Of a DNA stretch of 64,000 nucleotides, positions 1-64,000 are shown piece by piece. Under the pieces are notes generated by a model. That model was not told the origin of the DNA and made no database searches. It worked only from the letters and a program-made list of their open reading frames with translations. Source of the DNA: Candidatus Cryptobacteroides sp. (GTDB taxonomy: Bacteria > Bacteroidota > Bacteroidia > Bacteroidales > UBA932); assembly GCA_045599225.1 (NCBI GenBank), contig JAZRVN010000030.1, positions 42,035 through 106,034 on the forward strand, read 5' to 3'. The position numbers and the translations under genes are program-made. Positions within the stretch are counted from its first letter, which is position 1. Each line of letters opens with the position of its first letter.

Positions 1-2930
1 ACAGAAACGGCAGTCACGACGTATATACTATGCCTTCCGGGGGCGGAACGGCAACTCGTCTGACCTGCAATTCCGCCACTGAACTTCCCCTGGGGTTTAC
101 ACCCGACGGGAGCAAGGTATTGTACAGTGCTTATATTCAGGCGCCTGCTACAAGCGTGCAGTTCCCCCGCGCAAGTTTCACCCAGGTTTACTCCGTGCCT
201 GTACAAGGAGGGAAAAGTGTCCAGATGCTCGGGACTCCGGCACTCGCCCTGTCATACAGCCCCGACGGTTCGTTTTTCCTTTATCAGGATACAAAAGGAA
301 TGGAAGACACCTGGCGCAAGCATCATATTTCTTCTGTAACGCGCGATATCTGGAAATACGACGTGGCCACAGGCAAGCATACAAACCTTACCGCAAGGCC
401 GGGCGAAGACCTGGACCCCGTTCTTTGCGGCAACACGGTTTATCTGTTGAGCGAACCATCTAAGGGCGATGCAAAACCGCGCCCGGAGGGTTGGCAGACC
501 AGCATCAACGTGTATAGTTTCGCCATGGACAAGCCATCGGAAATGACACAGGTCTCACATTTCAAGACCCACCCCGTGAGATTCCTAAGTATGGGCGGCG
601 GCAAACTCTGCTACACCTGGAACGGTGAAATCTACACTCAGGTTCCGGGCTCCGAACCGCAAAAGGTGGCTGTCGATATGGTACTGGACGAGAATAATCC
701 CATTACAAGGAAAACCTTCTCCGGAAATGCCACCGAGGCTGCCGTCAGTCCCGACGGGAAGCAGATTGCGCTCATAATCCAGGGAGAGGTCTTCGTTACA
801 TCCGTAAATTATTCCACTACAAAGAGAATTACCGACACTCCTTCCTGCGAAACCGGAGTGTGTTTCGGAAAAGATTCCAGGACTTTGATATACGCTTCCG
901 ACAGGAACGGTGTGAGCCAGCTCTACGAGGCGAAGATTGTGCGTAAGGAGGACCCCGATTTTGCCAATGCTACTCTGATTGAGGAAAAACCTCTTCTTCA
1001 CAAGGCCGGAGTCGACCGAAGGAAGCCGAAATTGTCGCCAGACGGAAAGAAGCTTGCGTTCATAGAGGACCGCACTCGCCTTATGGTAGCGGAGCTTTCT
1101 TCAGGGAACGTAACCCAGATTACCGACGGCTCCTGCTGGTTCAGCCTCGGCGAACCCTTCGCTTACGATTGGAGCCGGGACAGCAAATGGCTGACACTGG
1201 AATATACTCCCAACGCCCACGATCCCTATTACAATATCGGCCTCGTAAGCGCAAAGGGAGGAGAGATAACCGACCTTACGGGCAGCGGTTATATGAACTT
1301 CAATCCTAAATTCACCCTCGACGGAAATGCCATCACCTTCGAGAGCGACCGCTACGGCATGCGTGCACACGCTTCCTGGGGTTCCCTGCAGGATGTGTTT
1401 ATGTGCTTCCTCAACAAAGAGGCGATGGACAGGTTCAATATGAGCAAGGAGGATATCGAACTGGCCGACACCGACAAAAAGGATAAGAAAGATTCATTGA
1501 AGATTGCGAAGGTGGAGCTTGAAGGTATCGAAGACCGCATTGTGCGTCTCACACGGAACAGCAGCAACCTTGGCAACGAGATAGTTACCAAAGACGGCTC
1601 GAAGATGTATTTCACGACAAGCTACGAAAGGGGTCTGGACTTGTGGTCTATGGACCTGAAGACCCGTGAAACACGTCTCGTATCCAAGGGTTCGAGCGGA
1701 GCTTTTGCATCCGACGCCTCGGGCAAGACCCTTTTCCTGCTCGGAAGCTCCCTTGCCAAAATCGACGGGGACAAACTTAAGCCCATAAGTTATTCTGCAG
1801 AATTCTTCCTCGACCCTGCCGCAGAAAGGGAGTCTATGTTCAATTTCGTGGAAAGGGAGGAGGCCAACCGGTTCTATTGTGCCGATATGCACGGAGTCGA
1901 TTGGAAAATGTACTGTGACGCTTACCGCCGCTTCCTTCCCCACATCACCAACAATTATGATTTCTCGGAGATGTTGAGTGAACTTCTCGGAGAACTCAAC
2001 GTTTCGCATACAGGGTCGGGATACCGCCCGACCAATACCAACGGCGAGCCTACAGGCAACCTTGGCCTGCTCTTTGACCTTTCTTACGAAGGAGAGGGCC
2101 TCAAGGTAGCAGAAATCCTTGAAGGCGGCCCCTGCGACAAAGCCGATATCGGTTGCAAGGCCGGCAATGTGATCACCCATATCAACGGCACTGCAGTTGA
2201 CGGTACTGACCTCAGCCTTCTGCTCAAGGGAACCATCGGCAAAAAAACTCTCGTGAGCGTAAAAGGCAGGAAGGACATAGTGATTGTTCCCATATCGAAC
2301 GGCGCTATGAACAACCTTATGTACAAGCGCTGGGTAAAACAGCGTGCAGCCGACGTGGAAAGACTTTCGGGAGGGCGTCTCGGCTATGTTCACATTCAGA
2401 GCATGAACGATGCAAGCTTCCGTACCATTTACAATGACCTGATGGGAAAGTACTACAAGTGCGAAGGTATTGTAATCGATCAGAGATTCAACGGAGGAGG
2501 AAGGCTTCACGAAGACATTGAAATCCTTTTCGGGGGAGAAAAATATCTGACACAGGTTGTCCGCGGGCGCGAGTCCTGCGATATGCCCTCGCGCCGATGG
2601 AACAAGCCCAGCATTATGCTTCAGTGCGAATGCGATTACAGCAACGCTCACGGCACACCCTGGGTTTACAGTCACCGGAAACTGGGCAAACTCGTAGGAG
2701 CCCCCGTTCCCGGCACTATGACCAGCGTGAACTGGGTTGACCTTCAGGATCCTTCGCTGTATTTCGGCATCCCTGTAACAGGTTACCGCACAGCCGAAGG
2801 CTCATATCTGGAGAACAGCCAGCTCGAGCCCGACGTGCTTGTTTACAACACGCCCGAAGACATAGTCAAAGGCGAAGATGCCCAGCTGCGGGCCGCTGTA
2901 GAAGAACTTCTCAGGCAAATCGACAATTAA
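1..2930 (+). CDS. Tricorn-like protease (beta-propeller repeats + PDZ-like + S41-type C-terminal peptidase domain); N-terminus lies outside the window
   Basis: ORF 30..2930 stays open in the same frame back to base 3 (RNGSHDVYT before the first Met). Repeated propeller-blade motifs are present (SPDGSFFLY, SPDGKQIALI, SPDGKKLAFI). The C-terminal region resembles S41/tricorn peptidases (IDQRFNGGG). Confidence 0.8.
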   Translation, partial: RNGSHDVYTMPSGGGTATRLTCNSATELPLGFTPDGSKVLYSAYIQAPATSVQFPRASFTQVYSVPVQGGKSVQMLGTPALALSYSPDGSFFLYQDTKGMEDTWRKHHISSVTRDIWKYDVATGKHTNLTARPGEDLDPVLCGNTVYLLSEPSKGDAKPRPEGWQTSINVYSFAMDKPSEMTQVSHFKTHPVRFLSMGGGKLCYTWNGEIYTQVPGSEPQKVAVDMVLDENNPITRKTFSGNATEAAVSPDGKQIALIIQGEVFVTSVNYSTTKRITDTPSCETGVCFGKDSRTLIYASDRNGVSQLYEAKIVRKEDPDFANATLIEEKPLLHKAGVDRRKPKLSPDGKKLAFIEDRTRLMVAELSSGNVTQITDGSCWFSLGEPFAYDWSRDSKWLTLEYTPNAHDPYYNIGLVSAKGGEITDLTGSGYMNFNPKFTLDGNAITFESDRYGMRAHASWGSLQDVFMCFLNKEAMDRFNMSKEDIELADTDKKDKKDSLKIAKVELEGIEDRIVRLTRNSSNLGNEIVTKDGSKMYFTTSYERGLDLWSMDLKTRETRLVSKGSSGAFASDASGKTLFLLGSSLAKIDGDKLKPISYSAEFFLDPAAERESMFNFVEREEANRFYCADMHGVDWKMYCDAYRRFLPHITNNYDFSEMLSELLGELNVSHTGSGYRPTNTNGEPTGNLGLLFDLSYEGEGLKVAEILEGGPCDKADIGCKAGNVITHINGTAVDGTDLSLLLKGTIGKKTLVSVKGRKDIVIVPISNGAMNNLMYKRWVKQRAADVERLSGGRLGYVHIQSMNDASFRTIYNDLMGKYYKCEGIVIDQRFNGGGRLHEDIEILFGGEKYLTQVVRGRESCDMPSRRWNKPSIMLQCECDYSNAHGTPWVYSHRKLGKLVGAPVPGTMTSVNWVDLQDPSLYFGIPVTGYRTAEGSYLENSQLEPDVLVYNTPEDIVKGEDAQLRAAVEELLRQIDN

Positions 2931-2993
2931 CACTCTTCGCAACACAGTTCTATCTTTCATTTCATCGGTAAAACCCATCTCCAACTGCAAAGG

Positions 2994-4346
2994 TCAGATG
3001 ATGTCGCCGAGGGATTTTTTGATTTCTTCGTCGGTGACGGAGTAGTTGATGAGGTTACCCCGCAGGTACTGATCATAAGATGACATATCCATCAGACCGT
3101 GGCCGGTAAGGTTGAAGAGGAGGACCTTACTCTCCCCCGTCTCCTTGCACTCGAGGGCGCGGCGGATGGTGGCGGCGATGGCGTGAGAGGACTCGGGGGC
3201 GGGGATGATGCCCTCACTCTTGGCGAAGAGCACGCCCGCTTCGAATGCCTCGATCTGGTTGATGTCAACGCCTTCCATATAGCCGTCCTTCGCCAACTGG
3301 GTTACGACGGCGCCGGCGCCGTGATAGCGTAGACCGCCCGCGTGGATGTTTGCAGGCATGAATTTATGGCCGAGAGTGTACATCGGGATAAGCGGTGTAT
3401 AACCGGCCTCGTCGCCGAAGTCGTATGCCAGCACGCCGTGGGTGATTTTGGGGCAGGACGCAGGCTCGGCGGCAAAAAACCTTGTCTTCTTCTCCCCGGA
3501 AAACACGTGCCTAAGGAACGGGAACGCGATACCGCTGAAGTTGGACCCGCCTCCGAAGCAGGCGATGACCTCGTCGGGATACTCCCCGGCCACCTCCATC
3601 TGCTTCTCCGCCTCCAGTCCGATGATGGTCTGATGCAGAGACACGTGACTCATCGTGGAGCCGAGGGTGTATTTGCAGTTGGGGGTCATCCTGGCCAGTT
3701 CCACCGCCTCCGAGATTGCCGTACCGAGGGAGCCCTGATGGTTGGGGTTGGCGGTGAGGATGTCCTTGCCCGCACGGGTTGACATCGAGGGTGACGGGGT
3801 GACCTGCGCGCCGAACACCTGCATCATTGAGCGGCGGTAGGGCTTCTGCTCATAGCTTATCTTGACCTGATAGACGGCTGCCTCCATTCCGTAGAGGCGG
3901 GCGGCATAGGAAAGGGCCGTACCCCACTGTCCCGCTCCGGTCTCGGTGGTGACATTGGTGACGCCTTCCTGCTTGCAGTACCAGGCCTGCGCAAGGGCTG
4001 AGTTCAGTTTATGAGATCCCACGGGGCTGACGCTCTCGTTCTTGAAATAGATGTGCGCGGGTGTGTCGAGGGCCTTTTCGAGACCGTAGGCGCGCACGAG
4101 GGGCGTCGAGCGATAGTAGGTATATTTCTCGCGGACCTCTTCGGGGATATCTATCCAGCGGTCGGTGAAATTGAGTTCCTGACGGGAGCACTCCTCGCTG
4201 AAGATTGCGCTGAGACTTTCCACCGTCACAGGTTTGCGGGTCACAGGGTCGAGCATCGGAGCCGGCTTGTTCGGCATATCGACCTGTATGTTGTACCACT
4301 GCTGGGGAATCTGATCCTCAGTAAGGAAGAATCTTTTCTGTCTCAT
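2994..4346 (-). CDS. TrpB-like (TrpB2-type) pyridoxal-phosphate-dependent enzyme
   Basis: 450 aa. The N-terminus (FLTEDQIPQQWYNIQVDMPNKPAPMLDP), the PLP-lysine context (SPVGSHKLNSA) and GGGSNFSG match the stand-alone tryptophan synthase beta-like family. No other trp genes are adjacent. Confidence 0.85.
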   Translation of the reverse strand: MRQKRFFLTEDQIPQQWYNIQVDMPNKPAPMLDPVTRKPVTVESLSAIFSEECSRQELNFTDRWIDIPEEVREKYTYYRSTPLVRAYGLEKALDTPAHIYFKNESVSPVGSHKLNSALAQAWYCKQEGVTNVTTETGAGQWGTALSYAARLYGMEAAVYQVKISYEQKPYRRSMMQVFGAQVTPSPSMSTRAGKDILTANPNHQGSLGTAISEAVELARMTPNCKYTLGSTMSHVSLHQTIIGLEAEKQMEVAGEYPDEVIACFGGGSNFSGIAFPFLRHVFSGEKKTRFFAAEPASCPKITHGVLAYDFGDEAGYTPLIPMYTLGHKFMPANIHAGGLRYHGAGAVVTQLAKDGYMEGVDINQIEAFEAGVLFAKSEGIIPAPESSHAIAATIRRALECKETGESKVLLFNLTGHGLMDMSSYDQYLRGNLINYSVTDEEIKKSLGDII

Positions 4347-4489
4347 TATTTAAAATCTCACTATCTACGTTATTGCTTTTTGTCAACCGTTTGGAAACCT
4401 TTGCGGAGAATCATTTGAATCCTTCGGCAATTTTACAAAGGTAAAAAATAATCCCTCTTGGTCGTAAACATTGTTCCCATAAAAGTATC

Positions 4490-5581
4490 CTAATACTTCG
4501 ACAGACGTGAAGTGACGATACCCCAAAACCTGTTCTGATCAATTTGTAAAGGCACCCTGACAATTTGACACGAGGGCGACTGCGTTTCAAAGACCTTTCC
4601 GTATGTGGGCGAAGCCGGAACATCGTCAACGTCAAGCCTTACGTCCTTATATTCGGAGATTATGCCGGAATCGATTGCGATGACCGCACTTATCAGGTCC
4701 CAGACAAGTTGGGTCGCTGATGGATTTTCTTCAAACAGTTGATATGCGTAATTACTCCTGAACAGTTTCCTGATATCCTCAGAGTCTACGGATTGATAAA
4801 CTGCCATAAACTGTTGTCGATCCATTTTGACCATATTGCAAACATCAAGGCTCACAATAGTCTGTTTCGGGAACGGTGCCCTAAGACAAACGGCAGCAGC
4901 CTCCGGGTCATAGAGAAAATTCATTTCAGCATAAGGCGTAGTATTACCGTCGCACCAGACTGCTCCTCCCATATAGATGATTTCCTTGGCTTTCGATGCT
5001 ATTTCCGGATGCGAGGCAAGCGCTTTCGCAATGTTCGTGCAGGGACCTATCGCAAGAATGGTCAATTGACCGGGGGCAGAAAGAATCTGTCTGGAAATAT
5101 ACTCAGCGGCATCTTCGGACGATGGCCGGATTTCAGGCCGGCGGCTATATCTCTTTTCGTAAAAGGACTTCCAGTCATCCACTGCCTGGTACGACAGAGC
5201 TCCGCGATACGATGCTTCTTTGCCGGGATTTGCGTCAACCTCGTCATTAAAACTGTCCAACCGCCCGGGGCGCATCGGATGTTGTGCTCCGGCAATGTAT
5301 GTCAGGTCCTCCCCTCCGCACAATTCTCCAATTCTTATCCCGTATGCCAACGCCTCCTGTGCCCAGACATTACCCGTTACGGTAGTCAGACCTTTGATTT
5401 CAACATTATCCGAAGCCAGCATTATCATAAATGCCACCCCGTCATCAAAAGCCTCCACCATATCGGAGTCGAGAAGAACTGATTTCCTGTCACCACCGGC
5501 ATTCTGCGGTATCTTCTGACATTCCGAGAAAAGGAATATGAGAAAAAGAGGGAGAAATAATAATCTAAAAGTCTGTTTCAT
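4490..5581 (-). CDS. Secreted nucleoside hydrolase (inosine/uridine-preferring family)
   Basis: 363 aa with a hydrophobic signal-like N-terminus. An Asp-rich N-terminal motif (VLLDSDMVEAFDDGVAFMIM) is typical of IUNH-family hydrolases. Confidence 0.75.
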   Translation of the reverse strand: MKQTFRLLFLPLFLIFLFSECQKIPQNAGGDRKSVLLDSDMVEAFDDGVAFMIMLASDNVEIKGLTTVTGNVWAQEALAYGIRIGELCGGEDLTYIAGAQHPMRPGRLDSFNDEVDANPGKEASYRGALSYQAVDDWKSFYEKRYSRRPEIRPSSEDAAEYISRQILSAPGQLTILAIGPCTNIAKALASHPEIASKAKEIIYMGGAVWCDGNTTPYAEMNFLYDPEAAAVCLRAPFPKQTIVSLDVCNMVKMDRQQFMAVYQSVDSEDIRKLFRSNYAYQLFEENPSATQLVWDLISAVIAIDSGIISEYKDVRLDVDDVPASPTYGKVFETQSPSCQIVRVPLQIDQNRFWGIVTSRLSKY

Positions 5582-5639
5582 TCAAATTGCCGAGTGCAAC
5601 CTGCGCAATGCAAATTTAAGATAGATTTTTGACTTAAGG

Positions 5640-6266
5640 TCACTGATGCCTCTGAAGGGCGGCAAGTGTGGTGGCGCGAAGGTCAGTTCCCGGTTCATAA
5701 TATTCTGCCGTTATTCCTTCGCGCCGGGCAGCTTCCACATTCGTGAGGGAATCGTCGATAAACAGTATTTCATCGGCCGGAAGGCCTATTCCCTCGATTG
5801 TCTGACGGTAAATCCTGGGGTCGGGCTTCAGAAGTTTCATCCGGTAGGAAAGGAACATCCCGGTAAAGATTTTCTCGGGGTCGAAGTCAACCTTCCTGAA
5901 GATATCGCGGCACACTTCGAGAGCAATCGGATTAGTGTTGCTGAGCAGATAGAGGGGGTATTGCCGCGCTATCTCCTTCAAGAACTCCACCTTCTCGGCG
6001 GGAACTCCGTGGATAAACTCTCGGAAGCACTCGTAAACCGTCTGCCGAGTAGTGCCCGGAGCAGAAAGTTCAAGTGTTATCCTAAAAAACTCTTCGGCGC
6101 CGATGCGGCCCGCCTCAAGGTCTCCCCAGAAGCCTCTCTGGTGAAAAGTGTCGATATACTCGTCTATCGATGTCATCCCCGCCTTGGTGCGGAATGCCTC
6201 CTTGCATTTATCCATATCCAGGTCAAGGATGACCCCGCCCATATCGAATGCTATGGCTTTTATCAT
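5640..6266 (-). CDS. HAD-superfamily hydrolase/phosphatase
   Basis: 208 aa. HAD motif I is DMGGV (MIKAIAFDMGGVILD) and there is a late Asp motif (LFIDDS). Confidence 0.8.
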   Translation of the reverse strand: MIKAIAFDMGGVILDLDMDKCKEAFRTKAGMTSIDEYIDTFHQRGFWGDLEAGRIGAEEFFRITLELSAPGTTRQTVYECFREFIHGVPAEKVEFLKEIARQYPLYLLSNTNPIALEVCRDIFRKVDFDPEKIFTGMFLSYRMKLLKPDPRIYRQTIEGIGLPADEILFIDDSLTNVEAARREGITAEYYEPGTDLRATTLAALQRHQ

Positions 6267-6316
6267 TGTTCTGAAATTGAGAGAGCAAATTTAATCAAAA
6301 CTCCCGAGATATTTCT

Positions 6317-6324
6317 TATCTTTG
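6317..6324 (+). promoter_or_regulatory. Bacteroidetes-type -7 promoter box (TATCTTTG) for tRNA-Leu
   Basis: Exact TAnnTTTG match 12 nt upstream of tRNA base 1. I found no clear -33 TTTG. Confidence 0.45.
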
Positions 6325-6370
6325 CACTCACAAAAAGCCTTGGTGGTGGAATGGTAGACACGAGGGACTT

Positions 6371-7092
6371 AGACAGCTCTTTGAAATAATTATTTGGAAA
6401 ACTCGATTTTGATACCTACTTTTATATATTATAATATGAAAGCAAAGTATACTATTGAGGACTTAAAGAGTGCAGTCATTGCGAGTAAATCCATAGCAGG
6501 TGTTCTTAGGGAACTTGGCTTACGACCAATTGGTGGCAATTACAGAACAATCCATCGATTAATCTCCAAAAATAATATTGACATTTCGCATTTTACAGGT
6601 CAAGGTTGGAATATTGGTTTAAATTTTAAGCCCAAAAAGGCTATACCAGATTCTGAAATATATATTGAAAATTCAGAATATAGGTGTTCCTGGAGGTTAA
6701 GAGAACGTTATAAAAAAACAACAGGGATCTCTTATTGCGAACATTGTAAGTCAAAGGAATGGATGGGGCAACCTATTCCTCTAGAAATTCACCATAAAAA
6801 CGGCATCAATACTGACAATCGCTTGGAAAACTTACAATTACTGTGTCCTAATTGTCATGCTCTAACAAATAATTATCGAGGAAGGGCACTTTTGAGTGCA
6901 CTCTCTGAAAAGAGGGATGTAGAATGTCGTAAATTCAAGGAAACCTTAACGGGTAATGCTGATGGCAATCTTGAGCCAAGCCTTTAAGAAGGAAGGTGCA
7001 GAGACTAGACACGACACACCTAAAGAATTGTCTATGGTGAAGGAATAGTCCAGACCACAAACAATACCGGTGGCGAAAGCCATAGTGGCAAG
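6371..7092 (+). ncRNA. Group I intron (IC3-like ribozyme) inserted between U34 and A35 of tRNA-Leu(UAA)
   Basis: The 5' exon ends in U and the intron ends in G (7092). Candidate guide sequence TTTGAGT (6891-6897) pairs with ACTT|AGA across the 5' splice site, with a U-G wobble at the junction. A P2-like hairpin is CTCTCT-GAAA-AGAGGG (6901-6916). AAATTCAAGGAAACC (6931-6945), GGCAATCTTGAGCCAAGCC (6964-6982) and AAGGTGCAGAGACTAGAC (6993-7010) match my memory of the Azoarcus tRNA-Ile and Anabaena/plastid trnL intron cores. A GGC-GAAA-GCC hairpin lies near the 3' end. Confidence 0.8.
6436..6987 (+). CDS. Intron-encoded HNH homing endonuclease
   Basis: The HNH/zinc-ribbon motif is CEHCKS..LEIHHKNGINTDNRLENLQLLCPNCHALT. 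I placed the first ATG at 6436; the ORF-track start at 6394 is a TTG. About 33% GC by hand count of four 60 nt lines, against about 50% in the flanks. The gene lies wholly inside the intron. Confidence 0.85.
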   Translation: MKAKYTIEDLKSAVIASKSIAGVLRELGLRPIGGNYRTIHRLISKNNIDISHFTGQGWNIGLNFKPKKAIPDSEIYIENSEYRCSWRLRERYKKTTGISYCEHCKSKEWMGQPIPLEIHHKNGINTDNRLENLQLLCPNCHALTNNYRGRALLSALSEKRDVECRKFKETLTGNADGNLEPSL

Positions 7093-7145
7093 AAAATCCC
7101 TTGGGCAGAAATGTCCGTGTGAGTTCGAGTCTCATCCGAGGCACA

Positions 7146-7177
7146 AGCAGCAATTCTCAGGAGTTGCTGCTTTTTTA
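7146..7177 (+). terminator. Rho-independent terminator after tRNA-Leu
   Basis: AGCAGCAA-ttctcaggag-TTGCTGCT followed by TTTTTTATTT. Confidence 0.75.
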
Positions 7178-7185
7178 TTTCCCTC

Positions 7186-7219
7186 TTGCGCAGACGCGAG
7201 TGACTCGCGTTTTGCGCAA
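7186..7219 (+). repeat. 34 bp palindromic repeat, copy 1
   Basis: TTGCGCAGACGCGAGTGACTCGCGTTTTGCGCAA. Outer arms are TTGCGC/GCGCAA and inner arms are CGCGAGT/ACTCGCG. Other copies are at 33079 and 57315. Confidence 0.85.
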
Positions 7220-7295
7220 CTTGCTGCATTCCGCTACGGCACGCGAGAATCTTTTCCGTGCCTCGAAGGCGTAGAGCGGCAGTAAGACTTTGATT

Positions 7296-8291
7296 TCAGT
7301 GTACCTCCCAATGGCCGCCCTTGTCGGGGCCTATCCTGAAGATAACGCCTTCTGATTTCAATTTTGACAGATGTTTTTCAATTGCCTTTGCGCTGACACC
7401 AAGAGCTTCCGCAAGGGTGGCGGTGGTCATATTGCTGTTTTCTCTCAATAATCTGACAATTTTCTCCCTACTCTTTTCTTTTCCCGGAATAGGTGGCAAT
7501 GTTTCTCCCGTCGATTCAAGATATGCCTGAATATCCTTTTTCAGGTTGCGAATCATTTCATCAAGAATAAACTGGCGGAATATCTCTTTGTTCCCGGCTT
7601 CTCTTGTTTCTATCAGAGCATTAATATATTGCTCCTTATCTTCTTTGAGAATTTTAGATGGAATCAGTCCGAACTCGAACTGAATCATATTCATCAGCAG
7701 CCGGGCCATTCGTCCGTTGCCATCCGCCCACGGGTGAATGGTCACGAGGTCATAATGGGCGTCAAAACTGAGAAGATATTGGTCAATTATAGTTTTTCTC
7801 CCCACTATTTTCCTCGCTTTATTCAGTTCATCGCAGAACTCTTTCAATTTGCCGGGGACCTTACTGAAGCTCATATAAGACTTCCCGCCAATGCCTGCCG
7901 TCACATTCACAAGTCTGATATCACCATTCGCAGATGAAAATTCCCCCAAGGCCGTTTTGTAAACCTGCCCGGTATTCTTCATGGTAATGGAGGAAAGTTC
8001 TTTCAAAAGATTGACAGTGATTTCACTGTGACTTCCGGCATATTCCAGACACCTGTCATAGGCGGCCTTGAGATCAAGATTCATATACTGCTCTATCAGA
8101 GTCCTTCCTCCGGCACTGATACCTTGATCAAACATCAGCTGATTCTCAATTTCGGTAACTGTTGATCCTTCTATGGCAGTAGAATGAGTAATGATGGAAT
8201 ACAGATAGAACTTTTCATAGTCTATCTGTCTGTCGATTCCCAAAGTCCTGTATTGGACAAGCAGCGATTCCAGTTCCTTTTCCTTTGTCAT
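7296..8291 (-). CDS. Fic-domain protein (AMPylase family) with N-terminal inhibitory motif and C-terminal winged-helix HTH
   Basis: Fic motif HPWADGNGRMARLL. The inhibitory (S/T)xxxE(G/N) motif is STAIEG. The C-terminal HTH-like region is NMTTATLAEALGVSAKAIEKHLSKLKSEGVI. A -7 box TACCTTTG lies on the minus strand at 8312-8319. Confidence 0.85.
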   Translation of the reverse strand: MTKEKELESLLVQYRTLGIDRQIDYEKFYLYSIITHSTAIEGSTVTEIENQLMFDQGISAGGRTLIEQYMNLDLKAAYDRCLEYAGSHSEITVNLLKELSSITMKNTGQVYKTALGEFSSANGDIRLVNVTAGIGGKSYMSFSKVPGKLKEFCDELNKARKIVGRKTIIDQYLLSFDAHYDLVTIHPWADGNGRMARLLMNMIQFEFGLIPSKILKEDKEQYINALIETREAGNKEIFRQFILDEMIRNLKKDIQAYLESTGETLPPIPGKEKSREKIVRLLRENSNMTTATLAEALGVSAKAIEKHLSKLKSEGVIFRIGPDKGGHWEVH

Positions 8292-8473
8292 ATCTTATAA
8301 ATAAGTTGGGACAAAGGTAGAAATATATCGTTAATATTCAAAGTTACACCCTACTTATTGATTCTATTTCAACACGGGAACATAATCAGGTCTGCGAATG
8401 TTTCAGATTCTGTTTGATCATCCGTCTGCGCGGATGAAAACGTACAGCCACCCTCTTGAGGCGTTCCCACTTC

Positions 8474-8623
8474 TTATGGAAGCAACTGATGAGCAGCGTG
8501 CCAAGTATGAGATAGGACTTGAGGGAGATGACATACAGTCAATTCGATGATGGGGAACTCGATGCTGTCTCCAATTTCCAAGTGGTAGAGCTTGTCTGCT
8601 AACGAACCTTGTCTAGTTGCCAT
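8474..8623 (-). CDS. Small hypothetical ORF (49 aa), possibly a gene remnant
   Basis: Hand translation gives MATRQGSLADKLYHLEIGDSIEFPIIELTVCHLPQVLSHTWHAAHQLLP. It is below the ORF-track cutoff, diverges from the XRE gene, and has no recognisable family. Confidence 0.25.
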   Translation of the reverse strand: MATRQGSLADKLYHLEIGDSIEFPIIELTVCHLPQVLSHTWHAAHQLLP

Positions 8624-8660
8624 TTCAAATAATTTTATTAACTTCAACTGCAAATGTAAA

Positions 8661-8673
8661 CTGTTCTGAACAG
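8661..8673. promoter_or_regulatory. Candidate operator palindrome CTGTTC-T-GAACAG in the divergent XRE promoter region
   Basis: Perfect 6+1+6 inverted repeat. Extra GAACA half-sites lie at 8689-8693 and 8721-8725, all within 85 nt upstream of the XRE start. Confidence 0.4.
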
Positions 8674-8741
8674 AAATGCAAGTTTATTGAACATTTTTTG
8701 AAAATAACTTTCAGTTTGCTGAACAATAATAGTGTAACTAT

Positions 8742-9086
8742 ATGAATATAAATAAGTTGATTAAATTGGTAGAAGCTAGCGAACTGAACAAGTCGCAAAT
8801 AGCATCAAGATGCGGAATTTCGCGAACAACATTAGACAATTTTCTAAACGGAGCAGATGTAAAACTGAGTACCGTTGAGGCATTAACAAATGTCTTGGGA
8901 ATTCATATTCACGAATTATATGATGAAAATATCCCATCAGCTAAAGCCATTGCAAATGGTAAACATTTTATTGCAGCCGTAAATAGCGAGGTGAACGGCA
9001 ACAAGGCCCTGGAGGAGAAAGTGCAGTTGTTAGAGCAGTTACTAAACGAGAAAGAACGAACGATCCAAATATTGATGAACAAATGA
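8742..9086 (+). CDS. XRE-family helix-turn-helix regulator with C-terminal coiled coil
   Basis: The HTH is SQIASRCGISRTTLDNFLNGADVKLSTVEAL. A heptad-like tail follows (LEEKVQLLEQLLNEKERTIQIL). About 38% GC. Confidence 0.8.
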   Translation: MNINKLIKLVEASELNKSQIASRCGISRTTLDNFLNGADVKLSTVEALTNVLGIHIHELYDENIPSAKAIANGKHFIAAVNSEVNGNKALEEKVQLLEQLLNEKERTIQILMNK

Positions 9087-9108
9087 GAAATAAATAATTA
9101 ACTTTGCG

Positions 9109-9489
9109 ATGAAAAGACAGATGGCAGATTACATTAAATTATCCGGTAGTTTTGTTGACGTCGGTCTCAGTGTGTTCCGCACTGAGGAGGACGGGAGGAA
9201 GATAGTATACTCCCCGTCACTGAATATCGTAGGGTATGGTAAGACTACCGAGGAGGCGGACAGCGATTTTGACTTTTGTCTCAAGGAGTTCATCAGCCGA
9301 GCAGTCCAGGAAGGATATCTGGACAGAGAGATGAAGAAGCTGGGCTGGATGAAGAATAGCCGGGAGTCCGAGAATTACCTTCTGTCTCCTTCCCTTCTGG
9401 AGATTCTTCCGAAGGACGAGATATTCCAGGACATATTCAACAATTGCGCTTACGACAAGTCGAACCGTTTGCTTTCATATTGCTTATAA
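9109..9489 (+). CDS. HicB-like (UPF0150 fold) antitoxin-like protein, paralog 1
   Basis: EDGRKIVYSPSLNIVGYGKTTEEADSDFDFCLKEFI fits the HicB N-domain pattern (E-G-x-V-x-P-x-L-x-G-x-G-x-T-x-EEA). No DNA-binding domain is evident. Confidence 0.55.
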   Translation: MKRQMADYIKLSGSFVDVGLSVFRTEEDGRKIVYSPSLNIVGYGKTTEEADSDFDFCLKEFISRAVQEGYLDREMKKLGWMKNSRESENYLLSPSLLEILPKDEIFQDIFNNCAYDKSNRLLSYCL

Positions 9490-9495
9490 TCCAAG

Positions 9496-9729
9496 ATGAA
9501 GAAGTTGAGCAATGTGACGCGGAAGGAGTTCGAGGGATTTCTTCTGAGCAGGGGCTACAGCCTCGACAGGATAAGCGGCGGACACGCGGTTTGGACCAAA
9601 CCGGGAGTACGGAGCATTGTGCTTCAAACACACAAGGAGCCTATCCCCATGTTCGTCATAAAGAGCAACCTTATGAGTATGGATGTCTCCACAAAAGATT
9701 TTCTGTGGTTTCTGAATAACGGAGAATAA
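9496..9729 (+). CDS. HicA-like toxin (YcfA/HicA mRNA-interferase fold)
   Basis: 77 aa. KEFEGFLLSRGYSLDRISGGHAVWTKPG..IVLQTHKEPIPMFVIKSNL resembles the HicA pattern (xxLxxxGxxxxRxxGSHxxxxxP...). Confidence 0.6.
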   Translation: MKKLSNVTRKEFEGFLLSRGYSLDRISGGHAVWTKPGVRSIVLQTHKEPIPMFVIKSNLMSMDVSTKDFLWFLNNGE

Positions 9730-9745
9730 GTTCAATGAATTTGCT

Positions 9746-10051
9746 ATGATAGGGAAAGTAAAAGGTAAAGTGCGGAGCAAGGCAGGAGACATAATTGTAA
9801 GTCTCGACATAATCAGTTATCTGGAGGGCGGATGCAGGATAATCTATTGTCCTGCGCTGGAGTTGTCCGGATACGGGAGGACGAAGTCTGCGGCAGAGGA
9901 GTCGTTCAAGATTACCCTGAGTGAGTTCCTGGACTACGCGCTGGAAAAAGGGACGCTGCCGGAAGTTATGCGTGGGCTCGGCTGGAGTGGAGCAGCCTCT
10001 AATTGTCCCCACATTGTCCCCACCGAAAAAACGGAGATTGTAAATAATTGA
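9746..10051 (+). CDS. HicB-like antitoxin-like protein, paralog 2
   Basis: GGCRIIYCPALELSGYGRTKSAAEESFKITLSEFLDYALEKGTLPEVMRGLGW aligns by eye with the 9109 protein (..RKIVYSPSLNIVGYGKTTEEADSDFDFCLKEFISRAVQEGYLDREMKKLGW). Confidence 0.55.
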   Translation: MIGKVKGKVRSKAGDIIVSLDIISYLEGGCRIIYCPALELSGYGRTKSAAEESFKITLSEFLDYALEKGTLPEVMRGLGWSGAASNCPHIVPTEKTEIVNN

Positions 10052-10076
10052 TTATTTGGGGAATACGCAGGTACTT

Positions 10077-11486
10077 ATGTTCAAGAAAGAAACCTATATG
10101 GCTCGCAGAGCCGCCCTGATGCAGAAAATGCAGGGACAGAAAGGCATAATGCTTTTCCTTGGGAACGTGGATTCCCCGGCACAGTATTGTGACAACGCAT
10201 ACAAATGGAGGCAGGACGGAACCTGGCTCTACTACTTCGGCATAGACGAACCGGCGCTCGCCGCAACAATAAATCTCGAAACCGGAGAAGAGACCCTCTT
10301 CGGCAACGACTTCGACCTGGACGACATTATATGGACCGGTCCTATGCCCTCGGTTAAGGAGCTGGCCCAAAGTACCGGAATCAAAAAAACCGCCCCGTAC
10401 AGCGCACTGGAACAGGCCATAAAAGGAAAGTGCATCCACTTTCTTCCCGCCAGCCGCCACTATAACGCACAGCTGATAGCCAAACTCACCGGCCTGAATC
10501 CCACTGACGTAATTTCCAACGGCAAGGCAGGCTGCGTTCACGCCTCGGCGCCAATGCTCGCCGCAACAATAGAGATGCGCCTGATTAAAAGCCGGGAAGA
10601 AATCGACCTTATAGACAAGGCCTGCGACCTGGGCTACGAGATGCACACCGCCGCCCGAAAAGGCATAAAACCCGGCAGGATAGAGCAGCTCATAGTGGGG
10701 GAGATGGAAGGTATCGTACTTGGCAAAGGCTGGGGTATGAGCTTCCCCACCATCCTCACCCAACACGGAGAAATCTTTCACTGTCATTCCCACGATCTCC
10801 CCATAGAGCCGGGAAAACTGATGGTTATCGATGCCGGAGCCGAAATCAATGAGCACTATTGCTCCGACTTTACCCGTACCTACCCCACCTCGGGCAAGTT
10901 TTCTCCGAAACAACGGGACATATATCAAACCGTGTATGACTGCAACGAACTGGCCTTCAGCCTCACAAAACCGGGCGTGGCATACCGCGACGTTCATCTG
11001 GCAGTAAACCGGCTCATCCTGGAAAGAATGCAAACTCTGGGACTGATTCTCCCCGGGAATTTGGACGATATGGTTGCCGACGGCCTGTGCGGGATTTTCC
11101 TTCCCCACGGTCTGGGGCACAATATGGGGCTTGAATGCCACGATATGGAAGACTACGGAGAGAATCTTGTAGGCTACGACTCCCACCAGCAGCGCTCCGG
11201 TCAACTGGGGCTGGGCAGCCTCAGAATGGCGCGCACCCTAAAACCCGGGAACGTAATCACCGACGAGCCCGGCATTTACTTCATCCCTGCCCTCATAGAG
11301 CAGTGGAAGGCCGACGGAATAGGCAAAAACGCCATCAACTATCCTAAACTTACTGAATACTACGACTTTGGAGGAATACGCATCGAAGATGATATCCTGG
11401 TAACGGCCGATGGTGCCCGCCGGCTCGGAAACCGGCGTCTTCCCGCATCTCCCGACGAAGTCGAAACCGCTATGGCCAACGACTGA
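10077..11486 (+). CDS. Xaa-Pro aminopeptidase (M24B family)
   Basis: Pita-bread-fold metal-ligand contexts are present (VIDAGAEINEHYCSDFTRT, HGLGHNMGLECHD, ITDEPGIY, IRIEDD). I placed the first ATG at 10077; the ORF-track start at 10056 is a non-ATG codon. Confidence 0.85.
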   Translation: MFKKETYMARRAALMQKMQGQKGIMLFLGNVDSPAQYCDNAYKWRQDGTWLYYFGIDEPALAATINLETGEETLFGNDFDLDDIIWTGPMPSVKELAQSTGIKKTAPYSALEQAIKGKCIHFLPASRHYNAQLIAKLTGLNPTDVISNGKAGCVHASAPMLAATIEMRLIKSREEIDLIDKACDLGYEMHTAARKGIKPGRIEQLIVGEMEGIVLGKGWGMSFPTILTQHGEIFHCHSHDLPIEPGKLMVIDAGAEINEHYCSDFTRTYPTSGKFSPKQRDIYQTVYDCNELAFSLTKPGVAYRDVHLAVNRLILERMQTLGLILPGNLDDMVADGLCGIFLPHGLGHNMGLECHDMEDYGENLVGYDSHQQRSGQLGLGSLRMARTLKPGNVITDEPGIYFIPALIEQWKADGIGKNAINYPKLTEYYDFGGIRIEDDILVTADGARRLGNRRLPASPDEVETAMAND

Positions 11487-11508
11487 GGCCTTTAACGACA
11501 TATAAACT

Positions 11509-12240
11509 ATGAAAACTTCTTCTTTCCTGAAGGAGGCTGCCGACTCGGTGGCCGACCTCGTGTCTCCCCGCAATTGCATCGCCTGCGGCAGAGACCTGTA
11601 CCGCATCGAAGACGAACTGTGCATCCCGTGCCTGTGCGATTTTCCCCTGACCCGCTACGAAAAGATTTCCAGAAACCCTATGGCTGACAAGCTGAATTCT
11701 TTCATAGAGAAGGGACCGTACCTGTACGCCACCGCTTTGTTCTTTCATCTGAACGCATATTCTTCCATTACCCCGGCCATTAAATACCGACGCAACTTTG
11801 CAGCAGGCCGTTATTTTTCTTCAATGCTCGGGGAAAAGATTCTTGAGTCGGAGTACCTTCGGGACATCGACTGCATCGTTCCCGTTCCGCTGCACCCTTT
11901 CCGAAAACTCAAAAGAGGGTATAACCAGGCCGAAGTAATAGCCCGGGAGGTGGGGAAGATGCTTCCGTGGGCCGAAGTGCGATGCGACCTTCTCCGAAAA
12001 CGAAAGAGGACTTCTTCGCAGGTGAAACTCAACAGGGAGCAACGTTACCTCAACATTAAGGATGCTTTTGCAGCAACTTCAAAATGCCGGGATGCCCACT
12101 ATTCGCACATTCTGCTTGTCGACGACGTCTTTACCACCGGAAGTACGCTTGCATCTTGCTGCAACGCACTTAAAAAGGCACTCCCAAATGGAAGCGCCCG
12201 TATTTCTGTTGCGACTCTGTCTTTCGACGAGCAGATGTAA
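11509..12240 (+). CDS. ComF-family phosphoribosyltransferase-domain protein
   Basis: An N-terminal Cys pair pattern (CIACG..CIPC) plus the PRTase motif ILLVDDVFTTGST. Confidence 0.8.
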   Translation: MKTSSFLKEAADSVADLVSPRNCIACGRDLYRIEDELCIPCLCDFPLTRYEKISRNPMADKLNSFIEKGPYLYATALFFHLNAYSSITPAIKYRRNFAAGRYFSSMLGEKILESEYLRDIDCIVPVPLHPFRKLKRGYNQAEVIAREVGKMLPWAEVRCDLLRKRKRTSSQVKLNREQRYLNIKDAFAATSKCRDAHYSHILLVDDVFTTGSTLASCCNALKKALPNGSARISVATLSFDEQM

Positions 12241-12253
12241 CCCCTCACCCCTC

Positions 12254-13240
12254 CTACCAGGTAAAATCGAAATAGTAGAGGAGCCCGGCACGGAAGTCCC
12301 AGCACCCGTAATTGGTGTTGTAGGCTCCTGTCAATGTAACCTTCAGGTTTTCAATAGGGCAGATATGTGCCTTTACACCTGCAAGCCAGGAGTTCTCCAG
12401 TTCAGGGTCGCCCTTGGGAGCCAGTATGCGGCTTCCGGTAAGGGCAATGTCGGCCTTGCCGTCGAAATCGTAGGCAAGTTCTCCGCGAAAAGTATGTCCC
12501 TTGGCAAGGAATCCGCTTTCGGGGTCGGGGTAACTGGTGTTAAACCAATCGAAAGTAGCCGAGAATCCTCCGAAAGTCAGTTTCTGTCCCAATGTAACGA
12601 GCAGTTCGTATTTTCCTTTTTCCGTAGCTGCGGCACTCACTCCCCAGATTGTCGAAAGAGGGCCGTAATTTCCTCTCCAGAGTCCGGTAAAGGCAAGAAG
12701 GCCGTCGGCAAACGTCCTTTTTCCGAACGGAGAAGATGTAACGGCAAAAGAAAGGTCGGTATTTTCAGATTCGCTTATCCAGCCTATCTTGCCTCCCCAC
12801 TGTGTGCAAACCATATCCGAGCAAAACGGTGAAAGCTGGTCGAAATCGAAATCATAGTCGTAGGGGTCATTCTCAAAACCTCCGATACCAAGATAATCCT
12901 TTCCTACCGATACATAAAAATTGCTGAAACTGAAATCAAGGGCAAAAGTAGGAAGGAAGTTTGCCGCATAAGGGCGGAACCAATTGCTGTAAAGGTCCTT
13001 CGGTGCCGGGTTAACCCAAAGATTGAGCATACGGAACGTCAGTGATGGTGTAAAGTTGTATTCCAGCTGGGTGTACAAACCACTGTTTCCCCAATCCAAC
13101 TCCGGTTTTTCTCCCTCGTAGAAATTGGCGCCAACGTCAAATCTGGGAATCACCTTGAGCGACCCCTTGTAATCGTCTTCCTGAGACCAGGCGCAAATGC
13201 TGCACAATGCAATCAACAGCAAGGCAATGGATTTCTTCAT
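12254..13240 (-). CDS. Putative outer-membrane beta-barrel protein (hypothetical)
   Basis: Signal peptide MKKSIALLLIALCSICAWSQ, alternating amphipathic segments, and an aromatic C-terminus (YYFDFTW). Confidence 0.5.
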   Translation of the reverse strand: MKKSIALLLIALCSICAWSQEDDYKGSLKVIPRFDVGANFYEGEKPELDWGNSGLYTQLEYNFTPSLTFRMLNLWVNPAPKDLYSNWFRPYAANFLPTFALDFSFSNFYVSVGKDYLGIGGFENDPYDYDFDFDQLSPFCSDMVCTQWGGKIGWISESENTDLSFAVTSSPFGKRTFADGLLAFTGLWRGNYGPLSTIWGVSAAATEKGKYELLVTLGQKLTFGGFSATFDWFNTSYPDPESGFLAKGHTFRGELAYDFDGKADIALTGSRILAPKGDPELENSWLAGVKAHICPIENLKVTLTGAYNTNYGCWDFRAGLLYYFDFTW

Positions 13241-13316
13241 TTTCTCCTATAATTTTCAATTAAACAATGCGCAAAGATAGAATAATTTTCACTTTGTTGC
13301 CGCCGTTTCCCGGATA

Positions 13317-16300
13317 TCATTTGATAATTTTAACGTTAACAGGACCAAGAAGTCCCGAAGTCTGAAGTTCCGACCCGGCCTTCCAAGGAGAAATGTTGGT
13401 CCAGGTCTTTCTCTGTTCTTCGGGAAGGCTGTCATCTCCTATCAGACGATTTCTCCAATTGTTCCACACATCTACCTCAACGGTATTCTCTCCCTCGCGC
13501 ACCAAGCCTGTTATATCCACAATATACGGAGCTGTCCAAACTCCCCCGGCATATTTTCCGTTGAGGCGCACCTTCCCCATTACCATAACCTGGCCGAGGT
13601 CGAGCAGAACCCTGTCTGCCCCAGCCGATTCTGTATCCAAACTGAAACTGCCTCTGTACGTGGCTTTGCCCGAATAGTATTTTATTTCCGGTTCCGGGCT
13701 CTCGCTCCAGTCCCCGAGGCTCACCATTTCGGTTTCAAAAGCGGCGTTCCCGCAAGATTCGCTGAAATTGACCTTCCAGGGGCCTCCCACGCTTACGGTT
13801 TTTGCTGTCGGCATTGAAACAGCCCTGTCTGAAAAATCTTTTCCGAATACCACGAACACGCTCTGGAGGCTGTCCAGACTCATATCTATATTGCACCCGT
13901 TTTCATCCTGAGTCCAGCAAACGGGTTCGCAGTGTCCGTCTACGGGATACCAGAGTTCCGGGACAAGTCCTTCATCAACCCTGAAAGATGCCTTGAAACC
14001 GGCCTTCGCCTCCCTTTGGTTAGCTACAAAGTAGATATCCCCTTCCCTACCCAGACTGCGATGTATGAACGAAACTTTGCCGTCGGAAGGAACTGTGGTC
14101 GTGAAATCGGGAATAATGCCCAAATCGGCGAAAATCTTTTCCATCGCCGTTCCCTTATCGTAAACGCGGCCTCTGCCGTAATGCCCGCTTCCGTTCCATA
14201 TTGCCGCAGCAACCGTCTTCACTTCTTCGTCGGCAGCGGGATAATTCTGCAGGCTCGGAGACTTCTCGGGCGCAGGTCCTGTTATGGTAAGGCCTTCCTG
14301 AACCATCTTCCCTATACACTTAAGCACTTCGGGCCTCATAGTATTCTGCTCCGGCAGCACCAGAACGGCATATTCCATTCCGCTGTCCAGCACAAGCCTT
14401 CCGTCTTTCACTCTGCTGTGCCTGAGCAGCACTTCGGCATTTATATAATCGAAGGAATACCCTTGAGGCAGCGGAGGATTGCACACGCCCGTCATCTTGG
14501 GGGCATCCTCGCCAATAAAATAGGCTGCGTCGGCTATATAACGGCCCTGCTGCAGCATCAGATTGCACCTCTTAAGGTACTGAATAAACAAATCGAGGGC
14601 TTCGAACCAGGTATTGTTCCTGTTGAATTCGTTACCGAACCACGCATCCAATCCGGGCTTTCTGTCGTCGGGCTGCTGAATGAACAGGTGCAGCAGCGTT
14701 GCATTGATTCCTTCGCAGAAGAACCGGTCCACCCTTTCCTTCATAAGTCGGGGATAGCGGCTGTACTGAGGCGAACCGGCAGTGCAGGACTCGGCCCAAA
14801 CCTTATTCTTTCCGTAGATATGTCCACACGACGACGCAGCCCTGTTCTCAATGTCGCCCAAATCTCCCTCGCTCCAGAATTCACCGGCAATCTGGTCGGA
14901 CTGTCCCCCGTACATAAGGAATTCGGAAGGGAAACCCCAATGTCCGTAAGTCTCGAGCCAGGTTTCCATTCCGTACCGATGGCAGATGTCCCGCAGACCC
15001 CCGACATAGTCGTATGCTACTCTGTCGGCAATCAGACGCCTCAAATCCCAGAGGAAACGCTCGGAGCGGTCGGCACTGCCTACCGTAATGCCGGCGATTG
15101 CCGGAAGGTAAGGAACGGGGTCATAGCCGTATCTCTCGCAGAAGACTTCCTCCATATCATCGGTCCAGTTAAGACCTCCGGTTTCGTAACTGTCCTGCAC
15201 CACAACCGTCCAAGTCCTCCGGTCTCGGGCGGGGATTCTGTTTATCAACTTGCCCACAAAAGCATTGAAGTGGGTTTCGATATGCTTGCGGCTCATCTTG
15301 TCTACCTCAAGTCCGGTGCCCTCCGGAACGGCAGGAGCATTGGTAACGCCGGTAGTTTCCATATAGAATGTCACAACCCTGTAACTGTCGGGGATGTTGG
15401 GGCTCCGCAGGCCTTTGAGAATCCCTTCGGTAAGGTCTATCACCGACGCTGGATCCACCACCTTGCTCTTGTCAGAACACTCGCCCGGCGCTGTCCACAT
15501 ATAGTGGTCCCACATAGGAAGCGGGTCCTGGAACATTTTCACAAGGGTTTTCTCGGGCCATTTTTCAATTTCCGGAATATCGCTCACAGCAACCTCGAAG
15601 TCAACGTCATCGGGATTGTAATATTTCCCAATCTCTACGGTATATTTCCTTGCCAGAGTTTCCGGCAGATTTATCACGACAGGAGCAAGAGGATCAAAAC
15701 CAACGTTAAGGTCGGTTCTGTGACGGTCGAAGTAAAATTCCCGAATTACGGCTCCGTCGGCCAGCACCCTCATCACCCTGTCGGTGCGCGCCGAGGCCTT
15801 TACCGAAACGGTTCTGGCTACAAACCCTTCAGGAGCGGCAAATTCCGCCTTGCAGGCCTTCCCTTCAGGAGACGTTACCTGCGCACGGAGAACGGTACCT
15901 TCAATAGGAGGCATTGCCAGAACCTTCACTATTTTGTTGTCGGTGATGTCGAACGGATACCCTTCCTTCATCACAAGACGCCTCATACTTTCCTCTTCCT
16001 TCACCCACGGACCTCCCGACTGGCTCCAGCCGGGACAATTGAAAATTCCTATCTCTATTCCCAGGTCCGCGGCGGTTTTCAGCGCCGTGTGGGTAATGTC
16101 CATCCATTGGTCCGACCCCAGCTTAATATCCCCGTACGGGATATCGTCTGCCTGTTGATTGCCTATGTATGCACGGTTTATCCCAACCTCTTTCATTGCC
16201 TCGAGGTCATTTACCACTCCCTCCTCGGAAATGTTGTCATTCATCCAGTACCAGTAAGCCGCTGTCTGAATAGTGTCGGGAATTTCCTTGAATCCATTCC

Positions 16301-16385
16301 TGAGCCTGCCCAGGGTATTTTCTCTGCAGCCGTTAGAGATTGCAAGCACCGCGAGCGCGGCGGCGATAGTTATGAATCTTTTCAT
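13317..16385 (-). CDS. Large glycoside hydrolase (GH106-like N-terminus, jelly-roll sugar-binding C-terminus)
   Basis: 1022 aa with a signal peptide. AAYWYWMNDNISEEGVVNDLEAMKEVGI is typical of the Bacteroides rhamnosidase-like family as I remember it. The C-terminal region is VRLNGKYAGGVWTAPYIVDIT..GENTVEVDVWN. Confidence 0.55.
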   Translation of the reverse strand: MKRFITIAAALAVLAISNGCRENTLGRLRNGFKEIPDTIQTAAYWYWMNDNISEEGVVNDLEAMKEVGINRAYIGNQQADDIPYGDIKLGSDQWMDITHTALKTAADLGIEIGIFNCPGWSQSGGPWVKEEESMRRLVMKEGYPFDITDNKIVKVLAMPPIEGTVLRAQVTSPEGKACKAEFAAPEGFVARTVSVKASARTDRVMRVLADGAVIREFYFDRHRTDLNVGFDPLAPVVINLPETLARKYTVEIGKYYNPDDVDFEVAVSDIPEIEKWPEKTLVKMFQDPLPMWDHYMWTAPGECSDKSKVVDPASVIDLTEGILKGLRSPNIPDSYRVVTFYMETTGVTNAPAVPEGTGLEVDKMSRKHIETHFNAFVGKLINRIPARDRRTWTVVVQDSYETGGLNWTDDMEEVFCERYGYDPVPYLPAIAGITVGSADRSERFLWDLRRLIADRVAYDYVGGLRDICHRYGMETWLETYGHWGFPSEFLMYGGQSDQIAGEFWSEGDLGDIENRAASSCGHIYGKNKVWAESCTAGSPQYSRYPRLMKERVDRFFCEGINATLLHLFIQQPDDRKPGLDAWFGNEFNRNNTWFEALDLFIQYLKRCNLMLQQGRYIADAAYFIGEDAPKMTGVCNPPLPQGYSFDYINAEVLLRHSRVKDGRLVLDSGMEYAVLVLPEQNTMRPEVLKCIGKMVQEGLTITGPAPEKSPSLQNYPAADEEVKTVAAAIWNGSGHYGRGRVYDKGTAMEKIFADLGIIPDFTTTVPSDGKVSFIHRSLGREGDIYFVANQREAKAGFKASFRVDEGLVPELWYPVDGHCEPVCWTQDENGCNIDMSLDSLQSVFVVFGKDFSDRAVSMPTAKTVSVGGPWKVNFSESCGNAAFETEMVSLGDWSESPEPEIKYYSGKATYRGSFSLDTESAGADRVLLDLGQVMVMGKVRLNGKYAGGVWTAPYIVDITGLVREGENTVEVDVWNNWRNRLIGDDSLPEEQRKTWTNISPWKAGSELQTSGLLGPVNVKIIK

Positions 16386-18058
16386 CGGTATATGATTTTT
16401 CTTTTATAGTCGTTTCCCCACACCGTACTGTCCATAAGGTGATACAAAGGCTCGAGATTCTCGTCAACAATCAGAGGACCCCGCATTTTCCTTACCGGGT
16501 CCCCGAAAGAGTCCTCCGTAACTTTTTGGTCGTACCTCTCCAGCGTAAACTCTACCTTAACACGGTCTCCTGCCTTAAAGTTGCGCTTCAAAACGTTCCC
16601 CTCCATCCTGCAGGCTCTGCCGTTCAACTCTACGGTCATATCCCCCATCCACGGTGCCGAGGGAAGAAACAGGCGTTTGAACTTCCCCGGATTGTCCAGA
16701 ATCTGAATCTCCACCTTTCCTTCGAAAGGGTAGCCCGTATACTGATTCAGACTTATTCCTCCCGCCCGAAGTTCTCCCTCGCGGAAAAACGGAATGTAAA
16801 GCGTCTTTCCCGAATGCAGATAACTCCCTTCCGCCACCCGGGCAAGACCTTCTCCTCCGCGCATAGTGCAGCACCAGAAGGCTTCAGGAGCGTGCACCTT
16901 AAGGTAAGGCTTCTCTACCGAAGGGCAGTTGTCGCACCCGAACCCGCCGTTGAAACGCTGCGTATGGCAGATGGCATTGTAGTATATGAGCTCAGCCAAG
17001 TCGCGATACTCTGCCCTGAGAGTATGCTTCCAAAGTCCGCAGGCAAGAATGTATGAATCAATGATGGCACAAGGCTCGGTCCAGCTGTCGGGCCGGCCGA
17101 ACCAGTTGTAGTTCTCAAAATTCACGGTCATCCCATCGGCGACATAGGTCTTCCATCGGCTTTCGGCCAATTCCAGCCACTGCTCCTCCCCCGTAAGTTC
17201 ATAATACCGCAACAGGGCGCAGCAGGCGGTAAGGGTGGCGTGAGTCTGAGCCTTTATTCCAACAGGGTCCGTTTCCCGGAATCTTGCGAGCATTCTTTCC
17301 ATGCAATCCTTCATTCCGGCAATCAGAGCATCGTCGGTCCCGGGAACGAATTTCAGAATACCGTACGCGTGTATCAGGCCCGACATCCCTATGAACACGC
17401 AGCCTATGTCGCTGGACAGCCTCCAACCCGCCACCTCGTTCTGAATTGTTCCGGCCTCGGCTCCGGCATATCCGCTCCGGCTTTCCGGATCAATGGGATA
17501 GGAAGAGTACAACTGGGGGCTCGGAAGAAACAGATTTGCAGCTATGCCGCGAATCAGCGGAAGAATGGCAGAATCTCCGGTGAAAGTGTAATATTCGCAC
17601 AGTCCCCGGAGCAGCCAGCCGTGACCGGAAAGTTGCTGCTCATCCTTTCCCTCGTAAACGGGTCCCATATATCCTTTTTCGTTCAGATGGGAAGGGAGTC
17701 CTTCAATGATGGCCTGCAGATATTGAGGTTCGCGTCCCGAAGCCCTTGCGTTAAGCACCGTTCCCAGAATGGTACGCCCTACGAAATCCCCCGGCCAGTC
17801 ATCTTCCTTGAAAACTGCGTCCGGCCGGTAGATCTCAGACTCCAGCCGGTCCAGATTCCGGGAGAGTCTTTCGGCAAGTTCCCCTCCGGGCCTGATTTCC
17901 TCCGGGAGGAAATTTTCCGGATTTTTTCCGCCTTCGGCCGATGGCTCACCGCCACCGCACCCCGTAACGAGGACACTTGTGGCAAGGACAATGCCTGCTA
18001 TCTTCGACAAACTGTTGATTATGGCCGTCATTCGCGTACTTTTTCCAAATATACGCAA
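16382..18058 (-). CDS. (alpha/alpha)6-barrel glycoside hydrolase, DUF1680/GH127-like (beta-L-arabinofuranosidase-like)
   Basis: 558 aa lipoprotein-like N-terminus (..LVTGCGG). Features are WPGDFVGRTILG, a paired-Cys motif FWCC and FGCDNC. A 4 nt overlap with the downstream GH gene suggests an operon. Confidence 0.45.
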   Translation of the reverse strand: MRIFGKSTRMTAIINSLSKIAGIVLATSVLVTGCGGGEPSAEGGKNPENFLPEEIRPGGELAERLSRNLDRLESEIYRPDAVFKEDDWPGDFVGRTILGTVLNARASGREPQYLQAIIEGLPSHLNEKGYMGPVYEGKDEQQLSGHGWLLRGLCEYYTFTGDSAILPLIRGIAANLFLPSPQLYSSYPIDPESRSGYAGAEAGTIQNEVAGWRLSSDIGCVFIGMSGLIHAYGILKFVPGTDDALIAGMKDCMERMLARFRETDPVGIKAQTHATLTACCALLRYYELTGEEQWLELAESRWKTYVADGMTVNFENYNWFGRPDSWTEPCAIIDSYILACGLWKHTLRAEYRDLAELIYYNAICHTQRFNGGFGCDNCPSVEKPYLKVHAPEAFWCCTMRGGEGLARVAEGSYLHSGKTLYIPFFREGELRAGGISLNQYTGYPFEGKVEIQILDNPGKFKRLFLPSAPWMGDMTVELNGRACRMEGNVLKRNFKAGDRVKVEFTLERYDQKVTEDSFGDPVRKMRGPLIVDENLEPLYHLMDSTVWGNDYKRKIIYR

Positions 18059-18111
18059 TTCCTGCTCAGAAATGAGTATATTTGCTCAAGTACTGTAACA
18101 AATATCTCATT

Positions 18112-18837
18112 ATGAAAAAGTTTTTCACGGCATCAATTGGCGCAATAGTGCTGCTATCCATCGTGGTCATTCTTTCTTCTTGCAGACAGAGCAAGAACTT
18201 CGGTTCTATCCCGGAAGGTGAATTTACGTATAACCTGCCCTGTAAAGTTGTAGGCATCAATCAAGATAAGAGCGGCAAGTCAATTATGTTCCTTTGGCTG
18301 CACGGAGGGGTCCACGATACGTCGAAACACGATTTCTACGGCTTCAACCACCTTGACTGCTGTGCCGCCGACGACAGTATTCTCTGTTATCTCAAGAATA
18401 AGGGTATCAAGGCCATAGCCCTGTTCCCGCTATGCCATCGGGCCGGTGTCGGGCACGTTGTGGACTGGTCGGACTGCTTCGAGGACGTAAAAAGGATTAT
18501 GGACGATTACATCTCCAAGGATATGATTGATACAGACCGCATTTACCTGGCTGGTTCTTCCGACGGAGGACGCGGAACCTGGGACTATGTGGAGTCACAC
18601 GAGGAGATATTCGCTGCAGCAATGCCTATGTCCTGTGAGCGGCCCAGGCCCTGCTCTATTCCGGTGTATTTCTACAATACATCAGGCGAAGACGACTGCA
18701 CTGCCGACGTAGACAGTCTGAGAGCCGCAGGATATACCAATATATCGTATAAACGTTGTGCAGACCAGCCTCACGGAGGTGACGCAGCGGAATGCACAGT
18801 CGAAATGCTGGACAAATTCTTCAGCCATAGAAAATAA
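18112..18837 (+). CDS. Lipoprotein with alpha/beta-hydrolase fold (putative esterase)
   Basis: Lipobox ILSSC. A nucleophile-elbow-like motif is LAGSSDGG, preceded by LWLHGG. A -7 box TATATTTG lies at 18077-18084. Confidence 0.55.
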   Translation: MKKFFTASIGAIVLLSIVVILSSCRQSKNFGSIPEGEFTYNLPCKVVGINQDKSGKSIMFLWLHGGVHDTSKHDFYGFNHLDCCAADDSILCYLKNKGIKAIALFPLCHRAGVGHVVDWSDCFEDVKRIMDDYISKDMIDTDRIYLAGSSDGGRGTWDYVESHEEIFAAAMPMSCERPRPCSIPVYFYNTSGEDDCTADVDSLRAAGYTNISYKRCADQPHGGDAAECTVEMLDKFFSHRK

Positions 18838-18851
18838 TCGTCAAATATAAA

Positions 18852-20876
18852 ATGAAAAGAATGATTCTCAGTCTTGCTATTGCAAGCATTTGCGCCACAG
18901 CGTGCAATCCTGTCAAAGAAACCGGTCGGGTACCGGCTCTGGATTACTCCAATTTGGATACCCTTACCGCTCCGGGAGCGGATTTTTATCAGTATGCAAC
19001 CGGCGGTTGGCAGAAAAACAATCCGTTGAAGCCCGAGTTCTCACGCTATGGTGCGTTCGACATTCTTGCCGAGAATAACGAAATCCGCCTGAACGACCTG
19101 TTCAAGGGTTTGGTTTCATTGAAAACAGAGGACGGCAGTGTTGAAAGAAAGATCTCGGATCTTTACAAAATGGGGTTGGATTCAACCCGCCTGAATGCCG
19201 AAGGTGCCGCTCCTCTTGAGAAATATCTTGCCAAAATCGAAACAGAGGTAGTCGATGCACGCAGTTTCGCAAGGCTCAGTGCCGAATGTGAACGAAACGG
19301 AGCAGAAAGCTTATTCGGTTGCTATGCCGAGGCTGACCTGGCAAACAGTGACGTCGAGGTCCTTTACATTGGGGAGTCCGGTTTGAGTATGGGAAACCGG
19401 GATTACTATCTGCTGGAGCAACACGCTGCCATACGCGAAGGGTTCAAGCGTTATCTTGTCAGGATTTTTGAACTTGCCGGATATGAAGACGCCGCTTCCC
19501 GCGCTCAGGACGCATACGATGTACAGATGGCAATAGCCGAGCCGTTCTGGTCAATGGTTCAGCAGCGCGACATTCAGGCAATGTACAATCCTATGTCGTC
19601 TGAAGAAATCGTCACTGCATACCCTTTCCTGTGCTTCGACGAATATTTCAAGGCTATGGGAATCGAGCCTCAGGACAAAGTTATTCTGGAGCAACCTTCA
19701 TATTTCAAGGCTGTCAATGAACTTGCATTCATATTGAAACCCGACCAGCTCAAGCATTTCCTGCAGGCTCATGTCATTGAAAACGCCTGCTCTGCACTCG
19801 GAGACGAATTCTATGCCGCATCGTTCGATTTCTTCTCCAGGCAGATGGCCGGAACAAAAGAGCCCAAACCCCGTTGGAAGAGGGCTATGAACGTTCCCAA
19901 CAGGCTTCTTGGAGAGGCCGTAGGCCAGATGTATGTCGAGAAATATTTCCCGGAGGAAGCCAAATCCAAAATGCTCGCCATTGTCAAGAACATCCAGGCG
20001 GCTTTGGGTGAACATATCGACTCTTTGGATTGGATGAGCGATGCCACCAAGACAAAGGCTCACGAGAAACTCGACAATTTTACCGTCAAGATAGGATACC
20101 CCGACAAGTGGAAAGACTATTCTTCGCTTGAGATAAATCCCCAAATGAGTTATCTGGACAATATCTGCGCAGCATCACGCTGGTACACCGAAGACAATCT
20201 TTCCAAACTTGGAAAACCGGTTGACAAGGAAGAATGGGGAATGACGCCCCAGACCGTGAATGCATATTATAATCCCACTACCAATGAGATTTGCTTCCCC
20301 GCAGGTATTCTGCAGCCGCCTTTCTTTAATCCCGACGCCGACGATGCAGTGAACTACGGTGCAATCGGAGTCGTCATCAGTCACGAAATGACCCACGGAT
20401 TCGACGATCAGGGCCGTCTGTTCGACAAGGATGGAAATATGAATAACTGGTGGGCTGAAGAAGATGAACAGGCATTCAATGCCAAGACAGCAAAACTTGT
20501 AGAGCAGTTCAACTCCGTTGAGGTTCTTCCCGGAGTTTTTGCCAACGGAGCCGCAACTCTTGGGGAGAACATCGCAGACCAGGGAGGTCTTCGCATAGCT
20601 TTCACTGCAATGCAGAATTCCTTTGAAGGAAAGATCTCGGAACCCATCGACGGTTTGAGCGCCGAACAGCGTTTCTATCTGGCGTACGCTACAGTATGGG
20701 CCCAGAACATAACGGACGAAGAAATTCAGCGCAGGACTTTGATTGACGTGCATTCGTTGGGGGAAAACCGTGTGAATGTGTCGGTTCGCAACCTTGACAC
20801 CTTCTTCTCTGCCTTTGGCATAAAGGAAGGCGACGCAATGTGGCGCCCCGAATCGGAACGGGTGATTATCTGGTAA
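18852..20876 (+). CDS. M13-family zinc metallopeptidase (PepO / endothelin-converting-enzyme-like)
   Basis: HEXXH is present as VISHEMTHGFD, with the downstream ENIADQGG motif. 674 aa with a lipoprotein signal. Confidence 0.9.
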   Translation: MKRMILSLAIASICATACNPVKETGRVPALDYSNLDTLTAPGADFYQYATGGWQKNNPLKPEFSRYGAFDILAENNEIRLNDLFKGLVSLKTEDGSVERKISDLYKMGLDSTRLNAEGAAPLEKYLAKIETEVVDARSFARLSAECERNGAESLFGCYAEADLANSDVEVLYIGESGLSMGNRDYYLLEQHAAIREGFKRYLVRIFELAGYEDAASRAQDAYDVQMAIAEPFWSMVQQRDIQAMYNPMSSEEIVTAYPFLCFDEYFKAMGIEPQDKVILEQPSYFKAVNELAFILKPDQLKHFLQAHVIENACSALGDEFYAASFDFFSRQMAGTKEPKPRWKRAMNVPNRLLGEAVGQMYVEKYFPEEAKSKMLAIVKNIQAALGEHIDSLDWMSDATKTKAHEKLDNFTVKIGYPDKWKDYSSLEINPQMSYLDNICAASRWYTEDNLSKLGKPVDKEEWGMTPQTVNAYYNPTTNEICFPAGILQPPFFNPDADDAVNYGAIGVVISHEMTHGFDDQGRLFDKDGNMNNWWAEEDEQAFNAKTAKLVEQFNSVEVLPGVFANGAATLGENIADQGGLRIAFTAMQNSFEGKISEPIDGLSAEQRFYLAYATVWAQNITDEEIQRRTLIDVHSLGENRVNVSVRNLDTFFSAFGIKEGDAMWRPESERVIIW

Positions 20877-20883
20877 CCGAACC

Positions 20884-21032
20884 CCCAGGGGGCCGCAAAA
20901 CAAAAAAGCCACCGCGCGAAGCGATGGCCTTCGGAGGCAGAGGCCGACCGAAGGGGTTTGGGGAGCCCTCTCCCCAATGAATGAAAACCCAGGGGGCCGC
21001 AAAACAAAAAAGCCACCGCGCGAAGCAATGGC
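20884..21032. repeat. Two direct copies of a ~45 bp terminator-containing repeat (20884-20928 and 20987-21032)
   Basis: CCCAGGGGGCCGCAAAACAAAAAAGCCACCGCGCGAAGC[G/A]ATGGC occurs twice with one mismatch. The second copy forms AGCCA..TGGCT flanked by A and T runs, giving a bidirectional terminator between the M13 gene and the tRNA. Confidence 0.8.
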
Positions 21033-21042
21033 TTTTGTTTTG

Positions 21043-21116
21043 TGGTCCCACTAGGGCTTGAACCTAGGACTCCCTGATTATGAGTCAGGTGCTCTAACCA
21101 ACTGAGCTATGGGACC
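21043..21116 (-). tRNA. tRNA with CAT anticodon (elongator Met, or lysidine-type Ile2)
   Basis: Reverse complement is GGTCCCATAGCTCAGTTGGTTAGAGCACCTGACTCATAATCAGGGAGTCCTAGGTTCAAGCCCTAGTGGGACCA. The cloverleaf folds by hand. G1-C72 and the lack of a GGG/CCC anticodon stem argue against an initiator. C4 and C5 in the acceptor stem resemble tRNA-Ile2. Confidence 0.85.
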
Positions 21117-21192
21117 TGTTAGCAACCGCCAAAGTTACAAACGACTGCATTAATATGCAAATCTTCTCCCCTGACGGTTACAAATTCCGCTA

Positions 21193-21498
21193 TCAAACTT
21201 TGATCTCGACCTCAACTCCTGAAGGGAGCTCAAGCTTCATCAATGCATCAACGGTCTTTGCGTTGCTGTCATCGATGTCGAGCAGCCTGCAGTATGAATC
21301 GAGCTCAAACTGCTCGCGAGCCTTCTTGTTAACGAAGGTTGAGCGGTTCACAGTGAAGATCTTCTTGTTGCTGGGCAGAGGAATAGGTCCGTTAACCTTA
21401 GCACCTGTAGATTTCACCGTGTCAACGATCTTTGCTGCAGACTTGTCTACAAGCATATGATCGAAAGACTTGAGTTTAATTCTGATTTTCTGGCTCAT
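21193..21498 (-). CDS. rpsJ: 30S ribosomal protein S10
   Basis: [43 protein letters not shown]. Confidence 0.97.
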
Positions 21499-21524
21499 AT
21501 TTAAAATTTTAATCTGGCTTGGAA

Positions 21525-23642
21525 TTATTCGTCGGTCTCAATCGTCCTATATCCGCTCTTCTCGATTATATCCTTTGCCATAGCGGCGGGAACCTCGGCA
21601 TAGTGGTCGAACGTCATTGTGCTGGTCGCGCGACCCGATGACAGGGTTCTGAGAACCGTTACGTAACCGAACTGCTCGGCAAGAGGAACAAAAGCCTTGA
21701 TTACGCGTGCGCCGTTAGCGGTTGTATCCATTGCTGAAATCTGTCCGCGCCGACGGTTGAGGTCTCCCACGATATCTCCCATATAATCTTCCGGAGTAAC
21801 AACTTCAAGGGCCATTATAGGCTCGAGCAGAACCGGATGACATTTGGGACAAGCGTGACGGAAAGCCATCCGCGCAGCAAGTTCGAACGACAGCTGATCG
21901 GAATCTACGGGGTGATATGAACCATCCAGCAGAGTAACCTTGAGGGAGGGAACCTCATAGCCTGCAAGCACGCCATTGGACATTGCTGCAGTGAATCCTT
22001 TCTCAACGCAGGGAACAAATTCCTTGGGAACGTTTCCGCCCTTGACTACGTTTTCGAACTGAAGCCCGGTTACACCCTCGTCGGCAGGGCCGATCTCGAC
22101 GATAATATCTGCAAATTTACCACGGCCTCCGGTCTGCTTCTTGAACACTTCGCGATGCTGATAGGAGGTTGTGATAGTTTCCTTATAGTTAACCTGAGGT
22201 GCACCCTGATTGATTTCGACACCGAATTCACGGCGCAGACGGTCAACGATAATGTCCAGGTGAAGTTCACCCATACCGCTGATAACCGTTTGTCCTGTCT
22301 CGGCATCGGCCTTGACGGTAAAAGTAGGATCCTCCTCTGCCAGTTTTGCAAGAGCAATTCCCAGTTTGTCAAGATCCTTCTGAGTTTTAGGCTCCACCGC
22401 TATTCCAATAACCGGATCGGGGAATTCCATAGACTCGAGGGAGATGGGCTTGTTCTCATCGCAGATGGTATCTCCTGTACGAAGGTCCTTGAATCCTACA
22501 GCTGCGCAGATGTCTCCGGCTTCATCGAATTCGATAGGATTCTGATGATTCGAATGCATCTGATAAAGGCGGGCGACTCTTTCCTTCTTTCCGGAACGCA
22601 CGTTATAAACGTAAGAACCGGCATCCAGACGGCCGGAATAAACACGCATAAAGGCAAGACGGCCTACAAACGGGTCTGTGGCAATCTTGAACACCAATGC
22701 GCAGAACGGCTCGTCGGCAGATGAGCTGCGCTCCACCACCTCGTTGTTACGGGGATTCGTACCTTTTACGGAACCCTTGTCAAGAGGAGAAGGAAGATAG
22801 CGCATAACTGCATCCAGAAGGAACTGAACCCCCTTGTTCTTGAAAGAAGAACCGCAGCAGGCAGGAACAATCTGCATAGAGATGGTTCCCTTGCGGATAG
22901 CTGCAACAATCTCTTCCTCCGTTACGGACTCGGGATCCTCGAAATACTTTTCCATAACAGTCTCGTCGCACTCTGCGGCGGCCTCGACAAGTTTGTCGCG
23001 CCACAAAGCCACTTCGTCCCGCATTTCTGAGGGAATCTCCTGAACGGAATAGTTTACAAGTTCGTCTGATGAATCGTAAATGATTGCCTTTCTGGAAATA
23101 AGGTCCACGATACCCTGGAACTTATCCTCGGCGCCTATAGGAAGGCAAACGGGGACAGCGTGGGCACCAAGTTTGGTCCTGATTTCTTCTACAACGGCTA
23201 GAAAATCCGCACCAACGCGGTCCATCTTGTTGATATAGGCAATCTTGGGTACGCCATATTTGTCAGCCTGACGCCAAACGGTTTCAGACTGAGGTTGAAC
23301 ACGGCCTACTGCACAGAATGTTGCAATAGTGCCGTCAAGTACACGCAGCGAGCGCTCAACCTCTACAGTAAAGTCCACGTGACCCGGAGTGTCTATCAGG
23401 TTGACCTGATATGTCTGGGAGTCATAGTGCCAGAACGCTGTGGTTGCAGCAGAAGTGATGGTAATGCCTCTCTCCTGCTCCTGAACCATCCAGTCCATTG
23501 TAGCGGCACCTTCGTGAACTTCACCGATTTTGTGAGTCTTGCCGGTGTAATAAAGAATACGTTCGGATGTGGTTGTCTTTCCGGCATCGATGTGAGCCAT
23601 GATGCCGATGTTTCTAGTGTATTTAAGATCTCTGCCTGCCAT
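21525..23642 (-). CDS. fusA: Elongation factor G
   Basis: [32 protein letters not shown], 705 aa. Confidence 0.97.
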
Positions 23643-23654
23643 CCGTCAATAATA

Positions 23655-24131
23655 TTAGAAACGGAAATGAGCGAAGGCTTTGTTGGCTTCTGCCATTCTG
23701 TGCATATCTTCTTTACGCTTGAATGCACCACCTTCGTTGTTATAGGCTGCTACGATCTCTGCACATAGCTTTTCTGCCATAGAGCGACCGGAACGTTTGC
23801 GGGCGAAGGATATCATATTCTTCATAGAAAGAGAAATCTTCCTTTCCGGTCTCAACTCTGTCGGCACCTGGAAGTTTGCTCCACCGATACGACGTGACTT
23901 AACCTCAATCTGAGGGGTTACGTTCTCGAGAGCTTTCCTCCAAATATCGAGAGGAGCCTTGTCAGAATCTTTCATCTTCTCGCCTACCAAATCAATGGCA
24001 TCGTAAAAAATAGAATACGCGATACTCTTCTTCCCCTGCAACATAAGATTATTCACGAAACGGGTAACCTGTGTGTCGTGAAACTTAGGATCAGGAAGTA
24101 GAATCCTCTTCTTAGGCTTTGCTTTTCTCAT
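23655..24131 (-). CDS. rpsG: 30S ribosomal protein S7
   Basis: 158 aa. Canonical S7 sequence, with synteny between rpsL and fusA. Confidence 0.97.
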
Positions 24132-24165
24132 TTTGAAAAAAAATTAAAAGTTAAAACTCCTTAGT

Positions 24166-24540
24166 TTACTTCTTGGGACGTTTTGCTCCATAGAGAGAAC
24201 GTGACTGAGTACGACCCTCTACACCAGCAGTATCCAAAGCGCCTCTAAGGATGTGGTAACGTACACCCGGAAGGTCCTTTACACGGCCTCCACGAACAAG
24301 CACGATTGAGTGCTCCTGAAGGTTGTGACCCTCACCGGGGATGTAGGCATTGACCTCTTTGGCATTTGTAAGACGTACACGGGCAACCTTACGCATAGCT
24401 GAGTTAGGTTTCTTAGGGGTTGTTGTGTAAACCCTAAGGCATACGCCACGCTTCTGAGGACAAGCATCCAACGCACGGGATTTCGATTTTAGCTCGATAA
24501 CCTCGCGTCCTTTGCGAACCAATTGTTGAATTGTTGGCAT
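24166..24540 (-). CDS. rpsL: 30S ribosomal protein S12
   Basis: [12 protein letters not shown]...[16 protein letters not shown]... Confidence 0.97.
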
Positions 24541-24566
24541 AAACTGTTGTTGATAAATAAATTAAA

Positions 24567-24586
24567 AGCCCCCTGTTTAGGGGGCT
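24567..24586 (-). terminator. Terminator-like hairpin between the TPR-lipoprotein gene and rpsL
   Basis: The minus strand reads AGCCCCCT-AAAC-AGGGGGCT followed by TTTTAATTTATTT. It lies 27 nt upstream of the rpsL ATG and abuts the -7 box. Confidence 0.6.
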
Positions 24587-24587
24587 G

Positions 24588-24618
24588 CAAAGATAGTAAT
24601 TATTTAGTAATTAACAAA
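24588..24618 (-). promoter_or_regulatory. Candidate rpsL-operon promoter (-33 TTTG, 19 nt spacer, -7 TATCTTTG)
   Basis: The minus strand reads TTTG(24618-24615)-19 nt-TATCTTTG(24595-24588). This matches the Bacteroides consensus spacing. Confidence 0.5.
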
Positions 24619-24647
24619 CTTATCAACAGATGAAATTTGTTCGATTA

Positions 24648-26285
24648 CTAAAGATATTTTGCAAACTCTATGTCCTTGGCTGCTTTTGCCTTCAGAGAAG
24701 GATCTTTCTGGCAAGCCTTGTCAAGATTCGTCTTTACACCGGTAGCGTCGCCCACGCGAGCGCAGGCAACTGCACGGAGATAATCGCTCTTTGCGTCGGT
24801 ACCCTTGATTGCGGCGGCGGCCTTAGCGCTGTCGCCTGCAAGGATATAGGCAAGACCGAGGTTCTCGCTGTCGGTTCCTTCGAGACACTTCACGGCCGCA
24901 TCGTAATTTCCTGCGAGGATTTCGAGCGCACCCTGATTCTCTTTAACACCGGCTTTCTTGAAATCGGCGGCGGCACCTGCATAGTCGCCCTTCATCATCT
25001 TTATTACACCATAAGCGTTTACGACGTCTTTGTCGCTTGTGTCTTTAAGGTTGTCGAGGCACTCTTTTGCCTTATCGGCATCTCCGTCCTCAATATATGT
25101 GCAGGCCAGATTGTAAAGTGCGGTCTCTGAACCGAACTTGTCCACTGCTACCTCATACAGGGCTGCCTTGTCATCGATATCCTGTGCAATTGCAGCAAGG
25201 TGAAGAATTGCAGTTTCGTCGAGTCCTTCAAGACCCTTCTTCGAAATCTGCTCGAGTTCCTCGTCGGTGAAGTTCTTGTAAGAAGACTTTGTGATGAAAC
25301 GTGCGCGGCGCAGTTCAGGAAGCACTTCCTTCTTGAGTTCAGTGAAAATCTGAGAAATGTTTCTGATTTCAGACTCACGTACGGCCGGGTCTGAGTACAT
25401 AGAGAGAACTCTGAGGATAAGGTCCTTATCCTGTATGTCGCTCTTGGTTACAGCTTCCTTGAAACCATCCCAGTCCTGTCCTACAGACTTAACCTGGGCT
25501 TCGCTGCCTTCAATGCCGGTTTTGAGCTTCTTCCAAGCTTTTTCTGCGGTCTCGGCACGACGGTCGGAAAGTTTTGCGTTCAGTTTCTCGCCTCCCTCGG
25601 GAGATGCATAAGAAATGATTTCCGTGCCCTCGATGGTAACTCTCTCGTTGTTCTTAAGGTCCTCGATTTCCTCTTTCATCTTCTCGATGGAGTTTGACTT
25701 GAGTTCCGACTTCCTTACAACGGATGAGTTGATGGTATACATAATCTGTCCTTCGGTGCTCTGCTCGATTACAGCCTTGTATCCGTCGGCCTTGTAGTTG
25801 TATGTTGCACCGGTAATTGCATTGAGGCTGGTAGTAACGCAACCTTCGGCAATCTTGCGTACGGGAAGGTCATACTGCTTGTCGTTGTATTTAACGACTC
25901 CGCGGAGTTCGAGGGTGGCCTTTGCCATTTCAGGAACAAATACGAATGAAACATTCTCAACGACAATTCCTCCGTCCTGGGGAACAACCTTATAGTTATC
26001 CTTCACCTTTTCTCCCTGATAAGTGAAAACGGGGCCCTTTGCCTCTCCGCCTTCATATACGAGAACAGGAGTAATCTCAACTATTGCCTTGGGAGCGAAA
26101 TAACCCTTGGGGCAAGTAACTGTAACCTTTGCAGGAACCTGTCCGTTCACAACCTGCAGGGGAGAAGGGTTACACTCGGTAACGACATTCTCTGCCATCT
26201 GCATTTTCTTGATGATGGAACCGGAGCAAGACGTTGCAACTACACAAATAGCGGCAACCAATGATAAACTGATAATTCTTTTCAT
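24648..26285 (-). CDS. Hypothetical lipoprotein with C-terminal TPR-like repeats
   Basis: Lipobox VATSC. The C-terminal third has repeated Ala/Tyr/Gly-rich helical pairs (ALYNLACTYIEDGDADKA, AYILAGDSAKA, YLRAVACARVGD). Confidence 0.45.
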   Translation of the reverse strand: MKRIISLSLVAAICVVATSCSGSIIKKMQMAENVVTECNPSPLQVVNGQVPAKVTVTCPKGYFAPKAIVEITPVLVYEGGEAKGPVFTYQGEKVKDNYKVVPQDGGIVVENVSFVFVPEMAKATLELRGVVKYNDKQYDLPVRKIAEGCVTTSLNAITGATYNYKADGYKAVIEQSTEGQIMYTINSSVVRKSELKSNSIEKMKEEIEDLKNNERVTIEGTEIISYASPEGGEKLNAKLSDRRAETAEKAWKKLKTGIEGSEAQVKSVGQDWDGFKEAVTKSDIQDKDLILRVLSMYSDPAVRESEIRNISQIFTELKKEVLPELRRARFITKSSYKNFTDEELEQISKKGLEGLDETAILHLAAIAQDIDDKAALYEVAVDKFGSETALYNLACTYIEDGDADKAKECLDNLKDTSDKDVVNAYGVIKMMKGDYAGAAADFKKAGVKENQGALEILAGNYDAAVKCLEGTDSENLGLAYILAGDSAKAAAAIKGTDAKSDYLRAVACARVGDATGVKTNLDKACQKDPSLKAKAAKDIEFAKYL

Positions 26286-26360
26286 ATAATAAAATTATGT
26301 TTGGAGTCAATGAATGCAAAGATAACTTTTTTTCTTTAACTTTGCGTGCTATTGAATAAT

Positions 26361-27527
26361 ATGGATACTCAGGAACTGCAAAAAATAAAAAACAAGTTCG
26401 ACATTGTCGGAAACAATCCGGGTCTTGCCGTTGCCCTGGAGACGGCAGTTGCAGTTGCTCCTACCGATCTCACCGTACTCGTATGCGGTGAAAGCGGTGT
26501 CGGAAAAGAATCCATTCCCCAAATAATCCACCAGTTCAGCAGGCGCCGGAACGGCCGTTATCTCGCAGTCAACTGCGGGGCCATCCCGGAAGGAACCATC
26601 AACGCCGAACTCTTCGGGCACGAAAAAGGCTCTTTCACAGGAGCTATCGGAGAGAGGAAAGGTTATTTCGAAGAGGCGAACGGAGGCACTCTTTTCCTCG
26701 ACGAAATCGGGGAACTCCCAAAAGAAACCCAGGCTCTGCTGCTGAGGGTTCTCCAAAACGGAGAGTTTATGAAGGTAGGCTCTTCAAAAGTCGAGAAAAC
26801 AGATGTCCGGATCATAGCGGCAACAAATGTCGATCTTCGCAACGCCGTGCTCAGCGGCAAATTCAGGGAAGACCTCTATTACAGGCTCAATGCCATTCAG
26901 ATTAACGTTCCATCGCTTCGGGAACGCAAAGAAGACATCTACCTGCTTTTCCGGAAGTTCACGTCGGATTTTTCTGAAAAATACAATCTGTGCAAGGTAA
27001 ACCTCGACCATCAGGGGGTGGCTATGCTGAGTTCCTACCGATGGCCCGGAAACATCCGGCAGCTCAAGAACGTTGCCGAGACTGTTACGGCATTGGAGTC
27101 CAGGCCGGTAAGCCAGAATTCCGAACGCATCGAGATTCCCGCCTCCACCCTCATAAAATATCTGCCCGACGAGCAGGACACTCTCCTACCGGCCGTCTCA
27201 GACTCCAAACCCGGATCGATTTCCGATGACGACAAGCGTATGCTGGTAAAAGCTATCCTGGACCTCAAGGCCGAAGTCGAATCCCTGAAGAAAACCGTTT
27301 ATTCCGCCCAAAGCCCTACATCTCTCCCGGCTGGCGGAAACACTGCTCCCGACGACGATGCCGAATGGCAGGTTCCCCAGGAGGAGTTGTCTCTGAAGAA
27401 AGCCGGTCTGGATATGATAAACCGGGTGCTGGATAAGCATAACGGAAACATAAAGGCCGCCGCGGCAGAACTTGGAATATCGGAAAGGACCATTTACCGC
27501 AAACTGGCCAAAAACAAGGAAAAATGA
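26361..27527 (+). CDS. Sigma-54-dependent transcriptional activator (AAA+ and Fis-type HTH, no receiver domain)
   Basis: Walker A is GESGVGKE. Also present are GAFTGA-like GSFTGA, Walker B LFLDEIGEL, and a C-terminal HTH (AAAELGISERTIYRKL). I placed the ATG at 26361. A -7 box TAACTTTG lies at 26333-26340. Confidence 0.9.
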   Translation: MDTQELQKIKNKFDIVGNNPGLAVALETAVAVAPTDLTVLVCGESGVGKESIPQIIHQFSRRRNGRYLAVNCGAIPEGTINAELFGHEKGSFTGAIGERKGYFEEANGGTLFLDEIGELPKETQALLLRVLQNGEFMKVGSSKVEKTDVRIIAATNVDLRNAVLSGKFREDLYYRLNAIQINVPSLRERKEDIYLLFRKFTSDFSEKYNLCKVNLDHQGVAMLSSYRWPGNIRQLKNVAETVTALESRPVSQNSERIEIPASTLIKYLPDEQDTLLPAVSDSKPGSISDDDKRMLVKAILDLKAEVESLKKTVYSAQSPTSLPAGGNTAPDDDAEWQVPQEELSLKKAGLDMINRVLDKHNGNIKAAAAELGISERTIYRKLAKNKEK

Positions 27528-28024
27528 AAAAGTTCCTCTTCTTTGCACTTTCTGCGCTCATTCTTCAATCCTGCCGTGTGAGCTACTCGTTTTCCGGTAC
27601 TTCCATACAGCAGGACGTGAATACGATTTATATCGAGCTCTTCGAATACAAGGCCCTGCTGGTGAATCCGACCCTCAGCAACGAACTTACCGAAAAAATA
27701 AGGGACCAGTTCCGCAGGCTTACCAAACTCGAACAGGTCGACGGAAACTCCGACCTCGAACTCACCGGAGCCATAACCGGCTACAGCATAAGTGCACAGG
27801 CGATTTCGGCAAACGAACAGGCGACTCAGAATAGGCTTACAGTGGAGGTTTCCATTAACTTCGTGAACAACAAACATCCCGAAGACAACGTGGAACAGAA
27901 GTTCTCGGCCTATGCCGATTTCCCTTCCTCAAGCCCTCTTTCCAGCGTAGAGAGTTCTCTGTGTGAGGAGATTATCGCCAAGCTTACCGAAGACATCTTC
28001 AATGCTACGGTGGCGCAGTGGTAA
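27524..28024 (+). CDS. Small lipoprotein, LptE-like (tentative)
   Basis: Lipobox ILQSC, 166 aa. The call rests on a 4 nt overlap with the sigma-54 regulator gene and on my memory of regulator-lptE-secG synteny in Bacteroidales. Confidence 0.4.
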   Translation: MKKFLFFALSALILQSCRVSYSFSGTSIQQDVNTIYIELFEYKALLVNPTLSNELTEKIRDQFRRLTKLEQVDGNSDLELTGAITGYSISAQAISANEQATQNRLTVEVSINFVNNKHPEDNVEQKFSAYADFPSSSPLSSVESSLCEEIIAKLTEDIFNATVAQW

Positions 28025-28103
28025 AAGTATTTTTGCGAAAGTCCAATAAAAATATTTACTTTGCAACCCTTTGATATAAAATAAAAAAGAAAAACATTAC
28101 AAT

Positions 28104-28454
28104 ATGAACGCAATTTTTACAATTCTGACCGTCCTTATTATCATTGCGGCAGTCCTTCTTATTCTTGTAGTTCTGCTTCAGAACGGAAAGGGTGACGGAC
28201 TTGCAAGCAATTTCGTTGCAGGAAACCAGACTTTCGGTGTACGTCAGACAGCCGACCTTCTCGAGAAAATAACCTGGGGACTCGTAATATTCATTCTTGC
28301 AGTTTCCATCATTTCCACCTTCACACTCAACAGTAAGAGCGCAAGCGGTGTAGGTGTATCGGTAGAAGATGAACTCAACAAAATAGAGCAGCCCGTTTTC
28401 CCGACTGCTCCCATTGAAAACGCAGATCCCTCTGCAACAACTTCAGAAGAATAA
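28104..28454 (+). CDS. secG: Preprotein translocase subunit SecG
   Basis: Two TM segments and the LLQNGKGDG motif. Confidence 0.9.
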   Translation: MNAIFTILTVLIIIAAVLLILVVLLQNGKGDGLASNFVAGNQTFGVRQTADLLEKITWGLVIFILAVSIISTFTLNSKSASGVGVSVEDELNKIEQPVFPTAPIENADPSATTSEE

Positions 28455-28463
28455 TCTGTCCGC

Positions 28464-30152
28464 TCAACGGACTTGAATTACGGGGCCGTGGTCTTTGACT
28501 ACGGCCTCTTTCCATTTCCGGGTATAGCCGGGCTGGTTGAGGGTAACCTTCCCCTCTTCGTCCTTTTCCTTAACGTTTCCGTCGATAAACATAACCAGCA
28601 GGGCTTTCTCCAAACGGCTCCAGGAGGCAAACTGCTTCTGTGCCGTATCCACAGTATAGTCTGTCAGGGCGCGGCGCACTCTCCATTCCGCCAGTTTGCC
28701 CAGCAGCCCTTTCCTGTGCGTACCGTACATTTTCACGGCCAGAGAGTCGAAACGGGGAACTTCCCTGCTCATTTGAGCGTTCTCAAATTCATCGACAGCC
28801 TTTCTTACCACCGGTTCCATTTGGTTGTACATCTTGTAACAGCTGTTGGAAATACGGTTGTTCATCCAGAACGACGCCGTCTCGGAGTACCTGAAAAGGT
28901 CTCCGTTTCCTACGCGGAAGCATTCGGGAACCACTCTCGTATTTACATAAATTGGTGTAAGATAAGATGTTGCGGCATCGTCGGTACCAAACCACAAAAG
29001 AGCCCCGACAATATCGGGAAGAGCGGCGCGGCTCTGAGCCACAAACCAGAATCCCGTCTGCTGGGTTGCAATCGCCCTTTCATTCACGTAAGTCTTTCCG
29101 TCCACCTCGAACTCCATCGGCCTCCAACGGTAGGGGCAGGCATTCCCGCCGGCGCCTATGTCGGTTCTCATATCCATCGGGGTACCCTCGTAATGGTCGC
29201 GCATAACGTCGGCAACGTCCTTCACTCCCACCGGCTGAGCAGGTTTTACCCAAAGAGGCAATTCTCCTTTCAAATCATAACCCATAGCGTAGTTAAGGTA
29301 TTCCGATGCCCCCCTGCTCCTTTCGACTCCGTCTTCCTCCCAAGTGAAGGTCCCGTCGCAAAGGATATTGAATGCACTCCAAACTCGGGCGTCACAGCCT
29401 CTTACGGTACCGAAATCCAACGGGCAGTAAGCCTCGCGGAAGCTGAACTCGGCGTCGGGCCCGTCGTAGTAGCCTTTCTCCCTTGCAAAACTTATTACAT
29501 CGGCGGAATACAGAGTGTTAGGGTCGTTCAACGGGAAACGGGTAATTCTGGGCTGATTGGCGTGAGCGCAGATGTATCCGTCGGGAATCCTTCTGGCCAC
29601 CCATACAATACCCTTGTTCCCTTCTCCCTTGCCGATGAGGTCCATAATCCAGGCCTCCTCCCTGTCGGCAATCGAAAAGGTTTCTCCTTCCGACGGATAA
29701 CCGTGCTCGGCGGCCAGTTCCACTATGGTCTGTATTGCCTCGCGGGCGGTAGAAGCCCTTTGCAGGGTAACGTAGATAAGGGAACCGTAATCCATAATTC
29801 CGTCCGGCTCAATAAGTTCCTCCCGGCCTCCCCAGGTTGTTTCGGCAATCACGAGCTGTTTTTCGTTCATATTGCCCACCGTCTGATAGGTAAACGGAAC
29901 CTGAGGTATGCTTCCTCTTCTTACAGAAGTGTCCCAATCTACGATTTCCCTCTCGCTTCCCTTGCGATACCGTCCCGAAGACTGAAAATACAGCTCTCCG
30001 TACAGCATATGCGAATCGGCTGCATAAGATACCATATTCGAACCGTCGCTGCTGGCTCCGCGGGTTACTATTACGTTTGTACAGGCAAGGGAACTGTAAC
30101 TGTACAGCATCGACATTGCGATAACAGAGGCGATAAGGAGGACTTTTCTCAT
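28464..30152 (-). CDS. C69-family dipeptidase (secreted, N-terminal nucleophile Cys)
   Basis: I chose the start at MRKVLLIASVIAMSMLYSYSSLAC-TNVIV, a signal peptide followed by the Cys nucleophile. The upstream 133 codons of the ORF track overlap the divergent gene. Confidence 0.8.
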   Translation of the reverse strand: MRKVLLIASVIAMSMLYSYSSLACTNVIVTRGASSDGSNMVSYAADSHMLYGELYFQSSGRYRKGSEREIVDWDTSVRRGSIPQVPFTYQTVGNMNEKQLVIAETTWGGREELIEPDGIMDYGSLIYVTLQRASTAREAIQTIVELAAEHGYPSEGETFSIADREEAWIMDLIGKGEGNKGIVWVARRIPDGYICAHANQPRITRFPLNDPNTLYSADVISFAREKGYYDGPDAEFSFREAYCPLDFGTVRGCDARVWSAFNILCDGTFTWEEDGVERSRGASEYLNYAMGYDLKGELPLWVKPAQPVGVKDVADVMRDHYEGTPMDMRTDIGAGGNACPYRWRPMEFEVDGKTYVNERAIATQQTGFWFVAQSRAALPDIVGALLWFGTDDAATSYLTPIYVNTRVVPECFRVGNGDLFRYSETASFWMNNRISNSCYKMYNQMEPVVRKAVDEFENAQMSREVPRFDSLAVKMYGTHRKGLLGKLAEWRVRRALTDYTVDTAQKQFASWSRLEKALLVMFIDGNVKEKDEEGKVTLNQPGYTRKWKEAVVKDHGPVIQVR

Positions 30153-30203
30153 TTTGTCGTTTTGCTTTAAATTTCTATTTTTGTGTTCACTATCTGCAAA
30201 AGT

Positions 30204-30617
30204 ATGAAAATTCGTCTTATTATCATAGCTTTCGCCCTGTTGCTCCCTCTCAGTGTTCCGGCACAGGAGCAGGGTCCCAAGACTCCCGAACAGGAGATGA
30301 AGGAATTTCTGGAATTCGTCGAAAAAACCGTCACCCGTTTCCAGGAGTCCTATAACCTCGAAGACTGGCAATGTTTCTACGTCGATTCCATTCTCACCCA
30401 CGACTATCTGGCCCTCAAGGACGAGTTGGAAGTGCTCGGAAAGAACAAAGTGACCACAGCTTCCCTGTACACGGAAATCCAGGACAAATGGATGGAGCAG
30501 ATTTCCCTGTCGCTCAAGAAGGTCTTTACTCCCGAGCAGTGGGCAAAACATCTCAAATACGGAGAGGCAAGGGCACAGAAAGAAAGGGACAAAAGGCGGG
30601 CTAAACGGGAAAAATAA
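30204..30617 (+). CDS. Hypothetical secreted protein with Lys/Arg-rich tail
   Basis: Signal peptide MKIRLIIIAFALLLPLSVPAQ. I recognise no family. Confidence 0.5.
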   Translation: MKIRLIIIAFALLLPLSVPAQEQGPKTPEQEMKEFLEFVEKTVTRFQESYNLEDWQCFYVDSILTHDYLALKDELEVLGKNKVTTASLYTEIQDKWMEQISLSLKKVFTPEQWAKHLKYGEARAQKERDKRRAKREK

Positions 30618-30618
30618 T

Positions 30619-31656
30619 ATGAAACACGAAGATATAGAGAAATTGCTGGCCGAAGTTCAGGCCCTCGAATGCAAAACGGCAAAAGAAGTTGAAGACGCGC
30701 GAATCAGGCTTCTTGGGAAAAAAGGCAGCATCACTGCTCTGTTCGATGAATTCCGCATTGTGGACAAAGAGATCAAGCGTGAACTCGGACGTCCTCTCAA
30801 CGAACTCAAGCAGGCGGCAACCGCTAAAATAGAAGAACTTAAGGAAAACATTGGAGATGACACCTCTTCCCAGGGTCCTAAGGAAGACCTTTCTATGCCG
30901 GGAGAACCGTTCCCTTTGGGGTCAAGGCATCCGGTGAGCATCGTGCGCCAGCAAATCGTAGATATCTTCAGAAAATTCGGATACGACGTTGCCGAGGGGC
31001 CCGAAGTCGAGGACGACTATCACGTTTTCGAAGCTCTAAACTTCCCTCCCAACCATCCTGCCCGCGATATGCAGGACACTTTCTTTGTTTCCGCCGGGCA
31101 TCCCAACCCCCTGCTTCTGCGTACCCATACCTCTTCGGTACAGGTTCGCGCTATGGAGAAGATGGATTTGCCCATCCGTGTCATCTGCCCGGGAAGAGTT
31201 TTCAGAAACGAGGCCATCAGCGCCCGTGCGCACTGCATTTTCCATCAGGTCGAAGGCCTTTATATCGATGAAGGAGTTACCTTTGCCGACCTCAAGCAGG
31301 CCATTCTGCTGTTCGCCCGCGAAATGTTCGGCCCGCAGACCGAAATCCGTATGAGACCTTCGTTCTTCCCGTTCACCGAACCCTCGGCAGAGGTCGACGT
31401 GAGTTGCAACATCTGCCACGGCAAGGGCTGCAATATCTGCAAGGGAACCGGCTGGCTGGAAATTCTGGGATGCGGAATGGTCGATCCCAACGTGCTCAAG
31501 GCCTCTGGAATCGACCCTGAAAAATACTCCGGCTTCGCCTTCGGAATGGGTTTGGAGCGTATTGCTATGCTCAAATGGAGGGTCAACGACCTTCGCCACT
31601 ACTTCGAGAACGACCTCCGTTTCCTCAAGGAATTTGAAAGTTCGGTAGAGGTATAG
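30619..31656 (+). CDS. pheS: Phenylalanine--tRNA ligase alpha subunit
   Basis: HPARDMQDTFF, RTHTSSVQVR, FRNEAIS, GMGLERIAML. Confidence 0.95.
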   Translation: MKHEDIEKLLAEVQALECKTAKEVEDARIRLLGKKGSITALFDEFRIVDKEIKRELGRPLNELKQAATAKIEELKENIGDDTSSQGPKEDLSMPGEPFPLGSRHPVSIVRQQIVDIFRKFGYDVAEGPEVEDDYHVFEALNFPPNHPARDMQDTFFVSAGHPNPLLLRTHTSSVQVRAMEKMDLPIRVICPGRVFRNEAISARAHCIFHQVEGLYIDEGVTFADLKQAILLFAREMFGPQTEIRMRPSFFPFTEPSAEVDVSCNICHGKGCNICKGTGWLEILGCGMVDPNVLKASGIDPEKYSGFAFGMGLERIAMLKWRVNDLRHYFENDLRFLKEFESSVEV

Positions 31657-31665
31657 TTTACGATT

Positions 31666-33057
31666 ATGAAAATCCTGTCCATAACGGCATCCGTCTTGTC
31701 GGCAGTACTCCTGACGGCCGGTTGCACGCAGGTAAAAACCGGCAGCATTGTTCTTCAAGGCAACGTTCAAGGCAGTCCCGAGCAGGTTGTCGTAGTGTCT
31801 TTCCTTTCGGGACAACCCATAAATTATCATTACCCGGCAGTGAACGAAGGCAAATTCGAATTCACTATGGACAACGTGGAAGGGTTTGCCGACCTCATTG
31901 TTTCCGTTGGAGGCGTTGAGTTCGGCGCACGCATCAATGCCCTCGACACGCTTAGGATGGACTTTGTCGTGAACAAACCGGCAACCGATGTGACAGTTTC
32001 TTATCACGGCTCTACCGAGAAGGAAAGCCGTATCTGGAAAGATTTCTATGAAACCTATCACCGCTTCAGTTCATACAACCTGCCCAAAACCAACCCCGAA
32101 ATGTCTTTCGACGACTGCATCGCTCTGCTGGACAAAAACGATGCAAAGTTCAGGGCCGACCACAAAGCGGATATGAACGGGTACTACACTCATCGCGCAA
32201 ATCTTTCATACGCCCTTCTCAAAGCCATATTGCTGGATCAGAAAGCCTATGAGGAAGGGGTAAATTCCTATGATTTCCCGGAATACAGCGACCTTATGGC
32301 CGTAGTAGACCCCAACGACCCCGACGAAGTGACTTTCCCTTTGGTCAACCGCTGGGCCTATTTCCATATGGATGAATTCGGAGACGACCCTGTCGTAAGT
32401 GCAAGTGAATTCCTGAAGAATTACGGGAAACAGATTAACAACCCTGCAGTCAAGTCGATGCTTGCAAAAAACATCGCCTCGTACTGTGTATCCGAGCCGG
32501 ATCTCAGTTCTCTCGAAAAATATGAAAACCTGCTGGAGGCCTTGAACTGCTTTATTCCTGAAAATCCCGAGATTGCACAAGCTTGCCGCAGTAAAATCAA
32601 TGCAGCAAGGGACTCTCAGCCGGGCCAGCCCGTTCCCGATACAATTATGGAGACTATCGACGGCAGCGAGATCTCTCTGTCATCGATGTTCGGAAAAGTC
32701 CTCTACATAGATGTCTGGGCCACCTGGTGCGGCCCCTGCGTAAAGGAAGTCCCTTATTTCAAGGCTCTTGCCCAAAAGTACAGGGAAGACGGCAGAATCT
32801 GCTTCATAAGCCTGTCCATCGACAGGGACAAGGACAGGGACCGATGGGTAGAATTCATTGATAAAGAGAAGCCATTCTGGCCGCAGTTCAGACTCGACGA
32901 CACTCACCAGAACACCTTCTGCAGCAAGGTGGGCATCAACGCTATCCCCAGATTTCTTCTGATCGGACCCGACGGCAAGTTCATCACCGGCAACTGCGCC
33001 CGCCCTTCAAACGAGAATATCCAAGACATCCTCGAAATCGCGATAGCTGGCCTGTAG
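31666..33057 (+). CDS. TlpA-like thiol-disulfide oxidoreductase lipoprotein
   Basis: Lipobox LTAGC and a C-terminal thioredoxin fold with WATWCGPC. Confidence 0.85.
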   Translation: MKILSITASVLSAVLLTAGCTQVKTGSIVLQGNVQGSPEQVVVVSFLSGQPINYHYPAVNEGKFEFTMDNVEGFADLIVSVGGVEFGARINALDTLRMDFVVNKPATDVTVSYHGSTEKESRIWKDFYETYHRFSSYNLPKTNPEMSFDDCIALLDKNDAKFRADHKADMNGYYTHRANLSYALLKAILLDQKAYEEGVNSYDFPEYSDLMAVVDPNDPDEVTFPLVNRWAYFHMDEFGDDPVVSASEFLKNYGKQINNPAVKSMLAKNIASYCVSEPDLSSLEKYENLLEALNCFIPENPEIAQACRSKINAARDSQPGQPVPDTIMETIDGSEISLSSMFGKVLYIDVWATWCGPCVKEVPYFKALAQKYREDGRICFISLSIDRDKDRDRWVEFIDKEKPFWPQFRLDDTHQNTFCSKVGINAIPRFLLIGPDGKFITGNCARPSNENIQDILEIAIAGL

Positions 33058-33069
33058 CGGCCCTATCTC

Positions 33070-33585
33070 CTACTTTGTTTGCGCATTACGCGAGTGACTC
33101 GCGTCCGCGCAACTTTCTTCGTAGCCCAGGGCTATGACGCAAAGGACGCGGCGGCCGGCGGGGATGTCTATGACTGTGCGCAGGTAGTCTTCGGCAGTAC
33201 CTAATGAGGCGTCTTTGCGGCTGCGGGGGCGTCCGTTGACGTGAACCCAACAGCTTCCGAGACCCTTATCCACGGCGGAAAGATGTAGGAACGTGGCGCT
33301 TATGGCGGCGTTATCCACCCACAGGTCGGTCTTTTCCGTATTTCCCATTACCACTATTGCGGCAGCGGCCCCTTTGATAAGGGCGGAGCCGAAATCGCGC
33401 ATTTGGGAAATGGCTTCGAGCGTGGCTTTATCTTCAACCACCAGGAACTCGCTGCTTCTGCAGTTCTTTGAAGACGGTGCGGTGAGAGCCTCCGATATCA
33501 TTTCATCGATAAGGGAGCGCTCCACCGCACGGTCGGTAAATTTTCTGACGCTGTGCCTTGCGGCAATCAATTCCTTGTATTCCAT
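33070..33585 (-). CDS. Nitroreductase-family protein
   Basis: 171 aa. RHSVRKF is typical of the NADH oxidase/flavin reductase fold. The C-terminal tail is encoded by the palindromic repeat. Confidence 0.8.
   Translation of the reverse strand: MEYKELIAARHSVRKFTDRAVERSLIDEMISEALTAPSSKNCRSSEFLVVEDKATLEAISQMRDFGSALIKGAAAAIVVMGNTEKTDLWVDNAAISATFLHLSAVDKGLGSCWVHVNGRPRSRKDASLGTAEDYLRTVIDIPAGRRVLCVIALGYEESCADASHSRNAQTK
33079..33112 (-). repeat. 34 bp palindromic repeat, copy 2
   Basis: The plus strand reads TTGCGCATTACGCGAGTGACTCGCGTCCGCGCAA. It overlaps the last codons (..CADASHSRNAQ..) of the nitroreductase ORF. Confidence 0.85.
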
Positions 33586-33593
33586 TTTTCCTG

Positions 33594-34595
33594 CTAGAAC
33601 AGTTTCAGATTATCGAAAGACGGGGTTAACTCTCCGTCTTCAATCTTATGTACAATCTCAACCACCTTGTCGTTCATAGGGGTAGGACATCCCACCTTCC
33701 GCCCATAGGCGCAAACACTGCCGTTGATGGAATCGACCTCGGTTTTCTTGCCGTTCTCTATATCCTGCAGCATACTGGCCTTGAGCAGACGGTGCTTTTT
33801 AATCGCAAACGGAAGAAGAAGCAGGGAAACCGCCTTCTTGACAGGATTTGAATAGTTGAAAAGCTTCACGATATCCTTACCCTGAACCGGCTCTATGCGT
33901 ATTCCTCCGGCGGAGCACACGTCCATACATTCTTTCATTATAGCCTGCACCACCTTTCTCTGGGGAATCTCCGCTACCGTTTCTCCGAAAGTACAGCCCA
34001 GCACTGCGCTCATTCCCGAGAATGCGGCGTTGATAAGCAGCTTGCTCCAACGGGTTCCTATGAAATTCTCTTCCATCTCCACGGGTCCCATAAGTTCGAG
34101 CAGAGCCTTCACGTCCTGAATGTACGCGTTGGGTCTTGGACTCGTGGAACCAAGAGAGAAAGTGAGGCTGTCAGGCTCGCTGGTAAGTTCGCACACTCCG
34201 TCTCCGGTCTTTGTCGCACCCCAGGCAACCGTACATCCCAGCACGTGGTCTTCACCCACGATTTCACTGATAAGCATCTCCGGGATTCCGTTCTGAAGCG
34301 TTACAATCACTCCGTCTTCGGTCAAAAAATCCTTCAGGAAGGTAACGACTTCACGATTCTGAAGCTGCTTTGTCATAAGGAAGACAATGTCGTACTTCCC
34401 CGTCATCTCTTCGGGAGTGTAAACCTCTACCTTCTGGGTAAAATTCACTGTTCCCGTAACAACCGCACCGTTTCTGCGGATGGCATCGACGTGTGCCCTG
34501 TTGCGGTTTATAAGGTCTATCCGACCTCCGTTCTTTGTGATGTAGGCTCCCAGAATCATTCCCAGGGAGCCTGCTCCGTAAATTGCCGCTCTCAT
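33594..34595 (-). CDS. Ketopantoate-reductase-family (PanE/ApbA) NAD(P)H oxidoreductase
   Basis: I placed the start at MRAAIYGAGSLGMILG (Rossmann GxGxxG). ATGA overlaps the upstream gene's stop. The longer ORF-track N-terminus overlaps the AcnX small-subunit gene. Confidence 0.75.
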   Translation of the reverse strand: MRAAIYGAGSLGMILGAYITKNGGRIDLINRNRAHVDAIRRNGAVVTGTVNFTQKVEVYTPEEMTGKYDIVFLMTKQLQNREVVTFLKDFLTEDGVIVTLQNGIPEMLISEIVGEDHVLGCTVAWGATKTGDGVCELTSEPDSLTFSLGSTSPRPNAYIQDVKALLELMGPVEMEENFIGTRWSKLLINAAFSGMSAVLGCTFGETVAEIPQRKVVQAIMKECMDVCSAGGIRIEPVQGKDIVKLFNYSNPVKKAVSLLLLPFAIKKHRLLKASMLQDIENGKKTEVDSINGSVCAYGRKVGCPTPMNDKVVEIVHKIEDGELTPSFDNLKLF

Positions 34596-35032
34596 AATAT
34601 TCTTACTGTTCCGTCTTCGGTTACTTCTACAATATCTCCTGTCTTTACCGTATCCAGAAACTCCTGTCCCAGCCGGTCTATGGCTATGATATTGCTGTTT
34701 TCCCATACTACCGACAGAATCACGCCGGCACCTGCCAGAGAATCGATGTGCTCCGAAAAGAGCAGGCAGGCGGGATTGATTCCCATCGAACAAATGACCT
34801 GAAGCACCATTCCTCCCGTTGTAGAACCTATTGTCTGCGGAAGGCACAGGGCTTTTCCGGTAACGTTCTTCTGGTAGATGTCGGGATTGTTCTGGTCGGC
34901 TATCTTCACTTTCTTGGCGTGCATTATCGCCGAACTCTGGAAACTTGCCAGAGTGTTTACGCCCCTATGGGACACTACGGCCTCTCCTTTATAATATCCG
35001 CCGTTGAGCACCCGTCCTTTGAATTCTTTCAT
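34592..35032 (-). CDS. Aconitase X swivel-domain protein (DUF126, AcnX small subunit)
   Basis: 146 aa. MKEFKGRVLNGGYYKGEAVVS..GKALCLPQTIGSTTGGMVL is the DUF126 pattern. It has 4 nt overlaps on both sides. Confidence 0.75.
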   Translation of the reverse strand: MKEFKGRVLNGGYYKGEAVVSHRGVNTLASFQSSAIMHAKKVKIADQNNPDIYQKNVTGKALCLPQTIGSTTGGMVLQVICSMGINPACLLFSEHIDSLAGAGVILSVVWENSNIIAIDRLGQEFLDTVKTGDIVEVTEDGTVRIL

Positions 35033-36330
35033 AATCTGTCCTCCTTTCCCGTTACGATGGCAAGCAATTCGTCATCTTTATAATACCTTGCAAGCGAATA
35101 TGTACGCAGTTTGTTGGAACAGGTCATAATCCTTCTCGACTTGGTGAGGGGATTCGACGTGTACATAAGAGGGCAGATGGAAGTGAGTTCCACCCCGGCC
35201 TTCCTTATCTGCGAGTATTTTCCGGTCTGGGCAAAAGCCTTGGCTACCGCAGGCGGAGTGAACAGAACCGTCTGGCAGGTAACCTTCTGTCTTCCGGCAG
35301 ATTTCAAGCCTTCCAGAATCCTGTCTGTCCAGTCCTCGAGCTGCGTCCTTGAAAGATGCGGGCAACCTATGAAAGCAATGGTACCCTTCTTTTCGGGTTC
35401 CTTCCACATTACAGGATAGGACTTGTACACTCTCTCAAGCTCGGCATCATCTATTACATACTCCCGGTATCCCTCCTGCAACAGGCTCCCGCCCTGTTCC
35501 TTCGCCTCCGGAGTAATGTTTTCGACGTGGTACAGACCCACGGCTCCGTTGGAAGCGGTGGCGGCTCCGAAATCCTTGAGATATGACTTGCATTCTTCAG
35601 TCAGCTCAGTTCCTATCCACTTGTCAAGACCCGTCACGTAAGGGACGTCTTCCATCACCTTAAGCCCTATGGCAGAACCCAGAATCTGGGGCAGAGGTTT
35701 TTTTGTGGTATTAACCGTAACCTTCCATTTGGCCTTGCGTCCCTCATCGGTCAAAAGACCGAACTTCGGAACATATCCTACAATGGAGCCGAAGAGCTCG
35801 ATCATACCGGAATTACGGTTGCAACGGGCTCCAAGCACCGAATTGGCGTAATTCACAGCACTGGATTCAGCCCAGGAAAGAATGTCTCCCTTCGCAGGAA
35901 CGTTCCCGATTTCGGGATAATAGCAGGTGCAGGTAAAGGCATCGTCGCTCTTGAGTCCGAGTTTGGTAAGCTGCTGTTCGTAACTTCCCTGCTTTCCGTA
36001 AAGAATCTTCGTGTAAAGAAGTTTGTCCAGAAGGCTGCAGCTTACATTCTCTATGTCGTTGGGACGCGGGTCGGCGGTGAAACCTTCCTCAACCTTAAGA
36101 CCGGCGTCAATCAACTCGTCCATTATCCTGAAAACAGGGGTGAGCAGCGACAGCCCGAAGGATGTAACCAGATGTCCCTGTCCGTGAGTCACTTTTACAA
36201 GTTCGGTAGCCTCGAACATATCGCCGTAACGCACGATTGTCTCCATCACCTTCGCTTTTACGGCGCCCTGTTTACCCTCCAGAATTTCTATCTGCTCGGG
36301 CGTCAGTTTCATTTTGTACCGGTATGCCAT
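35029..36330 (-). CDS. Aconitase X catalytic-domain protein (DUF521, AcnX large subunit)
   Basis: 433 aa. MKLTPEQIEILEGKQGAVKAKVMETIVRYGDMFEATELVKVTH is typical of DUF521 N-termini. Confidence 0.75.
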   Translation of the reverse strand: MAYRYKMKLTPEQIEILEGKQGAVKAKVMETIVRYGDMFEATELVKVTHGQGHLVTSFGLSLLTPVFRIMDELIDAGLKVEEGFTADPRPNDIENVSCSLLDKLLYTKILYGKQGSYEQQLTKLGLKSDDAFTCTCYYPEIGNVPAKGDILSWAESSAVNYANSVLGARCNRNSGMIELFGSIVGYVPKFGLLTDEGRKAKWKVTVNTTKKPLPQILGSAIGLKVMEDVPYVTGLDKWIGTELTEECKSYLKDFGAATASNGAVGLYHVENITPEAKEQGGSLLQEGYREYVIDDAELERVYKSYPVMWKEPEKKGTIAFIGCPHLSRTQLEDWTDRILEGLKSAGRQKVTCQTVLFTPPAVAKAFAQTGKYSQIRKAGVELTSICPLMYTSNPLTKSRRIMTCSNKLRTYSLARYYKDDELLAIVTGKEDRL

Positions 36331-36336
36331 ATCTTC

Positions 36337-38391
36337 CTATATTTTCATTGCCACATCCCAGGCACGCCAGATGGCCGTACGCAGGTTACCTATTCCGTTG
36401 CAATCTCCTACGAGCTTAACCTTTCCTTTCTCCTCGAAGAGTGGCTGAGGTCGGTATCCCATCGAAGTGATTACGGTGTCGCCCTCTATTTCGAAGACTT
36501 TCCCGTCTTTGTCCACCACGGTTACTCCCTTGTCGGTAAACTCCTTCAGTCTGGTGTCAAGATGCACCTCCACCTTGTTGAGTTCGAAGAAATCCCTCAG
36601 GTATGAACTGTTTGCAAGGCATACGCCCTTAACGGCAATGAGGTCGTTTTTCATCTCCACAATCACGGGAGTCTTACCCTTCAGGTAAAGGTCATAGGCG
36701 ATTTCGCAACCGGTAAGCCCTCCGCCTATTATGATAACCTTCTGTCCGGTAGGGGCTCCGTCCAGATAATCGCAGGCCTCGATGGATTTCCCGATACCGG
36801 GAATGCGGGGACGGTTTGCCTTTCCTCCGGTTGCAACTACCACTTTGTCGAATTCTCCGAGTTCCTCAATAGACTTAACGGTGGTGTTGAAACGGATTTC
36901 GATTCCAAGATCCTTCATTTCCTTCCCATACCAGGCAAGCAGTTCCCTGTCCTTTTCCTTGAACGAAGGAGCAGCGGCAAAGTTGAACACTCCGCCAAGA
37001 CGCTCCGACTTCTCGAATATTACAGGCTTGTGGCCCCTGAGAGCAAGTACACGAGCCGTTTCCATTCCACCGATTCCGGCACCTATCACAGCCACCTTCT
37101 TCTGCTTCTTTGCGGGAACTATCTTATACTTGCGTGACTGCATCGTAGTGGGATTGATTGCACATCGGGCCATTCCCATATTGTCGGAAAGGCTCTGGTC
37201 GTTGCCAACTCCCTTGTACGATGCCATATTGAAACAGGCATTGTGACAGCAGATGCAGGGGCGGATCGACTCCAGGTCTCCTTTCATAAGTTTGGTAATC
37301 CACTGAGGGTCGGCCAGGAACTGACGGGCAACGCCCATAGCGTCTATCTGCCCGGCGGCTACCGCCTCGGCGGCGGTTTCGGGAGTCATTCGGCCTGCGC
37401 ACACTACAGGGATGTCCACGTATTTCTTAATGTGGCTTACATCCTCGAGGTTGCAGTTCTGCGGCATATACATAGGCGGATGAGCCCAGTACCAGGCATC
37501 GTAGGTTCCATTGTCGCAGTTGAGCATATCGTATCCGGCATCCTGCAGATATTTTGCAGCCCTTTCGCTCTCTTCCATATCTCGACCCATCTCAACGTAG
37601 TCTTCGCCGGGCATCGCGCCTTTTCCGAAGTCCTTGGTTTTGGAAACCACCGAATAACGCAGAGAAACGGGGAAATCCTTGCCGCACACATTCTTGATAG
37701 CCTTCACTATTTCTACGGGGAAACGGTAGCGGTTCTCGAAACTTCCACCGTACTCGTCGTCACGCAGGTTCGTATATTTCATCGTGAACTGGTCCAACAG
37801 ATAGCCTTCGTGTACAGCATGAATCTCCACACCATCCACGCCTGCATCCATACACAGTTTGGCAGTCTTGGCAAAGGCTTCCACCATTTCATCGATTTCC
37901 TTCTTGGTCAAAGGGCGGGACATACAGCTTTCTTCCCAGCGGTTGGGGGTAGCCGAAGCCGAAGCCGTAAGGTAGTCCATATCCAGAATCGGCTTCATTA
38001 CAAACCCCAGGGCCTTGTTCTTGCAAGCCTTTACCATAATGTCGTTGATAGCCATACTTCTTCCGAATCCGGCTGTCATCTGCACGAACATCTTGGCTCC
38101 GGTCTTGTGGAATTCATCCATAAATTCCTTGAGTTCCTTGAATTTTCCCTTGCCCTGATACAGCCATTTGCCAAGAATGATATCCTTGATGGGCGCAATA
38201 CCGGGCAGAATAAGTCCGACGTTGTTTTTTGCTCTCTCGAGAAGGAAGTTCGCGGCTTCCTTGTCAAAGTGGTTGGGTTCCAGCCATCCGAAAATGGATG
38301 TGCCTCCCATAGAAGTCATCACAATGCGGTTCTTGATTTCTACATTGCCTATCTTCCACGGGGTAAACAAGGCTTCATACTTTTGGTCCAT
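36337..38391 (-). CDS. FadH / 2-enoate-reductase-type flavoenzyme (OYE-like FMN domain + 4Fe-4S + FAD/NAD(P) Rossmann domain)
   Basis: 684 aa with an N-terminal OYE-like TIM barrel. The Cys cluster is CICCHNAC..(23 aa)..C. The Rossmann motif is VAVIGAGIGGMETA. Confidence 0.8.
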   Translation of the reverse strand: MDQKYEALFTPWKIGNVEIKNRIVMTSMGGTSIFGWLEPNHFDKEAANFLLERAKNNVGLILPGIAPIKDIILGKWLYQGKGKFKELKEFMDEFHKTGAKMFVQMTAGFGRSMAINDIMVKACKNKALGFVMKPILDMDYLTASASATPNRWEESCMSRPLTKKEIDEMVEAFAKTAKLCMDAGVDGVEIHAVHEGYLLDQFTMKYTNLRDDEYGGSFENRYRFPVEIVKAIKNVCGKDFPVSLRYSVVSKTKDFGKGAMPGEDYVEMGRDMEESERAAKYLQDAGYDMLNCDNGTYDAWYWAHPPMYMPQNCNLEDVSHIKKYVDIPVVCAGRMTPETAAEAVAAGQIDAMGVARQFLADPQWITKLMKGDLESIRPCICCHNACFNMASYKGVGNDQSLSDNMGMARCAINPTTMQSRKYKIVPAKKQKKVAVIGAGIGGMETARVLALRGHKPVIFEKSERLGGVFNFAAAPSFKEKDRELLAWYGKEMKDLGIEIRFNTTVKSIEELGEFDKVVVATGGKANRPRIPGIGKSIEACDYLDGAPTGQKVIIIGGGLTGCEIAYDLYLKGKTPVIVEMKNDLIAVKGVCLANSSYLRDFFELNKVEVHLDTRLKEFTDKGVTVVDKDGKVFEIEGDTVITSMGYRPQPLFEEKGKVKLVGDCNGIGNLRTAIWRAWDVAMKI

Positions 38392-38418
38392 AGGTTAGTG
38401 TTATTGTGTTGTTTGTGT

Positions 38419-39012
38419 TTAGCGATATTCTACAATCTCCTCAAGAGACTTGCGGTCGGTATGCTTCGGCGAAGGCTCGCAGTCCTTTGCGGCATAACCG
38501 AAAGGCATTACAAGCACCGGAACAACGTTTTCGGGAAGTTCCAGAGCCGCAGACAGAGCCTGCGGATTGAAATAGCCCACAAGGCAGGTTCCGATTCCAA
38601 GGTCTGCAGCTTCCAGCATCATATGGGTTATAACAATGGTGGCATCTATTTCTCCATAGCTGCCGTTCTCTCCCCTGTGTGCCGCCACATTCTTGTCGTA
38701 GCAAACTACAAAGCAATGCGGAGCGCCGTAAATGCAAGGGGAAACTTCATTCATTTTCTGCATCATCTCCCCCGATTCCACCACATAAATCTTCTGAGGC
38801 TGGGCATTGACTGCGGTAGGAGCCAACTGTCCTGCCTTGAGAATCTTCTCCACAACAGCGGAGTCCACAACGGTTGAGTCAAATTTCCGCACCGAATACC
38901 GGTCTGCGGCAAGGGCCAGAAAATCGCCGTCTGCGCAGCCGGCCTCGCTGCGGCAGGATGCGCCGGACATTATCATAACTGACATCAAAAAAAGGTTAAT
39001 TAGTTTTTTCAT
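38419..39012 (-). CDS. Nitroreductase-family protein with signal/lipoprotein leader
   Basis: MKKLINLFLMSVMIMSGASC followed by RYSVRKF. Confidence 0.75.
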   Translation of the reverse strand: MKKLINLFLMSVMIMSGASCRSEAGCADGDFLALAADRYSVRKFDSTVVDSAVVEKILKAGQLAPTAVNAQPQKIYVVESGEMMQKMNEVSPCIYGAPHCFVVCYDKNVAAHRGENGSYGEIDATIVITHMMLEAADLGIGTCLVGYFNPQALSAALELPENVVPVLVMPFGYAAKDCEPSPKHTDRKSLEEIVEYR

Positions 39013-39035
39013 ATAAAGAATTGTTTGTGTTTTCT

Positions 39036-41609
39036 TTAAAACAGTTCTTCCTTTATCCTGCGGAGCAAGTCGAAAGCCTGCATAGGAGTAATGTTGTTGA
39101 TATCCACCTTTTCAATCTTCTCACGAATCGAGCTCAGGGTCGGGTCATCCAGCTGGAAGATGGACAACTGCACCCCATCGGCAGCTTCGGCCGATGGGGA
39201 ATGCCCGTTTTCGAGATTCCTCAACGTCCTTTCCGCACTCTCGATCACTTCCCTGGGCATCCCGGCCATTCTGGCAACGTGTACTCCGAAACTGTGGGCC
39301 GAACCCCCTTCGCAAAGTTTTCTCAGGAAAATTATTTCCTTGCCCGATTCCTTAACCGAAACGTGGTAGTTCTTCACTCTGGGATATATGCTTTCAAGGT
39401 CGTTGAGCTCGTGGTAGTGGGTGGCAAACAACGTTTTTGCCCCCTTACCCTTTTCGTGAATGAATTCCACCAGCGCCCTGGCTATGGACATTCCGTCATA
39501 AGTCGAGGTTCCCCTTCCAATCTCGTCGAGCAATACCAGGGAACGCCGCGACAGATTGTGCATAATCATCGATGTCTCCAGCATCTCCACCATAAAAGTG
39601 GACTCCCCCCGGGAAATATTGTCGGTCGCCCCCACTCTGGTGAAGATTTTGTCGAAATACCCCATCTCCACACTCTTTGCTGGCACAAACGAACCTATCT
39701 GCGCCATCAGCACAATAAGGGCTGTCTGCCTTAGGAGAGCTGATTTTCCGGCCATATTGGGCCCGGTGAGGATTATTATCTGTTTGCTGTTGCTGTCCAG
39801 ACTTATGTCGTTGGGCACATATTCCTGCCCGGGCTCCATCAGCGTTTCTATTACAGGATGCCGGCCTTCCTTGATTTCCAGGCCGGTTCCCTTGTTCACA
39901 ACAGCCCGGCAATAGCCTCTTTCGTCGGCCAGAAGACCGAAATTCGACAGCACGTCAAGCTTGGAGATAACTGCACAACTTTTCTGGATATCCTTCACAT
40001 AACCCTGCATCTCCGCTATGAGATTTGCGTAGATTCCCGATTCAATGGCATATATCCGGTCCTCAGCCGTGAGTATCTTCTCTTCGTATTCCTTGAGTTC
40101 CCGGGTAATATAGCGCTCTGCACTTACAAGAGTCTGCTTCCTTATCCATTCTGCAGGAACCTGTTCCCTGTACGTATTGCGGACTTCGATATAATATCCG
40201 AATACGTTGTTATAACCTATTTTAAGTGAATTGATTCCCGTCCTCTCTATTTCCCTGCGCTGCATTTCCTGCAGGAATTCCTTTCCTCCGCGGGAAATTT
40301 CCCTGAGTTCATCAAGTTCCCGGTCGAATCCGGAGGCAATCACATCCCCTTTCCCCACCTGGGCGGCGGGTTCTTCGCACAGAATCTGCCTTATCCGGGT
40401 TTCCAACTTGGTAAAATCCTTCACCCCCTGTCCCAGCGAGCGCAGCACTTCAACTCCGGAGGCCTCGCAAAGTTCCCTGATAGGCACGAATCGGCCCAGA
40501 CTCCGGCTCAGGCCCAGCGCTTCGCGCGGATGAATCTTTCCGGTTGCAACGCGGGACATTACCCTTTCCATATCCCCTACCTGCGAAATATCCTGCCGGA
40601 TGGATTCCCTCCCCGAAGGGTTTTCCTTGAAATACTGCACTGCATCATAGCGAGCGTTAAGCTCGGTAATATCCAGAACCGGCATCGCAAGCCATTGACG
40701 CAGGAGCCTTGCTCCCATAGGAGAGCTGCACTTGTCGATAACGTCCACCAAGCTTACCCCGTCCTTTCCGGCATTGCTTTGGAAAATCTCAAGATTACGG
40801 AAGGTAAAACGGTCCATCCACACAAATTTTCCTTCATCGATTCTGGAAAGCGAGCAGATATTCCTGAGTCCGGTGTGCTGAGTCCTTTCAAGATAAACTA
40901 TGAGTGCCCCGGCAGAGCAAACCGCAAGAGGAAATTTCTCCACCGCAAAGCCTTTCAGGGAAGAAACGCCGAACTGTCGGCAGAGTTTTTCATACGCCGC
41001 ATCATAAACGAAAGCCCATTCGTCTATCGAGCTCACGTAAAAATCCGGGAATTTTTCCCTTATCATTCTTACGGAATCGCTGCACGCCACTATTTCCCTT
41101 GCGTGCAGGGAAGACATAAGGGAAGAAACGTATTCCGGGGAACCTTGGGAGAGCTGAAACGTGCCGGTACTCACGTCGAGAAAGGCCACTCCGGCTTCTT
41201 CTCCCTCAAAACAGAGTCCTGCCAGATAGTTGTGCTCCTTGCAGTCCAGCATTCCTTCGCCAAAGGCAATGCCGGGAGTAAGAATCTCGGTAACGCCCCT
41301 CTTTACAAGCTTGTTCCTTGCCAGCGCAGGGTCTTCCAGCTGATCACAAACCGCAACTTTATATCCCGCACGGATTAGTTTGGTAATATACTGTTCTATG
41401 GCGTGATGGGGGAATCCGGCCATCGGTGTGGCTTCCTTGTCGCCGTTACTCCTTTTCGTAAGAACCAACCCCAAAACCTTGCTCGCAAGCAGAGCATCGT
41501 CGCTGTATGTCTCATAAAAATCCCCTACCCTGTACAACAGGACAGCCTCAGGATTCTGCGCTTTGATGCTGAAATACTGCTTGAGCATCGGAGTGTCTTC
41601 TCTCGCCAT
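39036..41609 (-). CDS. mutS: DNA mismatch repair protein MutS
   Basis: TPMLKQYF, LYRVGDFYE, Walker A GPNMAGKS, 857 aa. Confidence 0.97.
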   Translation of the reverse strand: MAREDTPMLKQYFSIKAQNPEAVLLYRVGDFYETYSDDALLASKVLGLVLTKRSNGDKEATPMAGFPHHAIEQYITKLIRAGYKVAVCDQLEDPALARNKLVKRGVTEILTPGIAFGEGMLDCKEHNYLAGLCFEGEEAGVAFLDVSTGTFQLSQGSPEYVSSLMSSLHAREIVACSDSVRMIREKFPDFYVSSIDEWAFVYDAAYEKLCRQFGVSSLKGFAVEKFPLAVCSAGALIVYLERTQHTGLRNICSLSRIDEGKFVWMDRFTFRNLEIFQSNAGKDGVSLVDVIDKCSSPMGARLLRQWLAMPVLDITELNARYDAVQYFKENPSGRESIRQDISQVGDMERVMSRVATGKIHPREALGLSRSLGRFVPIRELCEASGVEVLRSLGQGVKDFTKLETRIRQILCEEPAAQVGKGDVIASGFDRELDELREISRGGKEFLQEMQRREIERTGINSLKIGYNNVFGYYIEVRNTYREQVPAEWIRKQTLVSAERYITRELKEYEEKILTAEDRIYAIESGIYANLIAEMQGYVKDIQKSCAVISKLDVLSNFGLLADERGYCRAVVNKGTGLEIKEGRHPVIETLMEPGQEYVPNDISLDSNSKQIIILTGPNMAGKSALLRQTALIVLMAQIGSFVPAKSVEMGYFDKIFTRVGATDNISRGESTFMVEMLETSMIMHNLSRRSLVLLDEIGRGTSTYDGMSIARALVEFIHEKGKGAKTLFATHYHELNDLESIYPRVKNYHVSVKESGKEIIFLRKLCEGGSAHSFGVHVARMAGMPREVIESAERTLRNLENGHSPSAEAADGVQLSIFQLDDPTLSSIREKIEKVDINNITPMQAFDLLRRIKEELF

Positions 41610-41618
41610 AGACCGCAG

Positions 41619-42983
41619 TTAATTGAAAATATTGGTAATGAATATCAGAACCAGCATAACAGGAACAATGTACCGTACCCAAAAATAAAGCAAAGGATAC
41701 AGTTTCAGCGACACTTTATTGGTTCCCCCGTTCGTAAGTTCGCTCCAAACCTTTTTTCTGTCCATTTTCCATCCCACAATAATGGCAAACAGCAGGGAGC
41801 CCAGAATCATCAGCAGGTTGGAAGACACTTTATCCAATATTCCGAATATGTTGTTCCCCTTTATCTGAATCCAGGACAAGGGGCCGAATGACAGGCTGCA
41901 TATTATGCCAATAGCCACACATATTCCGAAACAAATGAACGTGGCTTTTCTTCTGCTGACGCGTTTTTCTTCGACAAAGTATTCCACAAGCACTTCGAGC
42001 ATCGATACTTCGGAAGTTATTGCGGCGCCAAGTATGGAGAGGAAGAAAAATATCGGAACCAGATAACTCAGGACCGGAGATACATCCCCCATCGAGGCGA
42101 AAATATAGGGCAAAGTCTCGAAAACAAGAGAAGGGCCGGCATTGGCTTCGATACCGGCCGAAAATACGGCTGGAATTATTGCAAAGCCCGAAAGAATTGC
42201 AAAGACAGTATCGAAAATTACTGTAAAAAAGCCCGCTGTAACAATGCTTTCATCATTTCTCATATAGGAAGAGAAAACGAGAATCGTACCCACCCCAAGG
42301 GACAGGGAGAAGAACGACTGCCCCATCGCGCTCGCCAGAACTCCCGGAGTTATCTTTCCGAAATCGGGTTTGAGCAGATAATTGATTCCTTCCATCGCTC
42401 CCGGCAGAGTGCAGGAATACACAACGATTACCAATATCAGCACGAACAGCATCGGGACTGTAATGTTGTTGAACTTTTCTATCCCTTTCTTCAATCCGCG
42501 GATTACTATTGCCGCCGTTATAGCAAGGAAAATTATGTGGGAAATTATGGGTTCGAAAGCCGATGAAGAATATTCTCCGAAGAAGGATACCGCCTCCTCT
42601 TTTGAAATTCTTCCGAAAACTCCGGTACAGGCTCTTACGAAATAATCAAGAGCCCATCCTCCGACTACACTGTAAAAAGACGTGATCAGCAAAGGAGCGA
42701 CAATTAGAAGTCCGCACCACTTCTTGCCTGCTTTCCCTTTTACAAAAGGTTTTATTGTGGAGACCATTCCCTTTCCACTGCTTCTTCCAAGCAGGGATTC
42801 GGTAAAGAAAATCGGCAGCGCTACAAGCAATGAACACAGAAGGTAAACCACAATGAATGCCGCTCCACCGTTTTCACCGGCCATATAAGGAAAACGCCAG
42901 ATATTGCCAAGACCTATGGCTGAGCCGGCAAAAGCGGCAAGCAGCGCAAGACGTCCGCTGAATTTTTCTCTCTCCTGTTTCAT
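41619..42983 (-). CDS. Sodium-dependent transporter (neurotransmitter:sodium symporter family)
   Basis: GLGNIWRFPYMAGENGGAAF, with about 11-12 hydrophobic segments. Confidence 0.9.
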   Translation of the reverse strand: MKQEREKFSGRLALLAAFAGSAIGLGNIWRFPYMAGENGGAAFIVVYLLCSLLVALPIFFTESLLGRSSGKGMVSTIKPFVKGKAGKKWCGLLIVAPLLITSFYSVVGGWALDYFVRACTGVFGRISKEEAVSFFGEYSSSAFEPIISHIIFLAITAAIVIRGLKKGIEKFNNITVPMLFVLILVIVVYSCTLPGAMEGINYLLKPDFGKITPGVLASAMGQSFFSLSLGVGTILVFSSYMRNDESIVTAGFFTVIFDTVFAILSGFAIIPAVFSAGIEANAGPSLVFETLPYIFASMGDVSPVLSYLVPIFFFLSILGAAITSEVSMLEVLVEYFVEEKRVSRRKATFICFGICVAIGIICSLSFGPLSWIQIKGNNIFGILDKVSSNLLMILGSLLFAIIVGWKMDRKKVWSELTNGGTNKVSLKLYPLLYFWVRYIVPVMLVLIFITNIFN

Positions 42984-43468
42984 TTTCTTTTGTAGATTTC
43001 AAATTCGAATCTGTACCCCGTGGATTCGTCGCAGTGCGAAGGAGAAACGCTTATCCTCTCCCAAACCGAAAGGTTTATTTCCGGGAAAAACACATCAGCC
43101 TCCGGAACAACGGCGTGCACCCGTGTAATATAAAGAGTATCCATATCGTCGAGAGCCGCCCTGTAGACCGATGCGCCTCCTATTATGAAACATTTTTGCG
43201 CCTCCGATGCGGCTTCATACGCTTCTTCAAAGGAATATACGCACTGAGCCTCGGGAATAGGGTCTCCTCCAAGATTCAATACTATGTTTTTCCTTCCCGG
43301 AAGCGGATGCCTGGGGAGAGAAAAATATGTAGTCCTGCCCATTATTACGGGGAATCCTTCCGTAGTTTCCTTAAAATACTTCAAGTCTTCGCTCAAATGC
43401 CAGGGAAGAGTTCCCTTGACCCCTATTTCGTTCCTGTCACCGATTGCGACTATAAGACATTTTTCCAT
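42980..43468 (-). CDS. folA: Dihydrofolate reductase
   Basis: 162 aa. IGVKGTLPWHL..DLKYFKETT..VIMGRTTY. Confidence 0.9.
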   Translation of the reverse strand: MEKCLIVAIGDRNEIGVKGTLPWHLSEDLKYFKETTEGFPVIMGRTTYFSLPRHPLPGRKNIVLNLGGDPIPEAQCVYSFEEAYEAASEAQKCFIIGGASVYRAALDDMDTLYITRVHAVVPEADVFFPEINLSVWERISVSPSHCDESTGYRFEFEIYKRK

Positions 43469-43470
43469 AT

Positions 43471-44265
43471 CTAAACTGCTACGGGAGCCTTGATTGCAGG
43501 CCAGGGATTATACTCTTCGAGGGTAAAGTCCTCGTACTTGAAGTCGAAGATGCTCTTTACCTCGGGATTGATTTTCATTTTGGGAAGGGGACGCGGCTCA
43601 CGTGAGAGCTGCTCGCGAACCTGCTCGAAGTGATTCAGGTAGATATGCGTGTCGCCCGTAGTATGCACGAACTCCCCGGGTTTCAGACCGCATACCTGAG
43701 CAATCATCATAGTAAGCAACGCATAGGAAGCGATATTGAACGGCACTCCAAGGAAAGTGTCTGCGCTGCGCTGGTAGAGCTGGCAGCTCAGGCGTCCGTC
43801 GGCAACGTAGAACTGAAAGAAACAATGACAGGGAGGAAGCGCCATTCTGTCCACATCGGACGGGTTCCAGGCGCAGACTATCATTCTGCGGGAATCGGGA
43901 TTCTTCTTTATTGTCTCTATTACCTCCGAAAGCTGGTCAATCGCACGTCCGTCGGGAGTACGCCAGCTGCGCCACTGCTGCCCGTAAACAGGACCGAGGT
44001 CACCGTTTTCGTCGGCCCATTCGTCCCAGATGCTTACTCCGTGCTCCTTAAGGTAGGAGATGTTGGTACTGCCCTGAATAAACCACAGCAACTCATAGAT
44101 TATCGATTTCAGGTGCACTTTTTTCGTGGTAAGAAGGGGGAAGCCATCGCTCAGGTCAAAGCGCATCTGATATCCGAATATGCTTTTTGTGCCTACGCCG
44201 GTACGGTCTTGTTTTACTGTACCGTGGTCCATTATCTGCTTCAGAAGGTTCAGGTACTGTTTCAT
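43471..44265 (-). CDS. thyA: Thymidylate synthase
   Basis: [27 protein letters not shown] (catalytic Cys context), 264 aa. Confidence 0.97.
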
Positions 44266-45044
44266 ATTATGTTCGATAAAAGGGCAAAGACAGTCTCCAC
44301 AGGAGCATCTTTGAGTATAACTTTCTTATATTCGTCCAAAACGTAAAGAGAAGGTATTGCTCTTACGTTGTACAGCAAATCCTGCCTGATAATGTAGTTA
44401 GGGTCATATCCGTTCTCCCAATCCGAAGGATAATCCACAGCGTATTTTCTCCACTCCTTCAAATCCTCGTCGATATAAATATTCAGGACCGCTATCCTTC
44501 CGGAGGCAACCGCCATACGGAAGGCCTCGCTGGCCTGCAGGGCATCCGTGATTTCCTTACAGGCTTCGCATCCCGGATTGGAAAAGAACAGCAGGGTTGT
44601 CTGCGCCTGAATGTCATACAGCCGTCTTCTTTTACCATCCAACGTCACATATTCGAAATCGGCCGCATTTGTTCCACGACGGTTCAGGGAGCACATTTTT
44701 ACCTGTCTGGCGTAGAACGGACGCAGCGAATCCGGTGTGCTCCCGCTGTTTGCCATCTCCTTTACAAAAGGAAGGTACACGTCTTCATTCCGCAACGGAG
44801 AATTGGGATCATAGAGATAATCCTGAACCAACTGCAGCATTGCAGTATCTTTCTGATTCCGATGATAGAAAACCTTCATACTGTCGGCAATCTGCGCATC
44901 GGTTTTCCCTCCCAAGGTTCTGAGGAACATAATAAGGGTTTCTTCCCTGCTTGCCGGCAGGGCGGCCCCGGTCCTGTTTCCTGCATTGGAACAGGAAATG
45001 AGCGCAAGGCTTGCCAGAACAAATATGCTAATCCTCCTTCTCAT
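44262..45044 (-). CDS. Thioredoxin-fold lipoprotein (CxxC = CEAC), hypothetical
   Basis: Lipobox LALISC and [15 protein letters not shown] 4 nt overlap with thyA. Confidence 0.6.
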
Positions 45045-45108
45045 CGTATTTTCAACAACATACCCATACTTGCAAAGTTAACGATTTTTTATGTTACTTT
45101 TGCGTTGT

Positions 45109-48018
45109 ATGAAATCGTTGGAATTAAAAATTTTAACCGCCGTTTCCGGTCTTGTTTTACTGTGTCAGTCTTCTGCGGCTCAGTTCTACAACGACGGCAC
45201 AGACGATGTTTCCATCCGGTGGAAAGAACTTCAGACTCCCGGATACAGGATAATCTATCCCCAGTATGCCGATTCCCTTGCTCTGATATATGCCCGCTCA
45301 TTGGAAAAATACCGGCCCGCAAATCTTCCTTTCAGAAAAAAACTTCCGGTAGTTCTTCATACCGAAAATGCCACTTCCAACGGTTCCGTAGTGTGGTCCC
45401 CGTCCAGAATGAATCTTTTTACCGTTCCCGATTCCTATTCCCCGCTCAGCCTTATGTGGAACGACCATCTCTGTGCCCACGAATCCAGGCATTACTTTCA
45501 GATGACTCCGGGATACAACCGGAAATTCCTCGCGGGACGAATTCTGTTCGGGGAATTATGGCCTATGGCAATAGGAGCATTGTACCCGAGCATCACCCTT
45601 ATGGAAGGCGATGCCGTTGCATACGAAACCGCAGTTTCTACATCTGGCCGGGGACGGCAGGCTTCCTTCCTGGAGTATTACCGCGTCTGCTTTGCACAGG
45701 GGGACAAACGGAACTTCTGGCAATGGAGGTACGGCTCGAACCGAAACTATACCCCCGATTACTATCGGGCCGGATATCTTCAGATAACCGGGCCTGCCGC
45801 GCTTTATAAAGTTCCGGACCTTACCCAAAGGTATTTCGACCGAATAATCGACAAACCCTGGCTGCCTATTGACAATTTCAACAAAACCCTGAAGGAAAAC
45901 TGCGGAAAAAATTTCAAGACCGCCTGGAAAGAAGTGACCGATTCCCTGGAACGCGAATGGGCGAAGTGGGAAACCCAGAGAGGACCTTTCAAGGAGGTCA
46001 CACCTGTTACAAAGGATCTTCACCGATACACCTCTTATGCAGGTTCGACCTATTTCAACGGTAAAATATACTCCGTCCGCAGCGGAATCGACAGAACTTC
46101 CGAACTGGTAGAAATCGACTCCTGTGGAAACGTCAGGCGGCTGCATTCCTTCACTTCCACTTATCAAGGACTTAAGCGCGACACCATCTATCACCGTCTG
46201 GTATGGACAGAAACAGTTTCCGACGCACGTTGGGAGATGAAATCCTATTCGGTGGTGAATTATTACGGACAAGACCGGCAGATTCACTCCCTTACCACAG
46301 GAAGTCGCTATTTCCAGGTTTGCTGCTGCAACGAAGAAGCCCTTTACGCCGTCATAGAATATCCTGTCGAGGGCGGATCCTATATTGTTATACTCAATCC
46401 TGCCGACGGAGCAGTGATAGAACGGATTCCATCCCCTTCGGGGATTGAACCCACAGACCTTGCCTGGGTTGGCAAAAAACTGTTTGCAACCGCCAACACT
46501 TCCACAGGGGCAGGCATCTACAATGTCTCAGACGGCTTTACCCCCATTATTCAGAACGTTCCGTCCAACATTTCCGAACTAAATCCCTTTAAAGGGAATC
46601 TCTTTTTCGGCTGCGACCGCACAGGAGTAAACGAACTGTACTCCATCAATATTTCTGACGGCACCATTCATCAGTTTTCCAATACCCGCTTCGGAGGCTC
46701 AAGCTGGACTTTTTTCCGGGATTCCATCTTTTTTTCTCAGCCCGGAAGAGAAGGGAAAAACATTGTAAGCGTACCTTTGTCCGAAAAAAAGGAGGTTACT
46801 GACCTGAATTACGAAAGGGTATCCTTCCTTGTTCCCGAAGAGTCTCCAAAGCTGCCGGTAAAAGATTGTGATACAACCACATATAAAATCACCAACTATT
46901 CCAAATTAGCGCATCTTTTCCGTTTCCACTCCTGGATTCCGCTGTTTGTCGACTCAAATGCCATAGAGGAAATGAGCCTTTCGAGCCTTACCTCGTCGGC
47001 CGGTCTTGGCGCCACGGCATTCTTTCAAAACGACCTCGGCTCTGCCTCGGGAACCATTTCCTATCACGCACAACCTCTGAAGGGAAAATGGCAGCATTCC
47101 GGCCATCTTAAATTCAAATACAGCGGATGGTATCCCGTTTTCGAAATCAGCGCCGACCTAAACGACCGCAGCTCCCTGCAATACACTCTCGAAAAAACAA
47201 CGACAGAAAAATACATCAGCTATAAAATAACCCAGACCCCAACTTCAAAACCGCTCGTCTCCGGAACAATTCTTACATATATCCCCTTCAAGTTCAATTC
47301 CAGAGGGCTTTCCAGAGGACTTGTTCCGCAAGTCAGGTACTCCATAACCAACGACCTGTTCCTGGGCGCAAACGTACCGTTGCAACGTCTGTCGCTGAGT
47401 TTGCGCGGCTATTTGATGAAACCTGTTGCAAGCAGCTGCATCTATCCCCGATACGGAATAGGGCTCGAGGTCGGCAATTCGCTCCGCCCCGGACTGAGCG
47501 ATGTCTTTGCGGGTAATTTCTATGCCTATATGTACGGCTATCTTCCCGGAGTCCTTCGCACTCACGGAATAAAGTTGTCCGCTATGCTCGATTCGCACAC
47601 CGGCAAGGGAATCTTTGTAGAACCTTATCTGAATATCGCACCCCGGGGATTCGAACAGGACAATATCAATACCCTGCTTGCAAGATACGACAAACAGGCT
47701 AAATTCAGCCTCGACTACGCTATGCCTCTCGGAAACGTGGACTGGTCCTTCCTGTGTCCCGTCGCCTATATCCGCAATTTCGAACTCATCCTTCATTCCG
47801 ACTGCACGCTGTTCGGAAGTTCCGAAAAATCGGGGGCTCTCTTAAGTGCCGGAGCCGACTTCCGGGTTGTCCTTGGAAACCTGCTCTGGATACCGTACGA
47901 CACCAGAATAGGCATCACATACAACTACAAGACCGGTCCGTCGTTCAACGACTTCGCACCGGAGCAGGGGACCCTCTCCCGGAACCACGTCGGAGTAGTG
48001 TTCAGCGTCGATTTCTAA
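45109..48018 (+). CDS. Large hypothetical outer-membrane protein (HExxH motif, propeller-like middle, beta-barrel-like C-terminus ending in F)
   Basis: Signal peptide MKSLELKILTAVSGLVLLCQSSAAQ. HESRH lies in LCAHESRHYFQ. The C-terminus is ..HVGVVFSVDF. The start is uncertain (45091 or 45109); a -7-like TACTTTTG lies at 45095-45102. Confidence 0.5.
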   Translation: MKSLELKILTAVSGLVLLCQSSAAQFYNDGTDDVSIRWKELQTPGYRIIYPQYADSLALIYARSLEKYRPANLPFRKKLPVVLHTENATSNGSVVWSPSRMNLFTVPDSYSPLSLMWNDHLCAHESRHYFQMTPGYNRKFLAGRILFGELWPMAIGALYPSITLMEGDAVAYETAVSTSGRGRQASFLEYYRVCFAQGDKRNFWQWRYGSNRNYTPDYYRAGYLQITGPAALYKVPDLTQRYFDRIIDKPWLPIDNFNKTLKENCGKNFKTAWKEVTDSLEREWAKWETQRGPFKEVTPVTKDLHRYTSYAGSTYFNGKIYSVRSGIDRTSELVEIDSCGNVRRLHSFTSTYQGLKRDTIYHRLVWTETVSDARWEMKSYSVVNYYGQDRQIHSLTTGSRYFQVCCCNEEALYAVIEYPVEGGSYIVILNPADGAVIERIPSPSGIEPTDLAWVGKKLFATANTSTGAGIYNVSDGFTPIIQNVPSNISELNPFKGNLFFGCDRTGVNELYSINISDGTIHQFSNTRFGGSSWTFFRDSIFFSQPGREGKNIVSVPLSEKKEVTDLNYERVSFLVPEESPKLPVKDCDTTTYKITNYSKLAHLFRFHSWIPLFVDSNAIEEMSLSSLTSSAGLGATAFFQNDLGSASGTISYHAQPLKGKWQHSGHLKFKYSGWYPVFEISADLNDRSSLQYTLEKTTTEKYISYKITQTPTSKPLVSGTILTYIPFKFNSRGLSRGLVPQVRYSITNDLFLGANVPLQRLSLSLRGYLMKPVASSCIYPRYGIGLEVGNSLRPGLSDVFAGNFYAYMYGYLPGVLRTHGIKLSAMLDSHTGKGIFVEPYLNIAPRGFEQDNINTLLARYDKQAKFSLDYAMPLGNVDWSFLCPVAYIRNFELILHSDCTLFGSSEKSGALLSAGADFRVVLGNLLWIPYDTRIGITYNYKTGPSFNDFAPEQGTLSRNHVGVVFSVDF

Positions 48019-48853
48019 GCTCGATTTCCGCAACAACGGGGTAATGGTCGCTGACCCCTCCCTTATACTGCGGCCCGTTGGCAGTCCGTCGTGGCTTCTG
48101 CCCTCCGTGTGCTGTATCCTTTTCCGTAAGCATCCGGTCCGAGAATACCCTTAGGGTTCCGTTTGTGAGAGAATCAACATAACACCTGTCTATAAGTTCC
48201 CACTGCCCGTTGAACCTTATGCTCCCCTGTCCCTTTACCTCTTCCGACAAATCCTTCATCCCCGCGCACCTGAAACCCGGCCCTTCGTTGAAATCCCCTA
48301 TGCTCACAATGGTTCCTCCGAATACCCGCAAGGAATCGCACAGACGTTGCATACACTCCTTGGCTGCATTTCTGCCTTCAGTCTTCCCTCCGATTTTGGA
48401 AGGATGATGATTCACAAGAATATCCACCCTCGCCGAATCAAGGGTCAAGAAGCTGCCTAGCAGAATATCTCTGGTGGCCATCACCCTTCCAAGCGAGTCA
48501 TAGATATGATTAGCCTTGGAATTCAGCAACCTGAGCCTGTCCCTGCGATACAGCAACGCACAGTCCATCCCTCTGTGGTCAGGAGAATCGTAATGTACGA
48601 AGGCGTACGGTGTCTTTCGCAGCAGTGTGGTTCTCAGCAGGCTCCAAACCACAAAACTGTCTTCCACCTCGCAGAAACCTATTGCATCCGGCAGCCCGCC
48701 AAATTCATCCTCCATCCTGAATATCATCTTGCACACCGACTCGCACTTGCGATAAAATCTGTATTTCTGCCCCGTCTTCCGGCAGTCGGAGAAATTTTCA
48801 AGATTCCAGAAAACCACGGTAAACGCCAGTATCCCCACTAAAAAACTTTTCAT
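48002..48853 (-). CDS. Endonuclease/exonuclease/phosphatase (EEP) family protein
   Basis: The C-terminal motif GVSDHYPVVAEI is typical of the EEP fold. I placed the start at MKSFLVGIL. The 3' end overlaps the convergent gene by 17 nt. Confidence 0.7.
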   Translation of the reverse strand: MKSFLVGILAFTVVFWNLENFSDCRKTGQKYRFYRKCESVCKMIFRMEDEFGGLPDAIGFCEVEDSFVVWSLLRTTLLRKTPYAFVHYDSPDHRGMDCALLYRRDRLRLLNSKANHIYDSLGRVMATRDILLGSFLTLDSARVDILVNHHPSKIGGKTEGRNAAKECMQRLCDSLRVFGGTIVSIGDFNEGPGFRCAGMKDLSEEVKGQGSIRFNGQWELIDRCYVDSLTNGTLRVFSDRMLTEKDTAHGGQKPRRTANGPQYKGGVSDHYPVVAEIELRNRR

Positions 48854-48959
48854 CTTTTTTCTTTCAAGATGGGCATTTCCTTCCAATCCCGCATTAAAAA
48901 AAAGAAAAAGTTACGCGCCGATTTTTTTTGTATCTTTGTGTGATTAAAAAATAACTTTT

Positions 48960-50060
48960 ATGTCCCTCAAATGCGGTATTGTAGGCCTTCCTAACGTAGG
49001 TAAATCAACTTTGTTCAACTGTGTCAGTTCAGGCAAAGCCCAAAGCGCAAATTTCCCTTTCTGTACAATAGAACCCAACCTGGGCTCCACCAACGTGCCG
49101 GACAAAAGGCTTAACGTTCTATCCGATATCTGCAAACCCCAGAGAACCATCCCCGCAACTGTCGACATTGTCGACATCGCCGGCCTGGTAAAGGGCGCAA
49201 GCAAAGGTGAAGGTCTTGGAAATCAGTTCCTTGCAAATATCCGCGAATGCGACGCCATCCTCCACGTACTGCGCTGCTTCGACGACGGCAATGTTGTCCA
49301 CGTCGACGGAAGCGTCGATCCCGTAAGGGACAAGGAAGTTGTGGACACCGAACTCCAGATTAAAGACCTCGAAACTGTCGATGCGCGACTGGCCAAGGCC
49401 GATAAGGCCGGCAAAGCCGGAGACAAGGAAGCCCGCAAGCTTGCCGAACTTCTGCACCGCTACCACGATGCCCTTATACAGGGCAAACCCTGCCGCAGCG
49501 TAGCCTTTGTAAACGACGAGGAAGCATCCATTGCAAAGGACCTTTTCCTGCTTACAAACAAACCGGTAATGTATGTATGCAATGTCGACGACGCTTCAGC
49601 CGCAAGCGGCAACCCTTACGTAGAAGCCGTTCGGCAGGCCGTTAAGGACGAGCGCGCCGAGATTCTGATAATAGCCGCAAAAACCGAAGCCGAAATAGCC
49701 GAAATAGAAGATTACGACGACCGGCAGATGTTCCTGGAAGAAATGGGACTGAAAGAATCGGGCGTTGTGCGCCTTATTCAGGGCGCCTACCACCTTCTCG
49801 GCCTCCAGACCTTCTTCACCGCCGGTTCCGACGAATGCCGGGCCTGGACCATCCGCGTTGGAGACAAAGCCCCGAAAGCAGCCGGTGTCATCCATTCCGA
49901 TTTTGAAAAAGGCTTTATCCGCGCCGAAGTCATAAAGTATGACGACTTTGTTCAATACAAGACCGAAGCAGCCGTAAGAGCCGCCGGCAAAATGGGCGTA
50001 GAAGGCAAGGAATACATTGTGCAGGACGGAGACATAATGCATTTCCTCTTTAATGTTTAA
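48960..50060 (+). CDS. ychF: Ribosome-binding ATPase YchF
   Basis: [37 protein letters not shown] -7 box TATCTTTG lies at 48932-48939. Confidence 0.95.
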
Positions 50061-50105
50061 GGGGTAAAAATAAGTAAAAGTAAGTAAAATATAATTGACT
50101 GATTT

Positions 50106-50130
50106 AGCGGCTTTTAGGCCGCTTTTTCTT
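50106..50130 (+). terminator. ychF terminator
   Basis: AGCGGC-ttttag-GCCGCT followed by TTTTCTTTTT. Confidence 0.7.
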
Positions 50131-50180
50131 TTTCTCTTTATTGACCTACTTACACAAGGTTTGATATATTTTAGTGCATT

Positions 50181-50202
50181 TTTGTCCCCCGTTTGTCCCC
50201 CG
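50181..50202 (+). repeat. Tandem 11-mer TTTGTCCCCCG x2 (candidate integrase arm-type sites); related copy TTTGTCCCCG at 57220-57229
   Basis: Read directly from the sequence. The copies have the same orientation at both element ends. The left pair lies 48 nt upstream of int. Confidence 0.45.
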
Positions 50203-50249
50203 TTTCAAAAAATTGCCTATATTTGTACCCGTAACAAGTTATTTATATT

Positions 50250-51431
50250 ATGGCAAGACCGAAAAAACAAATCAAGGCAAAAGAGCCCGTTATTATCCGT
50301 TTCAAAGACCTGGCAAAAGGTAACAAATCAATTTACCTGGATATATACCGGGACGGGGAACGCAAGAAAGAATATCTAAAACTTTACCTTATCCCAGAGC
50401 GCCCAGGCGTTGAGGCGGACAAAATCACAAATCAAATAACACTTGACGCAGCCAACGCGATAAAGGCCCGGCGTATTAAGGAAATTATAGGCGGGGAAGC
50501 TGGAATAAAAGACCGCGCCGGGAAATACCTTTCTTTGCTGGATTGGATGCAGCAAAGGCAAGACCGCGCCGACAAAGCCGCCAGGGACGCGGGACGCAAG
50601 CGCAGCAATACCGCGGAGGGGATAAAGACAACCGCCGCACACTTGCGCCGCTTTATTGATGCAGCCTACAAGGGCCGCGCCGTTACCCTGGCGCAAGTTG
50701 ATAAGGACTTTTGCGCGGGATTTGCCGCATATTTGAAAGATACCCGGAGGCAATGGGGCGGCACACTTTCACAAAACACAAGCGCGCTTTATTACACGAA
50801 CTTTGAAGCGGCCTTAAATGAAGCCTACAAAAAGGGCCTTATTTCCACTAACCCGGCGGCGCTTGTAGAAGAAAGCGAAAAGCCGCAAGCACAACCAGCG
50901 GAAAGGGATTATTTGACAGCGGAAGAACTCAAAGCCCTGGCCGCTGCAAAGTGCCCTAATGAGCAAGTAAAAGCGGCCTTTCTCTTTTCGTGCTTTTGCG
51001 GGTTGAGGCTTTCCGATATTGAGGGCCTAACCTGGGACGCGATACACCAGGACGGGGACACCTGGAGGCTTGAAACCAGGATGCAGAAAACAAGGCAAAT
51101 TATCTATTTACCCCTATCAATTGCCGCCCGCCGCTATTTGCCGGAACGCGCAGAAAAAGGGCCGGAAAGCCTTGTATTTGATTTGCCTAAAAGAGTAACA
51201 ACGCAATGCGATATTAGAACTTGGGTAAAACGTGCCGGGATTGAAAAAAATATATCTTTTCATTGCGCCCGCCACACCTTTGCAACCCTTGCGCTTACCC
51301 AGGGCGCGGACTTATACAGCATATCAAAGTTATTGGGGCATACCAACGTAACAACAACGCAGATATATGCTACAATCATAGACCAGCGCAAGCAAGCCGC
51401 GGCCAACCTATTAAACGGAATTTTAGACTAA
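50250..51431 (+). CDS. Tyrosine site-specific integrase (Bacteroidetes type)
   Basis: Catalytic contexts are GLRLSDI, HCARHTFATLAL and LLGHTNVTTTQIYA. A -7 box TATATTTG lies at 50218-50225. Confidence 0.92.
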   Translation: MARPKKQIKAKEPVIIRFKDLAKGNKSIYLDIYRDGERKKEYLKLYLIPERPGVEADKITNQITLDAANAIKARRIKEIIGGEAGIKDRAGKYLSLLDWMQQRQDRADKAARDAGRKRSNTAEGIKTTAAHLRRFIDAAYKGRAVTLAQVDKDFCAGFAAYLKDTRRQWGGTLSQNTSALYYTNFEAALNEAYKKGLISTNPAALVEESEKPQAQPAERDYLTAEELKALAAAKCPNEQVKAAFLFSCFCGLRLSDIEGLTWDAIHQDGDTWRLETRMQKTRQIIYLPLSIAARRYLPERAEKGPESLVFDLPKRVTTQCDIRTWVKRAGIEKNISFHCARHTFATLALTQGADLYSISKLLGHTNVTTTQIYATIIDQRKQAAANLLNGILD

Positions 51432-51444
51432 ACCGCCGCGCCCT

Positions 51445-52326
51445 ATGCTACTATTTGAACGCCTTTTGTATTTGCACCAGAGCCCGGAAAGCCTGGCGGC
51501 GGATTTTGCAGAACGTTTGCGCTGGGATGGGGACGCAGACCCCGCCGAAATATACACGGAATTAGCCGCAATCATAAACGCCCGGAACACCTGGGCGGCG
51601 GACTTGGAAACCCTGGAAAGGGAACGGGCCAGGAAAGAAACGCCCTGGGATGATATAGGCGGGACACCAACCGCGGCCCAGCTTGAAACATACCGCCAGC
51701 AAAGAACGGCGGCGGACGCGGAGGCCCAGGAAACCGCGGCAAGGATTACGGACAATATAACGGCCCTTGATACCCTTTTCCGGGCCTTATGCAACGCCCT
51801 GGATTTTCACGGCCTCAACCTTACGGGCGGCAAGATTTCCCAGCTTGTGGGCCTGGGCTTGCCGGAACACCTGGCGGCGGATTTAGACACCATACACAAA
51901 GAACACCGGGCCGCAATCCCAGAGGCGGAACGCCTAACCCTGGAGGATGCAACCGCCTTATATAACGGATTAGCCAAAGAGGGCCTAATTTCCGGCCCGC
52001 TGGAGGCTTTTATATATCACTTTGGCAAATTGTACGGGAAAAGGGCAAAGCGCCTAAATACGGGCCTTTCCTGGCTTGGAACAAGCGCGCAATTTGTCTT
52101 TTTTGCCTGGCGGCTTTCAATGTATATGCAGCCCGGCCCGTATGGCTACACACAACACCGCAAGGCTATTTGCGCGGCGTTTGGGATTGGTGAAAGACAG
52201 CGCCGCAATACTTTAGATAAGGAATTTTCAGCCTTTCACGGAGGGACGCGCAAAAGCTGCAAGGGAAGCAAGCAAATAGCGCAGATATTTGAAGCCTTGC
52301 CAGGGATTAACAACGCCAATATTTAG
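51445..52326 (+). CDS. Hypothetical protein (Ala/Glu-rich, no recognisable domain)
   Basis: 293 aa ORF in an operon-like position after int. Locally about 65% GC by hand count of one line. Confidence 0.45.
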   Translation: MLLFERLLYLHQSPESLAADFAERLRWDGDADPAEIYTELAAIINARNTWAADLETLERERARKETPWDDIGGTPTAAQLETYRQQRTAADAEAQETAARITDNITALDTLFRALCNALDFHGLNLTGGKISQLVGLGLPEHLAADLDTIHKEHRAAIPEAERLTLEDATALYNGLAKEGLISGPLEAFIYHFGKLYGKRAKRLNTGLSWLGTSAQFVFFAWRLSMYMQPGPYGYTQHRKAICAAFGIGERQRRNTLDKEFSAFHGGTRKSCKGSKQIAQIFEALPGINNANI

Positions 52327-52329
52327 GAT

Positions 52330-52503
52330 ATGAACAAGGAAATAAAAACCTCAATGGGCTCAATATATGTAACCGGGGCAAACGCCACAATAATAGGAAG
52401 CCAAACAATAGGTTTGAGCGCTGAATTTGTGCGGGATTTGCTGGCGGCTAAAGATAGGCAAATAGAAGAACTTTTAAAGATTATTGCCAGGCTCAAAAAT
52501 TGA
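52330..52503 (+). CDS. Small hypothetical protein (57 aa)
   Basis: Hand translation gives MNKEIKTSMGSIYVTGANATIIGSQTIGLSAEFVRDLLAAKDRQIEELLKIIARLKN. It starts 4 nt after the previous stop and is followed by a strong terminator. Confidence 0.35.
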   Translation: MNKEIKTSMGSIYVTGANATIIGSQTIGLSAEFVRDLLAAKDRQIEELLKIIARLKN

Positions 52504-52525
52504 GGCTTTCCGGCTTTTCCAAATA

Positions 52526-52567
52526 CCCCCGTAAGAGTTAATAAAGGACTTTTGCGGGGGTTTATTT
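52526..52567 (+). terminator. Rho-independent terminator inside the element
   Basis: A 12 bp stem CCCCCGTAAGAG / CTTTTGCGGGGG (two G-T wobbles), an 11 nt loop, then TTTATTT. Confidence 0.7.
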
Positions 52568-52745
52568 AATTGATTTACTTATACTTACGTTATACATTTG
52601 CATTGTTCATAACATTTATTATCGTTTTTCGCAAAGGAAACTTTGCAACCGCGGGGCTTGGCGGATTTTCAGCCCAGCCCGCCCCCGTAATAATGTCCTC
52701 AATACGGAAGCGGGCTTTTATAGAAACAAGTTAAAACGTAAGTAT

Positions 52746-53057
52746 ATGCAGCAAAATGAAACCACACACGGCGGCGAAACAATGCCCGCGGCAATTATTA
52801 CCCAGCCGGATGCAACGGCGGGGAACGACCTTTTAAGCCTGGAGGCGGCGGCGCTATTCCTGGGCTTAAAGAAAAGCTATCTTTATAAGCTAACCAGCAC
52901 CCGGCAAATACCCTTTTACAAATACGGCGGGCGCTTAATTAAATTTGACCGCGCAGCCCTGGAAAGCTGGCGCGCGGCCCGGCTTCAAGTTGTACCAACC
53001 CAGGCGGAACAAGCGGAGAAAGCCGCCGCCTATTGCGCTGCAAATCCCTTGAAATAA
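52746..53057 (+). CDS. AlpA/excisionase-family helix-turn-helix protein
   Basis: LSLEAAALFLGLKKSYLYKLTSTRQIPFYKYGGRLIKFDRAALESW is the classic Xis/AlpA (HTH_17-like) pattern. Confidence 0.8.
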   Translation: MQQNETTHGGETMPAAIITQPDATAGNDLLSLEAAALFLGLKKSYLYKLTSTRQIPFYKYGGRLIKFDRAALESWRAARLQVVPTQAEQAEKAAAYCAANPLK

Positions 53058-54085
53058 TGAAACCAGGAAAGCAAATAAATATTTCGCTTATTCCTATACA
53101 CGAAGCAACCCAGGAAACCGGGCGCGCCGTGCCTTATTTGGATATTGCCGGGGAAGATACGCCAATAGATTTTCTTTTTACCCTGGGCGGCAAATACGGG
53201 CTTATCGCACGGGCTAACCTCCACACCCTACAAGGAACAAAGAAAGCCGGAAAGAGCGCGGCGGGCCTGGCCTTGATTGTCGCAGCCCTTAAAGGGGAAT
53301 ATATAGGCATAACCGCCAGCCGGGAGGATTTGGCCGTATTATGGATTGATACGGAACAAGACAAAGAAACCTTGCGCCAGAAAGCCCGCGCCGTGCTATC
53401 AATGGCGGAACTTGACGCGCAGCCGGAACGCCTCAAAGTTGTAACCTTGCGCGGATTTGGAGGCCCAGCGGAGGCCCTGGCGGCTACATTGCAAGCAATA
53501 GAAGAAAACAAGGCCGATTTTGTTTTACTTGACGGCGTTGTGGATTTGTGCCAGGCGTTTAATGATGAAGAAAAAAGCCGGGACGTTGTGCGCCAGCTTG
53601 AAGCATACGCGGAAAAATACGGCGCGGCTATTCTGGGGCTTATTCATACCAACAAAAGGGATAATGAGGCCCGCGGACACCTGGGCGCTATTATGCAGCA
53701 AAAGAGCGCCGAAATATACCAGGTAAACAAAGAGGGGGACGCGGCCCAGGTATCGCAGCCCTTTAGCCGTTTTGCACCCGTGCCGCCTTTCTCTTTCTCT
53801 TTTGCGGATGATTTCAAGATAGCGCCAGCCGTTGAGGCTATAAGCCGGGCCAGGGAAGAAAGCCGGGCCAGATTTGCGGAACTATTCAAAGAGGCCGAAA
53901 CCCAGACAGCCGGGGAACTTGCGGAAAGATACGCGGAGGCCCAGGGATGCAGCACACGCCAGGCGCAAAGGGCAATAAAAGAGGCCAGGGATGCAAACAT
54001 ACTATTTCAATATCAAGAGGGCCGCAAGTGCTATTATAGTTTTTGTATGCCTGGAATTGATGAAACGGAGGAAGATGATATTTAA
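53057..54085 (+). CDS. RecA-fold ATPase (AAA_25 / RepA-like helicase-type)
   Basis: Walker A is GTKKAGKS and Walker B is FVLLDGVVDL, with a downstream LIHTNK. The ATG shares an A with the preceding TAA. Confidence 0.7.
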   Translation: MKPGKQINISLIPIHEATQETGRAVPYLDIAGEDTPIDFLFTLGGKYGLIARANLHTLQGTKKAGKSAAGLALIVAALKGEYIGITASREDLAVLWIDTEQDKETLRQKARAVLSMAELDAQPERLKVVTLRGFGGPAEALAATLQAIEENKADFVLLDGVVDLCQAFNDEEKSRDVVRQLEAYAEKYGAAILGLIHTNKRDNEARGHLGAIMQQKSAEIYQVNKEGDAAQVSQPFSRFAPVPPFSFSFADDFKIAPAVEAISRAREESRARFAELFKEAETQTAGELAERYAEAQGCSTRQAQRAIKEARDANILFQYQEGRKCYYSFCMPGIDETEEDDI

Positions 54086-54123
54086 CAGCCAAAATAATTG
54101 CGGTAATATACGACACAACAACA

Positions 54124-54217
54124 CCCCTATATATAGGGGGTTTGTCGTATGTCGTATAATATTTACCGCTTTTGCGACAATGTCGCATTTTGTCGTGCTT
54201 TTGTCGTATGTCGTATA
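54124..54217. repeat. Palindrome plus iterons (candidate replication origin or operator)
   Basis: A perfect 16 bp palindrome CCCCTATATATAGGGG lies at 54124-54139. The 18-mer TTTGTCGTATGTCGTATA occurs twice (54141-54158, 54200-54217). Degenerate TGTCGCAT/TGTCGTGC units lie between them. Confidence 0.6.
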
Positions 54218-54231
54218 TTTCAAAAAAGCCT

Positions 54232-55149
54232 ATGAATACACTATTTAAAGCGCAAATTTCCTTGTTACCAAACGCAAGCGCGGATGATAGCGAAATAGAA
54301 AATATTTCCCTTGGTGCGGCTCTTGTTTCGCGCAAATGGAGGAAAAAAATTGAAGCCTTGAGGGCTGAAAAAGACCCGCAAAAGCGCCAGGCCCTTAAAG
54401 ATAATTTGCCTTGCATAACGCCAGGCGGAACGTTTGGGCACGTTTCCCGGGCCGGGCTAATCAATCCCAGCGGCTTTCTTTGTGCAGACCTTGACTATAA
54501 GCCGGAAAAGGGAATAAATACGGCCCTGGCGGGCTTTGACCTAAAGGCCGAAATATCCCGCTTGCCTTATGTCGCATATTGCGGCCACTCTTGCAGCGGT
54601 GCGGGCTACTTTCTTATTATTCCTATCAAAGACCCCGGCAAATACAAAGACTATTATAGAGCGCTGGCGGCGGACTTTGAGAAAGGCGGCTTAACCCTGG
54701 ACGCAGCTTGCAGCAATATAGCTTTCAAACGTTTTGTTTCGTATGATGATAACCCCTATATAAACACCGCGGCCCAGCCGTATGCATACACTTTGCCGGA
54801 ACGCGAACACACAACACGGGAAGCCCTGGGCCGGGAACTTGACGCAACCGAAACCGCCGCCAAAGTTGAGGCCGTTATTTCCGCTTGCGAACTCAACAAA
54901 TGGGATATAACGGAAAGTTACGCCGATTGGGTGCGTATCATTTCCGCCCTGGCCTCAACGTTTGGGGAAGCTGGCCGGGATTACGCGCACCGCATAAGCG
55001 CAATATATACGGGGTATGATTACCAGGAAACGGACAATAAATATAACGACCTATTGCGACACCGGGAATATAAAACCCAGATAGGAACTTTTTTCTATAT
55101 AGCCCGCCAGGAAATAGGCAAGCACGATTTTGATAATATTGTACTATGA
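54232..55149 (+). CDS. Primase-like protein (VirE/BT4734-like N-terminal domain + PriCT-like C-terminal domain)
   Basis: LPCITPGGTF..GFLCADLDYK at the N-terminus and ESYADWVRIISALASTFGEAGRDYAHRIS (PriCT-like) at the C-terminus. The assignment is from memory of these families. Confidence 0.55.
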   Translation: MNTLFKAQISLLPNASADDSEIENISLGAALVSRKWRKKIEALRAEKDPQKRQALKDNLPCITPGGTFGHVSRAGLINPSGFLCADLDYKPEKGINTALAGFDLKAEISRLPYVAYCGHSCSGAGYFLIIPIKDPGKYKDYYRALAADFEKGGLTLDAACSNIAFKRFVSYDDNPYINTAAQPYAYTLPEREHTTREALGRELDATETAAKVEAVISACELNKWDITESYADWVRIISALASTFGEAGRDYAHRISAIYTGYDYQETDNKYNDLLRHREYKTQIGTFFYIARQEIGKHDFDNIVL

Positions 55150-55424
55150 GCAACCGCAAGCGGCTAAATCTTTCTTTGTCCGAAACGGACTACAACGGAT
55201 TAAACGCACTTGCGGACAAAGGCGGCTTTAATGGCTCTTGCGCCCTTGTGTGTGCATTGATAGCGGCTTATATACAATATGCCGAAAAGCACAAAAAACG
55301 GGCTAAAAAACCGCTTACAATTGAGCAAGAAATAAAGGCAATGTTTGAGTATTATGAGGGCTGGGATACCAAAGAGGATAAAAAGACAATAGCAAATAAC
55401 AGCATAAGCAAGAAACAAAAGTAA
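55146..55424 (+). CDS. Ribbon-helix-helix-like small protein (MobC/CopG-like)
   Basis: KRLNLSLSETDYNGLNALADKGGF fits a beta-strand/helix/helix pattern. 92 aa. Confidence 0.45.
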   Translation: MSNRKRLNLSLSETDYNGLNALADKGGFNGSCALVCALIAAYIQYAEKHKKRAKKPLTIEQEIKAMFEYYEGWDTKEDKKTIANNSISKKQK

Positions 55425-55596
55425 TTGAGTATTATGAGAATAAGACAACCAACATAAACCCCGGGGGGCTTTTTTAAGAGGGGGTGTGCTTGATTGTACC
55501 CCGCCCCCACTCTCGCTTAAACGTAAGCAATTTTTTGAATTTTCGGAACTTTGGCAATTTTTGCCGTAAAAGATTGATTTTTAAGAGTTTTTTGAT

Positions 55597-55764
55597 ATGG
55601 AAAAGGATAAAGATATTAAATGTATTGCCTCCCGCGGCAATGAGCCCGGATTGTCTGGGGAAACACTAAAGCGCGCGGGGCTTACACCTATTGAACGCGC
55701 CCAGAAGCGCAAGCACGTTGATACAATTGCAGAAATGCGAAACAAAGCAAAGAAAAGTATTTAG
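55597..55764 (+). CDS. Small hypothetical protein (55 aa, basic)
   Basis: Hand translation gives MEKDKDIKCIASRGNEPGLSGETLKRAGLTPIERAQKRKHVDTIAEMRNKAKKSI. Its stop lies 2 nt before the next ATG. Confidence 0.35.
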   Translation: MEKDKDIKCIASRGNEPGLSGETLKRAGLTPIERAQKRKHVDTIAEMRNKAKKSI

Positions 55765-55766
55765 CT

Positions 55767-56660
55767 ATGAAACCAGAAAAGATTTTCACAAACGAAAAAT
55801 TGCGCCAGAGGCTTGAAAGAAGCTTGCAAGGCGCGGCGGATTACTTGACAAAAACCGGGCAATTAGTCAAGGGCATTTATCCCGGCGCGGTATGGTGCAC
55901 AAATTTTGCTTGGGCTCTTTCCCAGAACACAGCCTTAAAGGCGTATTTTTGCCAGCTTATCCGCGAAAACGAAGCAAAGCGCTTGCAGATATATTGCGGC
56001 TATGGGGAATATTCAACGCAAGAAAGCGGCTATTCGGATATTCTAACCGAAGAAATAAGGCTTAACCGCAAAATTGTGGAAATGAACAAAAGCGCAGAAA
56101 TAGCGGGCGTTATGGGCTTTACAATTTCCGGCGATATTGAGGCCCTTTTGCGTATAGGTGCGCTTTCTATTGGCCGGGATGGGGTAACAATCATTGCAGA
56201 CAAAGCAAAGGCCCTTATTGAGGATTTTTGCACGATTACCGCGGACAATGAGGCGGAAAAGGCTTTTATTGAAAAGCTTCAAGCAATGCAGACCGCCGCA
56301 ATAGCCCTGGAACAAGCCCGCAAGGACTTTTGCGAAACGATTACAAGCCCAGCGGGGAAAGAGGCCGCAGGGTTATGCAATTGGGCTTATTGTGCAAATA
56401 GCCTTTTCGTTTCAAACGGCCTGGCCCTTACCTCAAAGGGGATTATTTGGCGCGCTTTCGTTTCGTATTGCATCCCGGCCAGGAAAGCGGAAAGGCCGCA
56501 TTTTTACAACCGCGCGGGCATCCCGGAAATTGAGCTAAAATCATTGCTGGGGGATATGTCGCAAGCTGAATTTGCAAAGCTCTTTCCAAATGAGTGCAAC
56601 AAGGTGCGCTATCATTATGCAGAAAGGCCGTTTATTACCCCTTACCCGGAAATTGACTAA
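55767..56660 (+). CDS. Hypothetical protein (297 aa), no recognisable domain
   Basis: A long ORF in operon position. It lacks a relaxase His-triad, a Walker motif and an HTH that I can identify. Confidence 0.5.
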   Translation: MKPEKIFTNEKLRQRLERSLQGAADYLTKTGQLVKGIYPGAVWCTNFAWALSQNTALKAYFCQLIRENEAKRLQIYCGYGEYSTQESGYSDILTEEIRLNRKIVEMNKSAEIAGVMGFTISGDIEALLRIGALSIGRDGVTIIADKAKALIEDFCTITADNEAEKAFIEKLQAMQTAAIALEQARKDFCETITSPAGKEAAGLCNWAYCANSLFVSNGLALTSKGIIWRAFVSYCIPARKAERPHFYNRAGIPEIELKSLLGDMSQAEFAKLFPNECNKVRYHYAERPFITPYPEID

Positions 56661-56671
56661 ACGCCCGGCCT

Positions 56672-56968
56672 ATGATTAAGAAAGTATTTAATGAGGCTTT
56701 TGAGGCCGTAAGGGAAGAAATCTTTTTGCAGTTTAGCGCCTCCCAGAAATTTGACGCGGCAAAGATATTTGCAGTAAACAAAGCCGGGGACAAATGCCAG
56801 ATTGCAACAATACAGCGCGCGGGCAAATGCTATTTTAATTTTGATGAAAGGCCGGAGGGGATAATTACCAGGTTTGGGGGAACGGCCAAAATGGAAATAG
56901 ATTTTTTGCCTTATATTGAAATTGCCAGCATAAGCGCAGAACTAACAAGCAAAAACCAGGGATATTGA
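56672..56968 (+). CDS. Hypothetical protein (98 aa)
   Basis: The ORF follows the previous gene by 11 nt and is followed by a structured terminator. Confidence 0.45.
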   Translation: MIKKVFNEAFEAVREEIFLQFSASQKFDAAKIFAVNKAGDKCQIATIQRAGKCYFNFDERPEGIITRFGGTAKMEIDFLPYIEIASISAELTSKNQGY

Positions 56969-56992
56969 TATTATCCCGGTATCAATGAGAAA

Positions 56993-57047
56993 CCGCGCCA
57001 CAAATAAGGATTTGCAGCAAATCCCCTTTGCGGTGCGGCTTTCTTTT
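56993..57047 (+). terminator. Compound hairpin terminator at the end of the cargo operon
   Basis: Outer stem is CCGCGCCACAAA / TTTGCGGTGCGG. Inner hairpin is GGATTTG-cag-CAAATCC. CTTTCTTTTC follows. Confidence 0.55.
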
Positions 57048-57131
57048 CTAACAAGCTAATATTTTACGATTGCTGGCCTTAAATGATGTAATAGGGGCGG
57101 AAGATTAAAAATATTTATTACCTTTGCACAA

Positions 57132-57202
57132 AGCCGCGCGGATATGGAGAAATTTTGGCCTTGCCGAACTTGTTACACCCTCCAAATTTCCCGCGGTTTT
57201 TT
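57132..57202 (+). ncRNA. Candidate ~70 nt small RNA (or orphan promoter plus terminator) near the right end of the element
   Basis: A -7 box TACCTTTG lies at 57119-57126. Stem CCGCG(C)GG (57134-57141) pairs with CCCGCGG (57190-57196) and is followed by TTTTTT. An internal GGAGAAATTT/AAATTTCC pairing is possible. No convincing ORF is present. Confidence 0.25.
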
Positions 57203-57314
57203 GTACCTTTTGGCCCTATTTTGTCCCCGGTACAATTTTAATACAACGCAAATGATTGATACTAAAAGAAATAGCTTTTATTCAATGCATTTCCTCTTTA
57301 ATGTATAGCCGACT

Positions 57315-57348
57315 TTGCGCAATACGCGAGTCACTCGCGTCCGCGCAA
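57315..57348 (-). repeat. 34 bp palindromic repeat, copy 3
   Basis: The plus strand reads TTGCGCAATACGCGAGTCACTCGCGTCCGCGCAA. The folK stop codon TGA sits at the centre of the palindrome on the minus strand. Confidence 0.85.
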
Positions 57349-57783
57349 CTCCGACAAGAGGTCCTGCAAATAAGTTCGGGAATACACTCCCGGATGCGGG
57401 ATTTTCAAATCAGGGGCATCGACAACCATATTGCCGTAAAAAAGAATATCTATGTCAATGCAGCGGGAATGATAAATCCTGCCGCCGTCCTCCCCATACT
57501 CCGGACTATCCGTTCTTCCCAGCTGCCTTTCTATTTTCTTGCAGATTTCAAGCACTTCGTGCGGATGGCACCGTACGTTCCTATATTCGGCTATGCAATT
57601 GAGAAAATCCGGGCCAGTAAACCCAACTGCTTGATTTTCAATTATTTGCGAAACAACAACAGGCGTACCGAAGGCTTCTTCCAAAGCTTCCAGCGCCTTA
57701 TTTATATACTCTCCCCTATCCCCCAGATTACTTCCGAGAGCTAGGACAAGGGCGTCGTCGTTTCTAATCTTCGAGAGGGTCAT
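57331..57783 (-). CDS. folK: 2-amino-4-hydroxy-6-hydroxymethyldihydropteridine diphosphokinase (HPPK)
   Basis: LALGSNLGDR..IDIDILFYG..LKIPHP. Confidence 0.85.
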   Translation of the reverse strand: MTLSKIRNDDALVLALGSNLGDRGEYINKALEALEEAFGTPVVVSQIIENQAVGFTGPDFLNCIAEYRNVRCHPHEVLEICKKIERQLGRTDSPEYGEDGGRIYHSRCIDIDILFYGNMVVDAPDLKIPHPGVYSRTYLQDLLSELRGRE

Positions 57784-58120
57784 ATCCCAAAGCTATCCGA
57801 GCTTCGTCGCTCAAAAGACTCTGGTCCCAGGCAGGTTCAAAGACCAGCTCGATATTACAGGAGTTGATTCCGGGAGTTAGTTCAACGGCGTGTTTAACCT
57901 CGGCCATCACTTCGTCTGCCATAGGACAGTTCGGGGCGGTGAAAGTCATTTTTATGTAAACGTCCCGGCTCTTATCTATCTTTAACTCATAGATAAGGCC
58001 CAAGTCATATATGTTCACCGGAATTTCGGGGTCATAAACCTGCTTCAGAGCTAAAACCACCGCGTCGTAGAGAGGAGAAAGCTCTTTTACATCTTCGGGT
58101 GTAAGGACATCATTGTTCAT
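57764..58120 (-). CDS. DUF59/MIP18-family Fe-S assembly protein (SufT-like)
   Basis: VYDPEIPVNIYDLGLIY..TFTAPNCPMAD. Confidence 0.8.
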   Translation of the reverse strand: MNNDVLTPEDVKELSPLYDAVVLALKQVYDPEIPVNIYDLGLIYELKIDKSRDVYIKMTFTAPNCPMADEVMAEVKHAVELTPGINSCNIELVFEPAWDQSLLSDEARIALGYDPLED

Positions 58121-58526
58121 CGCCGGCTGTTTTTTTAATAGTAGCTATCATCGATACCAGGCCGTTGGCCCTTGTAGGAGAAAGATTCTCCCTAAGCCCG
58201 AGTTCTTCTACGAAGGCAAAATCGTCGGAAGAAATCTCCTGCGGAGTCCTTCCCGAATAAACGCCTATAAGCAGCGATATTATGCCCTTGGTTATTATGG
58301 CGTCGCTGTCGGCCGAGAACCATAACCGCCCGTCCTGTTTTTCACAATGGAGCCATACCCTTGACTGACAGCCCTTTATAAGCCTGTCATCGGTTTTGTA
58401 CTCCTCCGGGAAAGGAGCAAGGTTCTTTCCCAATTCTATAAGATATTCGTATTTGTCCAGCCACTGGTCATACATCGAAAAATCTTCCAGTACTCTGGCT
58501 TTAGCTTCCTGTAAACTCAACATCAC
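58110..58526 (-). CDS. sufE: SufE-family sulfur acceptor
   Basis: DKYEYLIELGKNL..LIKGCQSRVWL (conserved Cys context). Confidence 0.85.
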   Translation of the reverse strand: MMLSLQEAKARVLEDFSMYDQWLDKYEYLIELGKNLAPFPEEYKTDDRLIKGCQSRVWLHCEKQDGRLWFSADSDAIITKGIISLLIGVYSGRTPQEISSDDFAFVEELGLRENLSPTRANGLVSMIATIKKTAGDEQ

Positions 58527-59746
58527 CTTAATATATCTATGGCCCTGTGGAGCGAATTAATAAAATACTGCGCCTCTTCAATCGTATTGTACGCGGCAAA
58601 TGACGCCCTTAGCATACCGGTTACTCCGCAGGAATCCATAAGAGGTTCGGCGCACAACTGCCCCGATCTCAAGGCAATTCCCATTTTGTCCATTATGAGG
58701 GCGAGATCTTCGTGATGTACTCCTTCAACCGATATGGAGAACAGCGGAATCTTTTCCTCCCTGTTCGCAGGGTTTCCGAAAAGCCTTATTCCCTTATCTT
58801 TTACGAATTCGCCGAGGATATAGTCCACTACTCCCCTTTCGTTGTCGAAAACCTGTTTGCACCGCATTGCAATGGCCATTTCTATAGCAGGAATAAAGGT
58901 GGGTATTCCGGCCAGGTTTGGAGTGCCGGCCTCGAACTTATAAGGGAGTCCCGCATAGGTGGTACCCTCCCATTTAACGTTCTCTATCATTTCTCCCCCA
59001 CCCATATACGGAGGTAATTCATTCAGCAGTTTCTCCTTCCCGTATAAGACTCCTGTGCCCGGGGCGGCATATATCTTATGACCGGAAAATGCATAGAAAT
59101 CACAGTCCAGGGCCTTGACGTTTACGTTACAGTGAACTATCCCCTGTGCTCCGTCCACTGCCAGCAGAACTCCGTTCCTGTGGCAAATGTCTGCAATTTC
59201 CCCGATTGGATTAACTATTCCAAGAACATTGGATATATGGGCTACGCTTACGATTCTTGTACGCGGAGTTATGAGAGATTGCAAACTGTTTATGCACAAC
59301 TCTCCCCTCTCGTTCACCGGAAGCACCTTTAGTTTTGCTCCACGCCTCTGACACATCATCTGCCAGGGAACTATATTGGCGTGATGCTCTGCGGCAGAAA
59401 CTATTATTTCATCGCCCTGGTGTATGAAGGCCTCCCCAATACAGAAAGCAAGCAGATTGAGAGAAGCGGTGGCTCCGGAAGTGAATATTACTTCTTTGGT
59501 GCTTTCAGCGCCTATAAAGTTCCTTACGCATTCTCTTGCAGCCTCAACTTCTGCCGTCGCCAGTGCGGCTGTCGTGTGAACCGCCCTGTATATATTGGAA
59601 TTCTTGTTTACAACAATATCATTCCACTTTTCGATCACGGAACGGGGACGCATTGCGGTAGCCGCGTTGTCGAGATAGACAAGCGGACGTCCGTTTACAG
59701 ATGCACGAAGAGACGGAAATTCCTGCCTTAGTTCTTCAATAGTCAT
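58523..59746 (-). CDS. sufS: Cysteine desulfurase, SufS type (class V aminotransferase)
   Basis: FPSL..YLDNAATA..FSGHKIYAPTG-like (FSGHKIYAAPGTGVLYGK)..RSGQLCAEP. I placed the start at MTIEELRQEF. Confidence 0.9.
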   Translation of the reverse strand: MTIEELRQEFPSLRASVNGRPLVYLDNAATAMRPRSVIEKWNDIVVNKNSNIYRAVHTTAALATAEVEAARECVRNFIGAESTKEVIFTSGATASLNLLAFCIGEAFIHQGDEIIVSAAEHHANIVPWQMMCQRRGAKLKVLPVNERGELCINSLQSLITPRTRIVSVAHISNVLGIVNPIGEIADICHRNGVLLAVDGAQGIVHCNVNVKALDCDFYAFSGHKIYAAPGTGVLYGKEKLLNELPPYMGGGEMIENVKWEGTTYAGLPYKFEAGTPNLAGIPTFIPAIEMAIAMRCKQVFDNERGVVDYILGEFVKDKGIRLFGNPANREEKIPLFSISVEGVHHEDLALIMDKMGIALRSGQLCAEPLMDSCGVTGMLRASFAAYNTIEEAQYFINSLHRAIDILR

Positions 59747-59797
59747 TTTACCGTATAAGGAACACAAAATTAACAAATTCTATGTATTTTTGCGAAT

Positions 59798-60394
59798 ATG
59801 ATTGACTATATAAAAGGAAAAATAACCGAACTGACTCCGACACAGGTTGTAGTTGAGAGCGGGGGAGTAGGCTATATAAGCGAAATCTCCCTTCAAAGTT
59901 ATCAGGGATTCGAAGGAAAACAAGAATCTGTCGTATTTATCCAGACTCAGGTGAACACAAGAGACGGGAGTTCTGTCGATTACGGATTTTCAAGCAAAGA
60001 CGAGAGGGAACTTTTCCGTCTAATAACCGGAGTCAGCGGTATGGGTGCAGCTTCGGCAAGAATGATGCTGTCGTCTATGTCATCCGACGAAATCAGAGAG
60101 GCAATCCTGGCCGAGGACGTGGTTAAAATCAAAAGCATAAAAGGACTTGGAATAAAAACCGCGCAGCGCCTGATTCTCGAATTAAAAGACAAGCTCATAA
60201 AAGGGGAGGGGACAGACTCCGGCTCGGTTCTGTTTGCAAGCGAAAGGAACGCTGTGGTAGAAGAAGCCTCCTCTGCGCTTCAAATGCTTGGATTCAACAA
60301 GGCTGCCATTAGCAAGGTTCTGCAGAAAATTATTAAAGACAACCCCGAAGCAAAGGTTGAGCAGCTTATAAAAACTGCCCTGCAAACGCTCTAA
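59798..60394 (+). CDS. ruvA: Holliday junction branch-migration protein RuvA
   Basis: [38 protein letters not shown]. Confidence 0.93.
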
Positions 60395-62277
60395 CGGCCA
60401 AAATAAACCAACAGGACTGAAATATCGGCAGGGGAGACCCCTGAAATTCTTGAAGCCTGGGCTATAGTCCCGGGCTTGTATTTTTTAAATTTCTGACGGC
60501 ACTCTATTGTAAGGCCCTGAATTCTGTCAAAGTCGAAATCCCCTGGTATTTTGAGTTCTTCCAGCCTTCTTATCTTTTCTGCCAGCTGACGCTCCCTTTC
60601 AATATACCCGCTATATCTGAGGTCAATTTCTACCGACTCTACAACTTTATCTTCTATAGGCAAAGAGACATTGTAATTTTCGAATGTTCCACGTGGAACA
60701 ATTTGAAGAAGGGCTTGAAGGGAAACTTCAGGCCTAAGGGCAACTTCCGCGATTTTCTTTGAGTCTGTCAATGGCGCCGATTCCGCATCCTGAAGGTATG
60801 AATTAACATTTTTTGCTGTCAGATTTGTGTTTTCACACAATTCCTTAAGCCGTTGCGCCTGTTTGTATTTCTGCTCTGTTATCGCTAACCTTTCTTCTGT
60901 TGCAAGACCTGTTCTGAAGGATTTTTCGGTTAACCGAAGGTCGGCATTGTCCTGCCTGAGAAGTATCCGGTACTCTGCGCGGGAAGTGAACATTCTGTAG
61001 GGTTCATCCACCCCCTTGGTAATAAGATCGTCTATGAGGACTCCAATATAAGCCTCATCCCTGTTCAAAATAAACGGCTCTTTCCCTTGTATTGCAAGAT
61101 GGGCGTTTATTCCGGCCACTATTCCCTGCGCCGCGGCTTCTTCGTACCCGGTTGTGCCGTTCACCTGCCCGGCCATAAACAGCCCGTCAATATCCTTCAA
61201 TTCAAGGCTTTGCTTCAGCTGAGACGGGTCAAAATAATCATACTCAACAGCATAGGCAGGCTTGAACATCTTGGCGTTTTCCAAGCCGACAATAGAATGA
61301 AGAGCCTCCAGTTGAGTCTTGAGGGGTAGGGAAGAAGAGAACCCCTGGAGATAGTATTCCGTTGTATCCTTTCCTTCCGGTTCCAGAAAAAGCTGGTGAG
61401 AATCCTTATCCGGGAACACCCGCAGTTTGTCCTCTATGCTGGGGCAATATCTGGGGCCCTTCCCCGAAATCATTCCGGTAAACAGGGGAGAGTCTTCAAA
61501 CCCGGTCCTCAACACTTCGTGAACCTTTTCATTTGTGTGAAGTATATAGCAGGGCATCTGAGGCCTTCCTTCCTGAACCGAAGAAGGTGTTGGAAGAAAA
61601 GAGAAACGTTCCGGATTTTCATCTCCATATTGTTTTATAAGTCTCTCTGTATCAACTGATGATATATCTATTCGCGGAGGAGTGCCCGTTTTCATCCTTC
61701 CGGTGAGGATTCCCATACTTTTAAGTTGTTCGGTGAGTCCGTAGGACGACAGTTCCCCTATCCTTCCCCCTTCGAAGCAGGTTCTTCCGATGAAGAGTTT
61801 TCCGCCAAGGAAAGTTCCTGCACTCAGTATTACCGCACCGGCTTCAAACTCGGCTCCCGTAAGGGTTCTTACTCCCGTTACCCTGTTGCCCTCAAATATG
61901 AACTGAGTTGCTGAGTCGGCATAGATATCCACGTTCGGATTCTTTTCAAGAATTTTTCTCCATACCTGAGAGAACTTCACTTTGTCGCATTGAGCGCGCG
62001 GGCTCCACATTGCCGGTCCCTTGCTGCGATTAAGCATCCGGAATTGCAGGGTACAGGCATCAGTGACCAGTCCCATCCATCCTCCAAGAGCATCTATCTC
62101 CCTGACAATCTGCCCTTTAGCTATTCCTCCGACAGCAGGATTACAGGACATTCGGGCAAACCCTCTCAAATCCATTGATATGAGCAGGACTCTGCTTCCC
62201 ATAGTCGCTGCGGCCATTGCCGCCTCGCACCCGGCGTGTCCGCCTCCGATTACAATGACATCGTATTTCTGCTGCAT
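60391..62277 (-). CDS. mnmG: tRNA uridine-5-carboxymethylaminomethyl synthesis enzyme MnmG (GidA)
   Basis: [35 protein letters not shown], 628 aa. Confidence 0.96.
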
Positions 62278-62675
62278 AGATATTCGTTTTCCTTTGCCCT
62301 CATCTGCTTTTGGTCTTTTCGGGTATGGTCGTCATACCCTATGAGGTGAAGCAGTCCGTGCACTATTACGCGGTGCAGTTCTTCATCGAAACTGCTTCCG
62401 TAATGCCCGGCATTGTCCCTGACGCTGTCCACACTTATCAGCAGATCTCCGCTAAGGACATTTCCTTCGCAATAGTCGAAGGTTATTATGTCGGTGTAAT
62501 AACTGTGATTGAGAAACTGACGGTTAATCTGAAGAAGATAGTCGTCGGAGCAGAAAACAACAGCTATCTGACCTATTTTCTTTCCTTCGTTTGCGGCAAC
62601 GCTTTTAAGCCATCTGTTGTTTAACCTCCGCTCTTTGAACACGAAAGATGTATCCTGCCTGTCGTACCTTATCAT
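62250..62675 (-). CDS. ybeY: rRNA maturation RNase YbeY
   Basis: Zinc motif [13 protein letters not shown] placed the start at MIRYDRQD (62675) rather than the longer ORF-track start. Confidence 0.88.
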
Positions 62676-62789
62676 TTTTCCTGAATTCCCGATTTTATGC
62701 AAAATTACAACTAATAAATCAAAAAATTGGATTTTGTAATTATTCTTTCTATCTTTGAGACTCGAATAGACTAATAAATAAACCACAAT

Positions 62790-63485
62790 ATGGAAATTAA
62801 GAAATCAGAAAAAGCGAACCTGGAGAACAGGCGGCTCCTATTCACGGAAATAGGTTTCGTTATTGCTCTTCTCATAGTGTTCGGTGCTTTTGAGTACACC
62901 AGCCGCGACAAAAAGGAGTCCACAATGCAGGCAGAAGCGGTTGCAGTTGAAGAGGAGGAAATGATTCCCATCACTCAGGAAACCCCTCCACCTCCTCCGG
63001 AAGTTCCCGACATTCCCCTTTTGTCAGACCAGATTGATATTGTTGACGACAACATTAAGGTCGACGACAATATCCTGAACCTCGAAGATGATGCAAATCT
63101 CGGTGTAGAACTTAAGGACTATATTGCAGGCGATATCGACGATGAAGAAGTGGAAGAGGCCGACGTACCTTTCGCCATTGTAGAGGAAAAGCCTAAGTTT
63201 ATGGGCAAGGATCCTACCGTCGCTTTCTCAAAATGGGTTGGAGAGCATCTCAACTATCCCGAGACTGCCCGTGAAAACGGTGTTCAGGGACGTGTAATTC
63301 TTCAGTTCACAGTAGGTAAGGACGGGCAAATCGGTAAAATCAAGGTTCTTCGCGGCGTCGATCCCCTCTTGGACAAGGAAGCTGTACGCGTTGTAGGTAC
63401 ATCTCCCAAGTGGACGCCCGGAAAGCAGCGCGACCGTACCGTTCCGGTAACATACACCTTCCCCGTTATCTTCCAGTTGAGATAA
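62790..63485 (+). CDS. TonB-family energy transducer
   Basis: An N-terminal TM segment, a Pro-rich linker (PPPPPEVPDIP), and a C-terminal TonB domain (ARENGVQGRVILQFTVGKDGQI). A -7 box TATCTTTG lies upstream. Confidence 0.88.
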   Translation: MEIKKSEKANLENRRLLFTEIGFVIALLIVFGAFEYTSRDKKESTMQAEAVAVEEEEMIPITQETPPPPPEVPDIPLLSDQIDIVDDNIKVDDNILNLEDDANLGVELKDYIAGDIDDEEVEEADVPFAIVEEKPKFMGKDPTVAFSKWVGEHLNYPETARENGVQGRVILQFTVGKDGQIGKIKVLRGVDPLLDKEAVRVVGTSPKWTPGKQRDRTVPVTYTFPVIFQLR

Positions 63486-63502
63486 TCAAATAAAATAATA
63501 AC

Positions 63503-63540
63503 AGAGGCCGACGGAGTAAATCCTTGTCGGTCTCTTTTTT
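63503..63540 (+). terminator. tonB-family gene terminator
   Basis: A 10 bp stem AGAGGCCGAC / GTCGGTCTCT followed by TTTTTT. Confidence 0.7.
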
Positions 63541-63546
63541 ACGCAA

Positions 63547-64000
63547 ATGACTCAGAAACCGATAGAAAAAGCAGTATTTGTTGGTATCATTAAGCAAGAG
63601 GATGATGAACGAAAGGTCCTCGAATACCTTGACGAACTGGAATTCCTTGCATTGACCGCCGGTGTGGAAGGGGATAGGAAATTCTTCCAACGGGTGGACC
63701 GTCCCGACAAAGGAACATACATAAGGAGCGGAAAACTCGAAGAAATTGCCGCCTATGTCGAAGAGAATGCCATCAATTACGTGATTTTCGACGACGAACT
63801 TACCGGAATGCAGCAGCGTAACATCGAAAAGGTTGTTAAATGTGCCGCTGTAATAGACCGTACAAGCCTTATTCTTGAGATTTTTGCACAAAGAGCCAAA
63901 ACGTCCTATGCTAAAATGCAGGTGGAACTGGCTCATTATAATTATATTCTCCCAAGACTTGCGGGAATGTGGACCCACCTGGAGAGGCAGAGGGGAGGAA
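63547..64000 (+). CDS. hflX: GTPase HflX, N-terminal part (runs off the window)
   Basis: Hand translation gives MTQKPIEKAVFVGII..SGKLEEI..VIFDDELTGMQQRNIEK..DRTSLILEIFAQRAKTSYAKMQVELAHY..LPRLAGMWTHLERQRGG. It is absent from the ORF track because no stop occurs in the window. Confidence 0.9.
   Translation, partial: MTQKPIEKAVFVGIIKQEDDERKVLEYLDELEFLALTAGVEGDRKFFQRVDRPDKGTYIRSGKLEEIAAYVEENAINYVIFDDELTGMQQRNIEKVVKCAAVIDRTSLILEIFAQRAKTSYAKMQVELAHYNYILPRLAGMWTHLERQRGG

Follow-up and report, generated by a model that had tools for sequence, protein, structure and literature searches.

The window analysed here, a 64-kb stretch (64,000 nucleotides) of a Candidatus Cryptobacteroides assembly, contains the two halves of a tRNA-Leu(UAA) gene, separated by an intron that has a protein-coding gene of its own. 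Does such a split gene still supply a tRNA, and how did the intron and its gene come to be there? The patchy distribution of the trnL(UAA) intron has long been debated as a matter of loss versus transfer. We propose that the locus is, very probably, a working tRNA-Leu(UAA) gene of a rumen or gut Bacteroidales bacterium, in which U34 is separated from A35 by a compact ribozyme of the IC3 type with an acquired homing endonuclease gene. The evidence is comparative, drawn from the sequence of the locus and its relatives. All features of the locus with coordinates below are on the forward (+) strand.

A tRNA-Leu(UAA) gene split in its anticodon loop

The 5ʹ exon (6337..6370, 34 nt) comprises the acceptor 5ʹ strand, the D arm, the 5ʹ strand of the anticodon stem and C32 U33 U34. 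The 3ʹ exon (7093..7143, 51 nt) starts at A35 A36 and continues through the remaining anticodon arm, a long variable arm, the T arm and the acceptor 3ʹ strand to the discriminator A; the CCA end is not encoded. The group I intron between them (6371..7092, 722 nt, A+1 to omega-G7092) interrupts the anticodon loop 3ʹ of its third nucleotide (CUU/AAAA). Its 5ʹ boundary follows U34 (...GGGACTT/AGACAG), its 3ʹ boundary follows G7092 (...GGCAAG/AAAATCC), and the same boundaries are found in 59 related introns. With the exons joined, ARAGORN reports an 85-nt tRNA-Leu(taa) of canonical type II form, in which the variable arm is long. An earlier note on this DNA had given exactly these exons and this tRNA, and the 722-nt removal that it placed between U34 and A35, after a U and ending in G, is confirmed in the sequence. 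The split gene is missed by ARAGORN in default mode and by the Rfam tRNA model, and no second tRNA-Leu, whether UAA or any other, was found in the 64-kb window.

Several observations suggest that the exons are maintained as a tRNA gene. The joined exons are identical at 85/85 positions to the uninterrupted gene of two related loci, L262 and L263, intron-less alleles of the kind that the earlier note had proposed to look for in related strains. The 12 nt of exon on each side of the intron are invariant in 57/57 introns; the tRNA stems differ between lineages, with compensating changes. At least 59 distinct sequences contain this split gene, and such recurrence, taken with the covariation described below, is far beyond chance. 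Upstream, a putative promoter motif, TATCTTTG (6317..6324), lies 12 nt from the tRNA 5ʹ end and matches TAnnTTTG, the Bacteroidetes -7 promoter motif. The syntenic intron-less genes in L262 and L263 have the motif at the corresponding upstream position, and it is also present in L261 and L264. Directly 3ʹ of the tRNA is a terminator-like hairpin of the intrinsic type, followed by a T run (7145..7180).

The intron is a compact IC3-like group I ribozyme

The Rfam model Intron_gpI (RF00028), which the earlier note had named as a check, matches positions 6852-7070 over its full length (model positions 1-253; E 8e-11), with a score of 53.7 bits that exceeds the gathering score of 50 by a small margin. 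We drew a P1-P9 structure by hand, including the P3/P7 pseudoknot, and counted covariation in 57 distinct introns from rumen and gut Bacteroidales. In this structure 97.4% of cells are paired, as compared with 32-41% when the partners are slid. Both-sided changes occur at 18 pairs, in 179 cells, and 0/500 shuffles reach the observed values. Examples are UA/CG in P3 (38/16), AU/GC in P5a (28/25), CG/UA in P2 (27/27) and AU/GC in P8a (32/24). P7 is invariant and hence uninformative for covariation. Minimum-energy folding of the core alone was not distinctive (z = -1.6) and gave only some of the expected helices; such folding is unsuited to a pseudoknotted ribozyme, so the fold is judged by covariation. 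Together, these counts indicate that a conserved P3-P9 core with the P3/P7 pseudoknot is maintained in evolution.

In the manual structure, the 5ʹ strand of P1 (ACUU/AGA, 6367..6373) pairs with the internal guide sequence UUUGAGU (6891-6897). This places a U6370-G6894 wobble at the 5ʹ splice site, with U at -1, and the four exon pairs of P1 (ACUU/GAGU, including the U.G) are invariant in 57 sequences. We propose that P1 is extended by pairing of GCUCUU (6376..6381) with AAGGGC (6882-6887), on either side of the ORF insertion; at the same site, a closed hairpin, GAGCUCUU-CGAG-GAAGAGCU, is retained in L178, an intron without the ORF. A perfect 12-nt palindrome, AAATAATTATTT (6384..6395), lies in the leader 5ʹ of the ORF and is kept with small variation in ORF-bearing introns; that it acts as an operator or as an RNA hairpin is speculative.

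The ribozyme core (6891..7092), delimited by the Rfam alignment, the manual structure and the covariation counts, begins with the guide sequence. It continues with P2 (6899-6919, GAAA loop 6907-6910), P3 (6925-6930/7011-7016), P4 (6934-6939/6970-6975), P5 (6944-6945/6964-6965), P5a (6950-6952/6959-6961), P6 (6976-6977/6995-6996), P6a (6981-6984/6989-6992), P7 (7001, 7003-7007/7046-7051), P8 (7017-7020/7036-7039, with a CCUAAAG...CUAUGG receptor-like motif), P9 (7055-7058/7085-7088) and P9a (7070-7074/7079-7083, GAAA loop 7075-7078). The alignment column of omega-G7092 is invariant among the related introns. By inspection and alignment, the core is compact, without P5abc or P2.1; P2 and P9 are both capped by GAAA loops, and P8 contains a receptor of the CCUAAG/UAUGG type. 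A compact core, GAAA loops and a P8 receptor make up the feature list of IC3 introns. The IC3 ribozyme strings that the earlier note had quoted are all present, and the GAAA-capped hairpins of the IC3-like core that it described are those on P2 and P9. On these features the intron, 6371-7092, is a compact IC3-like group I intron that is predicted to self-splice.

An HNH reading frame that runs into the ribozyme

The P1 loop contains an ORF (6436..6987) with an ATG start and 183 codons plus a stop, for a putative HNH homing endonuclease with predicted cleavage activity. The earlier note had called it an HNH ORF of this length, and profile searches agree: the Pfam families HNH_3 (26.2 bits, cutoff 24.8) and HNH (22.2 bits, cutoff 21.4) match just above their thresholds, and PHROG 10822, "HNH endonuclease", matches residues 2-158 with an E value of 2.6e-41. 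Residues C101, C104, H119, H120, N128, N132, C137, C140 and H141 (CxxC, HH, N, CxxCH) are invariant in 34 homologs, and an AlphaFold2 model has a strand-strand-helix at residues 117-142. Foldseek with this model gave weak matches only, all to HNH nucleases (E > 0.06). A sequence search of solved structures returned chance-level matches only, so that no close relative among solved homing endonucleases can be named, and NCBIfam gave only sub-threshold matches, to the HNH domains of ZorE and IscB. In a protein search, 3131 clusters matched at E <= 0.001, and identity is 72% or more for every one of the best 120 of these 3131; the database label of the intron ORF is "HNH endonuclease" and nothing more. 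The earlier note was right that the ORF is poor in GC, but the value is 35.8% for the ORF-only part rather than ~33%; for comparison, GC is 41-47% in the flanks, 44.6% in the ribozyme and 49.3% in the window as a whole.

The ORF extends beyond the folded protein. Residues 1 to ~150 form the folded protein, and the codons of residues ~151-183 lie in the ribozyme (guide sequence, P2, P3, P4, P5 and P6), with the UAA stop (6985-6987) in the P6 loop. The last ~33 codons are thus ribozyme core, a number that rises to ~55 in read-through variants. AlphaFold2 gives pLDDT <50 for residues 149-183, a prediction of disorder for the tail that the core encodes. Homology to phage relatives ends at residue 150.

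An intact ORF of 183-215 aa is present in 20/20 introns of 722-744 nt. In the protein-only part, dN/dS is ~0.08, with synonymous sites saturated; in the part that overlaps the ribozyme, the synonymous difference is only 0.22, and synonymous change is visibly suppressed there. The low ratio indicates that the HNH protein is under selection. A chance reading frame is ruled out by dN/dS, by the invariant catalytic residues and by the existence of a phage family. At the DNA level the ORFs differ by 23-28%, and this divergence, with saturation, is as compatible with long residence as with frequent transfer.

Empty, ORF-less and ORF-bearing alleles in Bacteroidales

Exon 1 is shared by 120 species representatives; 112 of them lack the intron and seven have it, the ORF being either present or absent. 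The genomes with interrupted alleles include Ca. Cryptobacteroides, Rikenellaceae, Prevotellaceae and Bacteroidales MAGs. The related introns comprise 34 that are ORF-less (211-251 nt), five with ORF remnants (302-528 nt) and 20 that are ORF-bearing (722-744 nt). The named homologs of the flanking HAD protein and of the HNH protein are all from "[Bacteroidales bacterium]", in agreement with the host proposed in the earlier note. The exact sequence of the flanking HAD protein has no database record; its homologs did yield loci, among them L262 (GCA_045641085.1) and L263, where an exact empty site lies beside the same HAD hydrolase (77% amino acid identity). This syntenic intron-less form comes from a different species, not from a sister strain. 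Synteny of the window with other intron-bearing loci was not found beyond the tRNA and the intron.

Three pairs of near-identical loci differ in the presence of the ORF (L154/L239, L142/L196 and L155/L255); their cores are 98.6-100% identical and their flanks 96.6-99.8% identical. Presence/absence polymorphism in near-identical DNA is therefore found for the ORF cassette. For the whole intron, such polymorphism within one species was not found among the related loci. Median core identity between the ORF-bearing and ORF-less sets is 81%, and inside each set it is 80-85%; with between-set identity like that within sets, the ORF-bearing introns are not a separate lineage. Between lineages, intron DNA is only 72-77% identical. 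The suggestion in the earlier note of a mobile, horizontally acquired intron receives indirect support from the predominance of intron-less alleles, the exact syntenic empty site, and the occurrence of ORF-bearing and ORF-less forms in near-identical backgrounds.

Free-standing relatives in phage tRNA arrays

Relatives of the HNH protein were found at 46 viral loci, with 37-59% identity over residues 1-150. They are free-standing genes in phage tRNA arrays. We considered that they might lie inside introns and rejected this, as a group I match was found in 0/20 viral loci scanned. A tRNA-Leu gene lies within 160 nt of the viral HNH gene in 23/31 clusters, and in 13/31 it is tRNA-Leu(UAA). The annotated phages S-CRM01 and Michonne have the same HNH/tRNA-Leu arrangement. 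In two viral loci, L271 and L272, a tRNA-Leu(UAA) gene lies 22 nt downstream of the HNH gene and matches the Bacteroidales insertion-site region over 38 nt. This putative target beside a free-standing homolog would be awkward if that sequence alone were the cleavage site.

Alternative explanations

Could the interrupted gene be a tRNA pseudogene, broken by an insertion, with another gene supplying tRNA-Leu(UAA)? Standard tRNA finders give no call at the locus, and the search for another gene covered the 64-kb window. However, the joined exons match an uninterrupted gene exactly, and the exon bases next to the intron do not vary among 57 introns, although the tRNA stems change, with compensation, from lineage to lineage. 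In addition, the ribozyme fold is maintained by covariation, and the promoter motif and terminator are kept. We consider a pseudogene very improbable. It is more conceivable, but still quite unlikely, that the intron and its ORF are long-resident and non-homing, with the HNH protein either kept for another role, such as that of a maturase that assists ribozyme folding, or slowly decaying. The saturated synonymous sites, the low intron identity between lineages and the physical fusion of the ORF to the ribozyme core are all consistent with long residence. The dN/dS of the protein-only part and the invariant catalytic and zinc-binding residues argue instead for a working nuclease, and the tail encoded by the core, with its predicted disorder, has no counterpart in the phage relatives. 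Furthermore, ORF-less introns are common, which suggests that the ribozyme has no need of the HNH protein.

A closer competitor is that the endonuclease gene moves alone, into ORF-less introns, at a site in or near the P1 loop, and that the intron itself is mostly inherited vertically or lost. The three near-identical locus pairs differ by the ORF cassette alone: within each pair, the final 208 intron nucleotides are the same, and the whole P1 loop is swapped. ORF-less introns outnumber ORF-bearing ones (34 versus 20), and the latter are not a separate lineage, as the core identities show. The same pattern is, however, given by plain deletion of the ORF in the degeneration phase of a homing cycle. 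ORF remnants of 302-528 nt do occur, and L178 resembles a clean deletion, with the P1 extension hairpin left behind. The position of the phage relatives next to uninterrupted tRNA-Leu genes points to exon DNA as the target. On balance we regard independent movement of the endonuclease gene as unlikely, though it deserves serious weight.

A proposed composite mobile intron

We favor a working split gene with an IC3-type ribozyme and an acquired homing endonuclease. The locus would be one transcription unit, from the Bacteroidetes-type promoter to the terminator at 7145-7180. Sequence and conservation show that, in the precursor, the ACUU end of the 5ʹ exon pairs with the guide sequence to form P1 with the U34.G wobble. 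By analogy to group I chemistry, and given the fold shown by covariation, an external guanosine bound in P7 would attack after U34. Omega-G7092 would then replace the guanosine, and the exons would be ligated into the 85-nt tRNA, with a junction reading GGGACUU/AAAAUCCC (GGGACUU/AAAAUCCCUUGG). The 183-aa HNH protein, with its gene in the loop of the extended P1, would be translated from the precursor or from the excised intron. The enzyme would cut or nick an intron-less tRNA-Leu(UAA) gene near the anticodon-loop region, and repair would copy the intron into the cut allele; states expected from such homing are seen in nature. The endonuclease gene most likely derives from the phage lineage of free-standing HNH genes that adjoin tRNA-Leu in tRNA arrays, and would have invaded a pre-existing ORF-less intron.

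We tentatively extend this to the HNH lineage as a whole, whose members may be tRNA-Leu-specific homing endonucleases that shuttle between phage tRNA arrays and the bacterial trnL(UAA) intron; we see this as a real possibility, somewhat short of an even chance. If it is correct, the composite intron arose when a phage gene with a product that cleaves at the insertion site invaded an ORF-less intron, and phages of gut and rumen Bacteroidales are now moving the "ancient" trnL intron between species. In addition, with the ORF fused to the ribozyme core, any one RNA molecule would be either translated or spliced, but not both.

What is the wider significance of the locus? The intron carries its own endonuclease gene, a candidate engine of mobility for the trnL(UAA) intron. 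The empty site and the ORF-less, ORF-bearing, remnant and free-standing phage states form a natural series that could serve to test how mobile introns come together, and the ribozyme core doubles as protein-coding sequence. There is also a practical consequence: standard tRNA finders miss the split gene, and hence many Bacteroidales MAGs will seem to lack tRNA-Leu(UAA).

Comparison with known systems

The earlier note regarded the trnL(UAA) intron as mainly cyanobacterial and plastid, a view that no longer holds. Beggiatoaceae and Thiomargarita are reported to have group I introns in tRNA-Leu-TAA (PMC4853749), and a survey of 5292 tRNA group I introns across bacterial phyla (Williams 2020, bioRxiv 10.1101/2020.01.27.920355) adds that introns longer than ~400 bp may carry genes. 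The survey also gives the nomenclature of tRNA intron sites, such as Leu.3Ug, and Bacteroidetes Leu.3Ug introns may already be counted in it. The intron described here is of a type that these reports show to be known outside cyanobacteria and across phyla. Neither PMC4853749 nor the accessible text of Williams 2020 mentions a Bacteroidales example, an HNH gene of this kind, its placement in P1 or its phage relatives, and our literature searches on group I introns together with Bacteroidetes, Bacteroides or HNH turned up no account of the element.

The trnL intron of cyanobacteria and plastids (Anabaena/Nostoc, Leu.3Ug) is filed as IC3 (PMC2238919). It shares with ours the tRNA, the insertion point (CUU/.../AAAA), the U at -1, omega-G, the compact core, the GAAA-capped P2 and P9, and the P7/J8-7 sequence, and the seed Ncf2.Leu.3Ug has the same ...UUGAG-UGC-[P2]-UGCAGAA-[P3] layout. 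The Bacteroidales intron differs in its host and in having a 183-aa HNH gene in the P1 loop. The classical trnL(UAA) intron is not known to carry an ORF. Pairwise identity is 80% to the cyanobacterial Leu seed and 75-82% to Thr, Arg and Ile seeds, and pairwise identities to ten published seeds (70-83%) give no clear nearest type. The cyanobacterial seed is no closer than those of other tRNA introns, and we therefore do not claim descent from a cyanobacterial intron. The Azoarcus tRNA-Ile(CAU) IC3 intron (seed Aol6.Ile2.5Ug; 81% identity over aligned columns) has similar strings (AAAUUC..GAAACC, GGCAA..GAGCCAAGC, GGUG.AGAGACUAGAC and CACCUAAG...UAUGGUGAAGG.AUAGUCC) and the same layout of GAAA loop and receptor, but it lies in another tRNA, at loop position 5Ug, has no ORF, and has a shorter P9.

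The Synechocystis tRNA-fMet intron with I-Ssp6803I is, like ours, a bacterial group I intron in a tRNA anticodon loop that carries an endonuclease gene; it differs in tRNA and site (fMet.2Ug) and in its cyanobacterial host. I-Ssp6803I is an endonuclease of the PD-(D/E)XK type. According to PMC3984707, which cites Bonocora and Shub 2001, it is a homing endonuclease specific for a tRNA gene. Free-standing endonuclease genes between phage tRNA genes, like the closer viral relatives described here, are represented by SegB, which cleaves tRNA genes of related phages (PMC2330249), and by F-TflIV of BF23. Neither is intronic. SegB belongs to another nuclease family, and F-TflIV shares only the catalytic core, matching residues 101-150 of the HNH protein with 52% identity. 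The accessible literature on endonucleases of the SegB/F-TflIV type makes no mention of a tie between these closer viral relatives and tRNA-Leu genes.

A precedent for the proposed history is the cyanophage psbA/F-CphI case (the Bonocora-Shub route), in which a free-standing endonuclease reportedly targets the insertion site of an intron. The states that such a route requires are all seen here: introns without the ORF, relatives that stand free next to the same putative target gene, and the composite intron.

Results

Joined, the exon halves at 6337-6370 and 7093-7143 make 85 nt that ARAGORN calls as tRNA-Leu(taa) with a long variable arm. The anticodon loop of this tRNA reads C U U|A A A A, which places the 722-nt insert between U34 and A35; the insert is preceded by U and ends in G7092. 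The exon halves, the insertion point and the insert ends are as the earlier note had described them. The joined exons are thus recognized by a tRNA finder, but the split gene is not: default ARAGORN and the Rfam tRNA model missed it, their sole call in the window being a tRNA-Met elsewhere. The proposed group I identity is upheld by the Rfam Intron_gpI model, which matches 6852-7070 with 53.7 bits (gathering score 50). The ORF-only part has a GC content of 35.8%, compared with 44.6% for the ribozyme and 49.3% for the window. The ORF does lie below its surroundings, although not at the ~33% first estimated. We conclude that the observation is real and that its initial interpretation was essentially right.

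The fold of the intron was assessed by projecting a hand-drawn P1-P9 structure of the window onto an alignment of 57 introns from which any ORF cassette had been removed. The proportion of paired cells was 97.4%, versus 32-41% with partners slid by 1-3 columns, and none of 500 shuffles reached the observed pairing values. Changes on both sides were seen at 18 pairs (179 cells). The informative pairs are in P2, P3, P5a, P6a, P8a and P9; P4, P6 and P7 are invariant and hence uninformative either way. Minimum-energy folding of the core by itself was not decisive. P1 is formed by ACUU|AGA and UUUGAGU (6891-6897), with a U34.G6894 wobble, and the initial AAAA of the 3ʹ exon can pair with UUUU (6890-6893) as P10. 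GAAA caps P2 and P9a, and P8 contains a CCUAAAG...CUAUGG motif resembling the 11-nt tetraloop receptor.

The ORF (6436-6987, forward strand) encodes 183 aa. As claimed for it, the product is HNH-like, scoring narrowly above the cutoffs of both Pfam HNH families and matching PHROG 10822, "HNH endonuclease" (E 2.6e-41). In ORF-less introns the 5ʹ splice site and the guide sequence are only 3-20 nt apart; in the window, ~520 nt are inserted there, within the loop of a proposed extended P1. The frame continues through the guide sequence, P2, P3, P4, P5 and P6 to a UAA stop (6985-6987) in the P6 loop; some relatives lack this stop and reach one in J8/7, so that their ORF is 205-207 aa long. Three observations identify the C-terminal tail encoded by the ribozyme core as a by-product of the RNA: homologs in phages align to residues 1-150 only, AlphaFold2 is confident for residues 1-148 with pLDDT < 50 for 149-183, and synonymous difference is 0.22 in the ribozyme overlap while saturated elsewhere in the ORF. 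For the protein-only part dN/dS is ~0.08, and the residues of CxxC, HH, N and CxxCH do not vary among HNH homologs. A perfect palindrome, AAATAATTATTT, occupies 6384-6395, past the 5ʹ splice site and ahead of the ORF; it recurs with one or two changes in every ORF-bearing intron seen and is absent from ORF-less introns.

The HNH protein is very common: 3131 clusters match it at E <= 0.001. Identity is 72% or more for every one of the best 120 of these, and those named are "HNH endonuclease [Bacteroidales bacterium]". Scanning one genome per species with the exon-1 string GGTAGACACGAGGGACTT gave at least 120 loci. Among the 120 listed, 112 run straight into AAAATCCC and are therefore intron-less, and eight are interrupted. 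Among the interrupted loci, the intron bears the ORF in Ca. Cryptobacteroides (L052) and in two Bacteroidales MAGs and lacks it in a Rikenellaceae MAG (L094, 211 nt) and in two Bacteroidales MAGs; that of a Prevotellaceae MAG (L118) is divergent. At L027 (Bacteroidales MAG RGIG3197), exon 1 ends at U34 and unrelated DNA follows, with no exon 2 inside 3 kb and no Rfam match; possible explanations are a chimeric contig, a larger insertion or a tRNA fragment.

Scanning metagenomes for the P7/J8-7 string enlarged the set to at least 59 distinct introns of tRNA-Leu(UAA), all inserted at the same site. Among the 59 listed, 34 are 211-251 nt long, five are 302-528 nt and 20 are 722-744 nt. All 20 of the longest have an intact ORF of 183-215 aa, and the 302-528-nt introns hold remnants: N-terminal fragments in L202 and L167, only the HNH half in L222. 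An activated-sludge contig from a different organism (L140) has a tRNA-Leu(UAA) intron with the same P7/J8-7 string and other exons (...GGTATG|AAAATCCGTCGGGC), indicating that this intron type reaches beyond gut Bacteroidales.

Close homologs of the window's flanking HAD hydrolase gene identify intron-less alleles. L262 (GCA_045641085.1) and L263 have a HAD gene 77% identical to that of the window, then an uninterrupted tRNA-Leu(UAA) in the same arrangement with the same TAnnTTTG motif. This tRNA is identical to the window's joined exons at 85 of 85 positions and is an exact empty site. L260 has the same HAD neighbour and contains the intron, with a 99% identical HNH protein. Moreover, for three introns with the ORF there is an ORF-less counterpart in the same genomic background: L154 and L239 (core identity 100%; flanks 99.8% over 1874 nt), L142 and L196 (100%; 98.2% over 1811 nt), and L155 and L255 (98.6%; 96.6% over 940 nt). 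The two introns of L154/L239, and likewise those of L142/L196, are identical over their final 208 nt and differ in the entire P1 loop. Between the window and other intron-bearing loci, similarity ends at the tRNA boundaries. The empty site and these pairs suggest that the intron is mobile, as the earlier note had proposed.

Two contigs with close HAD homologs (L261, L264) end inside exon 1, a few bases short of the insertion site; the assembly may have broken at these points through the coexistence of alleles with and without the intron. Downstream of the tRNA, the DNA varies between related loci. The window has a gene for a Fic/DOC protein with a winged-helix domain (7296-8291, reverse strand) and then a small ORF (8742-9086, forward strand), L260, a strain related at 99%, has a DDE transposase in this place (L260:6892-8442), and the syntenic, intron-less L262 has, by eye only, an apparent Fic-type gene in opposite orientation. 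The region next to the tRNA may be an insertion hot spot.

The HNH family is also present in 152-211 phage records (tblastn), and a viral contig scan found 46 loci (L266-L311) with 37-59% identity to the HNH protein. None of the 20 viral HNH loci scanned has a group I intron, and nearly all have abundant tRNA genes. After grouping at 90% protein identity, tRNA-Leu lies within 160 nt of the HNH gene in 23 of 31 clusters, tRNA-Leu(UAA) does so in 13 of 31, and Leu accounts for 60 of 141 tRNAs, all counts that phage relatedness inflates. In L271 and L272, tRNA-Leu(UAA) is 22 nt downstream of the HNH gene and matches the Bacteroidales gene across GGTGGAATGGTAGACACGAGGGACTTAAAATCCCTTGG. The HNH gene adjoins tRNA-Leu in the annotated phages S-CRM01 and Michonne, and lies between other tRNAs in LCK69 and Francesca. 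From these sequence comparisons, we infer that an ORF-less intron was probably invaded by a lineage of phage endonucleases that is associated with tRNA-Leu genes.

The phage relatives (L266-L311; NC_015569.1, NC_028247.1, NC_073613.1, PP978770.1) are almost always within tRNA arrays. Some of their HNH genes are 0-8 nt from a neighbouring tRNA or overlap it, and runs of five to seven tRNA-Leu genes occur at L290, L297 and L300-L303.

Other introns were seen, mainly on viral contigs. A group I intron (Rfam, 52.6 bits) splits a viral tRNA-Leu(UAA) at L139:5934-6143, reverse strand (IMG/VR UViG_3300002026_000351). This intron is outside the anticodon loop, at a point between the D arm and the anticodon stem. 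Exon 1 ends ...GGTAGACAT, exon 2 starts AAGAGACTTAAAATCTCT, P1 is GACAU/GUGUC with a U.G wobble, and ARAGORN calls the joined exons as an 85-nt tRNA-Leu. Phage introns are known only in protein genes according to a review (PMC3984707), and a 2020 survey covered anticodon-loop sites only (bioRxiv 10.1101/2020.01.27.920355). L138 (a 53-kb viral contig) and L250 match the "Leu.2Ug" type of that survey (Williams 2020). The P7/J8-7 string also matches apparent group I introns close to the 3ʹ end of tmRNA genes carried by phages, followed by ...TCCACCA, on viral contigs L135, L136 (10373-10760 and 9784-9860), L137 and L168; Rfam recognizes tmRNA in both L136 and L137 and, close by in the former, a twister-P5 ribozyme.

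Discussion

The element is a bacterial tRNA gene with a group I intron bearing a predicted homing endonuclease, a known kind. The intron is abundant in gut and rumen Bacteroidales and exposes an annotation gap for tRNA-Leu(UAA). Its natural series of states is unusually complete, and there is in addition the phage connection. Outside the by-phylum table of Williams, our literature search found no description of a trnL intron in Bacteroidales, of the HNH gene it carries or of the connection between phages and tRNA-Leu.

In cyanobacteria and plastids, the trnL intron is the textbook example of an IC3 intron (PMC2238919), in line with the distribution initially assumed; however, group I introns in tRNA-Leu-TAA have also been reported from Beggiatoaceae and Thiomargarita (PMC4853749). 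Bacteroidetes go unmentioned in a 2014 review of group I introns in bacteria (PMC3984707). Williams surveyed 80,413 bacterial genomes, mapped 5292 tRNA group I introns in them, counted Leu.3Ug as one of four classical types, and noted that introns longer than ~400 bp may carry genes (bioRxiv 10.1101/2020.01.27.920355). The ribozyme core studied here is 70-83% identical to all of ten published seed introns, with no clear nearest type. The HNH protein matches, in its catalytic core, F-TflIV of phage BF23, an HNH enzyme already known from the T5-type tRNA region (PMC2330249).

Follow-up and report, generated by a model that had tools for sequence, protein, structure and literature searches.

Six open reading frames on the minus strand, at the coordinates given in Table 1, occupy positions 33070–39012 of the window, by which we mean the whole 64,000-nt stretch of DNA that was analyzed. 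ORF calls, a domain search, and the sequence itself confirmed the gene content described in the earlier note: six co-oriented genes coding for an FadH/2-enoate-reductase-type flavoenzyme, the large and small subunits of aconitase X (AcnXL and AcnXS), and a PanE-like protein, flanked on both sides by a gene of the Pfam nitroreductase family. Two ATGA start/stop overlaps are seen in the sequence, at 35029–35032 and 34592–34595, AcnXS being overlapped at both ends; the remaining gaps in the run are 27, 6, and 8 nt.

Table 1. Genes and repeats at the AcnX locus (window positions).
Feature	Coordinates	Strand	Remarks
mutS, upstream boundary	39036–41609	−	MutS domains I–V
Direct repeat ACACAAACAA, 10 nt, copy 1	39021–39030	−	flanks nitroreductase 1 cassette
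Nitroreductase 1	38419–39012	−	197 aa; PF00881
Direct repeat ACACAAACAA, copy 2	38409–38418	−	just upstream of reductase start codon
FadH/2-enoate-reductase-type flavoenzyme	36337–38391	−	684 aa; core 1
AcnX large subunit (AcnXL)	35029–36330	−	433 aa; core 2; PF04412
AcnX small (swivel) subunit (AcnXS)	34592–35032	−	146 aa; core 3; PF01989
PanE/ApbA-family 2-dehydropantoate-2-reductase-like protein	33594–34595	−	333 aa, from ATG at 34595
Nitroreductase 2	33070–33585	−	171 aa; PF00881; no leader

Upstream of nitroreductase 1, on the same strand and after a 23-nt gap, lie mutS, an SNF symporter gene, folA, thyA, and a gene for a thioredoxin-like lipoprotein. Co-orientation and tight spacing are poor markers of these six genes as a unit, because the packing extends upstream via mutS, the transporter gene, folA, and thyA. 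A comparison of ~250 related loci, including 80 AcnX-centered and 80 reductase-centered ones, splits the six-gene "cluster" into a conserved trio (reductase, AcnXL, and AcnXS) and lineage-specific neighbors.

The flavoenzyme matched PF00724 (Oxidored_FMN, 197.6 bits) and PF07992 (Pyr_redox_2, 116.9 bits). It contains an N-terminal OYE-like FMN domain with a HAVHEGY sequence (His-x-x-His plus Tyr), a CxxCxxxC...C motif that is the predicted site of a 4Fe-4S cluster, and a C-terminal FAD/NAD(P)H domain. The nearest solved structures are those of 2-naphthoyl-CoA reductase (6qkg, 8e-60) and FadH (1ps9, 1e-57). Residue comparison with PMC11759058 revealed that the ene-reductase Tyr is kept and the amine-dehydrogenase His is not. 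By architecture (~665–685 aa, OYE-like FMN domain, 4-Cys Fe-S motif, FAD/NADH domain), the protein resembles the clostridial 2-enoate reductases Enr of C. tyrobutyricum and M. thermoacetica and FldZ of C. sporogenes (PMC5882074), whose relatives include FadH, NCR, BaiCD, and BilR, and orthologues from its own clade carry the source name "2-enoate reductase". It differs from these enzymes in that it falls under every NCBIfam equivalog cutoff (BilR, 347 vs. 750; BaiCD, 345 vs. 825). No AcnX neighbor of the clostridial enzymes or their relatives was found in the literature searched.

AcnXL matched PF04412 at 296 bits and AcnXS matched PF01989 (AcnX swivel) at 37.7 bits. The best match of AcnXL to a solved structure was TkAcnX (PDB 7cnr, 2e-35, 34% identity; 1.5e-17 with type I); AcnXS was aligned to TK1248 (7cnr_B, 4e-5) and AtAcnX. 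The alignments predict Cys134, Cys323, and Cys386 as Fe-S ligands of AcnXL, and Glu155-Ser156-Ser157, Lys407, and Tyr411 as its catalytic residues, while Ser70 of the AcnXS motif G69-S70-T71-T72 aligns with the general base; the roles of these residues are defined in PMC8184944. The Fe-S ligands follow the type IIb pattern, with Cys323 present and the Cys510 equivalent missing. According to the same text, conserved residues in both solved AcnX complexes bind the C1-carboxylate and the C3-hydroxyl and abstract the C2 proton. These residues are conserved in the window AcnX, and a 3-hydroxy acid substrate is therefore expected. The positions of the hydroxyproline-type residues Asp203, Ile206, and Trp35 are occupied by His, Thr, and Leu, and those of the phosphate-binding Asn79 and Asn53 by Asp87 and Gly59. 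Its specificity residues set the window AcnX apart from both cis-3-hydroxyproline dehydratase and mevalonate-5-phosphate dehydratase, and with the residues of these characterized enzymes missing it most probably belongs among the bacterial subclasses IIc–IIf, called uncharacterized by Watanabe et al. 2021 (PMC8184944). Like them, it is bacterial and two-subunit and lacks landmark residues for either known activity. Of its clade-specific residues, His53 and Asp87-Pro-Arg89, three (His53, Asp87, and Arg89) lie at or beside positions that, in solved AcnX structures, touch the substrate at its distal end.

An FadH-type reductase gene abuts AcnXL–AcnXS at no fewer than 37 of the 80 AcnX-centered loci; 31 of these reductases are orthologues (57–82% identity, two loci cut by contig ends included), and six represent a second lineage (~30% identity). 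Around the reductase orthologues, AcnX is the immediate neighbor at 55 of 80 loci, and eight of the 25 loci without it are cut at a contig end. AcnXS adjoins AcnXL at all loci where the contig reaches past the AcnXL gene. The reductase gene may come first or last, or be divergent or convergent, and the hosts are Clostridia, Bacilli, spirochaetes, and Bacteroidales, with trio identities of ~80% between Bacteroidales, Clostridia, and spirochaetes; close homologues of the flanking PanE are from Bacteroidales (65–80% identity), those from Firmicutes reaching at most 64%. Among cultured hosts are Clostridium carboxidivorans P7, whose reductase is 43% identical to that of the window, C. thailandense, and Capillibacterium; these, and a Thermoanaerobacter assembly, have the trio with its own regulators (TetR or a sigma54-PAS activator) or with a small conserved MCP-like protein. 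On sequence comparison, the trio is a module that spread horizontally and is present in hundreds of gut anaerobes. The association of AcnX with an FadH/enoate reductase, noticed in the window by the earlier note, thus recurs across phyla and in several gene orders. No description of such a module was found in the searchable literature, and no mention of a reductase partner was found in the main text of the AcnX type II paper (PMC8184944). In the Cryptobacteroides-like genome of the window, the trio lies between mutS and a housekeeping-type panE.

Reductase and AcnX genes are not always linked: the partner is missing nearby from about half of the AcnX loci and from at least 17 informative reductase loci. 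In Faecalicatena, unpaired reductase orthologues are accompanied by a TetR that is orthologous as well (46% identical), and in aerobes, AcnX pairs stand alone with LysR. No recurrent transporter or extra enzyme that would fix the substrate was seen among the trio neighborhoods examined.

We propose, with a probability of roughly 0.6, that the functional unit is this three-gene, horizontally mobile module, and that it carries out dehydration of a β-hydroxy acid followed by reduction. Domain families, conservation of cofactor and catalytic residues, gene linkage, and non-membership in the two characterized AcnX specificities are established; the order of the two reactions, the free-acid substrate, and the direction of flux are what we infer from them. 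The AcnX heterodimer would hold a [4Fe-4S] cluster on Cys134, Cys323, and Cys386 and bind the carboxylate and 3-hydroxyl of a free (non-CoA) β-hydroxy acid. Ser70 of AcnXS would take the C2 proton, with the cluster acting as a Lewis acid for departure of the C3-hydroxyl, to yield a 2-enoate. In the flavoenzyme, NAD(P)H would supply electrons that reach FMN by way of FAD and the 4Fe-4S cluster, for saturation of the C2=C3 bond. The net result would be a CoA-independent reductive loss of the β-hydroxyl, an electron sink or a means of detoxification for anaerobes. That the acid is free is an assumption, because several reductase relatives (FadH, NCR) use CoA esters. The leading candidate substrates are anionic aliphatic β-hydroxy di-/tricarboxylates and 3-hydroxy-3-arylpropionates, the latter giving cinnamates. 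The stand-alone reductases with TetR and stand-alone AcnX pairs with LysR would be consistent with the enoate as the shared intermediate.

The two enzymes could also share a metabolite while working in reverse or in parallel, AcnX hydrating or isomerizing an enoate, or the flavoenzyme being a broad-range enoate/electrophile reductase whose supply AcnX widens in some genomes. The frequent occurrence of each enzyme alone with its own regulators, the aerobes that have AcnX without the reductase, a stand-alone reductase orthologue adjoining a catalase gene (L190), and the reversibility of aconitase-family reactions (PMC8184944) speak for such an arrangement. We nevertheless regard it as unlikely, since translationally tight reductase–AcnXL–AcnXS operons argue for sequential action in one pathway, as does the recruitment of a second, independent reductase lineage at the same position, and reduction would exert a thermodynamic pull in strict anaerobes.

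The earlier note had suggested a CoA-independent Stickland-type branch in which PanE makes a 2-hydroxy acid from a 2-oxo acid, AcnX dehydrates this to an enoate, and the enoate is then saturated by the reductase; in a six-gene pathway of this kind, the nitroreductases would be accessory redox partners. This appears highly improbable. AcnX takes off a β- and not an α-hydroxyl (PMC8184944), and the 2-hydroxy product of a PanE-type enzyme could serve only where the hydroxyl is at the same time β to another carboxylate, malate being an example. The Stickland branch itself (FldABC/HadBC plus acyl-CoA dehydrogenase) shares with the proposed trio route a hydroxy acid–enoate–saturated acid electron sink, but it employs CoA esters of 2-hydroxy acids and ketyl-radical chemistry, whereas the trio, which has no CoA-transferase or activator genes, would dehydrate free 3-hydroxy acids by Lewis-acid Fe-S chemistry. 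Co-orientation of all six genes with overlaps or gaps of at most 27 nt favors a single pathway, but the same packing runs on into mutS and thyA. The PanE-like protein (ApbA/ApbA_C domains; TIGR00745 at 182 bits vs. a cutoff of 141) comes after AcnXS in the genome of the window and in two related ones, L081 and L082, and the linkage is confined to Cryptobacteroides-like genomes (L081/L158 and L082, besides the window). Of the AcnX-centered loci, 79 of 80 lack PanE, as do 79 of 80 reductase-centered loci, and ~70 loci of PanE orthologues have neither AcnX nor the reductase; in the related genome L083, PanE follows a GH31 glycosidase gene at an equally tight spacing, and nitroreductase 1 lies on the other side of that gene. 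Because PanE overlaps AcnXS by ATGA, it may have been recruited to a local role in the window lineage.

Nitroreductases, viewed in the earlier note as brackets of the unit, were not found in the AcnX-centered set. In the reductase-centered set, homologues are nearby only in two other contexts (L159 and L237), which would favor the six-gene pathway, and in the close relative L158, which is the same contig as L081. Apart from the window, L081 is the only trio locus with nitroreductase 2 (93% identical); nitroreductase 1 is a predicted exported lipoprotein and an indel. Conservation of the neighborhood in relatives thus holds for the trio and not for PanE and the nitroreductases, all three of which are probably co-transcribed bystanders.

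A hydroxyproline route, the other pathway suggested for the window AcnX, deserves very little credence. The score of AcnX against the NCBIfam LhpI equivalog was 132 vs. a cutoff of 700, the Fe-S ligand set is the type IIb one, the specificity residues are replaced as described above, no hydroxyproline genes were found in the neighborhoods examined, and the reductase has the ene-reductase Tyr. Points of agreement are membership in the same superfamily, the same carboxylate/C3-hydroxyl recognition residues, dehydration without isomerization, a Thr in the AcnXS GSTT motif equivalent to AtAcnX Thr72, an enamine product that is formally a 2-amino-2-enoate, and the presence of amine dehydrogenases in the flavoenzyme superfamily. 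Type IIb itself comprises the mevalonate-5-phosphate dehydratases of Thermococcus kodakarensis and Aeropyrum pernix (PDB 7cnr/7cns; PMC8184944, PMC10040528), which share with the window AcnX two subunits, the three Cys ligands of a [4Fe-4S]-derived cluster, and the Glu-Ser-Ser, Lys, Tyr, and small-subunit Ser residues. A bacterial phosphomevalonate dehydratase of the archaeal-type mevalonate pathway can be practically dismissed despite this closest structural match and UniRef names such as "phosphomevalonate dehydratase large subunit-like" among relatives, since the phosphate-binding Asn residues are replaced, the GVS loop reads LVT, the genes come from bacterial gut anaerobes, neither mevalonate-pathway genes nor those for UbiD or UbiX were found beside any examined locus, and the partner is an ene-reductase, not a UbiD-type decarboxylase.

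The lipoprotein-type leader of nitroreductase 1, MKKLINLFLMSVMIMSGASC, pointed out in the earlier note, is probably real: homologues with 84% and 56% identity share it, always with an ending in [GAS]-C. The gene forms an indel cassette, flanked by the direct repeat listed in Table 1, that separates mutS from the reductase gene. It is missing in the close relative L081 (93–98% identical), where the mutS stop lies 35 nt from the reductase start and a single homologous copy of the 10-nt repeat reads AACCAAACAA.

The six genes at 33070-39012, together with the other features considered here, are listed in the table below. ORF, Pfam, and NCBIfam searches and direct reading of the sequence confirmed what the earlier note had observed, i.e., six co-oriented genes, their families, and their overlaps. 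Two ATGA overlaps were read directly in the sequence, and the other gaps among the six genes are 27, 6, and 8 nt. Upstream, on the same strand and after a gap of 23 nt, lie mutS, an SNF symporter gene, folA, thyA, and the gene of a thioredoxin-like lipoprotein, and tight packing gives the six genes no separate identity. The PanE-like gene scored 182 bits against a TIGR00745 subfamily cutoff of 141.35 and contains both ApbA domains (PF02558 and PF08546), which by these profile criteria places it in the ketopantoate reductase PanE/ApbA family. A promoter and terminator scan was uninformative on co-transcription, the consensus used being unfit for Bacteroidota and the counts being the same as in shuffled sequence. 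An Rfam search of the window and seven trio loci revealed no riboswitch or leader adjoining the trio of reductase and two AcnX subunit genes. In annotating Bacteroidales genomes, tight packing should not be taken for a shared-function operon unless comparative evidence supports it.

Positions of the genes and other features considered; L-numbers are related loci fetched for comparison.
Feature	Sequence	Position	Strand	Remarks
Nitroreductase (first)	window	38419-39012	-	197 aa; Pfam/NCBIfam
Reductase, Oxidored_FMN + Pyr_redox_2, CxxCxxxC...C motif	window	36337-38391	-	684 aa; Pfam/NCBIfam
AcnX large subunit (AcnXL)	window	35029-36330	-	433 aa; PF04412, 296.4 bits vs gathering score 31.5
AcnX swivel subunit (AcnXS)	window	34592-35032	-	146 aa; PF01989, 37.7 bits vs gathering score 27
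PanE/ApbA family	window	33594-34595	-	333 aa from ATG at 34595; TIGR00745
Nitroreductase (second)	window	33070-33585	-	171 aa; Pfam/NCBIfam
Indel with first nitroreductase	window	38409-39030	-	612 bp
SNF symporter	window	41619-42983	-	
SNF symporter	L037	8395-9720		
Lipoprotein-type signal	window	38953-39012	-	on first nitroreductase
Leader-bearing nitroreductase	L083	95-688		
Leader-bearing nitroreductase	L159	7282-7923		
GH31 glycosidase	L083	612-2957		
MCP-like protein	L246	8777-9616		
MCP-like protein	L249	4313-5185		
MCP-like protein	L248	5112-5825		
R. opacus PD630 plasmid locus	L252	1-10745		cf. L244
HNH endonuclease ORF	window	6394-6987	+	197 aa
Group I intron	window	6852-7070	+	RF00028, 53.7 bits vs gathering score 50

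Three sets of related loci were collected from a genome collection: an AcnX-centred set (80 loci, 60-79% identity), a reductase-centred set (80 loci, 65-98% identity), and a PanE-centred set (77 loci); the later neighbourhood counts are manual tallies of result tables. Hosts in the AcnX-centred set were Clostridia, Bacilli, Erysipelotrichaceae, Anaeroplasma, Spirochaetaceae, and Bacteroidales, nearly all of them gut metagenome-assembled genomes. AcnXS directly followed AcnXL in every locus of this set where the contig permits. A FadH-type flavoenzyme gene was adjacent in 35 of the 80 loci (tblastn) and in two more was cut by the contig end. Among these 37 reductases, 31 are orthologues at 57-82% identity, while six, encoded upstream of AcnXL in L010, L015, L022, L066, L070, and L074, belong to a second FadH-type lineage of ~745-800 aa that is ~30% identical to the window's reductase. 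The presence of so distant a lineage in the same position beside AcnX suggests that an ene-reductase was recruited independently. The location of the reductase gene varied, being upstream, downstream (L011, L013, L018), divergent (L019, L020), or convergent (L046), and de novo clustering of all neighbouring ORFs in this set gave no further recurrent family. In the reductase-centred set, AcnXL-AcnXS adjoined the reductase in 55 of the 80 loci. Eight of the remaining 25 are uninformative, because the contig ends within ~500 nt downstream of the reductase gene. Three stand-alone reductases that were inspected had unrelated neighbours, and no substitute dehydratase was found in the reductase loci without AcnX that were examined.

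A PanE gene was present in a single AcnX-centred locus (L014, 4.6 kb off) and, in the reductase-centred set, only in L158, from a close Cryptobacteroides relative. Nitroreductase genes occurred in none of the 80 AcnX-centred loci, and in the reductase-centred set only in L158, L159, and L237. The PanE-centred set contained the trio in just two loci, L081 (Candidatus Cryptobacteroides fimicaballi, 93-98% identical to the window) and L082; ca. 70 loci with PanE orthologues, including many from Bacteroidales at 65-75% identity, had neither AcnX nor reductase. Downstream of the trio of Candidatus Cacconaster (L159) are M28 peptidase and GlnRS genes. Thus, comparison of the three sets shows that the conserved unit consists of the reductase, AcnXL, and AcnXS; the PanE gene and the two nitroreductase genes are neighbours of local occurrence, at a site downstream of mutS whose content varies. 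The earlier note had read all six genes as one pathway bracketed by two nitroreductases and had asked for a check of neighbourhood conservation. The AcnX-reductase core of that reading proved real, but the six-gene pathway and the bracketing nitroreductases found no support, since PanE and nitroreductases are rarely near AcnX and the reductase in relatives and are not conserved with them.

The trio is ~80% identical among Bacteroidales, Christensenellaceae, Lachnospiraceae, and Treponema, and judging by these identities looks horizontally transferred. Close homologues of PanE are from Bacteroidales (65-80% identity), with Firmicutes homologues at no more than 64%. The indel that contains the first nitroreductase gene has a 10-nt direct repeat, ACACAAACAA, on either side. 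In L081, mutS is followed after 35 nt by the reductase gene, i.e., the first nitroreductase is missing there, and a single repeat-like copy is present. Locus L083, from a closely related Bacteroidales genome and with a PanE 94% identical to that of the window, contains in this order a nitroreductase, a GH31 glycosidase, and PanE, and lacks the trio. The GH31 gene fills the slot between nitroreductase and PanE that the trio occupies in the window, and the region downstream of mutS and nitroreductase thus behaves as a variable cassette site. Members of the nitroreductase family are normally cytoplasmic, NAD(P)H-dependent enzymes. A lipoprotein-type signal (a hydrophobic stretch followed by [GAS]-C) was observed on nitroreductase-family flavoproteins of three Bacteroidales genomes (56-84% identity), and a predicted exported nitroreductase is unusual for the family.

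The reductase of the trio has PF00724 at residues 8-371, a CICCHNAC...C motif, and PF07992 with GAGIGG at residues 431-660. This is the three-part architecture of the clostridial 2-enoate reductases FldZ and Enr, which consist of an OYE-like FMN domain, a four-Cys Fe-S motif, and an FAD/NADH domain (PMC5882074). The sequence HAVHEGY supplies the His-x-x-His pair and the Tyr proton donor, so that the ene-reductase catalytic residues are present; these residues mark alkene-reducing rather than amine-oxidising members of the family (PMC11759058). The best structural relatives are NCR and FadH. By these sequence criteria the enzyme is assigned to the clostridial 2-enoate reductase/FadH-type Fe-S flavoenzymes; the label "2-enoate reductase" carried by its orthologues at source is an automatic name. 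Identity with BilR (NF045599, 347 against a cutoff of 750) or BaiCD (NF041087, 344.9 against 825) was rejected, and the protein is far below the cutoff of every other NCBIfam equivalog as well. Clostridial 2-enoate reductases are highly valued in biocatalysis, but the literature covered was found to define no natural substrate for this clade.

Of the branches of the aconitase superfamily, AcnX is the most poorly understood. The window encodes a PF04412 large subunit and a separate PF01989 swivel subunit, both above the Pfam gathering scores, as in two-subunit, type II AcnX. The closest solved structure is the mevalonate-5-phosphate dehydratase of Thermococcus kodakarensis (Tk; 7cnr, 2e-35, 34% identity), and type I hydroxyproline dehydratases trail well behind (1.5e-17, 25% identity). 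Residues were mapped by alignment to 7cnr and 7d2r, with roles as described by Watanabe et al. 2021 (PMC8184944). The predicted Fe-S ligands Cys134, Cys323, and Cys386 correspond to Tk Cys110, Cys283, and Cys342. Glu155-Ser156(-Ser157), Lys407, and Tyr411 correspond to the catalytic Glu129-Ser130, Lys361, and Tyr365, and Ser70 of the small subunit (motif GSTT) to Tk Ser62 at the general-base position. The window AcnX thus keeps, in its aligned sequence, the cluster ligands and catalytic residues of the family; a bound cluster and hydro-lyase activity are predicted. Its specificity residues, compared below with those of Tk and of the cis-3-hydroxyproline dehydratase AtAcnX (At), are not conserved.

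Specificity residues of characterised AcnX enzymes and their counterparts in the window.
Reference residue	Role	Window
At Asp203 / Tk Ala47	hydroxyproline nitrogen contact (At)	His53
At Ile206 / Tk Ser50	substrate contact	Thr56
At Trp35 / Tk Leu27 (small subunit)	substrate contact	Leu28
Tk Asn53	phosphate binding	Gly59
Tk Asn79 / At Asn233	phosphate binding (Tk)	Asp87; kept in close clade

Identity as a mevalonate-5-phosphate dehydratase (type IIb), to which the closest structure belongs, was rejected, as Asn79, Asn53, and the Gly48-Val49-Ser50 loop (here Leu54-Val55-Thr56) are all replaced; no modified mevalonate pathway genes (UbiD/UbiX decarboxylase, kinases) were seen in the neighbourhoods examined. 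A cis-3-hydroxyproline dehydratase was likewise rejected: the LhpI equivalog NF051439 gave 132.2 bits for the large subunit (cutoff 700) and 27.2 bits for the small one, Asp203, Ile206, and Trp35 are replaced, Thr72 of the small subunit (At Thr72) is the only one of four hydroxyproline-binding residues retained, and no hydroxyproline gene cluster recurred in the AcnX- and reductase-centred sets or appeared among Pfam-scanned neighbours. Within the close AcnX clade, GHLVTSFG and DP(R/K)P are conserved motifs. Bacterial types IIc-IIf are described in the same paper as uncharacterised and lacking both landmark residue sets (PMC8184944), a description that the window AcnX fits.

Both solved AcnX complexes show the C1 carboxylate and C3 hydroxyl bound by conserved residues, and a serine next to C2 (PMC8184944). 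We propose for the trio, with a probability of roughly 0.6, a two-step mechanism, dehydration then reduction. A free 3-hydroxy acid would be dehydrated to the 2-enoate on the AcnX Fe-S cluster, and the flavoenzyme would then reduce the C2=C3 bond with NAD(P)H. Because AcnX binds the C3 hydroxyl, the route from 2-oxo acid through 2-hydroxy acid to enoate suggested in the earlier note is chemically unlikely; such 2-hydroxy-acid chemistry could apply only to a compound like malate, in which a second carboxylate puts the same hydroxyl in a beta position as well. A more far-reaching proposal, which we put forward as speculative and on balance doubtful, is that the trio constitutes a widespread, horizontally exchanged, CoA-independent "dehydrate-then-reduce" pathway by which gut and other anaerobes make an electron acceptor out of a plentiful beta-hydroxy acid of dietary origin.

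With AcnXL as query, a library-wide search retrieved 1,634 cluster representatives (clustering at 50% identity) at E <= 0.001, and 147 when the threshold was E <= 1e-30; only ~15 of them are full-length members of its own clade, at 39-60% identity. Cultured organisms were reached by searching from a 46%-identical AcnX member. Clostridium carboxidivorans P7 (CP011803.1, about 893.2-897.0 kb, including Ccar_03865) has a divergent TetR gene followed by reductase-AcnXL-AcnXS (AcnXL 53% and reductase 43% identical to those of the window), and Thermoanaerobacter has a sigma54-PAS activator gene followed by the same three genes. The order in Capillibacterium is AcnXL-AcnXS-reductase. The trio is found in hundreds of gut and rumen anaerobe genomes, and its culturable hosts include C. 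carboxidivorans P7 and C. thailandense. The aerobes Rhodococcus and Bacillus have a LysR regulator with AcnXL-AcnXS only, while Enterococcus avium and Faecalicatena have lone reductase orthologues accompanied by AraC or TetR, the Faecalicatena TetR being 46% identical to that of C. carboxidivorans. The occurrence of lone reductases, lone AcnX pairs, and trios fits an enoate as the shared intermediate, with some organisms only reducing it, some only making or hydrating it, and many doing both.

The gene of a small MCP-like protein comes after the trio in two Clostridium species, one unnamed and the other C. thailandense (71% identity between the two proteins), and also adjoins the trio in Capillibacterium. 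These proteins (237-290 aa) contain only an MCP signalling domain and a ~120-aa N-terminal region without family assignment, and may be dedicated chemosensors for the pathway substrate.

Two groups of compounds are candidates for the substrate: 3-hydroxy-3-arylpropionates, which would feed cinnamate reduction, and dicarboxylates or tricarboxylates from plants (e.g., malate, citramalate, or citrate). Conserved Arg89 and His53, together with CitMHS/ArsB-type permeases near AcnX in ~5 of 80 loci, hint at an anionic di- or tricarboxylate, which we regard as a weak lead. FldZ prefers aromatic enoates (PMC5882074), and this preference, by analogy, and the position of AcnX in Rhodococcus opacus give a weak hint of a 3-hydroxy-3-arylpropionate. 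On plasmid pRoPD630_1 of R. opacus PD630, a LysR-regulated AcnX pair has genes for an SDR, an alpha/beta hydrolase, and an MFS transporter beside it; 5.5 kb from the AcnX pair are genes annotated as FAD-dependent monooxygenase, alpha/beta hydrolase, and 3-carboxyethylcatechol 2,3-dioxygenase, which we read as probably mhpA-, mhpC-, and mhpB-like. This phenylpropanoid lead is limited to one lineage: a genome scan gave two near-identical Rhodococcus loci, and the only plasmid copy of the clade in a plasmid search was that of R. opacus PD630, in two records. In three loci unrelated to one another (L037, L165, L214), an SNF symporter gene is no more than 6 kb from the trio, as is also the case in the window lineage, where mutS intervenes; this recurrence is about at chance level, and a transporter lead is possible. 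EamA, MFS, and MATE transporters were found in two or three loci each. As pointers to the substrate, all of these transporters, CitMHS/ArsB-type included, were set aside as too few and too lineage-bound, and the tricarballylate and trans-aconitate literature provided no enzyme lead.

Only two AcnX activities are known, and four bacterial subclasses are explicitly named as uncharacterised in the AcnX structural study (PMC8184944). The open-access AcnX literature found concerns hydroxyproline and mevalonate only and describes no reductase partner, a recent bioinformatics paper on 2-enoate reductases does not mention AcnX (PMC11759058), and the AcnX-enoate reductase pairing is not described in the open-access literature covered. 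The trio thus combines known enzyme families, an uncharacterised specificity class, and a conserved pairing that, as far as we found, is undescribed in that literature. The more far-reaching proposal, if true, would define a third AcnX activity and would give the large clostridial-type 2-enoate reductase clade its long-missing physiological substrate. The conserved, mobile pairing provides a concrete, testable hypothesis for both enzymes, 3-hydroxy acid to enoate to saturated acid, and should the substrate be a dietary or host metabolite, the genes of the trio would form a new set of markers for a transformation carried out by the microbiome.

Elsewhere in the window, a full-length match to a group I intron was observed, with an HNH endonuclease ORF directly before and overlapping it. 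The pair (6394-7070) lies in a low-GC stretch (0.43) between HAD hydrolase and Fic/DOC genes, where neither a tRNA nor a host gene with an obvious interruption was seen.
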